A stretch of DNA of 48,344 bases from a virus. Location: the IMG/VR virus record IMGVR_UViG_3300046781_000048; one strand, written 5' to 3'. The translations under genes and the position numbers were made by a program. Below, piece after piece: positions 1 through 48,344 of the stretch (the stretch's first letter is position 1; every line of letters begins with the position of its first letter). The notes beneath the pieces are model-generated. The model did not search any database. It saw only the letters and a list, made by a program, of their open reading frames with translations, and was not told the origin of the DNA.

Positions 1-127
1 CAGCAGAGTAGTCTGCGAAGTACTCTGCATCAGTGTCGCCAGGGCGCAGCGTAAGAAAGGTCATGATGGATCGCACTGCGGTATCGGAGTCGATCGCGCA
101 GTGAACCCAGACGAAGGCGCCATCGCG
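1..127. repeat. Terminal overlap, copy 1 (identical to 48218..48344)
   Basis: Direct comparison of the first and last 127 bases shows identity. Confidence 0.95.
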
Positions 128-292
128 CGACGTCGCGCTAAAGATCGACTGACCTTCGCTGCGCAGCTCGTAGCCCAGGGCGAAGCGCCCTGCGCTGTCA
201 GTCTCCTGACCATCGTAGATATGCAGCGTGAAAATCGGGCCTTGCCCTTTTGCGTAGGGGCTGAATCGAACGGTGCGAACTTTTTCGAACAT
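1..292 (-). CDS. Hypothetical protein, 5-prime part of a junction-spanning ORF (121 aa on the circle)
   Basis: ATG is the reverse complement of cat at 290..292 and the frame stays open to base 1. On the circle it continues through 48217..48144 to a TGA. 292+74 nt = 366 nt, which is in frame. Confidence 0.6.
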   Translation of the reverse strand, partial: MFEKVRTVRFSPYAKGQGPIFTLHIYDGQETDSAGRFALGYELRSEGQSIFSATSRDGAFVWVHCAIDSDTAVRSIMTFLTLRPGDTDAEYFADYSA

Positions 293-366
293 GATATTTT
301 GCGTCCCTTAATCGAGCACTGTCGCTCGGATGAAGGGCCCTTTAAGCAGGGCCCCTCTACCGAACG

Positions 367-663
367 TCAGCGGCGCGTAACGCGTTCGAAAATGCTGCGC
401 TGCTCTGACTCGCTGAACCCATCGAGATGATAGGAGCGGTTTTCGACTGCGCCTGTCCGGTAGTTCGTATCCCAGGCGTAAGCAGTGAACCATACGCCTG
501 CATGAAACCCCGAGCTTGACGGCTCGCAGCCGTAGAGAAAGTCGCCAGCGCTGTCGACGTCGTATTCTGCGCCTTCTTCGTCTCGCCAGCCCCGCTCTGC
601 GACGTCGCCCTGCTCTGCTGATTCGTCCGTAATGATCTCGTAGGTCGTTCGAATGATGCCCAT
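367..663 (-). CDS. Hypothetical protein (98 aa, acidic)
   Basis: Balanced composition, unlike the Arg-rich overlapping frame 308..700. First gene after the divergent junction at 664..896. Confidence 0.55.
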   Translation of the reverse strand: MGIIRTTYEIITDESAEQGDVAERGWRDEEGAEYDVDSAGDFLYGCEPSSSGFHAGVWFTAYAWDTNYRTGAVENRSYHLDGFSESEQRSIFERVTRR

Positions 664-717
664 CTAGGTTCCCTTTCGTCAGGCTCATCTGCCTGACCAA
701 TTAAACCTAGCAGCGGG

Positions 718-728
718 GTAGCTCAGTG
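718..728 (+). promoter_or_regulatory. Degenerate copy of the GTAGTCAGCTGG intergenic motif (GTAGCTCAGTG)
   Basis: Preceded by CAGCGGG, as the 3229 copy is preceded by CAGCGGC. TGACCA lies 18 nt upstream of TAGCTC. Confidence 0.35.
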
Positions 729-837
729 TTGACGAATGCGGCAATAGGCAGCAGCTGCGCTAGCTTACGAACCGTCCAGAATCAGGATCGTGTAGGCAAG
801 CGTAGGGAAATGCCCCGCTCCTTATAGGGGCCCATTT

Positions 838-861
838 GCTTACGCCGCTGCAGGCGTAAGC
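838..861. other. Perfect 9-bp stem hairpin GCTTACGCC-GCTGCA-GGCGTAAGC upstream of the 897 gene
   Basis: Read directly. It lies 22 nt upstream of the AGGAG Shine-Dalgarno. Function unknown (operator or attenuator). Confidence 0.5.
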
Positions 862-896
862 TGGCCATGCTCGCCTAAGAAAAAGGAGTGACGACC

Positions 897-1073
897 ATGA
901 AAGAGAATACGCAGCACGGGAAGCCAGAGGACCCTGGGCAGCCTGGTCCGCCCCCTGGTCATGGGGGCGATAACCCCGGTCATGGTCCGCCGCATACTCC
1001 CCCGGGGCAGGGCGGAGATAACCCCGGTCATGGTCCGCCTAGCGAGCGACCCCCTAAGCCTGAACCGAAATAG
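897..1073 (+). CDS. Small Gly/Pro/His-rich repeat peptide (58 aa)
   Basis: AGGAG lies 8 nt upstream of the ATG at 897. The listed ORF starts at an upstream GTG at 888. Contains GGDNPGHGPP twice, encoded by a 23-bp exact direct repeat. Confidence 0.5.
   Translation: MKENTQHGKPEDPGQPGPPPGHGGDNPGHGPPHTPPGQGGDNPGHGPPSERPPKPEPK
969..1039 (+). repeat. 23-bp exact direct repeat GATAACCCCGGTCATGGTCCGCC (969..991 and 1017..1039)
   Basis: Read directly. The period is 48 bp, or 16 codons, inside the 897..1073 ORF. Confidence 0.9.
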
Positions 1074-1344
1074 ACGCAGCTCTGCGCGCGCCCTCTGCAG
1101 CGATGGATCGGGCTAGCTCCGTATCGATCTGCATCGCTTCGCAGGCGTCCAAAAACTCGCGCCATTCCTCCGCGGTAAGCTGGCCCTGCTCGCTGAACTT
1201 TGCGAGCAGGGCGCGCGCTCTGCGACAGCGGCGCAGTAGTCGCCTCGTTCGCACTAGTCCGCGGATGCAGTAAGCGATGACGAGCAGCGTCGCTGCGTAC
1301 CAGAGCAGCAGCCCGAGCGATTGCGGCGGATGCAGCGCGATCAA
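1054..1344 (-). CDS. Hypothetical membrane protein (one N-terminal TM helix)
   Basis: Hydrophobic LGLLLWYAATLLVIAYCI segment followed by a basic stretch. ATGA overlap with the upstream ORF at 1341..1344. Confidence 0.5.
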   Translation of the reverse strand: MIALHPPQSLGLLLWYAATLLVIAYCIRGLVRTRRLLRRCRRARALLAKFSEQGQLTAEEWREFLDACEAMQIDTELARSIAAEGARRAASISVQA

Positions 1345-1718
1345 TTTGTTCGCGCTTTCTTCAGCGCGCGCATGCGCCCGATTCGATCTAGAAAGTACGA
1401 CGCTGCCAGCGCTGCATCGCTGCGCCTAGTCATCCCTTCGGGTAGATCGTTGCACGTCCCATGACCGCGCAGGCATTCGCCTCGCTGATGGCGCACCGAT
1501 CCATAGGCTAGGCGGATGAAGCAGGGGGCATGGATCGGAGCTTCGGCTGGCTCCCCGTCCATGTCGAAGATAGGAGCGAAGGCGCCATACTCTCCGCCTA
1601 CGAAGGGCTCTCCGCAGTAGCAGCACTCCTGCCCGATCGGGGGTTCGACATGGGGACCAGTGCAGGGCGGACCCCAATATTCAGCGCCAAACCAGCGCAT
1701 GGGGGGATGCATCATCAT
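1341..1718 (-). CDS. Cys-rich hypothetical protein (125 aa)
   Basis: CCYCG ... HAPC ... C ... C pattern suggests zinc binding. Translationally coupled on both sides. Confidence 0.55.
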   Translation of the reverse strand: MMMHPPMRWFGAEYWGPPCTGPHVEPPIGQECCYCGEPFVGGEYGAFAPIFDMDGEPAEAPIHAPCFIRLAYGSVRHQRGECLRGHGTCNDLPEGMTRRSDAALAASYFLDRIGRMRALKKARTN

Positions 1719-1966
1719 GACCCCTCGAATAGTACTTCATCGTAGCGCTCGACCTGATGCCCATGCGCAACAACTAGCATCCCTTCTTCTGTCTCAAGAT
1801 AGGCAGCGATGCAGGCGCCATGCAAACCCCCGTCCCATTCTTCGCAGAAATGGTCTGCCCCTCGCGCGCCGCACTGCAGGCAAGCGAGATCCTTTCGCGA
1901 GATGATCTCCGTTGCATCGATGATGAGACCGTTGGGCCCTATCGGCCAAATCCCTCCGCATGGCAT
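1715..1966 (-). CDS. Cys-rich hypothetical protein (83 aa)
   Basis: CLQCG ... HFC ... HGAC pattern. 4-nt overlap with the downstream gene. Confidence 0.55.
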   Translation of the reverse strand: MPCGGIWPIGPNGLIIDATEIISRKDLACLQCGARGADHFCEEWDGGLHGACIAAYLETEEGMLVVAHGHQVERYDEVLFEGS

Positions 1967-1976
1967 AGCTACCCCC

Positions 1977-2216
1977 TTAGTGCATTTCGCCCCGTTCGTT
2001 CTCTGTCTCTAACCATTGGATAACGAGGCGCCTAGCTGCAGCGTCCCGTATGTTCGATGCCATTGCTAGATGGCCATCCTGGTCTGCAGCCATGATGATG
2101 CAGGCTAAGCGAGGTTCCCCTATGTCTGCAGCGAGCATCGTAGCGCGCGTTATCAGCTCGACTTTCGCCTCGAACTTCGGGCTGCGCTTTTTCGCTAGCT
2201 TCTTCTTCTTCGTCAT
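1977..2216 (-). CDS. Hypothetical protein with a Lys-rich N-terminus (79 aa)
   Basis: ORF in the operon frame. ATGA overlap with the upstream ORF at 2213..2216. Confidence 0.5.
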   Translation of the reverse strand: MTKKKKLAKKRSPKFEAKVELITRATMLAADIGEPRLACIIMAADQDGHLAMASNIRDAAARRLVIQWLETENERGEMH

Positions 2217-2419
2217 TGGTCGCGCTGCCGGGTATTAACCTCGAACGCCCCCCCAAATCCCATAGGTCCCCGCTGCCCTAGTCGAATGTAGAGCAGCAGC
2301 CACTCTGCCGTTCGGAAAAGAGCATGCCCACTAGCGCGATCGGGCGACTCGCCATCGAGCCTAGAGACGTCGACGCATGTCCATTCTCCGCGCAACCGGT
2401 AGCGGATTCGAAAGATCAT
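2213..2419 (-). CDS. Hypothetical protein (68 aa)
   Basis: I chose the internal ATG at 2419 because AAGGGGG lies 6 nt upstream. The listed ORF extends to 2518. Confidence 0.45.
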   Translation of the reverse strand: MIFRIRYRLRGEWTCVDVSRLDGESPDRASGHALFRTAEWLLLYIRLGQRGPMGFGGAFEVNTRQRDQ

Positions 2420-2567
2420 CAGCGCCCCCTTCGGAGGCAGCAGCGATCGAATGCTGCTGCCTCTCTTTCGTTCTGCGCGATGGCCAGGGGCGCAGCGGAT
2501 CGCCTGTCGCCTTCGCATGAAGCCTGCTTAGCTTGCGCTGCGTTCGCCTCTTGAAGTCCCCCATGGG

Positions 2568-2888
2568 CTAGTACCTCGATGCGCCCTTGATGCCCAGCTT
2601 GAAAACCTCGCCCTCTTTGAGGCGATAGGTCTCATCTGCAACCAGATGGTCATGCATGAAAGAACAGTAGGCGATAGCGTCCGAATGCTCCGTTACCTTC
2701 TCCTGCTGTTCGTCGATCGGATTGCGCCCGCTGCCCCTTGCTTCCCTCGCGTCGCTCCCCATCGCTTCGCGCAGCAGTTCGAGCTGGCGACGATGGACGG
2801 CTAGGCGCTCCGTATGATGCTCGATGCGCCTTCGAAATGCGTCTTTTACCTCTGCCGCTGGTACGTCTACATGCAGCCCTTCGATCAT
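2568..2888 (-). CDS. Hypothetical protein, paralogue B of a tandem pair (106 aa)
   Basis: The start at 2888 forms an ATGA overlap with the stop of 2885..3190. Shares the M-x-EGL ... RIE ... AVHRR-L-LL ... IAYC ... pattern with its neighbour. Confidence 0.55.
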   Translation of the reverse strand: MIEGLHVDVPAAEVKDAFRRRIEHHTERLAVHRRQLELLREAMGSDAREARGSGRNPIDEQQEKVTEHSDAIAYCSFMHDHLVADETYRLKEGEVFKLGIKGASRY

Positions 2889-3190
2889 GCTGCCCCCCCT
2901 TCTGCGCCTAGCTTCCTTACCCTGCCCCCTGCGATCCTGAACGTCGCTTCGTCCGTATCGACGATCGATAGGACGAAGGCGCAGTGCGCGATCGTATCGG
3001 CCCCCTCTTCGATTTGCTCGATACAATACGCGATGCCCATCGCGTTCTCTTGCATCGCACTGGGCTGCGACATCAGCAGCTTTAGCAGCCTGCGATGTAC
3101 TGCGATTTGTACCGTCTGACGCTCGATGCGACTGCGCAGCGTGCTGCGAACTTCGATCCCTCGGAAGTCTTCTGCTAGCCCCTCAGTCAT
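2885..3190 (-). CDS. Hypothetical protein, paralogue A of a tandem pair (101 aa)
   Basis: First gene leftward of the divergent junction 3191..3331. Alignable by eye to 2568..2888. Confidence 0.55.
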   Translation of the reverse strand: MTEGLAEDFRGIEVRSTLRSRIERQTVQIAVHRRLLKLLMSQPSAMQENAMGIAYCIEQIEEGADTIAHCAFVLSIVDTDEATFRIAGGRVRKLGAEGGAA

Positions 3191-3228
3191 TTTTGCCCGT
3201 CCCCTTCTGACCCCGCGTTACCAGCGGC

Positions 3229-3246
3229 GTAGTCAGCTGGCAACTA
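3229..3246 (+). promoter_or_regulatory. GTAGTCAGCTGGCAACTA motif, copy identical to 46666..46683
   Basis: 18/18 identity read directly. Intergenic. Followed by ATTACGCG at 3251..3258. Confidence 0.45.
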
Positions 3247-3313
3247 TTAATTACGCGACTCGCTAGGACGCAGGGCGGACAGTCCGCCGCTTGACATCGC
3301 TCCGCCCTAAGGC

Positions 3314-3325
3314 GTAGTCAGCTGG
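3314..3325 (+). promoter_or_regulatory. GTAGTCAGCTGG motif copy 6 nt upstream of the ATG at 3332
   Basis: TTGACA at 3291..3296 lies 18 nt upstream of the embedded TAGTCA. Confidence 0.45.
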
Positions 3326-3331
3326 AATCTG

Positions 3332-3562
3332 ATGGAGCCTAAGAACTTTCGAAAGCCTGTTCTTTGCGTGCGTCATGAATTTTTGCGCCGCTGCAGTGAT
3401 AGCCCATTCAAGGTTCACTGCGTCGTCTGCGGCGGAGTGCTGCTAGTGGCGCGCGCGATGCCTAGCACTTTGCTGCGCCGCTGCGATTGTTGCTCGCGAT
3501 GCGGGCAGCGTTACTTCTACCTTGACCAAACGATCGGCGGAGAACCGTTAGAGGGGGATTGA
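3332..3562 (+). CDS. Zinc-ribbon-like hypothetical protein (76 aa)
   Basis: CVVCGG ... CDCCSRCG cysteine pairs. First gene of a four-gene plus-strand operon. Confidence 0.5.
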   Translation: MEPKNFRKPVLCVRHEFLRRCSDSPFKVHCVVCGGVLLVARAMPSTLLRRCDCCSRCGQRYFYLDQTIGGEPLEGD

Positions 3563-3777
3563 TGACCGTCGCGAAGGGGTCAGAGCTAGCGCCCGATGGG
3601 CAGATCTACGTATGCGCCGCATGTGGCAAGCGCGCGCGCAGTCGCTTCGGATTTGATGCGATGGGACGTCCGACCAGGATCGATCCTGGCTGGGCCCCAT
3701 CCTGCATGCTGCATGCTGTCCTCTGCTACGCAGAGAAAAAGGGCGGAACCTGGATCGCAGTGGAAGAAGAATCATGA
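3559..3777 (+). CDS. Cys-containing hypothetical protein (72 aa)
   Basis: 4-nt overlap with both neighbours. CAACGK motif. Confidence 0.5.
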   Translation: MMTVAKGSELAPDGQIYVCAACGKRARSRFGFDAMGRPTRIDPGWAPSCMLHAVLCYAEKKGGTWIAVEEES

Positions 3778-4412
3778 AGCTCTGCCCGCATTGCAGTCAG
3801 GTCTACGACCGTCCCGAAGATGACGCGACAGACGCTGCGCATCCTGCATGGTGGCGCGGTCATGATCATGGATCGCTGAAGGTCGCAGAGCTTCTCTTTC
3901 GCGTCTGCCTCGAAGGCGCGACGGTCGGAGCGCACTACGCTGCGCCTGTCGCGCAGGTCGTTCTAGCAATCGAAGCGCTGCGATCGCTGACGCGCGCGCA
4001 TGACACTGCCCTGCGCGAATGGCAGGATGAAGCAGCGGAGCAGCTCGGGCGAGTGATCGAACTAGAGAAGCTAATCGACGAAGTCGATGGCGCCCCCCTA
4101 GAGCTAACAGTCGACCAGCTAGCGCGCATTGCAGCCCGCATGGAAAGTATCTGCAGCGCGCGCCTTCGGGCGATGGGTCGCGCGCATGGGCTGCAGAGCA
4201 GGAGCGCTCGACCCGTGGCTAAGGTTTGGTTCAGTCACTCGATATGCCGCGCATGCTGGGACAAGCGCAACCCTAACCGCGAACCTGCGCGTGTGATCGG
4301 GCAGCCGATCAATCGATGCTGCTTCTGCGGAGGCTATGCGATCGACGGGATTTTCGTTCGCGAACATGTCGACGCAGCGCCGTTCTGCGAGTGTCCAGAG
4401 CAGCAGAGATGA
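3774..4412 (+). CDS. Hypothetical protein with N- and C-terminal Cys clusters (212 aa)
   Basis: CPHCS at the N-terminus. SHSICRACW ... CCFCGG ... CEC at the C-terminus, with a helical middle. Confidence 0.55.
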   Translation: MKLCPHCSQVYDRPEDDATDAAHPAWWRGHDHGSLKVAELLFRVCLEGATVGAHYAAPVAQVVLAIEALRSLTRAHDTALREWQDEAAEQLGRVIELEKLIDEVDGAPLELTVDQLARIAARMESICSARLRAMGRAHGLQSRSARPVAKVWFSHSICRACWDKRNPNREPARVIGQPINRCCFCGGYAIDGIFVREHVDAAPFCECPEQQR

Positions 4413-4550
4413 CGTCGCGCGCTGCGAAAAAAGACCGGGGATTTTCGTTCGCAAAATGATGTTGGCATGCTCCGTGCCGAGTAGAATATAACATTGCCCC
4501 CCGAGAAAAACCGCCTAAAGGCTGCGCGTCGACAGCCGTACATAAAGGGC

Positions 4551-4796
4551 ATGACCAGCCAAGCCAAGCGATTCGAAACCCGGGGCGTTCTCGCTGGCGC
4601 GTATGCCGAAAAAAACCCGAAGTCGTTCCTAACGCACGCTGTCCAGGTTGACGCTAGCGGGTCCGACGTCGCGGTGCTCTGCAGCCGGGTCGACCTAGAT
4701 AATCTGGTCGACTCCTACGGGATGAGCGCGACGGAAAGCGCAGCCGTCCCGACCTGTAAAATGTGCGCTGCGCGCCTGGCGAAAATCGCGCAGTAA
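4551..4796 (+). CDS. Hypothetical protein (81 aa)
   Basis: The ATG at 4551 follows AAAGGG. The listed ORF begins at 4494. C-terminal CKMC pair. Confidence 0.45.
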   Translation: MTSQAKRFETRGVLAGAYAEKNPKSFLTHAVQVDASGSDVAVLCSRVDLDNLVDSYGMSATESAAVPTCKMCAARLAKIAQ

Positions 4797-4882
4797 AAAA
4801 GGGGGAGGCGCAGCGCGCGCGCCATTCCGCGCGGCATGGTCTATGCCAACATCAATCGCGCGACGAAAAAAATCCGACGATT

Positions 4883-5350
4883 TTAGATAACGCCGTAGGC
4901 GCCGATCAAATCGACGAAGATCGCTGCGCGCGCCTTGACCCGATGGTCATCGATTGGCGCTCCTACGAAGCGAGCGAAGACCCGTTCCATCTGCCCCCCT
5001 ACGCGCAGGCGCAGTAGGCCGATCGTTCGCGCTGCGAGCTGCGTCGATAGCCGGTTATTGCGGCAGACTTCGAACCGGCTATGCCCGTCCAGCCAATGTG
5101 CGTGCAGCTGATAGAGCCCGAAGGCTTTACCTGCGTCGCATTCCCAGCGCTCGCACTGGCAGCGCTCGATCTTCGCTCTGAAGTGCGATTCGATCGCAGC
5201 CGTAGCGACGAGAGCTAGCCCGGTTTCGATGTCGTCTGCAGCGTAGGCGATGTCGTCTGCGTAGCGCGCGTATCGATCGCGAGCAGCATCGTCCGGGGCA
5301 GGGGGCGCGACGCTGACGATGGCTGCGAGAACGACTGCGACGGGTATCAT
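4883..5350 (-). CDS. Endolysin, lytic transglycosylase (SLT-like) with a hydrophobic N-terminus
   Basis: AAIESHF (catalytic Glu-Ser) and GLYQL motifs resemble the SLT family. N-terminal MIPVAVVLAAIVSVA could be a signal or SAR anchor. Last gene of the late operon. Confidence 0.65.
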   Translation of the reverse strand: MIPVAVVLAAIVSVAPPAPDDAARDRYARYADDIAYAADDIETGLALVATAAIESHFRAKIERCQCERWECDAGKAFGLYQLHAHWLDGHSRFEVCRNNRLSTQLAARTIGLLRLRVGGQMERVFARFVGAPIDDHRVKARAAIFVDLIGAYGVI

Positions 5351-5517
5351 TGCTCGCCCCCAGCGTCCCGTAAAAGCTTCGGGTCGACTACGATCGTTGT
5401 CGCTTCGCGCGGCGCAATGACGACGGTCGGGGGGCAGAATTCAGCGCCCAATTTGAAGCAGCCGATCGCTACGACTGCGACCGCTGCAGCGACCATGACC
5501 AGCATATGGATCTGCAT
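5347..5517 (-). CDS. Unlisted 56-aa membrane/lipobox-like protein (holin or spanin candidate)
   Basis: My own translation is MQIHMLVMVAAAVAVVAIGCFKLGAEFCPP.... GGGGGG SD lies upstream. The stop forms an ATGA overlap with the endolysin start. Confidence 0.4.
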   Translation of the reverse strand: MQIHMLVMVAAAVAVVAIGCFKLGAEFCPPTVVIAPREATTIVVDPKLLRDAGGEQ

Positions 5518-5530
5518 TTGCGCCCCCCAT

Positions 5531-5863
5531 TCATGGTTCAGGGGGCGGAGGATTGATCAGCAAATAGATCGCATCCATCATAGCGCTCTGCGCTTGCCCC
5601 TTCGCAGCCTGCGCCGCGGATGCAGTTTCCTGCTTCCCCTTCGACACTTGCCCAGAGTCGACGACAGCCTGCAGAAGCGGAGTCAGCTTCGCAGTGTCCG
5701 TCTCTCCATCGTTGACAACTGCTTCCCAGGCTTGGTTTGCTTCGAATGCGCGCGCGCTCGCTGTCGTAGCGAGCGCGTACGCTTCATCGCTCGCTGCTTT
5801 GCTCTGCTGGTAGGCTGTAGTCTTCGCTAAAACGTCGTCGATTTCCGGCTGCGTAAGAGGCAT
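5531..5863 (-). CDS. Hypothetical Ala-rich protein (110 aa) between the fibre genes and the lysis genes
   Basis: ORF in operon order. No TM segment and no recognisable motif. Confidence 0.5.
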   Translation of the reverse strand: MPLTQPEIDDVLAKTTAYQQSKAASDEAYALATTASARAFEANQAWEAVVNDGETDTAKLTPLLQAVVDSGQVSKGKQETASAAQAAKGQAQSAMMDAIYLLINPPPPEP

Positions 5864-5882
5864 TGCGATTACTCCACCTTTC

Positions 5883-6626
5883 TTAGGCTATGGCGATCCC
5901 ATGCCAAGCCTTCATGTAGCGGCGGATCCTTCCCGCTGCAGTTTTGGATAGCGCGTTACCGTAAAATGCAAGCTCTGCATAGGCTGAATTGCAGTACTGC
6001 ACTCCGCTCCAATCTCCGCCGATTGCAGCCGGATTTGTGCGCAGCGGATAGCCTGTCCCTGTATTGCGATTGACTACGGTTCCATTAACGCCCATGTCGA
6101 CGTCATTGGCAGCGCGATCGATTATCTCGACAATCGCTAGGGTCGTAGGAATAGGAAGACCTGACGAGACCCCGAGATTTATATATGCATGGAATGCATT
6201 GACGGACGCCATGCGCGAGAGATAGCCCTTCTCTCGCGTGACGAAGAATGTGCTTTCTGGCGTCGTATCCGTGATTTTATTTAGCACCCCGAAAAAGGTC
6301 GACGGTCCAGCGGTCGCGCCTCCCACCGTAAGATTCACGAGAAACTGTAGAAGATCGTCGACGCCATCGAACGTCATCGTAGGTCGTCCCCTTGGTCCTC
6401 CGCCTGGCGATTGATAGGTCGGTCGTCTCGTCGTAGTCACTTGCGTATCTGTGTGATTGCTCGACCCGCTCAAATCGTTAAGCGAAGCGACCGCGCCCGA
6501 TACCACGACGGGCGACCTATCGAGGCGCGCCCAAAACCCGGACGGACCGAATGCGAATCGTCTGGGATTCCCTCTCTCGAGATCAGAAATCCCGCAGCCC
6601 CTTCGTCTTCCCGATCGCAGCGGCAT
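5883..6626 (-). CDS. LamG/concanavalin-like jelly-roll protein, tail-fibre associated
   Basis: The DLSGSSNHTDTQ ... RPTY ... TFDGVDDLL pattern is typical of LamG-type domains (by eye). GGAG upstream of the ATG at 6626. Confidence 0.5.
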   Translation of the reverse strand: MPLRSGRRRGCGISDLERGNPRRFAFGPSGFWARLDRSPVVVSGAVASLNDLSGSSNHTDTQVTTTRRPTYQSPGGGPRGRPTMTFDGVDDLLQFLVNLTVGGATAGPSTFFGVLNKITDTTPESTFFVTREKGYLSRMASVNAFHAYINLGVSSGLPIPTTLAIVEIIDRAANDVDMGVNGTVVNRNTGTGYPLRTNPAAIGGDWSGVQYCNSAYAELAFYGNALSKTAAGRIRRYMKAWHGIAIA

Positions 6627-6632
6627 GGTCGA

Positions 6633-8363
6633 TCACTCCGCTATGTAGACGGTCAACGTCCCTGCGACGGGTCCGCCTAGAATATTGATAAATGTAGTAC
6701 CAAACGGCGCGCGCTCGGGCGACTCCGACCCGTCGAACATGGGAGCGCCCTGCAGCGCAGGATTCGATGCAGCGGTCGCAGTTGCAGAGATAGTGATGGA
6801 GGCTGTCCCCCAGTTATAAAGACATTGGGCGCCAGCCTTTACGACCAGCATCTTGCCAGCGTCGATCGCTGTCTTTAGCCCGGTATACAATGGGCCGGTC
6901 AAGTCGACGTTCGCAGCCGTGCCCGCAGTAAATGCAAAGCCGAAAATCTTCGACGCGCTAGCCGTTGCTGAGCCTGGCCCTGGTCCCATTGTTACCCCCT
7001 GCTGGTCTGAGAACGAACGCGCAAGCCATGTCGTACTGATGGCCGTTACGACTACGCAGGCATTTGCGTACGGTACGACGTAGTCTGCTGCTGCGCCATT
7101 GATCTGATTTGCGCCTGCGCGCTTGATCGTTACTGGGAAAGCGCCGACGATCATAAAGACGAACGTCCGACCCGTAAAGAGCGCAGGCAGCGTGATGTTA
7201 CGCGCCGCTGCCGTAGCGTTGACATGGATGACGGTCTCTTTCGTCGAGACGTCGAGCGTCGCATCTGCTGAGAGGCTGCGCGTATCGTAGACCGTTCCGC
7301 CGCGCAGCTTGCTGACTGATGCTGTATTGCCCAGCTCTAGAGCGTCCTTATGCGCCAGCAGCGCATTGATTCCGCCGTGCGTAACTACCAGCGCTTCCCC
7401 GAAACCGACGGCGATCTTTGCGCCAACACTCGACCCCGGGCCCGCAAAATTCAGCTCGGCCGCGAGCACCTGACATGACGTAGCGGGGGTCGTATCGCCT
7501 GATATTTTTTCGACCCGGTTCGCGGCAGCGGCCCCTCTTGCGTCTCCGTTCAGAGTCGTCAGCACTGTAGCGTCGGAGAACGATCGCGCGTACCAGCCCC
7601 CAGCGATGCCGGTAACGACCGTGCAAGCCCCCGCATAGGGAACGACATAGTTTGCGCCGGCTACTCCGTTCATCGAATCGAGCGCGAACGGTTCGATAAC
7701 ATCGCCCTCAGCGAGCGATTCGATGATGCCGGTACTAGGCTTGATCGTTACGGTAAAGGCGCCCGTCGTTACGAAGACGAACGTACGGCCAACAATCATC
7801 GCGGGCAGGGTAACGTTTCGACTGCCTGCAGTAGCGTCGACATAGACGAGCATATCTTTCGTCGTAACGTCGAGCGTCGTATCAAGCGTCGAAATGGCGC
7901 GCGTTGTAAATCGCACGCCGCCTTCTAGCAGATTGACCGCGGTCGTATTGCCTAGCGTAGGGCGCGACCAGGAAGCGAGAAGCGCTCGCTTATTCATATG
8001 CAGAATCTCTAGACAATCATTTTCGGCAATATTTCTTTGCAGGTGCGCCGTTATTACTGGGGGGCTTTCCTTATTCCAAAAGCGGAACGTATCCGCTAGC
8101 ACGCTGACTAGCCCAGGGCCCTTTCCCCCAGTGATGAACTCGATATTGTTAGCCGCGGTCGACCCGCGAACGTCGCCAGACATCGGAAGGCCTTCCGCGT
8201 TAATCGAGATCGAAACCTTGCCCTCCGTTGGATTGTCGACGACATCGAAATCGGCGCTTAGTGCCCAGATGGGACGCGGGGGTATTGTCGTTCCGTCCCA
8301 TTCGATAGTAGCCCCTCCGCCTTGCGCTGCTGCGTTGACGAGACCGTCTAGCCAGTGTCCCAT
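6633..8363 (-). CDS. Tail fibre protein with an internally duplicated ~190-aa module
   Basis: 576 aa, Gly/Ala/Thr/Val-rich, downstream of the baseplate genes. Two copies of a module each end in ARSFSD. Confidence 0.65.
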   Translation of the reverse strand: MGHWLDGLVNAAAQGGGATIEWDGTTIPPRPIWALSADFDVVDNPTEGKVSISINAEGLPMSGDVRGSTAANNIEFITGGKGPGLVSVLADTFRFWNKESPPVITAHLQRNIAENDCLEILHMNKRALLASWSRPTLGNTTAVNLLEGGVRFTTRAISTLDTTLDVTTKDMLVYVDATAGSRNVTLPAMIVGRTFVFVTTGAFTVTIKPSTGIIESLAEGDVIEPFALDSMNGVAGANYVVPYAGACTVVTGIAGGWYARSFSDATVLTTLNGDARGAAAANRVEKISGDTTPATSCQVLAAELNFAGPGSSVGAKIAVGFGEALVVTHGGINALLAHKDALELGNTASVSKLRGGTVYDTRSLSADATLDVSTKETVIHVNATAAARNITLPALFTGRTFVFMIVGAFPVTIKRAGANQINGAAADYVVPYANACVVVTAISTTWLARSFSDQQGVTMGPGPGSATASASKIFGFAFTAGTAANVDLTGPLYTGLKTAIDAGKMLVVKAGAQCLYNWGTASITISATATAASNPALQGAPMFDGSESPERAPFGTTFINILGGPVAGTLTVYIAE

Positions 8364-8375
8364 TTTTCCCCCGTC

Positions 8376-9341
8376 CTACCCGTTGCGCAACGCTACGCCG
8401 CCCTGCTCCCAATAGTCGACGACCCATCCTGCGCCATCAGAAACGAATTCGACCACGACGGTCCGTCCCGTCGTGTTGAATAGGTGCCACTGCTTCGCGC
8501 CGTAGCCTAGAATATAGTAGTTTGGGCCAACCAATACTTTCTGCGCATTGAAGCGAATGCGCTGCCCGAGCGCTGCTCCTGTATGCGAGAGCGAGATGCC
8601 CCGCATCAGCGACGCGTTACCCGACATAATATGTTCGTAGGCGCCCGTCCCATCGACGGAGAAGTCTGCATCGCCATGGTTCGCGGCCGATTGACGCAGC
8701 GTCTTTATCTCTGCGAGTCCTGTGAATGACACTGCCCCGGACGTCGCAAGTGTTGCGCTGTGAAGGTCAACCGACACCGCGTCGATCGAGACGATATGAC
8801 TAACTGGATCGCTGCCGATCGATATGGTCGACCCCGAGACCAGAATCATACCAGTGTTGAGATTGATCGAACTACCGTCGAGCGTGATCGTTCCCGTCGC
8901 ATTGATGTCGATGAACGAGCTGGCGTTGAAACCCATATTGCCTACGCTACCGCCGAGGGACGCGGCATTTAGCGCAATGAACGTTACTGCTCCGAGGGTG
9001 ATCGACTGCGTAGCTGACAGGCTCATTAGGCCCGCGGTCGCTTGAATCGTAATCGTCGCAGAGCTTAGCGCGACCTTCGTCGTCGCAGTGACGTTCGTAA
9101 TCGTATGCGCGAAAATGTCGACCGTGTCAGTCGTAACGGAGAACGAGCCATCAGCGAAGATGGTTGCGCCATGGAAGATCGTATCGGTGAAATCGAACCC
9201 CGTACCGCCTACGCGCAGGACTTCCGTACGATCGGCAAGCTGCGCCATTCCGCGCGCGTAAGCATGCGCAGCGTCGATGTCGCCATCATCGGGCAGCGTA
9301 ATCGACGGCCAATAAAATGGGTTACCCGGGTAATCATGCAT
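8376..9341 (-). CDS. Tail fibre / fibre-proximal protein (321 aa)
   Basis: I prefer the ATG at 9341: a G8 run lies 9 nt upstream and it sits 6 nt after the upstream stop. The listed TTG start is 9365. Ser/Thr/Ala-rich beta-type sequence. Confidence 0.6.
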   Translation of the reverse strand: MHDYPGNPFYWPSITLPDDGDIDAAHAYARGMAQLADRTEVLRVGGTGFDFTDTIFHGATIFADGSFSVTTDTVDIFAHTITNVTATTKVALSSATITIQATAGLMSLSATQSITLGAVTFIALNAASLGGSVGNMGFNASSFIDINATGTITLDGSSINLNTGMILVSGSTISIGSDPVSHIVSIDAVSVDLHSATLATSGAVSFTGLAEIKTLRQSAANHGDADFSVDGTGAYEHIMSGNASLMRGISLSHTGAALGQRIRFNAQKVLVGPNYYILGYGAKQWHLFNTTGRTVVVEFVSDGAGWVVDYWEQGGVALRNG

Positions 9342-9346
9342 CGCTT

Positions 9347-10141
9347 CTAGCCCCCCCCTCGCCAATAGATGCCGCGCGTATCTCGCCCTGCAGTCTGCGT
9401 AACGCTGTCCCAGTAGTTACCCCATGTCCCGTCAGGCAGCGGCGGAGACCCGTCCCCAGGAGCGAACGCATCTGCGTCGAATGAGACGATGATATAGGGG
9501 CAGAGTGCGCCTGCAGGCTTCCATTGTGCAACGATCGACCGTATGCCCTGCACTTCAGAAACCGTAGCGGTCGACCCGATCGATCCTCCCATCGGGACCC
9601 GCTCCCCTATCAGATGCCCAGGCGTACCGAAAACAGGCTCTCTCGCCCATGGCGCAGAGGGTCCTACCGAATAGATGACGACCCAAAAGCGCGCCCATAG
9701 ATCGACCTGATTATCCCAGTTCCAAGCCATCGGATCGACCCGCTCGACCGTCATTGCTCCGTCTATCTCGCGCGTATAGACGACCCCCTGCTGCGTCCAA
9801 ACGCGGATGCGCGCCGTCGCTGGCAGAATGTAGCCAGCGATTTGATCGAGCATGGGTTTTCCTACGCCTGCGCCATGCCAGGCATCGAGCCAGAGCAGCA
9901 GGCGCTGACGGAATGTCGCAGACGATTCATTCGGTCCGCGCATAATCCCCCGGTCGCGCGAATGAAAGAGCAGCGCATCCTCGGGGCAGGTTTCGGGAAA
10001 GCGCACGTGCACTGCCTGATGCGCCGCTTCAGCGAGCGCATCGAGCTGCACGCCGATAAACGAATAAACCATTCGCACTGCCTTCCATGTCAGAAGGCGC
10101 GGAGATGAAAGCGTCGTAGCTATGTTCCGAAAAGTAGGCAT
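9347..10141 (-). CDS. Baseplate/tail protein (Mu gp48 / P2 gpI-like position)
   Basis: Follows the J-like protein. The segment FPETCPEDALLFHSRDRGI resembles DUF2313-type tail proteins by eye. Confidence 0.55.
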   Translation of the reverse strand: MPTFRNIATTLSSPRLLTWKAVRMVYSFIGVQLDALAEAAHQAVHVRFPETCPEDALLFHSRDRGIMRGPNESSATFRQRLLLWLDAWHGAGVGKPMLDQIAGYILPATARIRVWTQQGVVYTREIDGAMTVERVDPMAWNWDNQVDLWARFWVVIYSVGPSAPWAREPVFGTPGHLIGERVPMGGSIGSTATVSEVQGIRSIVAQWKPAGALCPYIIVSFDADAFAPGDGSPPLPDGTWGNYWDSVTQTAGRDTRGIYWRGGG

Positions 10142-10142
10142 C

Positions 10143-11297
10143 TCAGCTTACCTGATGGACTGTTACGCTCGCGGTGCTGCCCGTCCAGATGGGTACCTGC
10201 CCCGTGCTAACGATGATGTCGCTCGTAGATATCTGCGCCTTCAGTGTCCCCGGTATCGCGTTCGCCACTTCCCCGAGCAGCATGCTTGCGTAGACCTGCC
10301 CAGACGAAGGCGGAATAACCACGCCGCCGATCGGAACCGATTGCACGTAATCCTGCAGCGCCGTAAGTACGGCGAGTTTCGCCGCTTCGGTCGTAACGCT
10401 AAGCGAAGCGGGTAGCCAGATTTCGGACCCTGCAGAAATGGATAGATTCGTCGCGCTTATCGCTATCGCGCTGAATCCGTAAGGGGTAACGTTCGCGTCG
10501 AAGGATGCCTGCACGGCTGCCACTGCCTCTGCCGTAACTGCGCCGCTAGGCCCTGCGATGTAGACGTCGACGTGACCATCCCCGGTCGCTGGCATGACGA
10601 GAACGCGCGTAATCCCTACCGGGGTCCCGTCCGGGTAGGTCGCGCTTTTCGCGTAGAATTCATACGCGCGCGAAGGTCCGCCGATGGAGAGCGCTGCGAG
10701 CGAATCGCGACAACGGTCGCGCAGCGCTTCGTCTTCTTCTGCGTCGAGACCCGAGAGCGCTACATCATTCGAGCAGGTAACGCCTAGGAAGGTCGAGACC
10801 ATGATCGTAATCAGACCAGGGAGCGCGCCGCTGCTCGACCCTGCTTCTTCTGCAATAAGATCGAGCTTCAGCGTCTGCCCCTCGCCAGGGTTCAACGTTC
10901 CGCCCGTTGTATTGCGATAGGTCTTTCCCGTATCGTAATGCGCGACAACTAGATCGCCTGGGTCGAAAACGTAGAGACCCCCTCCGTTATTCGTGAGAGT
11001 GATTCCATTCGGCGCAGCGGCGTAGGTCGCTTCGATGCGAAAGACGTTGAAAAGGTTTCTAGCTAACCAGGTCAGCCAGTCGCCTTCTGCAGTATCGAGA
11101 AATCCGCCGGCTGCGATGATGCGAATAACATCGCCCGCAGTCGTATAGAGCTGCGCGAAGAGCGCGACCAGCGTCCGGGTATAGCCCCCCTCTGACCAGT
11201 TTTGGGTTTGCAGACCTACGGCGCTTGCTACCTCGATGATCTTCCGCTTCCAATCCTCTAGCGGGACAGGCGTTAGAAGCTGCGCAAATGAGAGCAT
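10143..11297 (-). CDS. Baseplate J-like wedge protein
   Basis: 384 aa, TAATG coupling at 11297. Size and position match Mu gp47 / P2 gpJ. Confidence 0.65.
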   Translation of the reverse strand: MLSFAQLLTPVPLEDWKRKIIEVASAVGLQTQNWSEGGYTRTLVALFAQLYTTAGDVIRIIAAGGFLDTAEGDWLTWLARNLFNVFRIEATYAAAPNGITLTNNGGGLYVFDPGDLVVAHYDTGKTYRNTTGGTLNPGEGQTLKLDLIAEEAGSSSGALPGLITIMVSTFLGVTCSNDVALSGLDAEEDEALRDRCRDSLAALSIGGPSRAYEFYAKSATYPDGTPVGITRVLVMPATGDGHVDVYIAGPSGAVTAEAVAAVQASFDANVTPYGFSAIAISATNLSISAGSEIWLPASLSVTTEAAKLAVLTALQDYVQSVPIGGVVIPPSSGQVYASMLLGEVANAIPGTLKAQISTSDIIVSTGQVPIWTGSTASVTVHQVS

Positions 11298-11713
11298 TAG
11301 ATTCCCCCTGGCAGCAGCTTGATCGCGAGGTTCAGCTGCTCATCATCGACCTTCCCAACTAGCTCGAAGGGCCCCTCTGCGGTCTCGCAGCGGATCGAAA
11401 TATCATATTCGACCCGGGGACCGTCGACGATGCGAACGACATCGACGGTCGCAGTCAGGATCCGATCATCGTCTGTCAGCTGCGCCTGAATGCGACCCGG
11501 TAGGCTCGCTGCGTCTGCCTCCGTATCGACTGACCCGATGATCCCTAGAAGATCTATCCCGTAGTTCGGGGCATCAGCCTCTAGAATGCCTGCTCCCCTA
11601 GGGGTCTGCAGTCGCCAGAACGTATCTTGCGCCACTAGCTCGACCCCGGTAACGGTCCGGGTTTCGTCGATGTCCTCTGCAGAGGACATATCTAGGCCGA
11701 AGTTTGTCGTCAT
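11297..11713 (-). CDS. Small baseplate protein (W/gp46-like position, 138 aa)
   Basis: The start at 11713 forms an ATGA overlap with the upstream stop at 11710. The listed ORF extends to 11830. Confidence 0.5.
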   Translation of the reverse strand: MTTNFGLDMSSAEDIDETRTVTGVELVAQDTFWRLQTPRGAGILEADAPNYGIDLLGIIGSVDTEADAASLPGRIQAQLTDDDRILTATVDVVRIVDGPRVEYDISIRCETAEGPFELVGKVDDEQLNLAIKLLPGGI

Positions 11714-11928
11714 GTGACTGTGCCCGTTCCTGCTACGGGTCCGCCCCCTGGGGGCGAAGTCATCAGCAGCGGCAGAACGGTCGCGTTCGCGACTATCTCT
11801 GCGATGACGGTTGTCGCAATGACGTTGCATACCGCCGTCAGCGCGGCGTTATCGATCGCCTGCGTCGTAGGGTTCGCGACGAAGGCTGCGCGCAGCGCCG
11901 TCGCGAGACGGGTAGAGCTGAGGGGCAT
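11710..11928 (-). CDS. Hypothetical small virion protein (72 aa)
   Basis: Ala/Thr-rich, ends in GGGPVAGTGTVT. Coupled to both neighbours. Confidence 0.45.
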   Translation of the reverse strand: MPLSSTRLATALRAAFVANPTTQAIDNAALTAVCNVIATTVIAEIVANATVLPLLMTSPPGGGPVAGTGTVT

Positions 11929-13025
11929 TAGGCGATCCTCGTTTGCAGAGAGCCTGTCGTAATCGCTCCCCCGAAGGGACCCGCTACGACCTTATCCGTC
12001 AGCCGCGCTGCGCCGAGTATCGCGCCTTCGCCTATCTCTATCAGCGTCGCATCGATCGTGATCGACAGCGGCGTAAATCCGATGCCCTCCGCTTCTTCGA
12101 ATGCGACGATGATCGGGCGACCGGGGGAAGCGTCGACGAAAGAGACGAGAACGCGAGAGCCTGGCATCAGATTCGCGCGCGCGCCTGGGATGCCAGGGCG
12201 AACGGTTACCCGCTGCAGGTCTGGCATTCCGATCGAGACTCGGATCGGCTGCAGGTCGACCCGGTCGCCCAGTTGAAAAACTACGCGATACTCGTAGACC
12301 CCCCGGAATTTGCGATCGGGGTCGAGCGCATCGAAGATGCGACGATACGCATCGAGACGGCGCGACGTCTCTGCGTAGCCCTTCCCCCATATCGATGTAC
12401 GGATTTTCCCCGCTGCAAACTCATGCAAAACGTCGACTGCTTCTAAGCCTTCGACTATCGCCCCTGGGGTAATCGCTGCGATCGACTCCGTCGCCAGCGT
12501 CAGCGTCCCTCGCGATCGGTCAAGGGCGATGAGCGCAGTAGGGAGCGATACCGTCCTAGACGCTCTGCGTCCGATGCGCGTCAGCCCATCTTCTCCGACG
12601 TACCAGTTTCTAGGCGCAATCGACTCTAGTTCCCTCGCTGCCGCTGCTTCGTCCCTGGTCCATGCAGGGCCTAGGCGCGACGTCGGAAGGGTCGCCTGGT
12701 CGAAGGTCTCGCCGCATGCGCCTGCAGCGTCGATAAGCGCGGTAGACGCCTTAACCCCTGCGTCGTTCGCGAACGACTTCGCTGCGATGATCTTCCCCCA
12801 GCCTGCAGCGCCTAGCGCCATGCGATACGAACTGCGCCCGGTAGGACCGATGCCCCCCGATACGATCGTAACGGACAGGGTTAGATCTGCGACGGCTAGC
12901 GAGACTTTCCCGACTAGGGGGACTTCTTCATCAAGGGTCGCCTCTGCCCATGCGACCCCCCAGGCTGGCATGGAGATCCTACCAGTGACCAGACGATGCC
13001 CTGCGAGCGTCGCTGTAATGGTCAT
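11928..13025 (-). CDS. Baseplate hub / central spike protein
   Basis: 365 aa. C-terminal GSRVLVSFVDASPGRPIIVAFEE resembles the OB-fold motif of gpV/VgrG-type spikes (by eye). Located after the tape measure. Confidence 0.55.
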   Translation of the reverse strand: MTITATLAGHRLVTGRISMPAWGVAWAEATLDEEVPLVGKVSLAVADLTLSVTIVSGGIGPTGRSSYRMALGAAGWGKIIAAKSFANDAGVKASTALIDAAGACGETFDQATLPTSRLGPAWTRDEAAAARELESIAPRNWYVGEDGLTRIGRRASRTVSLPTALIALDRSRGTLTLATESIAAITPGAIVEGLEAVDVLHEFAAGKIRTSIWGKGYAETSRRLDAYRRIFDALDPDRKFRGVYEYRVVFQLGDRVDLQPIRVSIGMPDLQRVTVRPGIPGARANLMPGSRVLVSFVDASPGRPIIVAFEEAEGIGFTPLSITIDATLIEIGEGAILGAARLTDKVVAGPFGGAITTGSLQTRIA

Positions 13026-13585
13026 GGCTTCCCCTGCAGTTCTGCCTTCGCTTTTTTCGCTTCTTCCGTCGCTGCCCTTAGCTGCGCCTTGACGTCTGCA
13101 TTTGGGTCGTCAGTCCCTGGCGCCTTCGTCGGTTTCGTCGCTAGCCCCGTCGTCTTTTTGGGAGGGCGATACTCCAAAAACTTGACGATGATTTTCGCTC
13201 CGCCCTTACCGTCATGGGCCATCCCTCCGATCGATGCCTGCGAGACAGTCTTGATATCGTTCGCAGCGAGATCAGGATGGTAGATAGGGGTCGCCTTCGG
13301 AGCGCCCGATTTCGGCAGCATCGATTTGATAAAGGCAGCGAAGACTTCCCAGGCTGCGAAGTCGTCAATCGCTAGGACAGGATCGCGCGTCAGCCTAAAC
13401 TCGCACTGAAATTGCGCGATCGTTTCTCCCTTGTACGTCGTAGTCCCTCCCCCATGGCCGATCGGTTCTTTGACGTCCCAGCGCTGGTTACGATCATGGC
13501 CAGAGACGACAACGATACCGGGGGACCGCTTCGTCCCTAGGACGATCGCATCGTAGAGATCTTCATTATCGACCGGGTTAGGCAT
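13022..13585 (-). CDS. Tail/baseplate-associated protein (187 aa)
   Basis: The start at 13585 overlaps the tape-measure stop. The position corresponds to P2 gpU / Mu gp43 but there is no motif-level support. Confidence 0.5.
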   Translation of the reverse strand: MPNPVDNEDLYDAIVLGTKRSPGIVVVSGHDRNQRWDVKEPIGHGGGTTTYKGETIAQFQCEFRLTRDPVLAIDDFAAWEVFAAFIKSMLPKSGAPKATPIYHPDLAANDIKTVSQASIGGMAHDGKGGAKIIVKFLEYRPPKKTTGLATKPTKAPGTDDPNADVKAQLRAATEEAKKAKAELQGKP

Positions 13586-15563
13586 GGGCGACTTCGCCTC
13601 CCCCGAGCGACAGCGCATCGCCTTCGAGCGCGCGCGTTAGCTGCTCGATGAAATCTAGCGCTAGCTCTTTCGCGCTCTCGCCATTGATGGTCATGTTTTG
13701 AACTACGACAGACGCTCCCCCAGGCGATGCCTTACCGGGCGCTGCGCCCATAGGCGGAGCGACCATCGCCTGCATCGCGCTCTCTGCTTCGCCTGCGCTG
13801 TCGTCGACTCCCATTGTGTAACCGGCGACAGTGTCGGATCCCATCTCTGCAAAAAGCTTCGACGGAGATCCCATCTTTAGGAACTTCATGACGCCGCCTA
13901 CGCCGTTTTTGATGACCCCCAGTATCGCAGCGGCGAAGTCCTTAGCTGCTCCCCATACGCCTTCGACGAGACCTAGGACGATATTTTTCCCAACGTCGTA
14001 AAGGACATCAAGCCCCGTCAGCGCTGCGATCATCTTCCAAATCGCAAAGGTCAGATCCATGCAGAACGACCAGACCTTATAGATCGCGTAGGCCAGCGCT
14101 CCGAAGTAGGCGAGCACTAGCGCGACATTGACGACAACGGCAGCGATCGCAGCGACGAAAACCCCGATGATGATCGCAGACGCGATAAGGATCGCCTGTC
14201 CGATCATCTTGAATATCCCATGAAAGGGGAGCGTCGCAGTGTACGCCTTGACCGCGTAAAGCTCTGCGTAGAGAAAGAGTCGCTCGACCCAGACGAGCGC
14301 ATCGGCCGATCCGTCGACCAGCGGTTGAAAGAGCGACTCAAATAGGAATTGCATCGCTCCGCCGCTTTCCGTCGCAGAGTCGAAGAGCGATCCTAGCTTC
14401 GCGATGCCTTCGAGCAGCTTGTCGATCTTCAGCCCCCCGAAGGTCGACTTGATATTTTCCCCGAAGCGCTTCGACTGAAAATTGAGCGAGAGCATTTCTG
14501 CTGCGAAATCAGGGCCAAACTTCAGCTTTGCTGCCTTGATGGCTGCTTCTTCGAGCTTGCCGGCTAGCTGGTCGCCTGCGACCCCTGACTTTTTCAGATC
14601 GCCAGCTAGGTCCATTAGCTCGCTGCGCGTCATCGGAACGGCAGACGAGACGTTATCGATGGCGTCCGCTAGGTCGCCCCCTGCTGCAGCGCTGCCCGCT
14701 AGGCCATCAATCAAAAGGCCCTGCGTTCGATTCGCATCTGCGAGCGAGACTCCCCATGTCGTGATCGATACGGCTGCTGCGACGGCTGCAGCGCCGATCG
14801 CAACGATGGCAACTGCTACCGCGACGTAGGGACCAGCGGATCCCATCGCTCCGCCCAGCTTCGTAAATGCGCCAGCGAGACCACCTAGTTTTCCGGAGAC
14901 TTCGCCGATGGGCCCCCCGACCTTGCTAAGCGCCTGGCCTATGTCGCTGAGCTTGCCAGTCCCTGCTGCTGCTTTACCGGCTGCTGCAGCCTTCGCGGCT
15001 GCCTCTTTCTCCGCCGCTGATGCCTTCTTCGCTGCTTCGCCCAGATTCGCGTAGCCTTTCTCTAGGCCCTTATGCGAAGCGTTGACAGCGTCCGTATGGA
15101 TCTTCACTAGGTCAAGCTCTGCAGCTTCGAGCGATAGTGCGCCTGCGAGCTTCTCTGCGCTCGCCCCTGCCTCCTTTTGCCGCGCGTAAAGCTGCGCGTA
15201 GGCGATGTCGAGATCTTCGAGGCGCTTCGTATTGCCGGCTGCGAGCGCGCGCGCCTGCTGCTCTTCGACGCGCGCCATCTGCTGCGCGATTTGTTCGACG
15301 GAGCGCGATGCCTTATTGGCTGCAGCCTCCGCTGCAGCGTATTTCGCTTCGCTCTGGGTCAGCGCATCGTTAGCCGATTTGACGGCTGCTGCTGACTGCT
15401 CGAGAGCGACCGCGGTCGACTTCGCCGCTGATTCGAGATTACCGGACGCAGCCCCTGCAGCGAGCATGCGATCGCCCATCGTCTCTAGTGTCGAGACGGC
15501 GGCATCTCCGCCCGTAAACTTCGCGGCTAGCTCGATGAGATATTGCGTCCCGTCCGTCGCCAT
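13578..15563 (-). CDS. Tail tape measure protein
   Basis: 661 aa, Ala-rich coiled-coil N-terminal half and several hydrophobic helices in the C-terminal half. Sits immediately downstream of the frameshifted chaperone. Confidence 0.8.
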   Translation of the reverse strand: MATDGTQYLIELAAKFTGGDAAVSTLETMGDRMLAAGAASGNLESAAKSTAVALEQSAAAVKSANDALTQSEAKYAAAEAAANKASRSVEQIAQQMARVEEQQARALAAGNTKRLEDLDIAYAQLYARQKEAGASAEKLAGALSLEAAELDLVKIHTDAVNASHKGLEKGYANLGEAAKKASAAEKEAAAKAAAAGKAAAGTGKLSDIGQALSKVGGPIGEVSGKLGGLAGAFTKLGGAMGSAGPYVAVAVAIVAIGAAAVAAAVSITTWGVSLADANRTQGLLIDGLAGSAAAGGDLADAIDNVSSAVPMTRSELMDLAGDLKKSGVAGDQLAGKLEEAAIKAAKLKFGPDFAAEMLSLNFQSKRFGENIKSTFGGLKIDKLLEGIAKLGSLFDSATESGGAMQFLFESLFQPLVDGSADALVWVERLFLYAELYAVKAYTATLPFHGIFKMIGQAILIASAIIIGVFVAAIAAVVVNVALVLAYFGALAYAIYKVWSFCMDLTFAIWKMIAALTGLDVLYDVGKNIVLGLVEGVWGAAKDFAAAILGVIKNGVGGVMKFLKMGSPSKLFAEMGSDTVAGYTMGVDDSAGEAESAMQAMVAPPMGAAPGKASPGGASVVVQNMTINGESAKELALDFIEQLTRALEGDALSLGGGEVAHA

Positions 15564-15574
15564 TGTCGCTCATT

Positions 15575-16137
15575 TCATTTCTTCTTTAGGGCGGACCGAA
15601 CGAGGTTAATAAACTCTGCGATAACTATCGCTCCGACCCTGGCATCGTCGCTCTCGTCTCCCTTGCGCAACGCGATTAGGCAATCTCCGAGAGCGACCGC
15701 ATTGCGCTGCGCTTCGCCCAGTCTCTCGGTCAATCTTTTCCCTCAGCCTCCCCCAGTCGAATCGCTTCGACTCCGACGTTATCGTGCAGCGACGGCCATT
15801 CTTCCTTCATGCGTTCGTATGTCGCTTCGTCTGGATACGCTACGCAGCTCGACGACATGAGATCTTTTGCCGCGCCTATCTCGGAAGTCTTCTGCCCCGA
15901 CTTGCGAACCATCTGCCGAAATCGATTGAAGACGCTAGACGATGGCGTTCGAACGACTACCAGCGTCGGAAGGCCAGGGACATGCGAAGGGGTCTGCAAA
16001 ATCCCGACGCGCCCATCTCCGTATTGCTCCTCGAGCTTATCGACTTCGATCAAATCTTTTTCGTACTGCTCCGCTCGCAGCTTCGCAGTCTCTGCCTTAC
16101 GCTTCGCCCGTCGCGCTTCGATTTCCTCTACGCTCAT
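15575..16137 (-). CDS. Tail assembly chaperone, -1 frameshift fusion product
   Basis: The zero frame stops at 15730. From the slippery G_GGA_AAA the -1 frame stays open for 55 more codons to a TGA at 15575..15577, 11 nt before the tape-measure ATG. Confidence 0.6.
15730..16137 (-). CDS. Tail assembly chaperone (zero-frame product, 135 aa)
   Basis: Acidic, between the tube and the tape measure. This is the canonical gpE/gpG-type position. Confidence 0.7.
   Translation of the reverse strand: MSVEEIEARRAKRKAETAKLRAEQYEKDLIEVDKLEEQYGDGRVGILQTPSHVPGLPTLVVVRTPSSSVFNRFRQMVRKSGQKTSEIGAAKDLMSSSCVAYPDEATYERMKEEWPSLHDNVGVEAIRLGEAEGKD
15736..15742 (-). promoter_or_regulatory. Programmed -1 ribosomal frameshift slippery heptamer G_GGA_AAA
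   Basis: Minus-strand codons GAG GGA AAA GAT TGA. The heptamer fits X_XXY_YYZ, two codons before the stop. Confidence 0.6.
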
Positions 16138-16151
16138 ACGTTCCCCCCATT

Positions 16152-16619
16152 TTACAGCAGCGAAATTCCGTCGCCCTCTTCGACCCGCATTACATCGAGA
16201 GTGACTTCGACCTTATCTGCGTCTGCGCCCTCTGCCATATCGGCGGAGCGCCCTACCACTCTGCAGCCGGCGATCTTCGTACGGAGGATCGCAGTCGAGT
16301 TAGGCGGAGTATGCTGCACTAGGACGTCGAAACCGACGTGCGTCAGCTTCTTATTTTTCGCGATTAGCCCTGCGCGAAACAGTTCCCAGCCTGCGCGATA
16401 GAACGTAATCGCGGCTTCGCATTCGTACTCGCCTACCGTTCGCGCCTTCTTCTGTCCGCCGCTAGTTCCCCTGACGAGACCAGGGGTAACCTTATCGGAC
16501 CATTTGATCGCAGCGATGTCGGTCGTATCGATGGACTGCCCAGCGTAGATAGGCAGAGTGATCCGAATGTCCGCCCAGCTGGGCGCCATTTCATTCAGCG
16601 TCGGATATTCGCTAGCCAT
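16152..16619 (-). CDS. Tail tube protein
   Basis: 155 aa ORF directly after the sheath-sized ORF and before the chaperone. Confidence 0.7.
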   Translation of the reverse strand: MASEYPTLNEMAPSWADIRITLPIYAGQSIDTTDIAAIKWSDKVTPGLVRGTSGGQKKARTVGEYECEAAITFYRAGWELFRAGLIAKNKKLTHVGFDVLVQHTPPNSTAILRTKIAGCRVVGRSADMAEGADADKVEVTLDVMRVEEGDGISLL

Positions 16620-16629
16620 TGCTTCCCCC

Positions 16630-18087
16630 TTACCCAGCCGTCAGAACGCGAACGCGCGTCGTTAGTTTTTCGAGCGTCCCATTTAGACGCAGGTCGAGAA
16701 CGCCGTTTAACTCTGCCCCTGGTACATTCAGAACGTCTGCGCGACTCGCTTCCCAGGTCGCAGAAGTAGCGCGCGGTCCCTCTGCTCTGCGCTGCAGGAG
16801 CGAGATAGCGAGCGCACTATTAACGCGCGCCTCGATGATCGCTAGGCTCGCTTCGGTCCCCGTCCCGTCGCTATTCAGTTCTAGGACTTGCCCGATCGCG
16901 TTCTCGGTTTCTGCCTGGCAGACGTTACAAGCGAGATTCGCGACGGCCATATTATGCGTGCGACTGAGTAGCGATCCTTCGTCAGCGCGCGTAAGTGAGA
17001 GCGCAATGAAGGCGCCTGCAGGACCGTTCGCGAAGCTGCGAAAGCAGGTAAAGCGCGCCATCAGCAAACCGCCGTCAAGGCGATCGTCGTGCTCTACCGT
17101 CGCCCCATCTTCGTCTTCGAGCGTCCAGCCCGAGCAGGGGCCGTCAGCCTTCCGATAGGTGGGGATTTGGACGTCGTGTTGATATTCGCGAATCGACGCA
17201 GCCCAGGCGACAGGGCGACGCAGGCGCCATCCCGTGATCGGGGATTTCTTACGACCCCGACCTGCGCCGAGATCGATCCGACGCTCGGAAGAAACTTCGT
17301 CGAATTCTGCGTCAATGTCGGAAACCCAGTCCGCGTCAGTATCGGCTGCGTCCCGATCTTTGACCTGCACGCGCGCAGTCGAGCAGCGATCATGCTGCGT
17401 CGCGTAGGCATTGATCTCCGTTACGACGTCGGACGCCTGGTCCCCTGTCGTTAGATCGCCAACGATGAGCCATGACCGCGAGAGCTTCCCCTGTCCTGCG
17501 AGCGCAAGGCGCGCAGCCTGCAGCCCAGCTTGATCCCACATCGGCGGATTGGTTTTTACGCGCAGACAAATGTCATCAGTGATGAGCGTACCTGCGCCGA
17601 AATTGATCGTCAGGTCGAGATAGGGCGCGGTATAGGTGCTCGCGAGACCTAGGCGAACGCGACGAACTTCGCGCCCTCCGTCGACGCTGACATCGAGAAC
17701 GATCGGATCGGTTCCGATGGTTCCGCCCTGCACTACGAGCACCTGCGCCTGCACTTCATCGAGCGCGCCGTTAGCACCTACCCCTGCTGTAATCGTGCTC
17801 GTTCCGCTATTGCCAGTGACGTCGAGCGTCCCCAAAGTTCCCTGCGTTACGATGGGGAGCGGGACGAAGAGAACGGGTTTTTTCGTCTCTTCGAAATGCA
17901 TCGCGCAATAGTCGACAGCGGCGGAGTAGCCATGCTTCGCTAGAAGCGCCTTCGTCGAAGTGAAAATGCGCGGGACGATATCGTCGCCCATTTCGACGCA
18001 GCCGATCACAGTCAGGACATCGGTCCCCGTCCCCCATGCGCCAGCCTGATCATCGATGATAATTTTCGCTTCGGGCAATTCAGCCAT
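16630..18087 (-). CDS. Contractile tail sheath protein
   Basis: 485 aa with a G-rich SD. Size and position match Mu gpL / P2 FI. Confidence 0.7.
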   Translation of the reverse strand: MAELPEAKIIIDDQAGAWGTGTDVLTVIGCVEMGDDIVPRIFTSTKALLAKHGYSAAVDYCAMHFEETKKPVLFVPLPIVTQGTLGTLDVTGNSGTSTITAGVGANGALDEVQAQVLVVQGGTIGTDPIVLDVSVDGGREVRRVRLGLASTYTAPYLDLTINFGAGTLITDDICLRVKTNPPMWDQAGLQAARLALAGQGKLSRSWLIVGDLTTGDQASDVVTEINAYATQHDRCSTARVQVKDRDAADTDADWVSDIDAEFDEVSSERRIDLGAGRGRKKSPITGWRLRRPVAWAASIREYQHDVQIPTYRKADGPCSGWTLEDEDGATVEHDDRLDGGLLMARFTCFRSFANGPAGAFIALSLTRADEGSLLSRTHNMAVANLACNVCQAETENAIGQVLELNSDGTGTEASLAIIEARVNSALAISLLQRRAEGPRATSATWEASRADVLNVPGAELNGVLDLRLNGTLEKLTTRVRVLTAG

Positions 18088-18102
18088 GACAAATCCCCCC
18101 CA

Positions 18103-18684
18103 TCAGCAGGCTGTCTCCGCATCTGCAGGCGGAGTGCCTGCAGGCGGAGGTTCATCGCTAACCTTCGTCGTATTGACGATCGGAACGTCAGGCGGCGGAC
18201 CGATCTTGACGGTCGCTGCAGCTTCGCCTTCCCAGTTCGTGCGGAAAACTCCGCGGTCTACCGTAAATGTCAGCTCGTAAATCGCGCCGCTAGGGGTTTC
18301 CGTAGGCGCATCTTCGTCAGGAATGAATCCGCCTGCGCCAAATGCGATCATGGTTTTTCGCGTCTTCGCGATTACCTCTAGCTCTGCGAGAACATGATCG
18401 AGAATCTTCTCTGCGCGCTCCGCATGGTCATGCCAGAGAGGACCCGTTAGGGCGCTCTGCGCGTAGATGCGCAGCGTCGCGCCAGTCAGGCGGATCCATG
18501 ACATGCGAGGGTTATTGTGCAGCGACCTAGGCGGACTAATGATGTCGGAGGCTGGTCCCCGATAGTCGATGACGATGCGCTCTCTCGTTCCGACGCTGTC
18601 TCTCTCGGGACCGAAGAAGACCCGGACAGGGACATTCTTCGCCTGCAGCGCTGCGTCTAGTTCTCGGGCGATCGCGTAAAGCAT
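18103..18684 (-). CDS. Hypothetical virion protein (neck / tail-terminator position, 193 aa)
   Basis: The ATG at 18684 overlaps the upstream TAA (TAATG). The listed 360-aa ORF is an Arg-rich upstream extension overlapping real genes. Confidence 0.5.
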   Translation of the reverse strand: MLYAIARELDAALQAKNVPVRVFFGPERDSVGTRERIVIDYRGPASDIISPPRSLHNNPRMSWIRLTGATLRIYAQSALTGPLWHDHAERAEKILDHVLAELEVIAKTRKTMIAFGAGGFIPDEDAPTETPSGAIYELTFTVDRGVFRTNWEGEAAATVKIGPPPDVPIVNTTKVSDEPPPAGTPPADAETAC

Positions 18685-19091
18685 TACGATGCCCTCCGAA
18701 ACGATTCGCTGATGTAGCGATTGGCGTTCGCTCGGATGATCTCGCCATAGGCGATCGGGAATTTTCCGCGCGGCAATACCGGGCGCAGGCCGATCTGATA
18801 CTTTGCGTATTTCGGACCGAGGCGCGCGCGTAGCTTCGTCCCTACTGCGACGTATTGAATCGCGCGCTGCAGTCTGCCCGTTCGAACGAGCGTAACCGTC
18901 TGCCCCCGCATACCCGGCAGCCAAGGATCGCCGTAGGCGTTCTGACTCAGCGCGAAGGTTTGGCGCGCCAGATTGGTGATGATGCTCGCTGTCGACGCAG
19001 CGATTTCGATCGCGACCCTGCGCGGGATTTCTTTGAGCGCTTTCTCTAGCTCTCGCAGTCTCGCGACGTCCGCTCCTGTAAAGCGCTTCAT
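18684..19091 (-). CDS. Virion morphogenesis / tail completion protein (Mu gpG-like)
   Basis: VRTGRLQRAI ... YAKYQ pattern resembles the Phage_tail_S / gpG family (by eye). The start at 19091 forms an ATGA overlap. Confidence 0.55.
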   Translation of the reverse strand: MKRFTGADVARLRELEKALKEIPRRVAIEIAASTASIITNLARQTFALSQNAYGDPWLPGMRGQTVTLVRTGRLQRAIQYVAVGTKLRARLGPKYAKYQIGLRPVLPRGKFPIAYGEIIRANANRYISESFRRAS

Positions 19092-19732
19092 GGGATGAAC
19101 CCTCCCCCGCTGCTCGTCCATCGCTTCGGATCGCTGAGGGCATTGCCAGAAATCGCGACGTTCGTAGGCTCGGTCGCGCGATCATCTCGCAGCGGTATGC
19201 CCTTCGCCCATCGCTCTAGCTGCGCCTTCGCAGCTAGCTCCATTTCTTTCATGCTGGTCGACTGCTGCCCTGCGATGAGAAGCAGCTTATGCGCCGATAG
19301 CTCTGCGACGAGAGCGGTTACCGTGATCGGGTAGGGGTCTTTTAGCGGGACGAGATGAGCGGGGAGAAACCCATCAGCGAAGCGCGAATAGAATTCGAGA
19401 ACTTCATCGAGGGGCAGCGCCGTCGATACGACAACGGCTGCGCCTGCAGTCGTTAGGTCGAGCGCTCCGCCTAGACCATCTCCGATTTGAAAGGTCGAGT
19501 CAGTCAGACGGATCGCAGGGTAGGACGTACCCTGCGCGATTGGATCGGGGAGCGCTCCGCCTGCTTCTGCGCGAAAGAGTAGGGGGGTACCATCTTCGAA
19601 CCCATGGCCGTCGAGCGTTAGCGTATCGGTCGCAGCATTCACCAGACTGACGAGTCGACCGGGGTTAGCAAGTAGCCCCCTGGGCAATCCGTAGCGGTAG
19701 AGATCTGCGCGCGACGCATAAACAGCAGCCAA
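19088..19732 (-). CDS. Head completion / connector protein (putative)
   Basis: 214 aa directly after the major capsid gene. N-terminal YASRADLYRYGLP resembles gp36/DUF1320-type starts (weak). Confidence 0.4.
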   Translation of the reverse strand: MAAVYASRADLYRYGLPRGLLANPGRLVSLVNAATDTLTLDGHGFEDGTPLLFRAEAGGALPDPIAQGTSYPAIRLTDSTFQIGDGLGGALDLTTAGAAVVVSTALPLDEVLEFYSRFADGFLPAHLVPLKDPYPITVTALVAELSAHKLLLIAGQQSTSMKEMELAAKAQLERWAKGIPLRDDRATEPTNVAISGNALSDPKRWTSSGGGFIP

Positions 19733-19754
19733 TCGTAACCCCCCCCATTTCCCA

Positions 19755-20732
19755 TCATGCGCCGCGAACTAGTCGAATCGCATGCGGGAAGACCAGACGA
19801 AACCCGTACCAGATATGCGATGAGACTTTGATCTTGCCCGAGTCTTTGAAAAAGTCGGACGATTCGTCCCAGTAGCGAAGACCGAGATCTGCAGCCGGCT
19901 GATACTTCGCAGCGACCCAGGCGGGTACTCCCTGCGCAGCGAGTAGCTTCGAGTCGATCAAATACCAGTCGTTGACATCCGTCAGCTCGGGCACATGAAC
20001 GACGTTGAATTTCGACATATACGGATTTGAGATCGGCGCAGTGGAGTTACCGATAAGAACCATGCTCTGCGCCAAAAGAACGCGCAGGGGTTCATACTTC
20101 GCGGTAGGGACGAGAATGGTATCGGGGTCTGCTCCGAGCTTTTCCCCGTTCTCGTCCAAAACCTGCCCCTGCATGGCCGTTACTTCTGCCAACAGCTTCG
20201 ACAGATCCGTGCAATCGGCTGGCGTTGCCTGGTAGTTTCCCCAAGTAGTCGAAGGGTCGCCCGTTGGATTCGCCTTATGCGCTGCGCTGAAAAAGGCGAC
20301 GTTATCCCAGGGCGAGGTTTCGACTGTGCCGGTTTCCAGCATGGTCGCGATAGCGCGGTTAACATGCCGCTTCTCTGCCATGAGAAAGCGCGACGAAGTC
20401 TCCGCCCATTTGCGATACGCGTAGGTATTCGTCTTCAGCTCGAGAAGCTTCGCCTCGTAGCCTGCGTCGTATTCGATGACCTTCAGATCGAACGCTTCTT
20501 CCATCATCGTCTTGAAGCGTCCCGAGACTTCGCGAGTCTCGAGATACTTCGTCGACATCAGCCCGATCGGAAACGTCACACGAGGCGCGCCTAGCGGGAC
20601 GCTATCGCCGAACTGCTCCGCCCAGCTCGGGGGCTGGACGGCGGAGATACCAGCTAGATAGCGTTCGTCGAAAATGCGGATCGCCTGCTCCGATGTAGCG
20701 GGCAGCAGCTCATTTGTATAAAGAGACCCCAT
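19755..20732 (-). CDS. Major capsid protein (Mu gpT-like)
   Basis: 325 aa with a strong AAGGGGGGG SD. Follows the protease/scaffold and decoration-sized ORFs. Confidence 0.7.
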   Translation of the reverse strand: MGSLYTNELLPATSEQAIRIFDERYLAGISAVQPPSWAEQFGDSVPLGAPRVTFPIGLMSTKYLETREVSGRFKTMMEEAFDLKVIEYDAGYEAKLLELKTNTYAYRKWAETSSRFLMAEKRHVNRAIATMLETGTVETSPWDNVAFFSAAHKANPTGDPSTTWGNYQATPADCTDLSKLLAEVTAMQGQVLDENGEKLGADPDTILVPTAKYEPLRVLLAQSMVLIGNSTAPISNPYMSKFNVVHVPELTDVNDWYLIDSKLLAAQGVPAWVAAKYQPAADLGLRYWDESSDFFKDSGKIKVSSHIWYGFRLVFPHAIRLVRGA

Positions 20733-20763
20733 GATAAATCCCCCCCTTAACCGCTGCCCCTAA

Positions 20764-21213
20764 TCAGATCGTGCGAACGCCAGCCGGGTCGATGAAGACG
20801 CGGACCTTCCCATCAGGCTCGAACCCCATGAAGAAACCGACTGCTTTCCGGGCGCCAGTCGATGAGGTTTTCGCGACCGTATGATCGTCGGTTCCGTAGA
20901 CGGGAATCCCGATCAAATCGATATCGCTGAACGCATCCGCTGCGAGACCATTCGCGAAAGCGAAGCAGCGCTTCGTCTCGACTCTGACCCGCTTGTCTCC
21001 GTCAGCGCCTAGCAAATTGTCCTGCGAATGCTGCGCGACTCCGACCGCTACATCACTGCCAGCCGTCGAGTAGGGAACGACCATCCCTGTCGCGGTCAAC
21101 TGGGCGACGATCGTCCCTTCCCAAATCGCAGTACCTCCGTCGACGGGAAGATCGAAAATGTAGCCTTCATGGCCAATCGGATAAGTCGTCAGCGGATTGT
21201 TTACGTTCGCCAT
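20764..21213 (-). CDS. Head decoration / DUF2190-like protein (putative)
   Basis: 149 aa Gly/Val-rich beta-type protein between the scaffold/protease and the capsid. Confidence 0.45.
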   Translation of the reverse strand: MANVNNPLTTYPIGHEGYIFDLPVDGGTAIWEGTIVAQLTATGMVVPYSTAGSDVAVGVAQHSQDNLLGADGDKRVRVETKRCFAFANGLAADAFSDIDLIGIPVYGTDDHTVAKTSSTGARKAVGFFMGFEPDGKVRVFIDPAGVRTI

Positions 21214-21224
21214 GGGTCCCCCGG

Positions 21225-22454
21225 TTACGCTGCGCCATTCGCGCGCATGCGGATCAATTTGTTCGCGGCGTAGTCTTCGATCTTGGCGCTCGCATCTCTG
21301 CAGGCGCGAACCTCGCTCGATGAGAGCTGCACTTGATGACCGTCGACGTTGACGACAGCGCCCCCTTTATCCTCTACGATCGGCGCAGGTTTCGGCGCTT
21401 CGGTAGGGCTACCCTTCGCAGCTGCGAGCTTCGCAACGCGCGCGCGCAGCGCATCGATTCCCATCGATGCCCATGGTTCAGCCGGTTTCGTAGAGTCGAG
21501 ATCTGCCCATGCAGTCGCAGGGATTTCGGCCCCGAGCTTGACTAGTTCGCCTACGAGTCGACGACGCTCCGACCCTTCGAGCAGCGCCCGATCCTGCGCA
21601 AGCTTCGCGCGCTCGCCTTCGAGCTGCAGATGCGAAGCGCGCCATGCCTCTACCTCGCGAACGATTTCCCCTACGTCGCGCTTTCCCGAAAGCTTCGTCA
21701 GCGCGCGAACGGCAGAGCGAACCTTCGAGGCTGCGACGACAGGCGGAGCAGCAGCGACAGCGGCTGACTCCATCGCAGGAGGCGCATCGCCTTCGGCCTT
21801 ATCATCGGGCGGAGTACCGTTCGCAGCATCCTGCACTTTCTTGACCATCGCTGCGATCGTTGCGATGACGTCTTCGACGTTGGCATCAGGGCCTAGCCCT
21901 AGAGCTTCTGCGATCGTCGTAAATTGTTCCGGGGTCATAGCCTGATCTCCTGTCCCTTCGATGGCGTTCGCAGCGACAAGCGGCGCTAGCCGATCGGTCG
22001 CTGGTAGTGCAGTGATCGCGATATTGAGAAGGCTCGTTACTCGCTTCGTCTCGCTGTCGAATTCGAACGCAGGCGAAATGTAGCGTTGCCTTTTTTCGCG
22101 CAGGCGCGCCTCTCCGTCAGGCGTCCACTTGACCTGCACGGCCCATAGCTCTCCATTGCGGATCGCGAGCCTTCCCCAGCCCCTTGCATCGGGGTCAAAG
22201 TTACGACTCTCGACCGTGCTCTCTAGCGAGAGATGCTCTAGGTCGATCATCAGATCGGCCCCATGGCGCTCGAAGGCAGCCATAACGGCGCGCGCTGCGA
22301 CGTCGTCAAAAAGGAAAACCCCTTTTGACGACTCGTTTTCGCCAGCCCGAAAGATGCGAAATTCGCTAGGGGGGCTGTCTCCGTCGAAGGCAATGGCGAG
22401 CGTCATCACATGATGCGAACGCTCTGCCCTCCGCTGCTTAGCCCCCCTTGCCAT
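21225..22454 (-). CDS. Head protease/scaffold (Mu gpI-like)
   Basis: FRIFRAGENES.KGVFLFDD ... DLMIDLEH resembles the Mu-like prophage I protein family (by eye), with an Ala/Glu-rich helical C-terminal half. The start is uncertain (22454 or 22406). Confidence 0.6.
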   Translation of the reverse strand: MARGAKQRRAERSHHVMTLAIAFDGDSPPSEFRIFRAGENESSKGVFLFDDVAARAVMAAFERHGADLMIDLEHLSLESTVESRNFDPDARGWGRLAIRNGELWAVQVKWTPDGEARLREKRQRYISPAFEFDSETKRVTSLLNIAITALPATDRLAPLVAANAIEGTGDQAMTPEQFTTIAEALGLGPDANVEDVIATIAAMVKKVQDAANGTPPDDKAEGDAPPAMESAAVAAAPPVVAASKVRSAVRALTKLSGKRDVGEIVREVEAWRASHLQLEGERAKLAQDRALLEGSERRRLVGELVKLGAEIPATAWADLDSTKPAEPWASMGIDALRARVAKLAAAKGSPTEAPKPAPIVEDKGGAVVNVDGHQVQLSSSEVRACRDASAKIEDYAANKLIRMRANGAA

Positions 22455-22508
22455 TACGACGAAACTGGCGCATTCAATGGATCATTAGCAATAGGTTTAT
22501 TCTAGACA

Positions 22509-22520
22509 GTGGTCAGCTGA
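22509..22520 (+). promoter_or_regulatory. GTGGTCAGCTGA, degenerate copy of the intergenic motif, abutting GATTACGCGCA
   Basis: 10/12 match to GTAGTCAGCTGG. Lies in the divergent region between the protease/scaffold and portal genes. Confidence 0.35.
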
Positions 22521-22545
22521 TTACGCGCAACCGTAGGGGGGACCG

Positions 22546-24132
22546 ATGGGCGCACCTTCAAAAAGAGCAAAGAAGATCCGATCGGCTAGCGAATTTGACC
22601 TAGTCGCATTGTCGTCAGAAATACGTCCACCTAAGGCGACCACTGGTCTCTACAGTTGGGATCTCGATGCGATTCGCGCAGCGCGCGATGCGCAGATGAT
22701 GGGAAGGTTTTTCCTGCCTGCGCGACTCGCAGAGGCGACGAGAACGGACTATGCGATCTTCGCATCGTTCCTAAATCGTCTCGCCCCTCAGCGCGGGCTA
22801 CCCGTTACGCTTGTCCCTCCGATCGACAGCGCGCGCGCGCTGCGCGTGCTCGCTGAAGCTACCGCGCTATTCGGGCAGCGCGGCGTAGGGATCCATCCTG
22901 ATACCCTCGCAGATATCGATGGGACGATGGCTAACCATGGGGTCGCCTTCGGTATCAACGTGATGACGACTCGGGACGATGGGTCTCGCATCGATGTCGA
23001 GCACAAAAGCTGGCCTATCGAATTCGTTCGCTGGGATCCGACGGAGCGCGCCTTTAAGACCCAGGTCGAAGGCTGCCCCGAAGAATGCATCATCCATGGC
23101 GACGGACGATGGACGATCTACCAGCAGCACGAATGGGAGCCTTGGAAGCATGGCGCGATTTTGGCGATCGCGATCCTATGGGCCGATCATGCCTTCGGGG
23201 TTCGCGACCGAGCGAAGGCGTCTACGTCGCATGGTAATGCGAAGGTCGTAGGAACGATGCCCGAAGGGGTCGCGCTGCAGACGGAGCTAGGCGCGCTGAC
23301 GGCAGAGGCAGCGGGATTCATGGAACTGCTTCGCAGCGTTGCGAGCGTAGAGGCGCCTGTAGGGGTGAAACCATTCGGATCGACGCTCGACTACATAACG
23401 AACAATTCGACCGCATGGCAGATCTTCAAAGAGATCATCGATAGCGGGGACCGCGCAGCCGATCGCGTTTACCTGGGTCATGACGTCAGCGCGACTGCAG
23501 CAGGGGGCGACGCGGTCGGTTACCTCTTTGGCGTTCGTAACGATATCGTCGAAGGGTCGCTGCGCGCCATCGAGCGGGGGATCCGTACCGGGGTTATCGA
23601 GCCATGGTGCGCCCTCAATTTCGGAGACTCTACCCTAGTCCCCGATCGCCTTTACCTGATGCCCGATGCAGACGAAGATGCGCGGCGTAAGTCTCTCGCA
23701 GATCGAACAAAGGCGTTCTACGACGCCATCGAGGCAGCGAAGAAAAACAGTTTCGAAATCACTCCGCTCTACCTCGAAGCGATCGCGAATGACTTCGGGG
23801 TCAAGGTTCCGACGCTGCCCGCTGAGACGAGTAGGGCGCCTACGATCACGCTTGCGCCTACGGACATAGCGAAGGTCGTCAGGGTCAACGAAGCGCGCGC
23901 TAGCGCTGGCCTAGGCCCGCTGCTGCTGATCTCTGGCGCTGCTGACCCCGATGGGAACCTAACCGTTTCTGCGTTCGCTGCGAAGCAGGATGCAGCGGCG
24001 CAAGCGCCTGCGCCGCCTATAGGCGGGTCCCCCATGCCGAACGGGGTAGCGCCCCCTGCAGTCCCGCTGCCTGCTGGGTCGACCCCTGCGCAGGCGAACG
24101 GAGCTGCGAAGCAGCCGCTGCCAGTCCAGTGA
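22546..24132 (+). CDS. Portal protein (DUF935 / Mu gp29-like), on the opposite strand to the rest of the morphogenesis genes
   Basis: 528 aa with GGGGGG SD. The YSWDLDAIRAARDAQMMGRF region resembles Mu-type portals by eye. Pro/Ala-rich C-terminal tail. Confidence 0.7.
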   Translation: MGAPSKRAKKIRSASEFDLVALSSEIRPPKATTGLYSWDLDAIRAARDAQMMGRFFLPARLAEATRTDYAIFASFLNRLAPQRGLPVTLVPPIDSARALRVLAEATALFGQRGVGIHPDTLADIDGTMANHGVAFGINVMTTRDDGSRIDVEHKSWPIEFVRWDPTERAFKTQVEGCPEECIIHGDGRWTIYQQHEWEPWKHGAILAIAILWADHAFGVRDRAKASTSHGNAKVVGTMPEGVALQTELGALTAEAAGFMELLRSVASVEAPVGVKPFGSTLDYITNNSTAWQIFKEIIDSGDRAADRVYLGHDVSATAAGGDAVGYLFGVRNDIVEGSLRAIERGIRTGVIEPWCALNFGDSTLVPDRLYLMPDADEDARRKSLADRTKAFYDAIEAAKKNSFEITPLYLEAIANDFGVKVPTLPAETSRAPTITLAPTDIAKVVRVNEARASAGLGPLLLISGAADPDGNLTVSAFAAKQDAAAQAPAPPIGGSPMPNGVAPPAVPLPAGSTPAQANGAAKQPLPVQ

Positions 24133-25594
24133 ACCCTGCGCGGTAATCCGTTTTCTCTTTCTCGCCCAGCCCTGCGAGATGCCAGACCAGCCAGACGAGA
24201 GCATCGAGCCTGTTCGGGCTGACTCCGCCTACGCGCGGATTCCATTCGGTTAGCTCCTGCTCTAGCTCGGGCATCCGTCCGACGATATGGATCATGCCCC
24301 GATCGGATAGCGCGCTGACTGGCTCTGCTCGAATGGTCTTTCCCCGGGTCGCGAGAACTTCGACGATGCGCAGCGCCTTCGCTGCGACTTCGCCTGACTT
24401 TCGTTCTTTCGCTGCTCGAACGTTCGCAGCGACTAAGTCGCCCCCTCGATTGCGCTCGCCTACGACCGTATCGCTCTGCCATTGCGTGCAGGCTGCTACG
24501 ACGTCCGCTCCCCACTTCTCGGGTTTCGATCGGCTGCTGACGTCAGCCAAAATATAAATATGCCCTGCTGCATCTCTGCCCCCTGCGATGATCCCTGTCT
24601 CGTCATTTTCTGGATTCGTCGCGATCGCAGGATCGACCGCGACTGCGACAGCGTCGAGCGATGGGCAAGTCTCGACCCGAGTCGCATCGAGGATCGAAGC
24701 TTGAAAGAGAGCGTCTGGGTTATCGGTCAAGATCTCCCCATCCATCTCTTGACGTCCCAGCCTGGTCCCTCCGTACTTTCGTCGCATGCGAGCGAGGTAA
24801 CCGGGGTCGAGGTTCGACGCGTTCTCCCCTTGCGCCATCAGCACCGTTACGGTTTCTTCGTCCGCTATCAGCTCTCGGAATAGCTGCAGAGGTAGAGGGG
24901 TCCCCGAGACGATGATCTCTAGCGGGACATCGCCCTTAAGGCGCGTTGCGAATTCGATGTTACTCCAAATCGTATTGAGGTAGCGCCACTTCGCAGGCTC
25001 ATCGCACCATACTGAATCGAGGTTAGGCCCCCTGAATTCTGGATCCTCTGCGCTATTGATATACGCAATCGCTCCGCCGCATCGCTCGGGACTGCCGCAA
25101 CCCTGGCAGCCCGGACGATGGAAAAAGACAAGCGCCTTATGCGGTTTATATTCCGGGCGCAGCAGGGGAGGGAAGACGGTTAGGATCCCATCGCTGCCGC
25201 CTTCGCCCTTGATTTGGTAGCGCTCGATTTCGCGCAGCGTCGGACCTACGATCGCGATGCTGCGCGCTCCCTGCTCGACTCGTCTGCGAATGCGATTCGC
25301 CGCTGCGATGGTCTTTCCGCTGCCCCTTCCCCCGAGCAGAAAGAAAACGCGATGGGGGATATCGTCGAGATCTGGATCCTGCTTCGGTCGCGCCCAGGTT
25401 TGCCAGTCGTAGCGCAGGCGAGCGAGATCCATCGTAGAGAACTGCTGCAGGATTTCGAGGCGCAGCGAACCGGGGAGGCGACCGAAGCGCTCCGCTAAGC
25501 TCGGGCCTTCGAGCGTTCGAGAGAATGCGCGCGCGCCTTCGATGGCCGTCTGATAGCGCTTCTCGAAATCAGGATCATGATGCGTCGTTAGCAA
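24017..25594 (-). CDS. terL: Terminase large subunit
   Basis: Walker A LLGGRGSGKT, Walker B-like SVWCDE, C-terminal nuclease-type RLDALVW. TTG start preceded by AAGGGGG. Confidence 0.85.
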   Translation of the reverse strand: MLTTHHDPDFEKRYQTAIEGARAFSRTLEGPSLAERFGRLPGSLRLEILQQFSTMDLARLRYDWQTWARPKQDPDLDDIPHRVFFLLGGRGSGKTIAAANRIRRRVEQGARSIAIVGPTLREIERYQIKGEGGSDGILTVFPPLLRPEYKPHKALVFFHRPGCQGCGSPERCGGAIAYINSAEDPEFRGPNLDSVWCDEPAKWRYLNTIWSNIEFATRLKGDVPLEIIVSGTPLPLQLFRELIADEETVTVLMAQGENASNLDPGYLARMRRKYGGTRLGRQEMDGEILTDNPDALFQASILDATRVETCPSLDAVAVAVDPAIATNPENDETGIIAGGRDAAGHIYILADVSSRSKPEKWGADVVAACTQWQSDTVVGERNRGGDLVAANVRAAKERKSGEVAAKALRIVEVLATRGKTIRAEPVSALSDRGMIHIVGRMPELEQELTEWNPRVGGVSPNRLDALVWLVWHLAGLGEKEKTDYRAGFTGLAAAASQLRSPAQGSTQQAAGLQGALPRSAWGTRL

Positions 25595-25603
25595 GTGGCC
25601 CCC

Positions 25604-25840
25604 TTACTTCCCTAGCGCTGCCTCTGCGTTGCGCGCGCGCGTAGTCCATACGTCGCGCTCTGCCTCTGCGCGCATGCGTTCGCGCTGCTCTGAATCTGCG
25701 AGCGACGCAGCGACCCGGTAGGCAGCAACCCACCGATCGCGATCTTCCGTCATCTGCGTAAGTCTAACGACCAGGCGCGCAGTCTCGCGCTCTAGGTCGT
25801 CTCTCAGCATCAAGAGTCGACGCAGCTCCGCTTCTTCCAT
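25604..25840 (-). CDS. Small Arg/Glu-rich coiled-coil protein (78 aa)
   Basis: ORF immediately upstream of terL. No recognisable motif. Confidence 0.5.
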   Translation of the reverse strand: MEEAELRRLLMLRDDLERETARLVVRLTQMTEDRDRWVAAYRVAASLADSEQRERMRAEAERDVWTTRARNAEAALGK

Positions 25841-25889
25841 TTCCTCCCCCTTGTGTTAGTGTCTCTCTACTCGGTCTGGTCCCCTGACT

Positions 25890-25930
25890 CCCTGCAGCGC
25901 TGGCGCCTTGTAAACGCCAGCGCTGCAGGG
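25890..25930. repeat. Perfect 16-bp inverted repeat CCCTGCAGCGCTGGCG / CGCCAGCGCTGCAGGG with a 9-nt loop
   Basis: Read directly. Intergenic, with no U-tract on either side. Confidence 0.9.
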
Positions 25931-25942
25931 GTCGCTCTCTAC

Positions 25943-26011
25943 GGCGGGTAGCGAAGGTCGCAGCTGGGTTTCATACGTCCAGTTTTCCTAGTTCGATTCT
26001 GGGACCCGCCC
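25943..26011 (+). tRNA. tRNA-like element, CAU anticodon (Met/Ile2 type), with a truncated D-arm
   Basis: Perfect 7-bp acceptor stem GGCGGGT/ACCCGCC. Canonical T-arm CCTAG-TTCGATT-CTGGG. Anticodon arm TGGGT-TTCATAC-GTCCA. However the D-arm is only GCGA-AGG-TCGC, the body is 68 nt and no CCA is encoded. Confidence 0.4.
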
Positions 26012-26097
26012 CCCTTCTGTCGATGGTAGAGAGCAGCTCCGCTATCTCTTGATGCAGCTTGCGCCTGCGCCTTCTGATGCGCTGATGCCTTCGTCTT

Positions 26098-26283
26098 CTA
26101 GGGTTCATCGTCCCAGGGATCCCCCATTCGTCTTTCGCGCGCCTTGCGCTGCTGCCTTCGCTGGTGACAAGCGCGCGCCGTCGACTCGATCGCTGCGATA
26201 AGGAACCATCCGACGAAGGCGCCGATCAAGAGAAAGCCTAGACCGCGCGCTACGCGATTGACGATATCAATTACTTCGAGCAT
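26098..26283 (-). CDS. Small membrane protein (61 aa)
   Basis: The ATG at 26283 is preceded by AAGGGGGAG. One TM helix, GLGFLLIGAFVGWFLIAAI. Confidence 0.5.
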   Translation of the reverse strand: MLEVIDIVNRVARGLGFLLIGAFVGWFLIAAIESTARACHQRRQQRKARERRMGDPWDDEP

Positions 26284-26867
26284 GGCTCCCCCTTCTTCCC
26301 ATAGGGACCCTTGCCACATGCGCCGCATGCGAAGGTCCGCTCTGCTGCTTCGACTAGGCGGAGCAGCTTCGCCCTTACCTCTGCCGCTGCTTCGAGATTT
26401 GTCGGATCTATCTCGGGGTCGATGGGTTCGCGCGGCGTTAGTTCATGGATCCGAGTCGCGATCCGCTCTTCGAGGCTCATCGCCTTAGCGACATGTTCGA
26501 CGGTCGTAGTCCCCTTCTGCACTCTTTCGAAATGCAGCTGCACTAGCTCTCTCGCGATCGACTGCTGCAGGCGCAAAGTCGCCACTGCATCGGGGACTTC
26601 ATCAGCCGAGGGAACTAGGCTAAGCTTAGCGAGCGCGCGCTGCGCCTCCGTCGCTGCAGCAGCAGCTGCATCGGGGAGAATTCGCCTGCGAGACTTGCGC
26701 GCGCCGTTGCCTCCGTTCGGAGTCAGCCCGGCATCATCAAGCCAATTCAAAATCGTATTGTGATTCAGCCCTAGCGCTTCGCCTATCTCGCGAGAGCTAG
26801 CCCCATCGCGATGCATCAGCATCATCTGCTCTAGGCGCGCAGGGTTCTTCAGCGAAGGTTTCGGCAT
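26271..26867 (-). CDS. HTH DNA-binding protein, small terminase subunit candidate
   Basis: N-terminal HTH (SSREIGEALGLNHNTILNWL). First gene after the 360-bp noncoding region and upstream of terL. C-terminal CGACG...C. Confidence 0.5.
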   Translation of the reverse strand: MPKPSLKNPARLEQMMLMHRDGASSREIGEALGLNHNTILNWLDDAGLTPNGGNGARKSRRRILPDAAAAAATEAQRALAKLSLVPSADEVPDAVATLRLQQSIARELVQLHFERVQKGTTTVEHVAKAMSLEERIATRIHELTPREPIDPEIDPTNLEAAAEVRAKLLRLVEAAERTFACGACGKGPYGKKGEPCSK

Positions 26868-27039
26868 GCAATAGCTCGCTTGGGTTAGGGGGCCATGTAA
26901 GCGTTCGTCGCATCCCCTATTTGAGTGGTATTCGATGTAGGTAAATGGAGTCGTTCGTTACGTTCGTACTGGATGGAATCGCGTAAGTGCCCGATGTTTG
27001 TCGCCGGGGCGCGAACGTCCGGACCCTCGCGGACATGTA

Positions 27040-27049
27040 GGGGGGGGGG
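27040..27049 (+). repeat. G10 homopolymer inside an imperfect hairpin
   Basis: Read directly. Flanked by CGCGGACATGTAGG (27028..27041) and CCTACATCCGCG (27059..27070). Confidence 0.9.
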
Positions 27050-27245
27050 CGCCTTTTGCCTACATCCGCGCCACACACATGTCATCCGACTCTAAGTACG
27101 CGTAATCATTATGCATTGCTGTCAAAGGCTAATTTTGGCTAGTAGGTAGAGGTAGGCAAGCGAGCGTTAGCCCACTTTTCCCATCGGTTACATGTAGGCA
27201 TACCCTCTGCCCTCTCTGTGCTTGACTTCCTAGATCGCCCAGTAT

Positions 27246-27536
27246 TCAAGGGGCTTTCTGCTCTGCCTGCGCTGGCGCCTGGTCCGTAGGCGCAGGCTCC
27301 AACACTGGCGAGACCACGGGCATCTGCGCGCCATTGCCCCCTGGCTGCGCCTGCTGCTGCAGCCCTAGCATTCCGCGCAGGACATTGGTCACTTCAGCAG
27401 TGATGCTGACTGCGAGCATCAGCGCCTGCACAAGCGGCACGTCCAGCGTTATGCCCTGGTCGCCCTCTGCTCCGTCCTGCTCGTTTCTGATTATGACCCG
27501 GACATGAGAATGATACTGCCCGACCGTGATTTTCAT
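27246..27536 (-). CDS. Hypothetical protein (96 aa)
   Basis: ORF in operon order. Gln/Pro/Ala-rich tail. Confidence 0.5.
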   Translation of the reverse strand: MKITVGQYHSHVRVIIRNEQDGAEGDQGITLDVPLVQALMLAVSITAEVTNVLRGMLGLQQQAQPGGNGAQMPVVSPVLEPAPTDQAPAQAEQKAP

Positions 27537-27554
27537 CGACTCTGCCTCCCTGGG

Positions 27555-28040
27555 TTAGCGACTGCCTCTGGCTTTACATTGCCCCTGCGCGACGTTGACC
27601 ATTGCTGCGCGTTCGATGGCTGCCCCGTGGTAAGGGCGCAGCCCATCCTGCGAAGCGCTCTGCAGGCCGCTGAGGCGCAGCGCGCTGTCAGGTGCCTGCG
27701 CGATGGCGCCTGACTGCAGACCAGACCTGATGGCTGCGACGATGGCGAGCGCATCAGCGACCGAGCGGAAGACTCCGAACGATCCGCCATGCGCCTGCAG
27801 CTCGCTTGCCCAGATGCGCTGCTCGGGGTCTAGGTCGCGACCGGGTAGCTTGCCCTCCAATCCGACGAGATGCCCCCAGGGCGCGAGAACTGCGAGAACG
27901 TCTGGCGCGCCGTTGCCTAACCCGTAGCGAACATGCGAGCCATGCAGGCGCGCGACTCCGGTATTGCATCGGAAGGCTAGAACGTCGCGCTGCAGGTTCA
28001 GCGTGGCGATAGCGGCTGAGACCATGGCTGCTTCGCTCAT
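27555..28040 (-). CDS. VRR-NUC domain nuclease
   Basis: GAPDVLAV ... LEGK ... PEQ ... pattern, a PD-(D/E)XK core as in VRR-NUC. The start at 28040 forms an ATGA overlap with the upstream stop. Confidence 0.7.
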   Translation of the reverse strand: MSEAAMVSAAIATLNLQRDVLAFRCNTGVARLHGSHVRYGLGNGAPDVLAVLAPWGHLVGLEGKLPGRDLDPEQRIWASELQAHGGSFGVFRSVADALAIVAAIRSGLQSGAIAQAPDSALRLSGLQSASQDGLRPYHGAAIERAAMVNVAQGQCKARGSR

Positions 28041-28579
28041 CGGGCCCTGCGCGCTTTCTCGCCTGCAGTGATTCGCAAGTGGCATGCCTCGCAGAGCGCG
28101 ACCAGCTCAAACAGAAATTCATTCCCCCGATGCGCGTAGGTCAAGTGATGTACTTCGCGAGGCTCGACCATGCCGCATCCCTCGCAGCGTCCGTTAGCGC
28201 GCGCCATGACCCGCTTGCGAATCGATTGCCATTGGTCCGTTCGGAGATAGGCAGCGTAGAGATCTCGGCGCGCTTGGCGCTGCTCTTCGTCGCGCTGCTT
28301 CTCCTGCGCCTCGCGCTCTTTGCGCCTGGCGCGCTGCGCGATCCATTTTTCGGCTGCTAGAATATCGCCGGGGGTATCGCCATGCATATGACTATCGCCG
28401 TCATCGCTGCGCTTATCGGAGCGCTGCTCTATCTCGTTACTGTCGTTCCGCCGAAGTTCGCAGAGCTGGGACGCATCCTGTTTCTGTGCGGCGCGCTCGC
28501 TACGCTGCTCGCCATCGGGCAGCATCTGCCCTGACTGCTGCTGCTCCCAAAACCAGATCAGCCCCTCGCTGCTGCTCAT
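28037..28579 (-). CDS. HNH endonuclease domain protein
   Basis: C-terminal CEGCG ... EVHHLTY ... LCEACH. The start at 28579 forms an ATGA overlap. Confidence 0.7.
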   Translation of the reverse strand: MSSSEGLIWFWEQQQSGQMLPDGEQRSERAAQKQDASQLCELRRNDSNEIEQRSDKRSDDGDSHMHGDTPGDILAAEKWIAQRARRKEREAQEKQRDEEQRQARRDLYAAYLRTDQWQSIRKRVMARANGRCEGCGMVEPREVHHLTYAHRGNEFLFELVALCEACHLRITAGEKARRAR

Positions 28580-28782
28580 CGGTCCCTCAGCAGTTCGTGA
28601 CGAGCGATCGAGAACAGGCAATCGACTACGCGCAAGACTGCGACCTGCCAGCTAACGCGCAGCTCGAAGGGCAATTCTTCCCATGGGGGCATGCGCGTCT
28701 CTGCCTGCGCATCGGTTTTATTCCGATCGCTATGCTCGACGAATCCCGCGTAAGCCTGGCGCGCAAGGTCTTCGACTTTCAT
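28576..28782 (-). CDS. Hypothetical protein (68 aa)
   Basis: Coupled to both neighbours by 4-nt overlaps. Confidence 0.5.
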   Translation of the reverse strand: MKVEDLARQAYAGFVEHSDRNKTDAQAETRMPPWEELPFELRVSWQVAVLRVVDCLFSIARHELLRDR

Positions 28783-29042
28783 CGGCAGACCTTGCGCGCT
28801 TCGCTTGCGAAGGCGCAGCTAGCGAAATGGGAGATGTAGCGCTCGCCTTCGGGTATCCGCGCAGGCATCGTCACGATCGCAAATAGACCTTCGTCGCCAT
28901 CGACCAGGCGAACGTTGCCCAGGTCGACCGGGTCGCGATTGATGGGCATGCGCTTGCCTGTCGGGGTATGCGCCCAGATGATCGGGTCTCCGCAATAGCG
29001 GCAGACGTCGAACGGATAATCAGAGTCGCTTTCGAGAATCAT
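28779..29042 (-). CDS. Zinc-ribbon-like hypothetical protein (87 aa)
   Basis: CRYCGDPIIWAHTPTGKRMPI ... SC pattern. Confidence 0.55.
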   Translation of the reverse strand: MILESDSDYPFDVCRYCGDPIIWAHTPTGKRMPINRDPVDLGNVRLVDGDEGLFAIVTMPARIPEGERYISHFASCAFASEARKVCR

Positions 29043-29053
29043 GCTGCCCCCCC

Positions 29054-30364
29054 TCAGTCCCTGAACGCGGTAGACGTTCCGCTGAAATTGACTTCGACGG
29101 TTCCGACCGGACCGTTGCGCTGCTTCGCGATGATCAGTTCTGCGCGATGTCGGTTCTCTTCGGTCGCCTTGTACGCCGCTTCGCGAAAAACGAAGACGAC
29201 GTCATCAGCGTCCTGCTCGATGGCGCCTGACTCGCGAAGGTCGGAGAGTCTAGGGCGCTTGTCTTCGTTGCGCTCGCAGTCGCGATTCAGTTGCGAGAGC
29301 AGCAGCACGGCGCAGTCCATCTCTTTCGCAAGGCGCTTCGCCCCTGCCGTGACTTCAGCGACTTCGCGCTCTCGCGTATGCGAGCGCCCTGGTCCGCTCA
29401 TTAGCTGCAGGTAGTCGACGACAATCAACGCAAGCGGCTGCCCTGCCTTCGCGCGAACGAGGCGCGCCTTCGCGCGAAGCTGCTGCAGCGTCAGCGCGGC
29501 AGTGTCGTCGATGAAGATGGGCAGCGAACGAAGATCATCGAGCGCAGCGAAGACGCTGGCGCGTTCGTCGCCTCGAAGCTTCCCATGCAGAGCCGCGAAG
29601 ACGCTGGCGCCTGAACGGCAGCAAGCCATGCGCAGCCCGATTTGTTTCCGGGGCATCTCGAGAGAAAAAAGCGCGACGGCTAATCCCTGCGCTGCGAGCG
29701 CATCGACTGCGCCTGTCGCTAGCGAAGTCTTTCCCATCCCAGGGCGACCAGCGATGACCGTCAATCTGCCGCGCCCTAGTCCGCCTAGCTTTTCATCGAG
29801 CGCATGCAGCCCGGTCGTTAGCTCGACGTCGCTGCGCTGCTCTGCTGCGAGCAGCGCGCCGCATGCTTCGTTCGCGATGTCGAACATGGGAGCGATCGCG
29901 CTCTTCGCCTGCGTATCGCTCGCTAGCGCGAAGATGCGCGATTCTGCGTCATCGAGAAAAGCGTCGACGCTGTCGCCTCGAACGCCGTAACCCTCCGCTG
30001 CGATCGTCTGCGACGTCGCGATGAGCTGGCGCAGCCGATAGAACTGCGAGACTCGCTCTGCATGCTGGTCGAGATTCCCGACCGAAGGGACGCATTCGAT
30101 AAGACTCGCGAGGTACGCTGCGCCGCCGCATTGCGCGATGCGCCCTTCGTCGCGCAGGTAGCCTGCGACGCTGACCATGTCCGGAACCTCGCAGCGCATC
30201 GAGAGCGCGATCATGCCCTCGAAGATTCTGCGATTGGCTTCGGAATAGAAATGCTCTGGGCGCAGATGCTCGCTGATGAGCGCGAGGGATTCCTGCGAGA
30301 GAAAGCAGGCGGAGAGTATCAGCGCTTCTGCTTCGAGATCATGCGGCGCGACCCGGTCGATCAT
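29054..30364 (-). CDS. dnaB: Replicative DNA helicase DnaB
   Basis: N-terminal DLEAEALILS, Walker A GRPGMGKTS, IVVDYLQLM, SQLNR, RESGAIEQDADDV. Confidence 0.9.
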   Translation of the reverse strand: MIDRVAPHDLEAEALILSACFLSQESLALISEHLRPEHFYSEANRRIFEGMIALSMRCEVPDMVSVAGYLRDEGRIAQCGGAAYLASLIECVPSVGNLDQHAERVSQFYRLRQLIATSQTIAAEGYGVRGDSVDAFLDDAESRIFALASDTQAKSAIAPMFDIANEACGALLAAEQRSDVELTTGLHALDEKLGGLGRGRLTVIAGRPGMGKTSLATGAVDALAAQGLAVALFSLEMPRKQIGLRMACCRSGASVFAALHGKLRGDERASVFAALDDLRSLPIFIDDTAALTLQQLRAKARLVRAKAGQPLALIVVDYLQLMSGPGRSHTREREVAEVTAGAKRLAKEMDCAVLLLSQLNRDCERNEDKRPRLSDLRESGAIEQDADDVVFVFREAAYKATEENRHRAELIIAKQRNGPVGTVEVNFSGTSTAFRD

Positions 30365-31275
30365 TTGCCCCCCTTGGCTTTCGCTTCGATGGCTTCCCGC
30401 TCTGCCTTCGCGCGCGCTGCTCGAGCTAGGCGCTCCTGACTTGCTCTGCGCGTAGCTTCCATCTCGCTCGGATCATCGGGCAGCGGCGGAGCGTATGCGC
30501 CGCTGCGATGCGAATCGTCTGCGCCGTTCGTCTCGCGTGGTCTGCGAGCGTTGCGCAGGTACTTGACCAGATGGCGATGCTTTTCCTGGTACGTCGTTCC
30601 GTCAGCGCATTGCGTCGCAGCGTCATCGACTGCGCCGATCGCCCATGCGAGCTTGACGCCTGCAGTCATGCGCGACGAAAACTCGTAGGCGATTCTTTCG
30701 GCGGGTAGGTCTGCGAAGATGGGCCAGTGACGAATCCGATCGCTGACGGACTGAGTCTCTGCGTCGAGCTTCGGTGTGTGTGGCGCGCTAGCGCCGTTCG
30801 GTTTTTCGTTCTCCGTACCAGTCACACACACTGGGTTTTGTCTTGTCTCTACCTCTCTGCTCTTGCTCTCTGGATCGGGTACGGGATCGGGGTACGATTT
30901 TGCTAGAGCCGTTGCTAAGCGATTGCTTGGCTTTTGCTTAGCAACGGCTAGGGCCTTTGCTAAGCCTCCCCTTCGACCTGACTCCGCGCGATAGTCGCGA
31001 ATCTTTAGGACTTCTTCGCGACTTGGGTTCCATTGCAGGTAGTCATGGATCATAAACCCCACGTCATCCATTTGATCGATCAACCCTGCAGTTGCTGCTT
31101 TCGTCCAGAGTTTGCGATTCGCAATCGTGAGAGCGACTCCCCAGGTAACGCGGCCATCGGTCAAATGCTCCGATGACCATGCGCCCGCTCGACAGACGGC
31201 CCCCCATGCAGCGTTCCCAGCGTGGACAACCTTCCGATGAAAGGCGCTCTTATCGTCGACCTTGAACCAGGTCAT
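30361..31275 (-). CDS. Replication initiator / replisome organiser (putative)
   Basis: N-terminal MTWFKVD ... winged-helix-type domain. Sits immediately upstream of dnaB with a 4-nt overlap and contains the iteron cluster. Confidence 0.55.
   Translation of the reverse strand: MTWFKVDDKSAFHRKVVHAGNAAWGAVCRAGAWSSEHLTDGRVTWGVALTIANRKLWTKAATAGLIDQMDDVGFMIHDYLQWNPSREEVLKIRDYRAESGRRGGLAKALAVAKQKPSNRLATALAKSYPDPVPDPESKSREVETRQNPVCVTGTENEKPNGASAPHTPKLDAETQSVSDRIRHWPIFADLPAERIAYEFSSRMTAGVKLAWAIGAVDDAATQCADGTTYQEKHRHLVKYLRNARRPRETNGADDSHRSGAYAPPLPDDPSEMEATRRASQERLARAARAKAEREAIEAKAKGGK
30899..30965. repeat. Iteron-like array: five TTGCT(A/T)(A/G)GC-type repeats; candidate origin
   Basis: Starts at 30899, 30912, 30923, 30934 and 30957 (spacing 13, 11, 11, 23). 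Includes the 13-bp perfect inverted repeat 30908..30920 / 30936..30948. Confidence 0.5.
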
Positions 31276-32702
31276 ACGGCCCCCCGATTAAAGAGCGGAC
31301 AGTCCCCGATGATGCGCGCGCGCGCGATGGCTGCGTAAGCTTCGCTTAGCTCGAACCCTACGAAGCGAAATCCCTCTGCGCTGCAGGCGACCCCGGTCGA
31401 CCCGCTGCCTGCGAAGGGGTCGAGCACAATGCCTCCGGGCAATGTTATTAAGCGCACTAGCCAGCGCATCAGATCGGTACTCTTGACCGTTGGATGATCG
31501 TTGCGCCTCTTGCTCGTTCGACCTGCGCCTGCGCGCGGAGATTCGAGACCCTTCGATCCGTCGATGCGTCCGGTAAGTTCGCCCGGGGTTTTTGCGGGCA
31601 GATATTCGCAGCCCTTCTCTCGGTCTTCTCTCGTCGCCTTCGCGGTGTAGAAGAATGGCGCGAAGCTAGTGAAGTAGCGCGACGCTCCGCCGCTGTCCCC
31701 AAAATGCTGTGACGTATCGATTCCCTGTCGATCGAACGACGCTACGCTAGGCGTTCGCGTTCGCGGATTCACGCCATTTCCGCCGCTAGTTCGCTCCCCG
31801 CTCTGCTCGTCCAGCATCCGCACGGGGCAGCCTTCGACGCACTGCCAAGCATCGACAGTCTCGAACCCATCTGCGTCAGAGTGATGAACGGGCGAAGTCG
31901 TCTCCCCGGTAAAGAGCGACGGAGAGCGATTGTCGTTCCATGCAGGCGCAGCCTTCACTCGCTTGCTACCGATCCGCTCGCAGCCTTCAGCGTGCGAGAG
32001 CAGCAGATGCGACGGCCATCGCCCTGCAGTGTTGACGTCGCTCGCTCCGCTTAGGTCGGAGTGATTCGCCCAGCTATTGTCCATCGTTCCGCCGCGCGCC
32101 TTGATGGCAGAGACCATCCCTTGATGCGCTGCGAGATCATCGGGCGAAGCATGCTCGACCCTGCATGCGTCGATATTGATGGCGCCTGTCCCATGCCCGA
32201 GCACGCTACGAACGATGCTGCCCTTGATGGGTTTCCGAACTAGCCACCAGTCTTCGACTGCAGGCTTTAGCGCCGTCCCCCATCCGTCCCAGCGCTGCGC
32301 ATGGCCATAGCCTGCGAGTCGATCGATGCCCTTCCCGATGTCGAGCGACTTTGGAAACCCCGACCCGAAGATATGGGCGAGCCTATCCCTGATTTCGAAT
32401 CCTGCATTTTCAAGCGCGGTCGCAGTCCAGTGCGACGTACGGGGCAGCGCCCAGACAAGCGCATGCGCGCCAGGCTTCAGCACGCGCAGCGCTTCGCGCA
32501 TCCGTTCTTCGAGCCATGCGATCCATAGGTCGCGCCCCCCCTTGTCATGGTCCCAGGTCTTGCCCATGAAGGCGATGCCTGCAGGAGGATCCGTTACCAT
32601 CGCGTCGATCGACGCATCGGGCAGAGAGCGCAGCAGATCGAGACAGTCTCCTGCTTCGACATGCCATCGCTTATCACCCGAGAGAATCTCAGCGAGCGTC
32701 AT
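31272..32702 (-). CDS. DNA N6-adenine / N4-cytosine methyltransferase (beta-class, orphan)
   Basis: Motif IV-like VTDPPAG near the N-terminus and motif I DPFAGSGSTG near the C-terminus. No restriction partner seen. Confidence 0.85.
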   Translation of the reverse strand: MTLAEILSGDKRWHVEAGDCLDLLRSLPDASIDAMVTDPPAGIAFMGKTWDHDKGGRDLWIAWLEERMREALRVLKPGAHALVWALPRTSHWTATALENAGFEIRDRLAHIFGSGFPKSLDIGKGIDRLAGYGHAQRWDGWGTALKPAVEDWWLVRKPIKGSIVRSVLGHGTGAINIDACRVEHASPDDLAAHQGMVSAIKARGGTMDNSWANHSDLSGASDVNTAGRWPSHLLLSHAEGCERIGSKRVKAAPAWNDNRSPSLFTGETTSPVHHSDADGFETVDAWQCVEGCPVRMLDEQSGERTSGGNGVNPRTRTPSVASFDRQGIDTSQHFGDSGGASRYFTSFAPFFYTAKATREDREKGCEYLPAKTPGELTGRIDGSKGLESPRAGAGRTSKRRNDHPTVKSTDLMRWLVRLITLPGGIVLDPFAGSGSTGVACSAEGFRFVGFELSEAYAAIARARIIGDCPLFNRGAV

Positions 32703-32727
32703 CGCTACTGCTCCCTTCTCTCGCTGC

Positions 32728-33090
32728 TTAGTTTGCGCTGTCCGTCTCTCTGCCTGGCTTGCGATAACCGATGCGCAGATAGAGATCGCGCGGCGGAGGA
32801 CCTTCGGGGGCTTGCTCCCATGCGACGGCTGGGACCTTCCCCCCTGTCGCGCTCTCTATCGTGCCCAGCGAGTTGAGCGGCCTGCGCGATCCTAGGCAGG
32901 CGTGACGCAGTCGCGCTCGATCTAAGACGCGCAGCATGATTTGCTTCTGCGCTTCGCTCTCTGCGACGAACGCGGTTAGTGCGTCCGCTGCCTTCGTTCG
33001 CTTCGAGCAGACCTGAATCGCTGCGCCGTTCTTCGCTCGCTTCGCCGGCTGTCGCTTCTTCGCTCGCCCCTTACGCTTCCCCTTGCGCAT
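32728..33090 (-). CDS. Basic hypothetical protein, first gene of the leftward early operon
   Basis: The ATG at 33090 is preceded by GGAGGA. Lys/Arg-rich N-terminus. The listed ORF extends to 33168. Confidence 0.5.
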   Translation of the reverse strand: MRKGKRKGRAKKRQPAKRAKNGAAIQVCSKRTKAADALTAFVAESEAQKQIMLRVLDRARLRHACLGSRRPLNSLGTIESATGGKVPAVAWEQAPEGPPPRDLYLRIGYRKPGRETDSAN

Positions 33091-33206
33091 TCCTCCGCTA
33101 TACGCCGGCTGACTGCGCGTAGTCAAGTGCCGCCGCGAAGTCAAAGCATACCTTGATGGGCAGCACAAGGGACCCGGGGCAGTCCCTCAGTCTCCACAAT
33201 TTATCC

Positions 33207-33216
33207 CCTTGCAAGG
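33207..33216. promoter_or_regulatory. 10-bp perfect palindrome CCTTGCAAGG in the divergent switch region (operator candidate)
   Basis: Read directly. A related CCTTG-N10-CAAGG lies at 33151..33170. Confidence 0.4.
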
Positions 33217-33219
33217 CAA

Positions 33220-33235
33220 GTAGTCAGCGGACTAC
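33220..33235 (+). promoter_or_regulatory. GTAGTCAGCGGACTAC dyad, related to the intergenic motif
   Basis: GTAGTC/GACTAC arms, ending 15 nt before the ATG at 33251. Confidence 0.4.
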
Positions 33236-33250
33236 AGTCGCCGTCAACAG

Positions 33251-33808
33251 ATGCCCACAACTGATTCAATCGCAGACAGAGCATGGCTCGCTTATCAGTG
33301 TCTCCCCCGAGACAAAGCGGGAAATCTCCCCAGCGTTAGGACACTCGAAGACGCTTACGATCTGTCTCGCTCGATGCTCTCGCGCCTCTTTAGTGGAGAG
33401 CGAACGAAGCTGCAGCCGGCGACTTGGCCTAAAGTCGCTCTCGCTCTGCGCGCTCCAACAATTTGGCTGATGCAGGGCGAAGGCAAAGGGCCAACGATTG
33501 TTGGCGCACTGCCCCCGCTTCGCCCAGGTACGAAGCGAATGAAGCATGGCGACCATCCTGACTGGTACGCAGCAGCGGAGCAGGGCGAAGCGCTAAAGCT
33601 CGTTCAGCCCGAAGCGTATCTAGCTGGCGCAGACCTTCCTATGTTCCGTCAGATCGAAGTGATGACCCCTAAGCTAGCAACCTGGATCGCTGGCTATGCA
33701 TGGGAGACTTCGACCCGTCAGCAGCAGGCGCGCTACTCGACGCAGTATGCGCGGCAAACTTTCCCAGGGCATACGCGCAAGACACTACCGCTGCGCATGC
33801 AGCGCTGA
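33251..33808 (+). CDS. HTH transcriptional regulator (repressor candidate)
   Basis: Cro/C1-like HTH around VRTLEDAYDLSRSMLSRLFSGER. First rightward gene at the switch. No S24 peptidase motif seen. Confidence 0.55.
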   Translation: MPTTDSIADRAWLAYQCLPRDKAGNLPSVRTLEDAYDLSRSMLSRLFSGERTKLQPATWPKVALALRAPTIWLMQGEGKGPTIVGALPPLRPGTKRMKHGDHPDWYAAAEQGEALKLVQPEAYLAGADLPMFRQIEVMTPKLATWIAGYAWETSTRQQQARYSTQYARQTFPGHTRKTLPLRMQR

Positions 33809-33838
33809 CGATCAAAGGAAGGGAAAGGGGCAGGGCTA

Positions 33839-34885
33839 GTGGTCTGGAAAAAGCGACTCAGCGAAGAAGATTCTGCAGCGCTGCAGGCGGAGATGCAGGC
33901 TGCGTTAGATGCGGCGAAGGCGAGCGGCATTCGCTTTCCAACGAAGCGCCTGCACGAATTGACCGGCATCAATAAAACCTACTTATGGAAGCTGTCGCAC
34001 GGGAGATCGAAGACGACGCTTCCCATGTCGAACAAGATTCGCGATGGGCTGCGCGCCATGCTGAAGGCGCCTGCGCCTGCGCCTGCGCCTGAGGTAAAGG
34101 ACCGTTCGAATCGCCTTCGCGATCCTAAGACAGACCGTCGCTCGCCTGCGCGCGCGCAACTGAATGCGAGCCTGCGAGGTTCGCAGGCGCCTACGCGCGC
34201 GCGCTTGATCGCCTTCATGCAGGCGCATCATTTGGGACGCGCTGCCATCGCAGAGCGCTCGAAGGTCTGCCATGAGACTTCGCTAGGGTACTTCCTAGGG
34301 GGCGCGTTCATGCGCCCGAAGAACTATCAGAAGCTGGTCGCCTGGCTCGATGGGCAGGGCGCTCCGCCTGCGCCCGCTACGCCTGCTGCTGCTGCGCCTG
34401 TCGCTGCTGCGCAGCAGAAGAAGAAGATTACTAGGCCCCTGCGCACGGTAACAAACGAAGCGCTTCGCGAGTCGCAGGCGCCCATGCGCGAACGGCTGCG
34501 CGATCATCTCGCATCGCATAACCTCGCAGCGAGCGCATTCGCTAGGCGCGCAGGGGTTACTGAGAGCGTCGTTAGGTCGTTCCTAAGCGGGAAGTATCTT
34601 AAGAAGCAAGTGCACGCGGCGAAGGTCAGCGTAGCGCTCGACAAGGAAGCGAACGGCGCGACGTCGATCGTCCGTCAACCGTCGCTCCCCTTCCCAGAGA
34701 CGGGCAGCGTCATCGCAGTAGCAGCTCGCATGCATAGCCTGCGCATCGAGCGATCGCCAATCGAAGCAAGGCAGGAGGGGGAGGGCAGCGCGCGCACGAT
34801 CGCGCTCTCGGTCTTAAATAAGCTAAGCATTGAAGCAGTCGAGGCATTGATCAAAATCGCAAAGTCATCAGACGAAGGGGAGTAA
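33839..34885 (+). CDS. Multi-HTH DNA-binding protein (three HTH-like modules)
   Basis: GTG start. Modules LRGSQAPTRARLIAFMQAHHLGRAAIAERS... and LRESQAPMRERLRDHLASHNLAASAFARRA... are clear internal repeats. Confidence 0.55.
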   Translation: MVWKKRLSEEDSAALQAEMQAALDAAKASGIRFPTKRLHELTGINKTYLWKLSHGRSKTTLPMSNKIRDGLRAMLKAPAPAPAPEVKDRSNRLRDPKTDRRSPARAQLNASLRGSQAPTRARLIAFMQAHHLGRAAIAERSKVCHETSLGYFLGGAFMRPKNYQKLVAWLDGQGAPPAPATPAAAAPVAAAQQKKKITRPLRTVTNEALRESQAPMRERLRDHLASHNLAASAFARRAGVTESVVRSFLSGKYLKKQVHAAKVSVALDKEANGATSIVRQPSLPFPETGSVIAVAARMHSLRIERSPIEARQEGEGSARTIALSVLNKLSIEAVEALIKIAKSSDEGE

Positions 34886-34891
34886 AGGGCC

Positions 34892-35530
34892 ATGATCGAA
34901 CGAAAGCAAACCGCTGCCATGACCGAAGCGGAGGCGACCGAGCTGCGCGCAGCGGTCAAGAAAGCGAAAGAGGCGTCAACGCGCAGCAGCCTCGCTCTCG
35001 CAGAGCTGCTCTTTAAGGTCTGCTACGGCAGCGTGCGAAAGGGGGGAGCGGACATCGATCTAGCGCTCGCCTGGGGGCATGACGACTTCGACGAATTCGC
35101 AGAGCATGAACTAGAGATCCATCAAACAACGGCGCGCAGCCTGGTCGTTCTCTGGGAAGAACTATTCGAGCGTCGACGCTACTCGATCGATAACCTGCCG
35201 CATTCGATGACGAAGCTGCGCCAGCTGGCGAAGGTATCGAAGAAGGCAGGGACGGACGGTCGTACGATGAACGGATGGGTAGCGAAGGCGCGCGAGATGA
35301 GCTGCTGCGAATTCGAGGCAGCCGTCGATGATGCCTTCGGCGAGAGCAAAAAATATCGGCCGCTCGGGTTTCGCGTAAAGCTCTCGAAATTCCCTGCATT
35401 CATGAAGCGGGTCAAGAGCGCGCGCGATTCATTCGGCGTGCAGTCGAACGGCGAAGCGCTCTCGATGATCGTCGATGAGTGGTACGAGCAGCATCAAAAG
35501 GAAGACCGGACCCGTAAGAAATCGGCCTAA
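34892..35530 (+). CDS. Hypothetical protein (212 aa)
   Basis: ORF with typical codon usage, followed by a strong terminator. Confidence 0.55.
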   Translation: MIERKQTAAMTEAEATELRAAVKKAKEASTRSSLALAELLFKVCYGSVRKGGADIDLALAWGHDDFDEFAEHELEIHQTTARSLVVLWEELFERRRYSIDNLPHSMTKLRQLAKVSKKAGTDGRTMNGWVAKAREMSCCEFEAAVDDAFGESKKYRPLGFRVKLSKFPAFMKRVKSARDSFGVQSNGEALSMIVDEWYEQHQKEDRTRKKSA

Positions 35531-35557
35531 GGTCGATCGGCAAATCCCCGATCGGAA

Positions 35558-35600
35558 ACGCGCAGGGCGGAAAATCTCTCCGCTGCTGCGCGTTTTTTTT
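35558..35600 (+). terminator. Rho-independent terminator
   Basis: ACGCGCAG/CTGCGCGT outer stem plus a GCGG/CCGC inner stem, followed by T8 (35593..35600). Confidence 0.75.
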
Positions 35601-35649
35601 CGTAACGCATTCGTTTCGGGCTGTTCATCGATCGACTTTTGGCCGATCG

Positions 35650-36108
35650 TTGCGCCGGAAAATGCGAGCTAGCCGCGAACGAATCGCGACGGCGCTGCAG
35701 ACGGGGGGCGCTATCGATCTTGAAGCCATTGCGCAGGATATCTACGCGCGCGCATCGCTGCGCTCCTACGATGATCCCAGCCACATCGTGCTGGCGCTGC
35801 GCTACGAGCTGCATCGTCCGACGCATGCGCCCTACCGCGCATGCGTCGACGGTCGCATGATGATCGTTCGATGGGACCCGGACGAATGGAAGCTGAATAC
35901 GTTCATCGGTCTGGCGATCGCAGCGTTCGGAGAAGCGCGCATCATCGCGACCGATGATGACGTCTGCCGTCTCGCTCGCTCTCTCGCAGTGCGACCGGGT
36001 CGCCCCTTGCCATCGCTGCCCGATTGGTTTGTGCGCGCGCATCGGCGGAGTCTTGGATTCTCCACAGGCTCGGGGGTTTTCCTGGCGCTCTCGCGCGCGA
36101 TGCCCTGA
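35650..36108 (+). CDS. Hypothetical protein (152 aa)
   Basis: Plus frame has coding-like codon usage. The competing minus ORF 35527..36180 is Arg-rich. Confidence 0.5.
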   Translation: MRRKMRASRERIATALQTGGAIDLEAIAQDIYARASLRSYDDPSHIVLALRYELHRPTHAPYRACVDGRMMIVRWDPDEWKLNTFIGLAIAAFGEARIIATDDDVCRLARSLAVRPGRPLPSLPDWFVRAHRRSLGFSTGSGVFLALSRAMP

Positions 36109-36169
36109 TATAGCCTGTCCTATCTGACTGCGCGGAGGCACTTGACTACGCGGTGTCACGCGCAGTAAG

Positions 36170-36487
36170 GTGCGACGCATGGGGCAGGGCGATCCGATCG
36201 ATCGTGATTTGGGTAACCGCGACGCAGTCGAAGCGTCGCTGCTGCCCGTCGCAGATGATCTCGATAGGCGCGCAGCGGAGGTAGAAGAAGCGATCGCGCT
36301 GACGAAGCGCGCAGCCTTCGCTGCGAAAGAGGCGAAGTCCTACGAGACGGCAGCGCTGCTCTTCGAGCAATGCGCCAGCGCTTACGTCAAGGCGTTCGGT
36401 CCGTCGCATCATCGGGCGCTCGACTTCGCCTGTCGCGCATCCGCCTGCAGCTCGCTCGCAGCTATCCAACGAAGGGGGAAGAAATGA
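36170..36487 (+). CDS. Hypothetical helical protein (105 aa)
   Basis: ORF coupled to the next gene by an ATGA overlap. Confidence 0.5.
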   Translation: MRRMGQGDPIDRDLGNRDAVEASLLPVADDLDRRAAEVEEAIALTKRAAFAAKEAKSYETAALLFEQCASAYVKAFGPSHHRALDFACRASACSSLAAIQRRGKK

Positions 36488-36795
36488 CCTACGCGTCGCT
36501 GCACATGTCAGTAAGGGCGCTGCTGAATGGTACGGCGCATCGCTCGTTCGTCGTCTCTGTCCGGACAGAGGAGCATCATCCGCAGAGGATCGACGTGGGC
36601 TACGACGTCTGCATCCATCGCATGCAGGGCGACCCGCTGCATTTTCACTCGATGGAACCTAAGCGCCTACTCTCGTTCGTTCGGCGCGCCGTCGACAGCG
36701 GGGACATCGACGGCGATTCTCGCCCTGACTTCGGTAATCCGCCCGAGCTGCTGCGCGCGATTGGCTCCCTTCCCCTGCTGCGAAGGGTCAAGTAA
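36484..36795 (+). CDS. Hypothetical protein (103 aa)
   Basis: The start at 36484 overlaps the upstream stop. Its own stop overlaps the exonuclease ATG (TAATG). Confidence 0.5.
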   Translation: MTYASLHMSVRALLNGTAHRSFVVSVRTEEHHPQRIDVGYDVCIHRMQGDPLHFHSMEPKRLLSFVRRAVDSGDIDGDSRPDFGNPPELLRAIGSLPLLRRVK

Positions 36796-37931
36796 TGATC
36801 CGTCAGCCCGCGACGCTCCGTCAGCCTACGCTGCTGCGCGCGAGTCGCATGCCGCTAGCATTCAAATGCCCCGGGTCGCTCGTCCCTCCGTCGATACCGA
36901 TCGCAGAAGATGGCTACGAGGCAGCCGTAGGGACGGCCGTCCATGCGGTGCTGCGATCGCTCGCAGAAAAGGGTGACGTCGAATGGCATCGCATCCCTGA
37001 CGTAGCAGCGGCGCATGGGGTCGACGCAGACGATGTCTTGATGCTCGTCAGAATGGCTCGCGTTCTCTGGCCTAGCTTGGCTGAGAGCTTCGCGAACGCG
37101 CAGACGGAAGTCCCGCTCATCGTAGACCTGGGCGATGGGGTAACGCTCTCCGGTCATGCAGACCTATTGTCGCTGCACGATACGATCGCGAGGGGGGCTG
37201 ACTGGAAAACCGGGCGCAGCGATGACGACTACGGCGCGCAGATGCGCGCTTATGCAGCGCTCATCATGCTGGAAAATCCGCAGCTCGTAGAGGTTACCTT
37301 TACCGTCGTCTGGATTCGCGAAGGCGAAATCGAAAACTATACGATGGATAGTACGGGCCTTAGCGCCTGGCTAACCGAGCTGCGATCGAGAGTCATCGAA
37401 TGGGATGGCGTCTACCATCCTGGTAAGCAGTGCAGGTATTGCCCCCGGTCGCACGAATGCGACGCGCGTAACGCTCTCGTTCGGGCCGACATCGCAGCGC
37501 TACGAGACAAGGGCCTAGCCGATCACATGGAGTCGACGCTCTCTCTCATGCGAGCAGAGCAGATTATCGAGCTGCATCGACAGGCAGAGTCAGTGCTCGA
37601 CAATGCGACCAGGGTACGGGCAGCCATCAAGGCGCATGTGATAGCCAGGGGCGACATTCTAGGGAGCGGGACCAGGCTAACGATTACGACGCAGCAGCGG
37701 CGAGAGCTTCTCCCCGAGAAGGCATGGCCCCTGCTCGAAGATGCAGGGTTTGAATCAGCCGACTTCGCAGCCTGCATCGACCTTCATATCTCGCGAGTCG
37801 AAAAGACCATTGCAACGAAAGCGGGCAGAGGTAAGGGCGCTAGTGCAGTGCGCGCGCTTACGTCGCAGCTCGAAGCAGCAGGCGCAATCAACGTAAAGGA
37901 GCAGCACACGCTGACGGTTCGACGGACCTAA
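36795..37931 (+). CDS. Cas4/RecB-like PD-(D/E)XK exonuclease with a Fe-S cysteine cluster
   Basis: GHADLL ... DWKTG ... QMRAYAAL motifs. Cys in FKCPGS plus CRYCPRSHEC (C-x2-C-x5-C). Confidence 0.75.
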   Translation: MIRQPATLRQPTLLRASRMPLAFKCPGSLVPPSIPIAEDGYEAAVGTAVHAVLRSLAEKGDVEWHRIPDVAAAHGVDADDVLMLVRMARVLWPSLAESFANAQTEVPLIVDLGDGVTLSGHADLLSLHDTIARGADWKTGRSDDDYGAQMRAYAALIMLENPQLVEVTFTVVWIREGEIENYTMDSTGLSAWLTELRSRVIEWDGVYHPGKQCRYCPRSHECDARNALVRADIAALRDKGLADHMESTLSLMRAEQIIELHRQAESVLDNATRVRAAIKAHVIARGDILGSGTRLTITTQQRRELLPEKAWPLLEDAGFESADFAACIDLHISRVEKTIATKAGRGKGASAVRALTSQLEAAGAINVKEQHTLTVRRT

Positions 37932-38144
37932 AGACTTCGCATGGGAGTTTACCTGCGCGCTTTTTGATTTGGTGGGGCGCGCAGGGTTTGGCCCATGAGT
38001 AGCTGCGCAGCGGTCGCTCGCAGGCGGAGAAAATAAAGCGACCGCAGTCCTGCTGCCTCTAGTTCATGGGCGATTGTGCGGGTCGCGCCGTACCAGTGCA
38101 GGCAAAAACGGCGCACTTTCTCTAACCGATAGTGGGGTAATCCA

Positions 38145-38948
38145 ATGGATGAAATCCTCGATAGTGAGGACAGGGCGATCGTTCGCGTCGAGCAGACGGC
38201 GATCGGTGCAATCGTTCGGAGCGAAGTCGAAGCGCAGCTAGACGCAGCGCACAAATATAAGCGCTCGCTCTCGCGCTTCTTACATGAAGCAGAGACACTC
38301 GCAACGCTGACGCAAGAGGTAGCAGAGAGCTGCATCTATTCTATCCCGCGCGATGGGAAGATGATCTCTGGTCCATCTGTGCGCCTCGCAGAGATCTGCG
38401 CCAGTGCCTACGGCAATCTGCATTTCGGGGGGCGCGTCATCGATGACGAAGGAAAGGAAATCGTCGCGCAGGGCGGAGCATGGGACCTAGAGAAAAATCT
38501 CCGCGTTACCGTCGAGACCCGTAGACGCATTACGAAGAAGAACGGAACGCGGTTTTCCGACGATATGGTTACGGTAACGGGTAACGCAGCGGTTTCGATC
38601 GCGATGCGTAACGCCGTTATGCGCGTCATCCCTCGCAGCTACATCGACAGCGTCTATCAAAAAGTTCGGACGGTCGCAGTAGGCGAAGCGAAGACGCTCG
38701 TTACCAGGCGAACCGAAATCCTATCGAGGCTGAATAAGATCGGGGTCTCGACAGAGAGAGTGCTGCTGCGCCTCGATAAGAAGGGACCCGATGATATCGG
38801 GCTAGAAGATCTCGAGATGCTCATCGGGCTGGGGACTTCGATCAAAGATGGGACGATGCCCATTGACGAAGCATTCCCTGCGCCTGCTCCGCCTGCGCCT
38901 GCAGCAGCAGCCGACGATGGTAAGCGCATCAGCATCAAGGGTCAGTGA
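38145..38948 (+). CDS. Putative single-strand annealing protein (RecT-like?)
   Basis: Sits next to the exonuclease. GPSVRLAEI and AVSIAMRNAVMRVIP segments are reminiscent of RecT-type proteins. Assignment is tentative. Confidence 0.45.
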   Translation: MDEILDSEDRAIVRVEQTAIGAIVRSEVEAQLDAAHKYKRSLSRFLHEAETLATLTQEVAESCIYSIPRDGKMISGPSVRLAEICASAYGNLHFGGRVIDDEGKEIVAQGGAWDLEKNLRVTVETRRRITKKNGTRFSDDMVTVTGNAAVSIAMRNAVMRVIPRSYIDSVYQKVRTVAVGEAKTLVTRRTEILSRLNKIGVSTERVLLRLDKKGPDDIGLEDLEMLIGLGTSIKDGTMPIDEAFPAPAPPAPAAAADDGKRISIKGQ

Positions 38949-39043
38949 TGGATTGCGGCGATTGGTTTCTACTCTGCCTATCGGTCGCTGCCATTCTCAT
39001 CATGGGTATCGCGGTAGGCATCATGCTCGATAGGCATTTCTAA
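38948..39043 (+). CDS. Unlisted 31-aa hydrophobic peptide
   Basis: My own translation is MDCGDWFLLCLSVAAILIMGIAVGIMLDRHF. The ATG overlaps the upstream TGA. Confidence 0.3.
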   Translation: MDCGDWFLLCLSVAAILIMGIAVGIMLDRHF

Positions 39044-39054
39044 AGGGGGAAAGG

Positions 39055-40032
39055 ATGGGATGCGCCATGGCTACGACGAAGGCGAACGGAGCGACCCCGA
39101 TGAAAGGAGCGCAGCGGCAGACGCAGACCCGGGTCGATACGATCCTTGTCTCGCAGCAGCTTATCGCGTCATGGCGCATCCCTCCTTTTCAGCGACCTAT
39201 CAGGGTCAACGCGAAAGTGCTCGAGCTGGTCGAAGCATTCAAAGTCGACGGCGGAGTTTTCCCAGGGATCCTAACCGTTGGGATCCTAGGGGGCGAAACC
39301 TTCATTGTCGACGGGCAGCATCGAGTCGAGGCATTCAAGCTATCGGAGATAACGGAGGGGTATAGCGACGTCCGCTATCGCTACTATGAATCGATGGCAG
39401 AGATGGCAGAAGACTTCGTGCGCCTGAATTCGCAGCTCGTAAAGATGCGCCCGGACGATATTCTGCGCGGGCTAGAGGCGACCAGCGGACCCCTTCAGAT
39501 CATCCGAGAGCGCTGCGCCTTCGTCGGCTATGACCAGATTCGCAGGGGCAGAGGGTCGACCGCTATCGTCTCTGCGTCGATGCTGCTGCGCAGCTGGATC
39601 GGATCGATACGCGCGACTCCGCAGACGATGACCTGCAGCGTCGTCGATTTGCTTCGGGGTCTTACCTCCGAAGAAGCGGGCTACTGCGTCGAATTTCTGC
39701 AGCTGGCAGAGAAGGCATGGGGGCGAGACCCCGAGTATGGGCGACTCTGGGGGCTGCTGAACCTAACGATTTGCGCCTGGCTCTATCGACGCACAGTCAT
39801 GGCTACCTATTCAGCGAAGACCCCGAAGCTATCGAAGGATATTTTTCGCAAGTGTTTGATCGGGCTGTCGGCTGACGCGAACTATACCGAATGGCTCGTA
39901 GGCCGGAACATGTCCGATCGCGATCGGTCGCCTTGCTACGGTAAGATCAAGTCGATCTTTGCGCGCTCGCTCGAACGCGAACTAGGGAAGAAAATCTATA
40001 TGCCGAAACCCGAATGGGCGACGGCCAAATAA
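39055..40032 (+). CDS. DGQHR-domain protein (DndB / ParB-N-terminal-like)
   Basis: PPFQRPIR ... FIVDGQHRVEAF signature. AAGGGGGAAAGG SD. Confidence 0.7.
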   Translation: MGCAMATTKANGATPMKGAQRQTQTRVDTILVSQQLIASWRIPPFQRPIRVNAKVLELVEAFKVDGGVFPGILTVGILGGETFIVDGQHRVEAFKLSEITEGYSDVRYRYYESMAEMAEDFVRLNSQLVKMRPDDILRGLEATSGPLQIIRERCAFVGYDQIRRGRGSTAIVSASMLLRSWIGSIRATPQTMTCSVVDLLRGLTSEEAGYCVEFLQLAEKAWGRDPEYGRLWGLLNLTICAWLYRRTVMATYSAKTPKLSKDIFRKCLIGLSADANYTEWLVGRNMSDRDRSPCYGKIKSIFARSLERELGKKIYMPKPEWATAK

Positions 40033-40043
40033 AGGGGGCTGCG

Positions 40044-40445
40044 ATGCGATGGATCCACAATGACGAGCACTCACTAGTAGAAGACCCGAAGGGGGTAGTA
40101 ATTGCGACCGTACATTTTCCCGTCTACGGCGCGCTGATAAGCGCTTCGCCTGCGCTGCTCGAAGCGCTAGAGCTAGCGCGCCTGCACTTCGATGAACTGC
40201 AGCAGATGCGCGACGGTCCCCCGAGAGCTTCGACCGTCTACGTCGTAGCCCAGGTCGATGCAGCGATCGCGCTCGCCAGGGCGCAAGCGGATAGCCCTGA
40301 CCTGGGCGACGAAGATAGGGAGCGCGGTCCCGATATGGGCGATGAAGACCGAGAGAGGGGCCCAGACATGGGCGACGAAGATAGGGAGAAGGGCCCCGAT
40401 ATGGGGGACGAAGACCCGGAACCTGACCCGCTGCTGGGCAAATAG
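40044..40445 (+). CDS. Acidic protein with a C-terminal GDEDRERGPDM tandem repeat
   Basis: The ATG at 40044 is preceded by AAGGGGG. The listed ORF starts at 40014. Confidence 0.55.
   Translation: MRWIHNDEHSLVEDPKGVVIATVHFPVYGALISASPALLEALELARLHFDELQQMRDGPPRASTVYVVAQVDAAIALARAQADSPDLGDEDRERGPDMGDEDRERGPDMGDEDREKGPDMGDEDPEPDPLLGK
40305..40436 (+). repeat. 33-bp tandem repeat, three full copies plus one degenerate copy
   Basis: Units start at 40305, 40338, 40371 and 40404. The copies differ mainly at synonymous positions. Confidence 0.9.
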
Positions 40446-40540
40446 GGGGGGCTGAGACCCCGGTTTATATCTTTCTAGGGGGTATAGGTCATGACGCATA
40501 TTGATTTTATCGCATCGGTGCTACTCCATGGATTGGACCG

Positions 40541-42046
40541 ATGCGAAAAACCGAAGCAAAAACCAGCCAAAAAAACCATACCCCCTCCCCCAAAATCCTC
40601 CGCACCCTTGGCTATGCCAGGGTCTCGTCGCGAGAGCAGGCGCTTGGAACGTCACTCGATGACCAGAAAAACCGGCTAGAGAACGAAGCGAAGAAGCGCG
40701 GACTGCGCAAGGTCGATCGCTGCTTCGACGAAGCGGAGAGCGCCATCTATGAAAAGATGGAGCGTCGAGAGCAGATGATGCAGCTGATGGCTACGGCGCA
40801 GCCTGGCGATCTTGTGCTCTGCGATAAGGTCGATCGCTGGTCGCGCGACCCGGAAGTTACTTACCGGACGATGCGCCAGCTGAACGAGCGAGGGGTCAAG
40901 ATCTACTTCGTAGACGAAGGCATCGACCCTTCGACCCCCGAAGGCGACAGCATGCTGAATATGCGCGTGCTGATGGCGAAGGAAGAGCATAAGCGCCTGC
41001 GCCTGCGAACCCAGGGGACGAGAGCGCTGCTGCGAAATCAGGGTCTCTACGTCGAAGGGTCGATACCTATCGGGCTGCAGCGCCCGGACCATCCGAAGGA
41101 TCGGATCGACGCTAACATTCTCATCCCTTCGCCTGATGCCCCCATCATCATCGACTTTTTCAAGCGCGCTGCGAAGGGCTGGACGATCGCGCAGCTCGTT
41201 ACCTACGCGCAGGAGAAGTACCCAGGCAGACGATGGGCAGAGAATAAGATTCATCCCCTGCTGCGCAATCGCGTCTACATGGGGGAGATCAAATCGACAG
41301 ATGGAACATGGATTAAGGGGCGGCATGCGCCGCTAGTCTCGCCCGAGCTATTCGCGCAAGTGCAGCAGGGTTTCGCAGAGCGACGGACCAGGGGTAATAA
41401 GCCGCTGTCGGAGTCTCGAACGAATGCATGGCTGCTGCGCGCCTTCGCTCGCTGCCTGCAGTGCGGTCGCAGGATGGGCGCAGTCTACGGATACGGCGCT
41501 AGGGGACCAGGGATCCAAAACGATTACTACGCCTGTCATGGCAAATGCAGCGCTAGGCATGTCCGGGTAGACGCAGCCGATGCTGACGTCGGAGCGCAGA
41601 CGCTCGCCAGGCTGGTCGAGCTGCGCAGGGAACTAGCCGCCCCTCCCAAGAAAGAGAGCAAGGCGGAGGGACCAGCCGTCGACTTCGCGCAGGCGCGCGC
41701 CGTGCTGACGAAGAAGCGCGATACGCTGAACGACATGCGGATCGAAGGTAACGTTACGCTCGAAGACTATCACGCGCGCATGGGCAAGCTTGACGCGCAG
41801 CGCGCGAAGCTCGATGCAGCAGAGCGAGCGGCTGGACTTGCGAAGCGCAGCCCCCTGCAGGACGAGAAGCGCAGGCGCGCAACCCTAGAGCGGATCGCAG
41901 CGATAGAGAAGCAATGGGCAAGTCGGACCGTAGCGGAGCGCAGAGCGATCCTACATTCCCTCGCGACGTCCGTACGCATCGAGCGCGATAAGCCATCGGT
42001 CGTAGCCTGGCGAACGGCTGCGGAGCTAGCCGACGAGAAAGCCTGA
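40541..42046 (+). CDS. int: Large serine recombinase (integrase)
   Basis: LGYARVSSREQ catalytic-serine motif. 501 aa with CLQCG ... YYACHGKC zinc-ribbon and a coiled-coil C-terminal region. Confidence 0.85.
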   Translation: MRKTEAKTSQKNHTPSPKILRTLGYARVSSREQALGTSLDDQKNRLENEAKKRGLRKVDRCFDEAESAIYEKMERREQMMQLMATAQPGDLVLCDKVDRWSRDPEVTYRTMRQLNERGVKIYFVDEGIDPSTPEGDSMLNMRVLMAKEEHKRLRLRTQGTRALLRNQGLYVEGSIPIGLQRPDHPKDRIDANILIPSPDAPIIIDFFKRAAKGWTIAQLVTYAQEKYPGRRWAENKIHPLLRNRVYMGEIKSTDGTWIKGRHAPLVSPELFAQVQQGFAERRTRGNKPLSESRTNAWLLRAFARCLQCGRRMGAVYGYGARGPGIQNDYYACHGKCSARHVRVDAADADVGAQTLARLVELRRELAAPPKKESKAEGPAVDFAQARAVLTKKRDTLNDMRIEGNVTLEDYHARMGKLDAQRAKLDAAERAAGLAKRSPLQDEKRRRATLERIAAIEKQWASRTVAERRAILHSLATSVRIERDKPSVVAWRTAAELADEKA

Positions 42047-42105
42047 AAAGGGGAGTTATAAAGAGTTTACGCGGTTATAAATCGCGCGAATCCCCGGTAA
42101 ATCAT

Positions 42106-42159
42106 GCGTCATACGATCCGTCCGTCAGTACTTGTGCAAGCGTATGGTTCGTATGACGC
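42106..42159. other. Candidate attP: 11-bp perfect inverted repeat GCGTCATACGA / TCGTATGACGC flanking 32 bp
   Basis: Read directly, 60 nt downstream of int. The arms extend to 14 bp with one mismatch. Confidence 0.4.
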
Positions 42160-42181
42160 TGAAAACCTCGATGATTAGTGC

Positions 42182-42218
42182 GACCCGGGCTGCGTAGAGC
42201 GTTCGCGCAGCCCGGGTC
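42182..42218. terminator. 13-bp stem hairpin between convergent int and the lipoprotein gene
   Basis: GACCCGGGCTGCG / CGCAGCCCGGGTC with an 11-nt loop. No U-tract. Confidence 0.45.
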
Positions 42219-42229
42219 TAGAGGGGTCT

Positions 42230-42925
42230 TCAGTAGCAGGAGAGCATGACGGTCCCCGATGCGTCGCAGGACGTGTCGCCATCAGAGACGACCAGCGTCA
42301 GCGGGTAGTTACCCGCTGCGATGCAGGGGAAAGACGCGTTAGCGTTGCTCGCAGTGAACCCAGGCGCAGACCAATTATAGGTGAGTGGGGTAGGAAGATT
42401 GTCGATGTCCGTCGCTGCAGCGTGCAGCGCAATCGAGGTACCTACGGCTGCACTAAGCGGGGCAGCGTCGAAGACATTGATCGACGGGCAGAGATTGATC
42501 GTCCCGTTGATGATGATGCCTCCATTATTGTTCGTGTTACGGCAGGTCAGCGCGACATTGACTACCGTCGTAGCGCCAGCCATGACCGCGAACGTCGCGA
42601 CCCCAGTGCAGCCTACGTTAGGATGACTCGATGAAGTCGCAGTCAGCGTGATCGTATAGCCCCCGCTCGCAGGGATGCTGCCAACGAAACCGGAAATCGC
42701 GCTCGACATGGAGACGTTGATATCGCCTTCCGCATGGAAGCCGTTCGTCCCGACGATGTCGTAGTGAACCGTATTGATCGTATAGGGTCCTACGACTAGC
42801 TCTAGGCCAATCGAGCCAGGCTCTTCGCCCCTGGGTCTAGGTTCACCAGAGTCGCCAGCAGCGCAGCCGCTGATAGCCATCGTTACGATCGCGAAGCAGA
42901 GAAGAAGTCTCGATAGAATATTCAT
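42230..42925 (-). CDS. Lipoprotein with Ig/PKD-like beta domains (moron)
   Basis: Signal peptide with lipobox AISGC. Repeated Cys-bracketed beta-rich segments. 92-nt gap upstream with its own GGGGGG SD. Confidence 0.6.
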   Translation of the reverse strand: MNILSRLLLCFAIVTMAISGCAAGDSGEPRPRGEEPGSIGLELVVGPYTINTVHYDIVGTNGFHAEGDINVSMSSAISGFVGSIPASGGYTITLTATSSSHPNVGCTGVATFAVMAGATTVVNVALTCRNTNNNGGIIINGTINLCPSINVFDAAPLSAAVGTSIALHAAATDIDNLPTPLTYNWSAPGFTASNANASFPCIAAGNYPLTLVVSDGDTSCDASGTVMLSCY

Positions 42926-43017
42926 GATTGCCCCCCGTTCTAGCGGGCGGATCTAAATGGTCGCGCCCTAGAATCACCTACCATACCAAAAGGCGCGCAT
43001 CGAGGGACAGCGAGCCA

Positions 43018-43236
43018 TTACCATCCGCCCTCTTGCCCCACTATCAGCGACTGCAGTTCGCTGCACAAACGGCGCAGGCAGGGGACGCAGTTCGCTGACT
43101 CGAAAGCGAACATATCGACCCACGCGTTACCCTCTGGCCAGTCTCGCGGGATACCTTGGACGGTCCCGCATATGGCGAAGCCATGACGCAGGATATGGAT
43201 CGTCGCGCCTTCGCTCTTTTCGCTCTTTTCGCTCAT
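43018..43236 (-). CDS. Hypothetical protein (72 aa)
   Basis: The start at 43236 forms an ATGA overlap with the upstream stop. The listed ORF extends to 43434. Confidence 0.45.
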   Translation of the reverse strand: MSEKSEKSEGATIHILRHGFAICGTVQGIPRDWPEGNAWVDMFAFESANCVPCLRRLCSELQSLIVGQEGGW

Positions 43237-43889
43237 CTCGCAGATCTCCCTATGTACCGTCCGTTCCCTGGCTCTTTGAATCGCCGCATGATGAGCGCTG
43301 CTGCATCCGTATCGTCCGTCTCTAGAATGTCCCAGGCGACCAGCAGCATCGTAGGCAGCAGACCCATCGCGATCGGTAGTTCGTTCGTCGCTGGGTCTAC
43401 CCCCTCTTCCATGATGTCGCGCATCGCAGTCCATGCCAGCTCGACAGCCTCAGTAAGCAGCGGGCGACCCTCTTTCTCCGCTAGCTTCGCGCAGCGATCG
43501 GGGGTCTCGTCTACGATATGATGCCCCCTGCAGGCGATGGGTCGCGCATCGTAGATCATGCATTCATGATCCTGCAGCAGAGGGCATTTCAGACGCGCCT
43601 TAGCCCATGTCGTAAAGTCTGGTTCAGGGTTCGCAGGGTCGATGCCTGCGCGCTCTGCGCGCGCTAACCACTCCATCATGCGCGCGCGAATCTTGCGCCT
43701 GCTCTCGGCGGAGAGCGCGCGAATTGCATCCATGACCGGGGTCATCTCGACATGCGAGACCACTGCGATGTCATAGCAGCAGGCATCGCAGCCCCGTTCG
43801 CAGGGGATGGTATGTCCCTCCGTACGCGCGCGCTTGATGATGTCGCCCAGCGCAACGTCGAAGTCGCGGTAGCGCTGCCCTAGATCCAT
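43233..43889 (-). CDS. YkgJ-family CxxCxxCC cysteine-cluster protein
   Basis: CERGCDACC plus CPLL ... C.IYDARPIACR, the signature of the UPF0153/YkgJ (FliB-related) family. Confidence 0.6.
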   Translation of the reverse strand: MDLGQRYRDFDVALGDIIKRARTEGHTIPCERGCDACCYDIAVVSHVEMTPVMDAIRALSAESRRKIRARMMEWLARAERAGIDPANPEPDFTTWAKARLKCPLLQDHECMIYDARPIACRGHHIVDETPDRCAKLAEKEGRPLLTEAVELAWTAMRDIMEEGVDPATNELPIAMGLLPTMLLVAWDILETDDTDAAALIMRRFKEPGNGRYIGRSAR

Positions 43890-44095
43890 GTCTCAACTAT
43901 CTTCGGGTCATCGCTCGGATCGCGAGCCAGGCAGCAGAGACCATAGGGGACGTAGGCGCGCGCTTCGTCGAGAGTGTTGGCGAGCAGTACTCTACTCTCT
44001 GGACGCTGCTGCCCGTCGCTCCCAACGAACCATCGACGAACGACGAAGAGGGACGGGAAGTCCTTAGGGTGCTCGTAGATAACCCAAATCTCCAT
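43880..44095 (-). CDS. Small conserved-type hypothetical protein (71 aa)
   Basis: The pattern IWVIYEHPKDFPSLFVVRRW ... DDPKIVETW resembles a widespread small protein family of unknown function. Confidence 0.5.
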   Translation of the reverse strand: MEIWVIYEHPKDFPSLFVVRRWFVGSDGQQRPESRVLLANTLDEARAYVPYGLCCLARDPSDDPKIVETWI

Positions 44096-44097
44096 CC

Positions 44098-44304
44098 CTA
44101 ATCCTTCGCCTTCGCAGCCCTATGCATGCAAATCACGGCCGCAAATTCGAAAGCCATGCGCGTCAAGTTTGGCTCGGTCCGTATGCCATGGCGCCACAGG
44201 TCGCGCCGCTGCGCTTCGACGGTCGCCTGCTCATCAAGCGATAGGCTGCTATCGGCGTCCCAGGCTAGCGCCGTATACCCGGTCATGATATCCGCGCGCC
44301 GCAT
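44098..44304 (-). CDS. Hypothetical protein (68 aa)
   Basis: ORF in operon order. Confidence 0.45.
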   Translation of the reverse strand: MRRADIMTGYTALAWDADSSLSLDEQATVEAQRRDLWRHGIRTEPNLTRMAFEFAAVICMHRAAKAKD

Positions 44305-44888
44305 TAGTCATCCGCCTTCGCAGCGATGAACCCTACGAGCTTCGCCCAGAGTGGACGCATCGCATCGACTACGGCGGGTAGATCGATTTCGTCGACAGGA
44401 TGCAGCGCAAGGGGCATCAGCGCAGCGCAATGTTCTTCGCTGAAGAAGTGCGCTGAATTCAGAAAGCCCGCAAATTCGCTGATGCAAGATCCGAAGATCG
44501 GGCAATTCTCAGCATCGGGAAACCTAGCCCTGCATTTGCGATGCATTATCAGGCGCGCGCCGTAGATGGGAAGCTCTCGATAGGTCTCGTAGTCGAAATC
44601 TCCGGGGGCCTTCGCTACGGCGCGCAGCCTTCTTCGCGGCTGTCGTTCGAGCGCTCCGTTTCTGATCCATGAAAAGCACTGCAGCGCTGCAGCAGCGTCG
44701 CCTATGCGCAGCTCAAATAGCCATTCGTCGCAGTGCTGCCCGTGATTTGCTCCGCCGTCATTCGGCAAATGCTGGGGGACATGTTCGCAGATCGTTCGAC
44801 AGTCGTAGCCCCGAGTAACAGCGACCTTGACCAGCCCGAGCGGAGTCGTCTGCCAATCGAGCGCGCGCATACTCCCTGGGTTTGTCAT
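44304..44888 (-). CDS. Hypothetical Cys/His-rich protein (194 aa)
   Basis: The start at 44888 forms an ATGA overlap with the upstream stop. The listed ORF extends to 45041. Confidence 0.5.
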   Translation of the reverse strand: MTNPGSMRALDWQTTPLGLVKVAVTRGYDCRTICEHVPQHLPNDGGANHGQHCDEWLFELRIGDAAAALQCFSWIRNGALERQPRRRLRAVAKAPGDFDYETYRELPIYGARLIMHRKCRARFPDAENCPIFGSCISEFAGFLNSAHFFSEEHCAALMPLALHPVDEIDLPAVVDAMRPLWAKLVGFIAAKADD

Positions 44889-45163
44889 CGCTCCGCCTTG
44901 CATTTTGCATGGTCCGCTATGAAGGCGCGCATGATCGCTACTGCCATGCGCAGCGAAATCGACTTTTGCCCCATCGACCCATCGAACTTTTCGCCGCATC
45001 TCTCGCAGTGGAACTGCAGACCCCCGTCCCATTTCAGCCAATCGCGAGAGCTACGCTTCGCAGCGTCCGGGGTTATTCTTCGCGCGCTGATTTCCGCGCT
45101 GATGTCTTCTACCTCCGCCATGGTAAAGGCTTTTTTTTTGGCGGTCTTCTTCGTCTGTTTCAT
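44885..45163 (-). CDS. Hypothetical protein with a Lys-rich N-terminus and CERCG motif (92 aa)
   Basis: ORF in operon order. Contains an A9 run (T9 at 45131..45139 on plus) encoding KKK. Confidence 0.5.
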   Translation of the reverse strand: MKQTKKTAKKKAFTMAEVEDISAEISARRITPDAAKRSSRDWLKWDGGLQFHCERCGEKFDGSMGQKSISLRMAVAIMRAFIADHAKCKAER

Positions 45164-45174
45164 ACGGCGCGCCT

Positions 45175-45570
45175 CTACGCAGAACCTGCAGAGATTCCAA
45201 ACTCTGCCGCTGAGACATACTCGATCGGAGCGCCTGCATGCTCTAGCGCGCAGCGCGTCATGAAGACCGTTGGCATCGCCTTAGGGTCGCCCGTCCGTCT
45301 CGCCGCATGGACGATGCTTTCTAGGAAGATGCGCGCCGCTTCGTTTTTTGCGATGCGCCCGATCATCGGTTCTAGTTCGCTGATGACCATGATCTCTTTC
45401 GGACCGAAGGCGAAGCGCGGAGGCTCTTCGCCTGGCGGCAAATGGGGCAGCCCTGCCAGATAGGTATGCTCGACCGCTGCGACTACGCGCACATATTCTT
45501 CGGGCATCTCGCCAGTCTTAGCGGCGCGCTCGCCTAGTGCGAACATTCGTCGTCTCTCGTGTCGATTCAA
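45175..45570 (-). CDS. Hypothetical protein (start uncertain: 45570, 45546 or 45507)
   Basis: The longest ORF overlaps the upstream gene by 53 nt. The ATG at 45507 would remove the overlap. Confidence 0.45.
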   Translation of the reverse strand: MNRHERRRMFALGERAAKTGEMPEEYVRVVAAVEHTYLAGLPHLPPGEEPPRFAFGPKEIMVISELEPMIGRIAKNEAARIFLESIVHAARRTGDPKAMPTVFMTRCALEHAGAPIEYVSAAEFGISAGSA

Positions 45571-45778
45571 GATCGCCCCCTTGGCCTACGTACTTTAGAC
45601 CCTTCCAAGTAACCCCTCGAAAAACGTATCGCTGCCCGTTCGAGGTAAAAGTAAACTCGATCGATGCCCATGGATCAGCGGGCGCAGCGATGGCAGCAGC
45701 AGCTGGTAGCGCAGGCATGAAGCGCGCTAGCCCTACGAGCTGCAGCCATATGCGGCGCGCTAGCTCGCGATCGCTCAT
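45518..45778 (-). CDS. Hypothetical protein (86 aa)
   Basis: The start at 45778 forms an ATGA overlap with the upstream stop at 45775. Confidence 0.45.
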   Translation of the reverse strand: MSDRELARRIWLQLVGLARFMPALPAAAAIAAPADPWASIEFTFTSNGQRYVFRGVTWKGLKYVGQGGDLESTRETTNVRTRRARR

Positions 45779-46056
45779 CGCTGCCCCCTGCATTCGAGCC
45801 AAGCGATGATCTCCGCCTTCGCGCGCTCTAGATCAAAGTAGTACCTCGGCCATCCATCAGCCCAGTCCATCGCGCCAGGCAAGGCTAGGCCCCCCCAGAT
45901 GCTAACGACCTTCGCGATGTAGCGACCGCGGTCGCAGTAATGCGGGCGAGGTTCGAGCCAGATCATGCATTCTCTGCCTAGGATCCAGAGATGCCCCGGG
46001 TAGCCTTCGGGCTCTTCCCAGATCATCGACTCGACCGGACGTCCCAGCTCGCTCAT
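45775..46056 (-). CDS. Hypothetical Trp-rich protein (93 aa)
   Basis: The start at 46056 forms an ATGA overlap with the upstream stop at 46053. Confidence 0.5.
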   Translation of the reverse strand: MSELGRPVESMIWEEPEGYPGHLWILGRECMIWLEPRPHYCDRGRYIAKVVSIWGGLALPGAMDWADGWPRYYFDLERAKAEIIAWLECRGQR

Positions 46057-46643
46057 TGTCCACACAGTTTGACGATCGCGAGACATTCGCTGCACGTTAC
46101 CTCTGCGACGTCCCTGGTCATGATGAGTCGATCGGGGGAAGGCCCCTTCGATTCGACGTAGTAGCAAGCGCGACGCATGTCCGACCCGAGATAATGGATC
46201 GGGCAGGGCGCAGCTCTATCGCTGCATTCGGCGAAGGGTCGCAGCAGCTGCACTTCGACGTCAGTGCGCTGCTGATGCGACGTCAGCAGCAGATTGCGCA
46301 GCCCCTCTAGGGTAGCCCCCGCAAGCTTCGGATAGGCCCCCTGCTTATGCAGCCATGTCGCGACCATCGCTAGCTGCTGCGCAAAATAGAAGGCGCTATC
46401 GCCTCGAATAAAGATGCCCCTCCAATCGCTACCGAACTGCATCGCGCCTGTCTCTGCGCGCGCAGATGGCGCTGCTGGTCGCGTCGTCTCAGCAGACAGG
46501 AGACGGCCTATCGCCTGGCCAATGTCGAAGGCGAGCGCATTACGATGACGGACGCAGGCAACGATCGTTAGCGGGTCGCTGGCGCCCAGCAGGGTCAGGC
46601 GCGCTGCAGGCTCAGCACCGCAGATCTGGCAGGGGTCCCCCAT
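46053..46643 (-). CDS. Hypothetical protein with terminal Cys pairs (196 aa)
   Basis: CQICG at the N-terminus and CSEC ... C at the C-terminus. Confidence 0.55.
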   Translation of the reverse strand: MGDPCQICGAEPAARLTLLGASDPLTIVACVRHRNALAFDIGQAIGRLLSAETTRPAAPSARAETGAMQFGSDWRGIFIRGDSAFYFAQQLAMVATWLHKQGAYPKLAGATLEGLRNLLLTSHQQRTDVEVQLLRPFAECSDRAAPCPIHYLGSDMRRACYYVESKGPSPDRLIMTRDVAEVTCSECLAIVKLCGQ

Positions 46644-46665
46644 GGGCGACCGCTATCGCACGAAT

Positions 46666-46683
46666 GTAGTCAGCTGGCAACTA
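46666..46683 (+). promoter_or_regulatory. GTAGTCAGCTGGCAACTA motif, copy identical to 3229..3246
   Basis: 18/18 identity. Lies between two minus-strand genes and overlaps only the stop codon of 46681..46908. Confidence 0.45.
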
Positions 46684-46908
46684 GGCGGAGCGCTTCATCA
46701 GACGAGCTGCGAAGCGAGCGCTGCGCGCTGTCTTTCGATGCGCCTTCGTTGGGACGTAGGTCCCTGCTTCTAGCTCCGCCTTCATCACTGGATCGCGCAG
46801 CTTCGCAGCGTCTTCGTCTGCGACCCGTTCCCAGACCTGACGGCCGTTCGAACGATGAACGACCAGGTAGCAGGTCGATTGCTTACGCTTGCGTGAGACG
46901 ATGGCCAT
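46681..46908 (-). CDS. Small protein resembling an integrase Arm-type (AP2-like) DNA-binding domain
   Basis: The MAIVSRKRKQSTCYLVVHRSNGRQVWERV ... AELEAGTYVP pattern resembles the N-terminal arm-binding domains of tyrosine integrases. Start chosen at 46908. Confidence 0.45.
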   Translation of the reverse strand: MAIVSRKRKQSTCYLVVHRSNGRQVWERVADEDAAKLRDPVMKAELEAGTYVPTKAHRKTARSARFAARLMKRSA

Positions 46909-46952
46909 GGCGCTCGAATGAGGGGCTAGGATCCTAGCCCCTCTATCGAATG

Positions 46953-47609
46953 TCAGGGGCTGCAGAGCTGACCTGATGGGCAGCCCATCGAGCAACTATG
47001 ACCGGGGACCCACATCCCGCCGTTGGATAGCCCCCCAGACAGGCGCCAGATCTCCTGCAGGCAATAGACGGGCAGGGTCTCTACAGGGACGGTAGGCATA
47101 CCCGCGCACATGCGAGTCGTATTGACGCAGGGACCAGGGAAAGCGGCGCGCACTTGCGCATCGCGATCGATCGCACGCTGGCAAGCTGGGTTACTTGGGA
47201 CGGCGCAGATAGGCATGACCCCCGAGTCGACGGCTGCATCGCCAGGCGCATCCGCCTGCGCATCGGGCGCAGCAGCGTCGACGCTCGCATCGCTGCCTTC
47301 GTCCGTCGCAGTGTCCGTCGCAGCGTCTACGAGCGCATCGCTGCCTGCATCGATCGGGGTCGCATCGTCGCTGCCCCCCCCTTCGGGCAGAGCGTCCAGC
47401 CCCTGCCCAGCGTCCGGGGGAGGGGCATCCTGCGCCGCTGCATCCTGGCTAGGCTCGCTCTGCGCTGCGTCCGTAGACACTGCATCTAGCGGCGCATCGA
47501 CGGCTGCGTCTGCCCGTGCGTCTGGCGAGAACGGATCGGCCGGTAAGGGTTCACTTTGAGCTGCGCAAGATGCGCAAAGGAGAAGCGAGAAGATGATGAT
47601 GATTTTCAT
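46953..47609 (-). CDS. Secreted Asp/Ala-rich protein with a Cys-rich C-terminal domain (moron)
   Basis: Start at 47609 gives the signal peptide MKIIIIFSLLLCASCAAQ, then a long low-complexity D/A/P region and a C-terminal domain with 8 Cys. Confidence 0.55.
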   Translation of the reverse strand: MKIIIIFSLLLCASCAAQSEPLPADPFSPDARADAAVDAPLDAVSTDAAQSEPSQDAAAQDAPPPDAGQGLDALPEGGGSDDATPIDAGSDALVDAATDTATDEGSDASVDAAAPDAQADAPGDAAVDSGVMPICAVPSNPACQRAIDRDAQVRAAFPGPCVNTTRMCAGMPTVPVETLPVYCLQEIWRLSGGLSNGGMWVPGHSCSMGCPSGQLCSP

Positions 47610-47665
47610 GGTTCTTTCTATCGGTTTCTTTTTTCGATTCTTGACGTGTGCGCCTGTCGGTTTGG

Positions 47666-48070
47666 CTACGACAGCCTGCAAACTTTGATGGTCGGAAGGT
47701 CGCCCCCTCCGAAGGTTTTCGACTGTCCGACTTTGAGCGCGCGCAGTTCTTCGCAGTGCTCGATGCAGAGATTTTCGCGCTGCACTTCGAGAAATTCGAC
47801 CAGCGATACCTCGCCAGTGATCGGAGCGTCGTCGGAGTAGGACCATTTGACGCTGACGAGAATGCGCGTGCGTTCGTCTTCTGACCCGTAGGCAGAGTCG
47901 ATTTCCCAGCTGCAGCCTTCGCAGCAGATAGGCTCCCCTTCCCAGTGGACGTCAGGCGTAAAGGTCTCGCCTGAGTCGTCATCCGTTGCGCAGCTTGCGC
48001 AGAGGACCGTCCCAGCGGCGGAGATGTAGAGAAGGGGGTAGCAACCGATCGAAGTGAAGGCGGGCAACAT
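47666..48070 (-). CDS. Cys-rich hypothetical protein (134 aa)
   Basis: CASCA and CCEGC motifs. ORF in operon order. Confidence 0.5.
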   Translation of the reverse strand: MLPAFTSIGCYPLLYISAAGTVLCASCATDDDSGETFTPDVHWEGEPICCEGCSWEIDSAYGSEDERTRILVSVKWSYSDDAPITGEVSLVEFLEVQRENLCIEHCEELRALKVGQSKTFGGGDLPTIKVCRLS

Positions 48071-48143
48071 ACGGCTATGGATCCTTTCGTGCGAGCATTG
48101 GCGCTCGGATGGGGGCTTAGTCGGCTAAGCCCCCTACCGAACG

Positions 48144-48344
48144 TCAGCGCTCGGGGAAGCGCGACTCGACTTCGCCCGAGAGAGCTTCAGCGTGCGACGC
48201 TGCGAAGTCCTGCTGCGCAGCAGAGTAGTCTGCGAAGTACTCTGCATCAGTGTCGCCAGGGCGCAGCGTAAGAAAGGTCATGATGGATCGCACTGCGGTA
48301 TCGGAGTCGATCGCGCAGTGAACCCAGACGAAGGCGCCATCGCG
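48144..48344 (-). CDS. 3-prime part of the junction-spanning ORF (same gene as 1..292)
   Basis: TGA is the reverse complement of 48144..48146. The frame is continuous with the ORF starting at 292 once the 127-bp overlap is collapsed. Confidence 0.6.
   Translation of the reverse strand, partial: RDGAFVWVHCAIDSDTAVRSIMTFLTLRPGDTDAEYFADYSAAQQDFAASHAEALSGEVESRFPER
48218..48344. repeat. Terminal overlap, copy 2 (identical to 1..127)
   Basis: Direct comparison. Confidence 0.95.

Follow-up and report, generated by a model that had tools for sequence, protein, structure and literature searches.

A portal gene antisense to its Mu-type head module, probably set by an ancient inversion, in a clade of uncultivated temperate phages

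Three proteins of the phage described here have homologs in phage Mu: the portal (PF06074), the protease (PF10123) and, with weak similarity only, the gpT-like capsid protein. Mu encodes all these genes on one strand. A separate late promoter, PI, serves gene I of Mu and sits immediately before the protease gene (PMC4461284, PMC2582627), a precedent for one transcription unit ending and another starting between portal and protease. By portal sequence, the closest isolated phage is Myxococcus phage Mx4 (OK085710). Its portal is Mu-type as well, with 26% identity across 81% of the query; its gene order is colinear –TerL, then portal, then the downstream genes–, and its TerL is not alignable with the one reported here.

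Two other kinds of described system resemble this locus. Like Mu G/Gin, P1 C/Cin, Salmonella H/Hin, shufflons, and invertons, it displays a gene-sized inverted segment with a short flanking inverted repeat, and it shares with the Gin/Cin/Hin-type systems a serine recombinase encoded in the genome. Like overprinted antisense or convergent 3′-overlapping gene pairs, it has two real genes on opposite strands that share 116 nt, with one frame constrained (TerL) and the other free (the portal tail), as happens when a gene extends over an older one.

At the level of gene content, the window (the whole stretch of DNA analyzed, 48,344 nt; IMG/VR record IMGVR_UViG_3300046781_000048) contains a Mu-type head module defined by PF06074 and PF10123, with both matches exceeding the Pfam gathering scores. 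The colinear order of TerL, portal, and protease on one strand is not what we found. The initial annotation placed a plus-strand portal between a minus-strand protease and a minus-strand TerL, and the Pfam matches and the coordinates bear this out (Table 1). The portal is the sole long plus-strand gene of the head/tail region. The head-tail block begins with the protease gene, which diverges from the portal, and the portal converges on TerL; thus, in contrast to Mu, a single gene of the module, the portal, is inverted, and its 3′ end overlaps that of TerL. In this clade, one antisense gene interrupts the terminase-portal-protease order, which is otherwise very stable.

Table 1. Features of the portal locus and the serine recombinase, in window coordinates
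Feature	Coordinates	Strand	Basis or remark
Protease/scaffold, Mu-type, gpI-like	21225..22454	-	PF10123 Mu-like_Pro E=2.9e-30, phrog_328
Protease-portal start-codon spacer, 91 nt, divergent	22455..22545		presumed promoter site
Spacer motif GCAA-N5-TTT-N8-10-C(C)AnTGG	22488..22512	+	in 12-14 relatives
Left arm of repeat, GATTACGCGCA	22519..22529	+	within unconserved part of the spacer; incidental
Portal gene, Mu-type, 528 aa	22546..24132	+	PF06074 Portal_Mu E=1.1e-20, residues 60-395
TerL, 525 aa	24017..25594	-	PF03237 E=2.5e-16; PF17289 residues 319-469; Terminase_6N/6C
Portal-TerL convergent 3′ overlap, 116 nt	24017..24132	both	ORF coordinates
TerL C-terminal tail, ~43 aa, residues 483-525	24020..24148	-	alignments of relatives
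Right arm of repeat, TGCGCGGTAATC	24137..24148	+	antisense of TerL codons D483-Y-R-A; incidental
Serine recombinase, 501 aa, large serine integrase	40541..42046		Resolvase + Recombinase + Zn_ribbon_recom

TerL has both the ATPase (PF03237) and the RNaseH-like nuclease (PF17289) domains of a Terminase_6 (T4-type) protein, and it matches PHROG terminase families. The putative major head protein scored 19.5 bits against PF10124 (cut-off 20.1) and had a precomputed match to PF25209 Phage_capsid_4, while the major head protein of a relative had a precomputed match to PF10124 itself. The portal gene was intact in 19 of the 20 relatives measured, and relatives kept its N-terminus (MGAPSKRAKK) together with its Shine-Dalgarno sequence, GGGGGG. 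An ARAGORN call of a tRNA-Met at 25943..26013 (+), which if real would be a second plus-strand gene in the block, came without Rfam support and was rejected.

Drawing relatives from genome, IMG/VR, and metagenome collections, we found the protease(-)/portal(+)/TerL(-) layout in about 35 related contigs, and every relative retrieved at 37-99% portal identity presented it, as did a Polyangiaceae MAG. An identical portal occurred in four other assemblies, and a 99% strain was also recovered, always in the same orientation. The outgroups are colinear: Mx4 and all the lower-scoring loci for which neighboring genes were detected. In a one-gene portal tree, the inverted-portal clade was monophyletic in 100 of 100 NJ bootstraps. 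This tree indicates one ancestral in-place inversion followed by at least one re-inversion, since the portal is colinear again in one subclade (L067/L072/L074/L075). In another group (L069/L076/L077) it is TerL that is inverted. The orientation of head-module genes changed more than once, and single packaging genes may have toggled orientation in place repeatedly in this Mu-type phage lineage.

A fixed ancestral inversion was one of two explanations offered by the initial annotation, and it is the one supported by the layout persisting down to ~37% portal identity against colinear outgroups. The portal orientation of relatives, suggested there as a check, was the present one throughout the layout-carrying subclades of the clade. 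The second suggested check, the TerL C-terminus, spoke against its reading of this region as a by-product of the inversion. With both results at hand, we are confident, short of certainty, that the portal inversion is fixed and ancient and that the TerL tail is genuine.

The tail follows the pattern D-Y-R-x-G-F-x-G-L ... L-R ... G-L-x-A-x-L-P-R-x-x-x-G-S/T-K/R-L-COOH and aligns across the inverted-portal loci examined, except for one without a tail (L073). Three relatives with a colinear portal (L067, L072, L075) carry it too, without any overlap, and share with the inverted-portal loci the terminus G-S/T-K/R-L/I. Thus, the tail was not acquired via the inversion, as had been claimed; to judge from these alignments, it predates the arrangement or is independent of it. 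TerL homologs from isolated phages align only to residues 468-485, and the closest of them stop soon after the nuclease domain. To locate where the nuclease domain ends, we searched the solved structures with the TerL sequence and with a profile of 14 sequences, and neither query gave a hit. By analogy with the docking role described for a terminase tail (PMC5389665), it probably docks TerL on the portal. Annotators should not treat this C-terminus as an artefact.

The portal side of the overlap looks different. The last ~37 portal residues, rich in Pro and Ala, are encoded antisense to the TerL tail. In 15 loci (portal identity 51-99%), the overlap spans 95-119 nt and its phase never changes; more distant loci have overlaps of 0-12 nt or 57-90 nt. 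One locus (L001) was left out because its 1074-aa “portal” ORF, with a 271-nt overlap, belongs to a gene with an internal stop. Within the overlap, pN/pS was 0.64 in the TerL frame vs. 1.44 in the portal frame, a comparison to be read qualitatively, with pS of about 0.5-0.6 near saturation. Divergence by TerL codon position in the tail region was 0.39/0.30/0.46, so the most variable position is the third, which is portal position 2. The portal stop usually lies opposite the conserved TerL codons G-F-(K/T)-G. With constraint on the TerL frame only, the last ~37 residues of the portal are an overprinted appendage, and on these substitution patterns they are not under amino-acid selection. In contrast to typical overprinting, the extension is a terminal appendage on a much older protein, with no function evident. 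It gives a clean natural example of a gene end overprinted on a conserved terminase tail.

A different reading of the same overlap is that the antisense placement is a selected regulatory design, tuning how much portal is made, or when, relative to the terminase and the late genes. A virion needs only 12 portal copies. Control could run through convergent transcription or through pairing of the complementary 3′ ends of TerL and portal mRNAs and, in one variant, TerL read-through could give a full antisense RNA over the portal. The arrangement is indeed stable over deep divergence, and the constant phase and length of the overlap in the 15 loci would fit such a design. Besides, the predictions placed no intrinsic terminator that would stop TerL transcription ahead of the portal or portal transcription within TerL, which makes overlapping transcripts likely. 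However, several members of the clade (L012, L035, L024, L060, P0095) have an overlap of only 0-12 nt, and one subclade reverted to the colinear state; thus, neither the overlap nor the arrangement is indispensable. A search of the overlap for conserved RNA structure or a terminator found none (RNAalifold consensus of -1.3 kcal/mol; single-sequence z-scores of -0.6 and -0.1), and the overlap length can be explained passively, by the lack of antisense stop codons opposite the GC-rich TerL tail. Altogether, we regard a regulatory design as unlikely, although antisense control of portal dosage, if true, would be a simple new route to assembly stoichiometry.

Returning to the ancient inversion, we propose that the portal gene was inverted in place within a Mu-type head module. 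It now stands alone, with a ribosome-binding site of its own, and reads away from the protease and converges on TerL. A promoter in the spacer would transcribe the portal, and a second, divergent one would drive the protease-to-tail genes from a position like that of Mu PI before gene I. In the subclade of the window, the portal frame has run on into the antisense of the TerL tail, adding the appendage. With so long an overlap, simple re-inversion would now be blocked, since the TerL tail would be cut short by any flip.

The spacer keeps a length of 90-99 nt in core relatives and contains a few short conserved blocks (GCAA, TTT, CCAnTGG, TGG..CA, and the portal Shine-Dalgarno sequence), while its overall conservation is no higher than that of third codon positions. 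The composite motif occurs once in the window, against 0.08 occurrences expected. The protease ATG has no Shine-Dalgarno sequence upstream, as read from the sequence, which suggests a short or absent leader on the protease transcript. A consensus scan of the spacer gave no sigma-70 site, and none of the sigma-54, sigma-70, extended -10, and ECF-type promoters that we tried to read by eye fitted convincingly. TTGCYW-N16-18-CCAAKT had no second occurrence in the window, and ATGCGCCAR was discarded as a promoter element, with its other occurrences in the window only inside coding regions. A Pfam scan of ten small ORFs retrieved no Mor/C-type late activator. From these few short blocks, we put the chances at about even that the spacer holds both a portal promoter and a divergent protease-to-tail promoter.

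The second explanation of the initial annotation was a population-level invertible segment: the recombinase would flip 22530..24136 between the repeats, switching portal expression and TerL length and gating virion assembly. The repeat exists at the positions reported and brackets the sole inverted gene. The arms share 11 matches with a 1-nt bulge, their longest exact run is 6 nt, and the repeat does not rank in the top 25 by length among the 133 inverted-repeat pairs of 22000-24700. In a sample of 3000 random pairs of 40-nt windows at the same spacing, ~1.1% equaled it. It is somewhat unusual for one pre-specified gene, but the choice was post hoc. The right arm falls within TerL codons (T-D-Y-R-A) and varies in relatives only as TerL coding does. 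The repeat is common only to the window and the 99%-identical contig L003, and nothing comparable flanks the portal in 17 of the 18 other relatives with the same layout. Thus, the short repeat around the portal is incidental.

The flip itself, reproduced in silico, fared no better. The “textbook” stop, Shine-Dalgarno, and ATG junction (...TDYAQP-stop) does appear with a crossover inside the 6-nt GATTAC core, and only there; a flip exactly between the arms makes TerL run on to 505 aa instead. In the flipped state TerL either ends at residue ~487 or joins unrelated sequence. The proposed breakpoints are thus misplaced, because a flip there would remove the conserved 43-aa C-terminus, and the second orientation would not be functional in the way that a switch needs.

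The phage does encode a serine recombinase. However, it is a large serine integrase –through which the phage integrates, whereas Mu transposes– located ~16 kb from the portal segment, and it was the sole recombinase found; the segment's neighbors are the protease and TerL, with no dedicated invertase beside or within it. The arms are also far shorter than known inversion sites. Moreover, the segment carries one essential structural gene and nothing else, vs. the alternative tail-fibre ends or the promoter of the inversion systems.

One orientation was seen throughout, in the five assemblies that represent this phage or the 99% strain and in the about 35 related contigs, and no contig breaks were seen at the proposed sites among the assemblies with an identical portal or of the 99% strain. 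Such counts reflect the majority orientation, and a rare minority form could escape them. Neither flipped junction was present in IMG/VR, while the native junction was found there. The flipped junction was also absent from the metagenome collection, which has little weight since that collection yielded no contig of this phage. Unlike the known inversion systems, this locus has neither conserved sites nor an adjoining invertase, and none of the assemblies presents a second orientation. We therefore consider a recombinase-driven switch highly improbable: a DNA switch gating virion assembly is an attractive but almost certainly wrong reading, and we correct it here.

An assembler that mis-oriented the segment at the short repeat is the least credible explanation. 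A k-mer overlap of 127 nt did close the window, which is a metagenome contig. However, assemblies made independently, from different runs and with different pipelines (JGI, Logan, ENA), agree on the orientation and thereby refute an artefact, and dozens of diverged relatives have it too. Moreover, neither ORF is broken, and the k used by the assembler far exceeds an 11-nt repeat.

Finally, the clade with the fixed inversion is a large one and consists of uncultivated temperate phages. A nucleotide search of GenBank phages with 21000-26000 gave no match, and protein searches of isolated phages gave distant relatives only. Some members lie in Myxococcota assemblies (Polyangiaceae, Myxococcales), and the clade probably infects this phylum; the host phylum of Mx4 agrees with the MAG assignments of these relatives.

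An exact direct repeat of 127 nt joins the two ends of the contig, which is a complete, circularly closed phage genome with a unique length of 48,217 bp. Related contigs measured 47.7-48.2 kb, which suggests that they are also complete genomes. With a G+C content of 59.7%, the genome carries genes for a large serine integrase, a DnaB helicase, and a DNA methylase, together with a long block of head and tail genes on the minus strand. The initial annotation had placed a plus-strand portal gene amid this block, and both ORFs and Pfam families confirmed it. Portal and protease genes are divergent, with a 91-nt spacer between them, and portal and TerL genes are convergent, with 116 nt in common.

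Features of the portal region and of the phage genome
Feature	Position	Strand	Basis
Direct terminal repeat	1-127 and 48218-48344		
Protease/scaffold, Mu-type	21225..22454	-	PF10123
Protease-portal spacer	22455..22545		
Left arm of inverted repeat	22519-22529		
Portal, Mu-type	22546..24132	+	PF06074, E=1e-20
TLAPTD.. block of portal (residues ~434-488)	23845-24010		
Portal/TerL overlap	24017..24132		
TerL, T4-type large terminase	24017..25594	-	PF03237 + PF17289
Right arm of inverted repeat	24137-24148		
GC-rich hairpin	25890-25930	-	
tRNA-Met candidate	25943-26013	+	ARAGORN
HTH/TerS-like gene	26271..26867		
Large serine recombinase	40541-42046	+	Resolvase + Recombinase + Zn_ribbon_recom

The portal inversion is very probably fixed and ancestral: it is clade-wide, occurred in place, and appears to have been reversed at least once. 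Portal searches retrieved two MAG contigs, 12 IMG/VR contigs, eight further metagenome contigs, and one Polyangiaceae MAG, and an identical portal was encoded in four other assemblies (SRR26075155, SRR26075294, SRR26075152, and JGI 3300046737). All of them presented protease (-), portal (+), and TerL (-), with no contig breaks at the proposed inversion sites. On the other hand, Myxococcus phage Mx4, whose portal is the nearest among isolated phages (26% identity), is colinear in this region, as are the isolated phages with the nearest TerL sequences. The initial annotation had also considered a population-level invertible segment, which is very unlikely: the retrieved relatives, as assembled, displayed a single orientation, and an IMG/VR pattern search found neither of the predicted flipped junctions, while the native junction recovered a near-identical contig. 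A flipped-junction pattern had no match in the metagenome collection either, but searches there had not recovered our phage at all, so this negative counts for little. The serine recombinase is likely the integrase of this temperate phage, with no relation to the portal segment.

A wider search gave 80 graded relatives, on which TerL and protease were placed by profile searches, and a neighbor-joining portal tree was built with bootstraps (L and P numbers denote related loci and portal homologues). All loci with the inverted layout fell in one clade (100/100), and all outgroups with identifiable neighbor genes were colinear, in line with a fixed ancestral inversion. Nested in the clade, L067, L072, L074, and L075 are colinear (TerL-portal-protease) and tightly packed, with stops and starts overlapping or abutting. 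They are sister to L068, of inverted layout (100/100), and at the following node to L060 (95/100). The same picture was seen in all three genes when comparing L067, L072, and L075 to L068 and L060: identities were 55-61% for TerL, 57-66% for portal, and 42-57% for protease. TerL of these loci is ~30% identical to the TerL of our phage. Under any root, the split between colinear and inverted loci needs at least two orientation changes. The nesting points to a portal that was turned back in place, and an ancestral inversion followed by that event is the parsimonious reading. Relatives of the re-inverted subclade have small overlaps (4-42 nt); in the subclade of our phage, a clean re-inversion would be destructive, given the long overlap.

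Other arrangements were also found. L069 (3575-7774), L076, and L077 combine protease (-) with portal (+) and TerL (+) and cluster with L073, of inverted layout (100/100). In this arrangement the end of the portal gene shares 4 nt with the beginning of TerL, and in L069 the divergent protease and portal starts lie only 31 nt apart. In L065 (1369-4692) and L071, portal and protease are on the same strand, 1.5 kb apart, and TerL was not detectable directly upstream of the portal. The inverted-portal layout is unusual yet not categorically new.

The short inverted repeat suggested as the flipping site is present exactly where the initial annotation placed it, with 11 matching bases, a 1-nt bulge, and a longest exact run of 6 nt. 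It is outside the top 25 by length among 133 inverted-repeat pairs (22000-24700), and when 3000 pairs of equally spaced 40-nt windows were drawn at random, 1.1% scored as high; it is mildly unusual, but was chosen after the fact. The left arm lies in a spacer stretch without conservation, the right arm simply reads TerL codons D483-Y-R-A on the opposite strand, and both arms are common only to our phage and a 99%-identical IMG/VR contig. The best flank repeat had 0-9 matches in 17 of the 18 other loci with this layout; L073, the exception, carries a 12-mer of unrelated sequence. The tidy ...TDYAQP* junction expected on flipping arises only with a crossover inside the GATTAC core, and flipping exactly between the arms extends TerL to 505 aa.

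The last ~40 TerL residues looked added on because isolated-phage homologues cease aligning at residues 468-485, and they had been attributed to the inversion. However, tail length and motif (D-Y-R-x-G-F-x-G-L ... A-x-L-R ... G-L-x-A-x-L-P-R-x-x-x-G-S-K-L-COOH) are kept in the clade. The tail was also found in L012 and L060, where the portal overlap is just 4 nt, and, decisively, in colinear L067, L072, and L075, where TerL stops ~12 nt ahead of the portal start. The tail thus belongs to this TerL lineage and did not arise through the inversion; by analogy with other terminases (PMC5389665), it would probably serve in portal docking. The proposed breakpoints are incorrect, since the in-silico flip would remove this conserved tail. 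Apart from the tail, the TerL of L008 (IMGVR_UViG_3300037721_000049; 4044-6362, minus strand; 772 aa) harbors an in-frame ~230-aa intein in its ATPase domain (PF14890 Intein_splicing + Hint).

The overlap spans 95-119 nt in constant phase in 15 loci (51-99% portal identity), 0-12 nt in L012, L035, L024, and P0095, and 57-90 nt in a different phase in L036 and L002. In our phage, TerL codon position 3 corresponds to portal position 2. Divergence between pairs of loci, broken down into TerL codon positions, was 0.39/0.30/0.46 in the overlap vs. 0.24/0.17/0.50 in the TerL body. Nei-Gojobori pN/pS was 0.30 for the TerL body, and in the overlap 0.64 in the TerL frame vs. 1.44 in the portal frame, which points to TerL as the constrained frame. 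Accordingly, the last ~37 portal residues, Pro/Ala-rich and highly variable, are an appendage overprinted on TerL. The portal reading frame of most relatives ends across from the conserved TerL G-F-(K/T)-G codons, whose TTCA/TTTA reads TGAA/TAAA on the opposite strand, which accounts passively for the near-constant overlap length. Neither conserved RNA structure nor a terminator was found in the overlap.

Regarding expression, the spacer may carry divergent promoters, one for the portal and the other for the protease-to-tail operon. We propose them because a strong SD of its own precedes the portal (whose N-terminus is conserved), the spacer has conserved blocks (GCAA, TTT, palindromic CCAnTGG, and TGG..CA), the protease gene lacks an SD, and Mu gene I has a late promoter of its own, PI (PMC4461284, PMC2582627). 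Spacer length is held at 90-99 nt and the composite of blocks occurs once in the genome; overall spacer conservation is not above third-codon-position level. A consensus promoter scan of the spacer detected none, and a weak -35/-10-like pair (TTGCTA, 17-18 nt, CAGTTT) has a predicted start at or near the protease ATG. TerS-TerL would be transcribed as a third unit that runs toward the portal. This convergence could conceivably tune portal dosage as well; that some members lost the overlap and others are back to colinear speaks against an essential role.

Between the HTH/TerS-like gene and a 78-aa ORF preceding TerL, we observed a perfect 16-bp GC-rich hairpin (CCCTGCAGCGCTGGCG-TTTACAAG-CGCCAGCGCTGCAGGG). 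It has no T-run and could be a pac site, a regulatory site, or another kind of terminator. The tRNA-Met candidate lies on the strand opposite to the packaging genes; since Rfam gave no tRNA match there even at E<=1, the ARAGORN call is probably spurious.

Portal homologues also varied. L001 (6001-7227; Myxococcales MAG CAZQJC010000257.1) has an internal stop codon, for which prophage decay, a sequencing error, and recoding are possible causes. A ~60-residue block near the C-terminus (TLAPTD..VNEARASAGL..DPDG..) is present in our phage, L004, L005, and L006, partly in L002, L069, and L077, and cleanly missing from L008-L011 and L012. Finally, P0089, P0103, P0009, and P0061 are much longer (626-844 aa), and two of them present collagen-repeat matches (PF01391) besides Portal_Mu.
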